NCBI GenBank assembly: GCA_029856525.1
Contig: JAHQXC010000076.1
Span: 1 to 5,676 of the forward strand
Reading direction: 5' to 3'
DNA length: 5,676 bases
Origin: Candidatus Odinarchaeia archaeon
GTDB lineage: Archaea; Asgardarchaeota; Odinarchaeia; Odinarchaeales; Odinarchaeaceae
This document shows, piece after piece, positions 1 to 5,676 of this stretch. Under the pieces are notes generated by a model. That model was not told the origin of the DNA. It saw only the letters and a program-made list of their open reading frames with translations, and did not search any database. Within the stretch, counting starts at the first letter, position 1, and every line of letters begins with the position of its first letter. Made by a program: the position numbers and the translations under genes.

Positions 1-1
1 G

Positions 2-58
2 GTCTTAAGACAAGTGGAGGAAGTAGTTAAAGATGTGATGGAAGATGGCTCAGGATAA
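2..58 (+). CDS. Probable 3' end of an upstream gene (partial; ...VLRQVEEVVKDVMEDGSG*), overlapping the next start codon
   Basis: Frame starting at base 2 is open to TAA at 56-58 and reads as an amphipathic acidic helix. It overlaps the ATG at 45 by 14 nt and contains the RBS-like GTGATGG, as in coupled archaeal genes. Only 18 codons are visible. Confidence 0.45.
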   Translation, partial: VLRQVEEVVKDVMEDGSG

Positions 59-1322
59 GTCGAAGCCTATTTTCGACGAATTTGAAGAAGATATATTAAA
101 CGTTCTTGAAGAGCAGCTTGCAAAATTCGGCGAACAGTTAAAACAATTAAAAAACCCTCTTATAAATCAATTTGACAATGTTAGATTAAAATTCGTGATT
201 CCTTTAATCTCCTCCTCCTACGATAAAATAATAGATGAGAACTTTGAAGATCTTAAAAACGAGTTTAAAACTGAAATTAAAGAAACTTTAAATTATTTAA
301 TGCAAAATATCCGGGATAAATTTTCAAGTAAAATGCAGGAGATCAGTGATACATTTGAGAGAATAATCGAGGAAGGGAAAGCGAATGTTAAACAGTTAGA
401 ATATGAGAAGAAGAATTTAGAGGAGAAAATCGCAGCTCTCACCGTTGAACTTGATAACAAAGATAAATTAATTAGAGATTACACTGCGCAGATCGGTGAT
501 TTGAAGAAAACAGTTTTCGATATGAATTCTCTTTCTAAAGATTACGTTGAGTTAAAGAAAAAATTTGATGAATTAAATAAGAGTTATCTAGCTCTCCAAG
601 AGGAGAAGCTTAATCTAGAAGCACAGGTTAAAACTCTAGTTAAACAGAATGAATCCTATAAAAACGAGTTAAACGAGTTGAATCTTCAACTTAAAAATCT
701 AGATGAAAAATTAAAGTCGACGCAAACCCAGTTAGCGGAAACCCGTTCAGAGAATATTTTCTTGGCCGCTAAGCTTAACGAACTTAAATCCTCTCTCTCC
801 GAGAAACCGAGAGGGGAAGAAATAGCTGACACTGCTAAAATTAAAGCAGAGGTTAAAATATTACAGGATACGTTATCTCAGAGAAATAGTCAAATCTCTG
901 ATTTAGAGAATAAAATTTTAAAGCTTAATGAAGAGAATACAACTCTGAGAAACAGGATTGAACAGGATAAAACAAGAATTGAAGGCTTAGAATCTGAGCT
1001 GCAACGTTTAAAAGCTGATTTAAACCGGTTAACAGAGTATGAGAGAAAATTAAATCAGCTTCAAATAGAATACGCTCAGCTGCAAAAATTAAGCGCTAAC
1101 CAGAAAGAGGAACTGGATCGAATCAATAAACTTAAAAAAATTCTCAGCTCGGATCCTAAATTCAAAGTTCTACAAATATTAGAATCAGTTAACGAGGTTT
1201 CAATAGACGCATTGAATACAGCTATAGGCTACACTCCTATAATGACTAGAAAAATTATAAGCGAACTATCTGAAGCGGGTATAGTTGAAGTGAACGGTGG
1301 CAATGTGAAGCTTAAACGTTAA
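45..1322 (+). CDS. Long coiled-coil protein with a C-terminal winged helix-turn-helix domain, function unknown
   Basis: 425 aa. Heptad-like L/I spacing with E/K/Q/N richness over aa ~105-368. No proline in aa 54-254 or 256-370, with one break at SEKPRGEE. aa 370-425 (DPKFKVLQILESVNEVSIDALNTAIGYTPIMTRKIISELSEAGIVEVNGGNVKL) has the three-helix plus beta-hairpin pattern of a winged helix, including the typical L-x-x-x-G-(I/L)-(V/I) turn. No Walker motifs. Confidence 0.85.
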   Translation: MAQDKSKPIFDEFEEDILNVLEEQLAKFGEQLKQLKNPLINQFDNVRLKFVIPLISSSYDKIIDENFEDLKNEFKTEIKETLNYLMQNIRDKFSSKMQEISDTFERIIEEGKANVKQLEYEKKNLEEKIAALTVELDNKDKLIRDYTAQIGDLKKTVFDMNSLSKDYVELKKKFDELNKSYLALQEEKLNLEAQVKTLVKQNESYKNELNELNLQLKNLDEKLKSTQTQLAETRSENIFLAAKLNELKSSLSEKPRGEEIADTAKIKAEVKILQDTLSQRNSQISDLENKILKLNEENTTLRNRIEQDKTRIEGLESELQRLKADLNRLTEYERKLNQLQIEYAQLQKLSANQKEELDRINKLKKILSSDPKFKVLQILESVNEVSIDALNTAIGYTPIMTRKIISELSEAGIVEVNGGNVKLKR

Positions 1323-1379
1323 AAATAATCTTAATATATTATATTTTAAATCACTTTTCTACTTAGTTAAAGCGAGGTT
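1323..1379 (+). promoter_or_regulatory. AT-rich spacer with TATA-like boxes and an RBS for the radical SAM gene
   Basis: TTAATATA at 1331-1338, further TTATAT and TTTTAAAT elements, and GAGGT at 1374-1378. The RBS spacing suits TTG at 1386 at least as well as GTG at 1380. Confidence 0.45.
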
Positions 1380-2987
1380 GTGGTATTGACAAACCATGCT
1401 AAAATCGTATTAACTTCGGATAGAAGTCTGCTTACAACATACGGTAATAACCTTTACATGGGTTTAGCCGCCTCTCTTCCAACTAACGTATGCCCTGATT
1501 CGCTTTATTATTCTCTACTATGCCCCCCTGTCCCCTCAAATCCTGACGGTACGGTTAGCATGGCTACACCCGCGTTGACCACCGCTGAAGCTATAATTGT
1601 TCACAGGGCGAATATACCAAGAGAGGAGGTTAAAATAGCGCACCCTGATTACCTAACCAGGGTGGTGACAGCTGAGACTAAAATTTTAGCTATATCAGTT
1701 ATGGATCCTTTAGGTTTAGGACCTTCGACTACAACATGGAGTACTCTTTTCTCTGGAATACCGCATACTAGAGTTGAATTTCTAAGATTAATGTTCGGTC
1801 CGGTTCGCGAATTAAAAGAAAAATACGGTTTAAAAGTAGTGGTCGGAGGGCCTGGCGCCTGGCAGATAAATCGTATAAGCGTGGCTGATAAGCTCGGAAT
1901 CGATTATCTTCTAATAAATGAAGCTGAGTACACGATTCCAGAGGTTTTCAACGCTATCCTAGATGGCGGTGAATATGATAAGAGAGTTGTATACGGGCAG
2001 GTGGCTAAACCCGAAGACGTCCCCTCCGTGCTAACACCATCCGTGTTCGGATTAATTGAAGTCGCTAGAGGATGCGGACGAGGCTGCAAGTTTTGCGTTC
2101 CAGCTACAAGCGGTAAAATGAGAATGATGCCTCTGGAGAAAATTCTGAATGATATAAAAGTCCATGTAAACGCGGGTTTTAAAGCGATTACATTTCATTC
2201 AGATGATACTTTACGCTACGGGTCTAAAAATTTTCTAATAGACGAGGATTCATTATTCACATTATATAAAGAAGGGTTTAAAACAGGTGTGAAAGAAATC
2301 TTCATCACACACTCATGTCTCTCTCCTTTCGTATGCCAGCCAGATGTGATAGCGAAGCTTACACGTCTTCTAAGAAAACACGGGCATAAATACTATGGTT
2401 GCCAGCCTGGAATAGAAACCGGTAGCCCCCGTCTTATGAAATTACATATGGCAGGTAAACCAGCTCCATGTAAACCTGAAGAATGGCCGGAGGTAGTCCG
2501 TGAAGCTCATAAAGTGATGTGGGAGAATAGATGGGTTTCAGTCGGGACTCTTATGATGGGTTTACCTGGCGAGGAAAAAGATGATGTTAACGAAACGATT
2601 GATTTAATAAAAAGCTTAAGCGAGTACCCGTCCCTGTTTATTCCATTATTCTTCGTTCCAATGGAGTTTACAAATCTTAAAGATATGAAGGCTTTTATTT
2701 CAAGCTACATGTCTAAGGAACACTGGCAGCTTTTATTAACATGCTGGAAGCATAATGCAAAATATATTGAACCGTTATACCAGTTAACAACAGAGCAGCA
2801 TAATTTTATTTCCAGACTGGGGATCACGATTCTAACTCGTTTAATGGCGTTCTTTCTCGATCAGAAAGAAAAAGAACTGTATGGTAGAAGCCGGTTGATG
2901 CGGGTTGCTTCCCATATATTCGCGAACAAGCTTAGTAAAACCACTAGATCAGAGGAGAAGATCATCCAGAAAGCATATAAAGTATAA
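1380..2987 (+). CDS. B12-binding-like/radical SAM protein (COG1032-type), resembling the archaeal Grs/Gms tetraether-lipid-modifying family
   Basis: CxxxCxxC motif RGCGRGCKFC (Cys codons 2073-2096). Motifs I recall from this archaeal family: KIVLTSDRSL, HPDYL, DPLGLGP, VVGGPGAWQ, HSDD, GIETGSPRL, MGLPGE, PLFFVPM. The true start may be TTG at 1386. Confidence 0.85.
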   Translation: MVLTNHAKIVLTSDRSLLTTYGNNLYMGLAASLPTNVCPDSLYYSLLCPPVPSNPDGTVSMATPALTTAEAIIVHRANIPREEVKIAHPDYLTRVVTAETKILAISVMDPLGLGPSTTTWSTLFSGIPHTRVEFLRLMFGPVRELKEKYGLKVVVGGPGAWQINRISVADKLGIDYLLINEAEYTIPEVFNAILDGGEYDKRVVYGQVAKPEDVPSVLTPSVFGLIEVARGCGRGCKFCVPATSGKMRMMPLEKILNDIKVHVNAGFKAITFHSDDTLRYGSKNFLIDEDSLFTLYKEGFKTGVKEIFITHSCLSPFVCQPDVIAKLTRLLRKHGHKYYGCQPGIETGSPRLMKLHMAGKPAPCKPEEWPEVVREAHKVMWENRWVSVGTLMMGLPGEEKDDVNETIDLIKSLSEYPSLFIPLFFVPMEFTNLKDMKAFISSYMSKEHWQLLLTCWKHNAKYIEPLYQLTTEQHNFISRLGITILTRLMAFFLDQKEKELYGRSRLMRVASHIFANKLSKTTRSEEKIIQKAYKV

Positions 2988-3016
2988 TATTCAAGTAATT
3001 TACTGAAGTGATTTTA

Positions 3017-3499
3017 ATGGCTAAAACCCTATTAGTTTTTTATTCAAGGAAGGGTAAAACTAAGACTGTGGCTGAGGAAACATCTAAATTACTAAACTGT
3101 GATTTAGAGGAGATAATTGACCTTAAAAAGCGAACAGGTATACTAGGCTTTTTAGGAGCAGGCAGAGACGCTTTTCTAAAAAAGAAAACTAGTATTAAGG
3201 AGCCTGAGAAAAATCCAGGTGAATATAACTTACTGATAATAGCTTCACCTGTATGGGCTGGGAATCTGCCTCCAGCTATTAGAACTTACATTGAACGATT
3301 CCAAGCCCAGCTCCCCCAGCTTGCTTTAATCGGAACATGCGGTTTTAAAGGTAACAGCTCTAAAATAGCGGTTGAAATAGAGAAAATCACCGGTAAAAAA
3401 CTTATCGCAACAGTTGAAGTCACTGCTAAAGAGGTTTCCGAAAACAATTATAAAGATAAGATTCAAGATTTTGTAAATAATTTGAAGCCTATCATGTAA
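3017..3499 (+). CDS. Flavodoxin-like protein (short-chain, flavodoxin_4 type)
   Basis: N-terminal strand plus loop LLVFYSRKGKT, then YNLLIIASPVWAGNLPPAIRTYI (the G/S-x-P-V-W FMN-stacking loop). ATG at 3017 is preceded by RBS-like AGTGA (3007-3011), so I prefer it to GTG at 3008. Confidence 0.85.
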   Translation: MAKTLLVFYSRKGKTKTVAEETSKLLNCDLEEIIDLKKRTGILGFLGAGRDAFLKKKTSIKEPEKNPGEYNLLIIASPVWAGNLPPAIRTYIERFQAQLPQLALIGTCGFKGNSSKIAVEIEKITGKKLIATVEVTAKEVSENNYKDKIQDFVNNLKPIM

Positions 3500-3526
3500 A
3501 GCTTGAAAAAATATTAATAAATTTGT
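3500..3526. terminator. AT-rich gap between convergent flavodoxin and tbp genes; probable oligo-T terminator for tbp
   Basis: 27-nt gap. On the minus strand the tbp stop is followed by ACAAATTTATTAATATTTTTC, an archaeal-type T-tract. Confidence 0.35.
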
Positions 3527-4081
3527 TTAAGCGTAAATCTCCAGCTCTGTCAGCATTTTATCAAGTTTATTAACCGCTTCCTGAACATCTGTCTCCTTCT
3601 TCGCACCTGTGCATACGATTCTACCTGAACAGAATAATAGGAAAACAACTTTCGGATGTTTAGCTCTATATATTAGTCCTGGAAATTGCTCAGGCTCGTA
3701 AAGCGCGTCTTCAAGCGTGAGAGAGGCGACCTCTAAATCCAGTCTAGCACCTAGATTACCTGAAGCTACTATATTTTGAATCTGAATTTTAGGTTCGCTT
3801 TTAATTTCGATGCCTGCGCTTTTAATTTTCTCTATAACCTTGGCAACCACTGTAGGAGCATCCTCCTCTCCTCTGAGACCTGTGACAACCATTTTACCTG
3901 TATTAAAAACCAGTATAGCGGCTTTAGGCTCTGTTAACCGTAGAACTAAACCGGGGAACTGAGATGGATCATATTCAGCTTCAGAAATATTATTCGAAAG
4001 CTTGTTAAGGTCTATTCTATCATCTAAACTCACAGATGCTACAACGTTTTCAACTTTATAAGTTATCTCTCTTTTACTCAT
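3527..4081 (-). CDS. tbp: TATA-box-binding protein (archaeal TBP)
   Basis: Two direct TBP repeats: ENVVAS...YDPSQFPGLVLRLTEPKAAILVFNTGKMVVTG and QNIVAS...YEPEQFPGLIYRAKHPKVVFLLFCSGRIVCTGAK. Start placed at ATG 4081 (MSKREITY..., 184 aa), which has GGTG just upstream, rather than 4111. Confidence 0.97.
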   Translation of the reverse strand: MSKREITYKVENVVASVSLDDRIDLNKLSNNISEAEYDPSQFPGLVLRLTEPKAAILVFNTGKMVVTGLRGEEDAPTVVAKVIEKIKSAGIEIKSEPKIQIQNIVASGNLGARLDLEVASLTLEDALYEPEQFPGLIYRAKHPKVVFLLFCSGRIVCTGAKKETDVQEAVNKLDKMLTELEIYA

Positions 4082-4115
4082 GTAGAACACCGTAACATCA
4101 CAATTATTCACAAGA

Positions 4116-4183
4116 CTGTTAAACAGAATTCCATTAAATTGATTATTATAAAAAGATTATGAAGCGTGAATATAAGCGTTATC
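4116..4183 (-). promoter_or_regulatory. Candidate tbp promoter region (two TATA-like boxes and a palindrome)
   Basis: On the minus strand: TTTTATAA (4153-4146) and GATAACGC-TTATAT (4183-4170). Perfect inverted repeat CTGTT-A-AACAG at 4116-4126. Confidence 0.4.
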
Positions 4184-4327
4184 ATTTAACTCAGAGCCCC
4201 CTATCTTTAAATGTTTAAGGTGAGTGAACTCTATCAACCTTTTTTAGATATAAGACCGGTATTTTAACCAACCTATTCGAGTTGAAGCAGCTATACCAGG
4301 TTTATAACCATAGACAGGTCATCTAGA

Positions 4328-4385
4328 CAATAAAGTTAAATAATAAATCGATATATGTTAACGCGATTACAGGTAGACGCGGTGA
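4328..4385 (+). promoter_or_regulatory. Candidate BRE/TATA promoter and RBS for the HhH-eL33 gene
   Basis: Purine-rich CAATAAAG (4328-4335) directly followed by TTAAATA (4336-4342). GGTGA at 4381-4385 lies 5 nt before ATG 4391. Confidence 0.55.
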
Positions 4386-4390
4386 GATAG

Positions 4391-5041
4391 ATGGCAGAGG
4401 ATAAAACTCCGCTAAGCGAGGTTAAAGGGTTAAGTAAAAAGACGCTTGAAAAACTGGGGAAAGCCGGTATCAAGACACTTGGAGAATTATCTGAGTATAG
4501 TTTAGACGAGCTTCAGAGCAAGATCCCTGATTTAAGTAAAACTACTCTCAAACGTTTATTAGATAAAGTTAACGAGTTGAAAGCTCAGCCTGTTATAGCT
4601 GAGAAACCGGTGGAGGAGGCTAAAGCTGGCAAAGGTAAACCAGCTGGGAAAACTTCTAGAAAGATGAGCGGTAAGAAGAAACCGGTTAAAGCTGAGAAGA
4701 GTGAAATCGAGGTTAAATCTGAAAAACCTGCGAAGACTCCTAAAACAAGGAAGCCTAAGATCTCTGCGAAACCATCTGAACCTGTGAGAAGAATTATTGG
4801 AAGAGTATACTCTTTTGAAAGAGGGGGTGCTAGAATATCTAACAACAAGGTTTTAGCCCGTATACTAGATTCTTCAAAGAAAATAGAAGAGTTGATAGGC
4901 GCTCGAATTCTATTAAAATACGGGCGGGATATCACTGTTAAAGGTAAAATAATAGGTAAACACGGCAACAAGTCGAATGTTAAAATCAGACTGGATAAGC
5001 CTGTATCAACAGCGGTTTTAAACGCCACCGTCTACATGTAA
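4391..5041 (+). CDS. rpl35ae: Fusion protein: tandem helix-hairpin-helix domain + Lys/Pro-rich linker + ribosomal protein eL33 (L35Ae)-like domain
   Basis: aa 6-63 (PLSEVKGLSKKTLEKLGKAGIKTLGEL...IPDLSKTTLKRLL) follows the HHH_5-like two-HhH pattern. aa 64-132 is low complexity. aa 133-216 (IIGRVYSFER...NNKVL...LIGARILLKY...VKGKIIGKHGNKSNVKIRLDKP...L.ATVYM) aligns by eye with archaeal L35Ae as I recall it (G.V.SYRR...NN.M...LIG..V.W....GKI.R.HG..G.VRARF.K.LP..ALG..V). Confidence 0.78.
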   Translation: MAEDKTPLSEVKGLSKKTLEKLGKAGIKTLGELSEYSLDELQSKIPDLSKTTLKRLLDKVNELKAQPVIAEKPVEEAKAGKGKPAGKTSRKMSGKKKPVKAEKSEIEVKSEKPAKTPKTRKPKISAKPSEPVRRIIGRVYSFERGGARISNNKVLARILDSSKKIEELIGARILLKYGRDITVKGKIIGKHGNKSNVKIRLDKPVSTAVLNATVYM

Positions 5042-5042
5042 T

Positions 5043-5164
5043 TTTAACTTTATCAGCGGGAAACCTCTGTGAAAGCGAGGGGAGAGAGCCCTTACCCGTC
5101 TTATTTAATAACCGTCACAGTAAGATCTTTCGCAAGCTTTACTGTAAGAGTGTAAAAAGTTAAA
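5043..5164 (+). ncRNA. Candidate structured RNA element of unknown class, in the 3' region of the eL33 fusion gene
   Basis: 5056-5100 is 28/45 G+C in an AT-rich context. Stems: GCGGG/CCCGT (5056-5060/5095-5099); CCTC-T-GT-GAAA-GC-GAGG (5064-5080); ACAGTAAG...TTTACTGT (5117-5145); closing TTTAACTTT/AAAGTTAAA (5043-5051/5156-5164). No match to an RNA family I recognise. Confidence 0.35.
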
Positions 5165-5252
5165 TGCGGTAAATTATCATTGAATTTTTAGAGCTCTTAG
5201 AGTACATGACTTTGAGCCGCTGCAGTTAAAGTGTAATCCAGTGATTATATTG

Positions 5253-5289
5253 TCTCGCTCTTAAAACTTTAGAAGTTTTTGCGCTGAGA
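5253..5289. other. Imperfect hairpin in the convergent intergenic region
   Basis: AAAACTT-TAG-AAGTTTT (5263-5279), extended by C5260/G5281, GC/GC (5257-5258/5283-5284) and TCTC/GAGA (5253-5256/5286-5289). Confidence 0.35.
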
Positions 5290-5364
5290 AAAGAAAGAAT
5301 AAACAAGCGTCATCAAAATACTACTCTTGTAGAAACAGAGAAACTTCATTCATCGACGAGTAGG

Positions 5365-5676
5365 TCAAGTAATAGTTTTCGACGCGATTAAAAAATAATG
5401 ATATGGGTATACATCATAGTTTTTTACTTTGAAAGCATATCTGATAAGTGTTTTTTCAACTTCTCCCATACTTATTCTATCTTCTACGGGAGGCCCTAGC
5501 GGTGTATCATCCTTTTTCCAGTCTATGATAACTAGTATACTCGTGTTTTCAGCAGCCCATTTAATATATTCTTCGAAATCGTTTAGTTCATGTAGAACAT
5601 TCGAGAATAATATTAAGTTTAAGCTTTCACCTATGTGAGGCGGTTTATCAGTGTGAATAAACACTATGTTCTGGAT
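5365..5676 (-). CDS. Class I SAM-dependent methyltransferase, C-terminal part (5' end lies outside the window)
   Basis: The frame is open from the window edge (IQNIVFIHTD...). LNLILFSNVLHEL matches the D-x-(I/V)-x-x-x-x-V-L-H-E strand/helix, and LVIIDWKKDDTPLGPPVEDRIS matches the DW...GPP...R motif of small Methyltransf_11/31-like enzymes. The SAM-binding GxGxG motif is not in view. The track's start at 5664 is an internal GTG. Confidence 0.8.
   Translation of the reverse strand: MQNIVFIHTDKPPHIGESLNLILFSNVLHELNDFEEYIKWAAENTSILVIIDWKKDDTPLGPPVEDRISMGEVEKTLIRYAFKVKNYDVYPYHYFLIASKTIT

Follow-up and report, generated by a model that had tools for sequence, protein, structure and literature searches.

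A probable Odinarchaeum eL33 fused to a tandem HhH domain by a disordered basic linker

HhH extensions on archaeal ribosomal proteins

Tandem HhH domains, (HhH)2, typically bind the backbone of duplex DNA, and two of their relatives, NusA AR2 and the C-terminal domain of RNA polymerase alpha (alpha-CTD), act largely via protein contacts. On a ribosomal protein, the closest described counterpart of the gene reported here is found in the eL32 of haloarchaea. An N-terminal HhH on this protein had been named as a precedent in an earlier, sequence-only reading of the same DNA, and solved ribosome chains bear it out: the N-terminal HhH of haloarchaeal eL32 (9l94_Q, 234 aa; 1jj2_X and 3cma_Y, 240 aa) aligns with that of the Asgard HhH-eL32 proteins, and positions 3-53 of the NCBIfam model PRK12766 (L32e, 238 positions) matched an HhH stretch. 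We found no functional characterisation of the HhH of eL32 in the literature. In Asgard archaea HhH fusions occur on eS25 as well as on eL32, and in the latter (P0014, P0018, P0021 and P0024) the HhH domain (residues 6-60) precedes an L32e domain (about residues 140-250), the ribosomal protein domains being fully canonical. In one family (f6, apparently Thorarchaeota from its label; examples are P0018 and P0046), each of the 17 genomes sampled has the N-terminal HhH and linker on eL32, and eL33 in these genomes is a stand-alone protein of 94 aa.

Canonical archaeal eL33 likewise stands alone, at about 87-100 aa, whereas in the Odinarchaeum protein described here (P0001) eL33 forms the C-terminal third of 216 aa. 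P0001 resembles HhH-eL32 (H. marismortui 1JJ2 chain X, 9L94 chain Q and the Asgard f6 proteins) in domain order and spacing, and the Asgard forms also in their Lys-rich linker, whereas the linker of haloarchaeal eL32 is acidic; the arm of P0001 is, however, carried by eL33 and not by an eL32 domain (PF01655). Within the Odin order eL32 has no HhH. In the genome of P0001 it is encoded by a separate gene of 223 aa, and a search of this genome recovered an HhH neither on eL32 nor on eS25. The distribution of the arm is complementary: it sits on eL32 in family f6, where eL33 is stand-alone, and on eL33 in the Odin order, where eL32 is without HhH. The HhH-plus-linker part of the fusion from a sister family (G006) shows 42% identity to that of P0018 over about 130 aa, a value that is inflated by low complexity.

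The fused gene and its relatives

In the window (the whole stretch of DNA that was analysed, 5,676 nucleotides), the fusion gene occupies positions 4391-5041 of the + strand, bounds that were checked exactly, and encodes 216 aa plus a stop codon. Its product consists of an (HhH)2 domain (4391-4585, aa 1-65, with the HhH part proper from about aa 8), a disordered linker rich in Lys, Pro and Glu (4586-4780, about aa 66-130) and a diverged eL33/L35Ae beta-barrel (4781-5038, about aa 131-216). The arrangement that had been read from the letters, i.e. a tandem HhH, a flexible basic arm of about 65-70 aa and an eL33 barrel, was thereby recovered at essentially the predicted coordinates. The AlphaFold2 model of the protein has pLDDT values above 88 at residues of about 10-65 and at 133-216 and below 50 at 73-105, and the linker contains 18 Lys and 8 Pro, with a net charge of +12.

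Orthologues in three congeneric genomes are full-length (214-216 aa) and 65-74% identical, the identity of the linker within the genus being 42-62%. Among the four genomes dN/dS was 0.06-0.18 in the HhH part and 0.08-0.19 in the barrel, with higher values of 0.18-0.38 in the linker; these ratios indicate purifying selection along the entire reading frame, which is strong in the two folded domains. A chance reading frame or a mis-joining of genes was ruled out by the dN/dS values together with full-length conservation in 4 + 2 genomes.

The ATG is preceded at a distance of 5 nt by a Shine-Dalgarno-like GGTGA (4381-4385, + strand; upstream alignment A5), and the surrounding GCGGTGA is invariant in the four genomes. 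An A/T-rich block, GACAATAAAGTTAAATAATAAATCGATATATG (4326-4357, + strand), is conserved in the four genomes as well (alignment A5); it lies in the intergenic region shared with a divergent tbp gene and is the probable BRE/TATA promoter region. An internal start that would yield a stand-alone eL33 was considered and rejected: neither M92 nor the GTG at V132 is conserved in the orthologues, and no Shine-Dalgarno-like site precedes either of them. Expression of the full-length protein is plausible, because dN/dS is no higher in the HhH part than in the barrel, the upstream signals are conserved and the internal starts are not. For positions 4200-5200 a search of sequencing runs gave the probable source metagenome and no RNA data set. 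Downstream of the stop codon lies a GC-rich element (5043-5164) that shows no conservation across the four congeneric genomes and was not counted in the feature, and neither Rfam (E ≤ 1) nor ARAGORN recovered an RNA gene in the window.

The tbp gene, encoding TATA-binding protein (3527-4111, - strand; Pfam TBP, E 7e-57), is a divergent neighbour and not an operon partner of the fusion. The head-to-head arrangement recurs in L007 and, with a radical SAM gene in addition, in L050/L051, and this conserved neighbourhood supports the orthology of the locus. Every eL33 gene that we recovered from the order of Odinarchaeum, within the genomes sampled, is HhH-fused, most of them lying beside tbp, and the fusion also occurs in two further Asgard families. 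The survey of homologues that the sequence-only reading had proposed thus places the fusion in several Asgard lineages, wider than the window could show. The HhH-eL33 proteins of families f2, f4 and f14 (P0005/6, P0034, P0038, P0008 and P0013) have the same three-part architecture as P0001, and the Odinarchaeia members among the fusions share its tbp/radical-SAM synteny. The linker varies across the lineages from about 25 aa (P0034) up to about 220-270 aa (P0008, L053). A single origin of the HhH-eL33 fusion was not rejected (AU p 0.265), although the tree of the 86-aa barrel decides neither way.

The same reading knew of no characterised eL33 with this architecture, and this holds in part. 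Within the literature on archaeal L35Ae, L32e/eL32 and Asgard ribosomal proteins with HhH we found no description of an HhH-eL33 fusion, and it is neither a described nor a common form; yet close relatives whose barrel has diverged less are automatically annotated as '50S ribosomal protein L35ae', so the fusion is already in the databases. In Odinarchaeum itself the database label goes no further than 'HhH domain-containing' or 'RNAP alpha CTD domain-containing'.

The two folded domains

When each segment was searched against profiles as had been suggested, the expected N-terminal family was found above its cut-off and the expected C-terminal family below it. Pfam HHH_5 (PF14520) matched aa 8-59 with 29.3 bits against a cut-off of 27 (32.3 bits in a six-frame search of the genome), and Ribosomal_L35Ae (PF01247) matched aa 137-215 over positions 5-93 of its 95 with 18.5 bits (E 2.3e-3; cut-off 27). 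The NCBIfam model PRK04337 (L35ae) gave E 2.7e-9 at aa 125-216, its 36.9 bits likewise lying under the cut-off of 85, and phmmer against PDB sequences placed aa 134-206 on chain residues 2-76 of P. furiosus eL33 (4v6u_Bc, 1sqr_A; E 9.4e-5 to 1.3e-4). AlphaFold2 models aa 133-216 as a six-stranded eL33-type beta-barrel (pLDDT 88-95), and the best 50 PDB matches in Foldseek were all ribosomal eL33 chains, the best being 9qf4_Bc (TM 0.77, rmsd 2.4 A) and 6skg_Bf (TM 0.81). As the AlphaFold2 alignment contained eL33 homologues, this fold match depends in part on the sequence evidence. In the fold alignment with archaeal eL33 the identity was 34% over 84 aligned columns.

We compared the conserved eL33 motifs G-K-I-x3-H-G-x2-G-x-V-R-A-x-F (the Gly/His core) and Y-R-R-G. 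The nearly invariant positions G137, G145, G170, G185, H191 and G192 are kept. P0001 shares both the fold and these Gly/His positions with archaeal eL33 (P. furiosus 1SQR, 4V6U/9QF4 chain Bc; T. kodakarensis 6SKG chain Bf), and the barrel has a net charge of +13. Other positions are replaced (YRRG by FERG, the Gly before V-R-A by Ser195, VRA-F by VKIRL and LPGQ by VSTA), and with these substitutions the binding to the ribosome may be altered or lost. The barrel stands on a long branch (1.27) in the barrel tree, and the Odinarchaeum genus reaches 17-21 bits on PF01247 versus 53-54 bits, above the cut-off, for order-mates of the sister family with the same architecture and synteny (G005/G006). 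Across the fusions, f2 and P0034 have a canonical barrel, and in Odinarchaeum, f4 and f14 it is strongly diverged; from the diverged Odinarchaeum barrel to the canonical ones there is a continuous gradation among orthologues of the same locus, the same-architecture orthologue P0033 reaching 28.9 bits on PF01247 and P0034 and P0005/6 also exceeding the cut-off.

P0001 is the only PF01247-like match in its own genome (G000, 93% complete), as its counterpart is in the closed congeneric genome G002, and a separate canonical eL33 gene was detected in neither. The gene is thus single-copy, and it has its tbp/radical-SAM synteny in common with fusions whose barrel is canonical, as expected of an eL33 orthologue. 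In a 2023 review the eL33 entry for Odinarchaeota reads 'unknown', and many archaeal lineages dispense with the protein (Table 1, PMC9932298). The gene labelled as HhH or RNAP alpha CTD in Odinarchaeum would fill this annotation gap as the eL33 of the lineage. Taken together, we consider it likely that P0001 is the Odinarchaeum orthologue of eL33 and displays a mobile nucleic-acid-binding arm, a reading in which incorporation into the ribosome and the arm's affinity for nucleic acid, like its target, are inferences.

The N-terminal domain was modelled with helices at 16-24, about 30-35, 38-44 and 50-65, which form two HhH motifs joined via a connecting helix. In Foldseek it superimposed (TM 0.73-0.83, rmsd 1.2-2.5 A) on the N-domains of RadA/Rad51/RAD51C, on NusA AR2 and on the RNAP alpha-CTD, with weak E-values (0.009-0.2), since it is only about 60 aa long, and with 17-29% sequence identity; HhH regions of Y-family polymerases were also among the closest folds, and the RNA_pol_A_CTD model matched with E 2.9e-4. 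P0001 has the small helical (HhH)2 fold in common with RadA/Rad51, NusA and RNAP alpha, but its HhH comes without their ATPase, KH/S1 or polymerase context and sits on a ribosomal protein. The first hairpin reads G13-L-S, presumably of the G-h-S type found in the N-domains of the Rad51 family, and the second D47-L-S, with its first Gly replaced by Asp (alignment A4). In contrast to this GLS/DLS pair of Odinarchaeum, most HhH-eL33 relatives have canonical GhG hairpins, P0005/6, P0038, L054 and L055 in both motifs, and the relatives in alignment A4 read GVG or GIG in both. The domain is nearly neutral (net +2), and its surface is very strongly conserved within the genus. Given the Asp for Gly in hairpin 2 and the fold matches to NusA AR2 and alpha-CTD, the arm may not bind nucleic acid.

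Possible roles of the arm

In yeast the site of eL33 is at the junction of rRNA domains II and VI, adjoining eL32 and uL13, and eL20 is a member of the same domain II/VI cluster. We found eL20 in 112 of the 121 Asgard genomes and in none of the four of the Odinarchaeum genus; the fast-evolving eL33 barrel and the undetectable eL20 in one genus point to a local remodelling of this ribosome patch. In the yeast 60S subunit eL33 and eL32 are in direct contact at the solvent side (PMC9700599), so an arm would leave the ribosome surface at the same patch whichever of the two carried it.

In the mechanism that we favour, the barrel would sit where eL33 normally sits, on the solvent face of the 50S subunit, and the polycationic linker of about 65 aa would hold the (HhH)2 domain out from the ribosome as a mobile arm, which is predicted to bind duplex nucleic acid by its backbone, irrespective of sequence. 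The arm would count as a ribosomal feature on account of HhH-eL32 in solved haloarchaeal ribosomes, of the contact between eL33 and eL32 in yeast and of the eL32 and eS25 fusions in Asgard archaea. Its preferred target would be duplex RNA on or near the ribosome, namely the rRNA helices of domains II and VI, in early 50S assembly or stabilisation, which is plausible because the neighbouring eL20 is undetectable in the lineage; binding of DNA or mRNA in trans would be a close second.

In this latter form the protein would still reside in the 50S subunit, and its arm would attach to chromosomal DNA, to mRNA that is nascent or structured, or to the transcription machinery; ribosomes would thereby be held close to the nucleoid, or translation would be coupled with transcription. 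We regard such a tether to the template as possible but doubtful. The duplex DNA backbone is the usual ligand of (HhH)2 domains, the closest folds are those of RadA/Rad51, Y-family polymerases, NusA AR2 and alpha-CTD, and the Lys-rich and AKPK-type linkers of these fusions resemble polycationic DNA-binding tails. The range of linker lengths, from about 25 to about 270 aa, argues against a single fixed docking path on the rRNA and suits a tether that reaches out better than a fixed rRNA clamp, and the eL32 chain of only 142-143 residues out of 240 in some H. marismortui 50S entries is, as weak evidence, consistent with an undocked HhH. On the other hand, the sequence data point to no partner among DNA, mRNA and RNA polymerase, the second hairpin is degenerate in the genus, the HhH carries a net charge of only +2, and the conserved neighbour tbp is divergent instead of sharing an operon. 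The same degenerate hairpin would also suit an arm that docks proteins, recruiting a factor for assembly, hibernation, targeting or quality control to the solvent face of the 50S subunit, a role with which the RNA_pol_A_CTD match, the NusA AR2 and alpha-CTD folds and the very strongly conserved HhH surface agree; we judge it improbable, as the canonical GhG hairpins of the relatives suggest that nucleic-acid binding is ancestral and neither a candidate partner nor a conserved operon partner was found.

The divergence of the barrel bears on whether the protein is ribosomal at all. An eL33 that had left the ribosome in the Odinarchaeum clade and become a free nucleic-acid-binding protein, acting on chromatin or as an RNA chaperone, would account for the drop on PF01247 relative to the sister family, for the long branch and for the several conserved positions that are replaced. 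That eL33 is absent from many archaeal lineages, and hence not universally essential (PMC9932298), would allow such a departure, and the undetectable eL20 of the genus is compatible with loss of the whole ribosomal patch. We nevertheless hold it to be unlikely: the barrel is under strong purifying selection by its dN/dS, it retains the near-invariant glycines and His and a strongly positive charge, it still retrieves ribosomal eL33 by sequence and by fold, its same-locus orthologues grade into canonical barrels, and the parallel HhH-eL32 fusions have fully canonical ribosomal protein domains.

If P0001 is the ribosomal eL33 that we favour, the reach of an arm anchored at the domain II/VI patch is a concrete, testable feature for ribosome structural biology. 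Among the prokaryotes known, Asgard archaea are the closest relatives of eukaryotes, and they have repeatedly extended ribosomal proteins of both the large and the small subunit with HhH on long charged tethers. One may speculate, with little confidence, that (HhH)2 plus polycationic tether forms an interchangeable cassette on eL33, eL32 and eS25 and represents a conserved, unrecognised activity of the Asgard ribosome. Through such a cassette ribosomes could be physically coupled to DNA, to RNA polymerase or to mRNA, or be bridged to one another, and in Odinarchaeum its arm would accompany a remodelled domain II/VI patch without eL20.

ES39 is short in Odin and Thor (50-60 nt), and there are Heimdall lineages in which it is long (PMC7594248). 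A correlation of the fusion with ES39 size was considered and dropped for want of a clean pattern, as the long-ES39 Heimdall lineages also have the eL33 fusion.

An eL33 family member with an N-terminal HhH arm

The open reading frame at 4391-5041 (+) runs uninterrupted for 216 codons and encodes an HhH domain, a linker and a C-terminal eL33 domain (the barrel). HHH_5 passed the Pfam cut-off at aa 8-59 (29.3 bits; cut-off 27), Ribosomal_L35Ae (PF01247) matched aa 137-215 at a sub-threshold 18.5 bits (E 2.3e-3; profile positions 5-93 of 95), and PRK04337, the NCBIfam L35ae equivalog, matched aa 134-214 at E 2.7e-9, under its strict cut-off. The ~65 residues between both domains include 18 Lys, 8 Pro and 8 Glu (net charge +12). 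The AlphaFold2 model, made from an input alignment of 28 sequences, contains two confident domains (helices at 16-65, a beta-barrel at 133-216; mostly pLDDT >90), joined by a linker that is predicted to be disordered (pLDDT <50 at 73-105).

The C-terminus is an eL33 family member by homology, fold and orthology, at scores below the curated cut-offs. A phmmer search of the PDB sequences matched Pyrococcus furiosus L35Ae/eL33 (4v6u_Bc, 1sqr) at E 9.4e-5 over aa 134-206. The best PDB fold matches of the model (Foldseek) were ribosomal eL33 chains in 50 out of 50 cases, the top ones being P. furiosus 9qf4_Bc (TM 0.77, rmsd 2.4 Å, 34% identity) and T. kodakarensis 6skg_Bf (TM 0.81), a result that depends partly on sequence evidence because eL33 homologues were present in the AlphaFold2 input alignment. 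Aligned with stand-alone Asgard eL33, the barrel retains the nearly invariant positions G137, G145, G170, G185, H191 and G192, and three of the usual eL33 motifs are altered: YRRG to FERG, G-x-V-R-A-x-F to S-N-V-K-I-R-L and LPGQ to VSTA. Membership also follows transitively from the fusions of the sister family (P0005/P0006, 208/213 aa; two genomes of the same GTDB order), since these align with the window's protein over aa 4-212 (30-32% identity) and their barrels reach 53-54 bits against PF01247, clearly over the cut-off. The fusion is the sole PF01247-like sequence detected in its own genome (1.32 Mb, 93% complete), as it is in the closed 1.4-Mb congeneric genome.

Folded separately, aa 1-70 are predicted to form four helices in an (HhH)2 arrangement; structural superposition matches it to the N-terminal domains of RadA, Rad51 and RAD51C, to NusA AR2 and to the RNAP alpha-CTD (TM 0.73-0.83, rmsd 1.2-2.5 Å; E-values of 0.009-0.2 are weak, as expected at ~60 residues). 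The first hairpin reads G-L-S and the second D-L-S, its first glycine being gone, whereas relatives have canonical GVG/GIG hairpins in both motifs. Judged from these motifs, nucleic-acid binding is therefore likely to be ancestral and is less certain for the genus Odinarchaeum.

Constraint and genomic context of the full-length gene

Orthologues of 214-216 aa (65-74% identity) occur in the three other genomes of the genus; one belongs to Candidatus Odinarchaeum yellowstonii, which identifies the window as derived from an Asgard archaeon of the genus Odinarchaeum. The four congeneric genes are under purifying selection (dN/dS by Nei-Gojobori): 0.06-0.18 in the HhH domain, 0.18-0.38 in the linker, where the composition is maintained while the sequence drifts, and 0.08-0.19 in the barrel. 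The similar values indicate that the HhH domain is as constrained as the ribosomal domain.

Two upstream elements are conserved within flanking sequence that is not: a Shine-Dalgarno-like GCGGTGA (4379-4385; GGTGA at 4381-4385), invariant in all four congeneric genomes and probably the ribosome-binding site of the fusion gene, and a 32-nt A/T-rich block (4326-4357) in the intergenic region with tbp, mostly invariant in the same genomes and probably a promoter shared with the divergent tbp. A conserved short eL33 started internally is unlikely, as neither M92, the only internal Met, nor the GTG at V132 is conserved in the orthologues. Directly 3' of the stop codon, a GC-rich stem-loop region (5043-5164) gave no Rfam match at E<=1 and no conservation in the three congeneric genomes.

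The gene order radical SAM enzyme (535 aa; 1380-2987), tbp (-) and fusion (+) recurs in another Odinarchaeia lineage (L050/L051, the loci of P0034) and partially at a further locus, L007. The other neighbours encode a coiled-coil protein of 425 aa, possibly bearing a winged helix at its C-terminus (45-1322), a flavodoxin-like protein (3008-3499) and a truncated frame without Pfam match (5365-5676, -).

Distribution of the HhH arm over ribosomal proteins

Within Odinarchaeia, HhH-eL33 was found in the genus Odinarchaeum itself, in the sister family and as P0032 (224 aa), P0033 (191 aa) and P0034 (175 aa, its linker just ~25 aa long). Wherever eL33 was found in the sampled genomes of the order, it is fused, and one genome, 82% complete, gave no eL33 match. 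Beyond the order, two more Asgard families have the fusion. Its f4 form measures 241-255 aa and has canonical hairpins and an (AEPK/KPK)n linker (P0038 is labelled 'Heimdallarchaeaceae'); the f14 form measures 360-395 aa, of which the linker takes up ~220-270 aa. In family f12 (L031, L039, L057, L008, L009; P0042) eL33 has a 40-110-aa N-terminal extension rich in Lys/Ala/Pro/Thr, with (AKPK)n-type repeats and without HhH, and in the majority of the remaining Asgard families eL33 is a stand-alone protein of 87-101 aa. In a maximum-likelihood tree of the barrel the extended forms all fall outside a moderately supported stand-alone clade, and a topology uniting every HhH fusion in one clade was not rejected (AU test, p 0.265); as the alignment has 86 residues and the branches are long, both are weak evidence in either direction.

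Profile searches also retrieved HhH-linker-eL32 proteins (P0007, P0014, P0018, P0021, P0024; one Thorarchaeota-labelled) and eS25-linker-HhH proteins (P0020, P0027) from Thor- and Promethearchaeia-labelled MAGs. With P0018 as query against 121 Asgard genomes, full-length HhH-eL32 was restricted to the Thorarchaeota-labelled family f6, where all 17 genomes have it (e.g. G092:C17:9352-10140 and G086:C1:65336-66127); the open frames span 247-390 aa, and some contain HhH twice or three times. The eL33 of f6 is stand-alone (94 aa), and the same query found eL32 without HhH in the Odin order. The arm has been fused in parallel to a neighbouring protein. In the yeast 60S subunit, eL33 is located on the solvent side, in direct contact with eL32, eL6 and uL13 (PMC9700599). 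If these contacts hold in archaea, the Odin order and f6 would display the arm on the same surface patch via alternative anchor proteins.

The haloarchaeal eL32 with an N-terminal HhH, named as a precedent in the sequence-only reading, is real: the eL32 chains of solved ribosomes (9l94_Q, 1jj2_X, 3cma_Y; 234-241 aa) carry at their N-terminus an HhH alignable with aa 5-55 of P0018, the domain order also seen in f6. An HhH stretch matched positions 3-53 of PRK12766, a dedicated NCBIfam L32e model, and an HhH-rich query matched the C-terminal parts of the long-form bL21 and bS2 models. Some H. marismortui entries give an eL32 chain of just 142-143 residues, which is consistent with an undocked HhH domain.

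Possible role of the arm and possible remodelling of the domain II/VI patch

The evidence best supports a genuine eL33. Its barrel would anchor in the 50S subunit, and its N-terminus would extend a polycationic disordered tether tipped by a duplex-backbone-binding (HhH)2 module. As target we favour rRNA duplexes in cis, where the arm may assist assembly or stabilise the domain II/VI region. Binding of DNA or mRNA in trans is a close rival, for which the variable linker length between lineages and the apparently undocked HhH of haloarchaeal eL32 speak. Less likely are a protein-docking module and a neofunctionalised, non-ribosomal protein.

In yeast, eL20 (LX; PF01775) belongs with eL33 to the domain II/VI cluster (PMC9700599). 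Of 121 Asgard genomes, 112 had an eL20 match over the cut-off, among them 3/3 of the sister family. The four genomes of Odinarchaeum (93-98% complete, one closed) had none, and the sister family's eL20 protein as query gave no match in them either; eL20 is either lost there or diverged past detection. Non-detection of eL20 and a strongly diverged eL33 barrel coincide in this one genus and, together with a tail on eL32, suggest that a large-subunit patch was remodelled there. For Odinarchaeota, a 2023 review (PMC9932298) gives eL33 and eL20 alike as 'unknown'; compared with that listing, eL33 is now found and eL20 still not.

The eL32 of Odinarchaeum, neighbour of eL33, is extended as well, at the opposite end: in the window's genome (contig C7; L040:1450-2121, +; 223 aa) the canonical L32e domain, without HhH, is followed by a Glu/Lys-rich low-complexity tail of ~95 aa, and the open frames in the four congeneric genomes measure 224-238 aa.

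A literature search found no paper on HhH-eL33 or discussing HhH on eL32. The known counterpart is eL32 with an appended HhH arm, whereas Odinarchaeum has the arm on eL33; new are that eL32 and eL33 carry the arm in a complementary distribution, that the synteny with tbp is conserved, that Odinarchaeum has degenerate hairpins and a fast-evolving barrel, and that eL20 non-detection coincides with these. Public records label the Odinarchaeum copies 'HhH domain-containing' or 'RNAP alpha CTD domain-containing' and the canonical-barrel relatives '50S ribosomal protein L35ae'.
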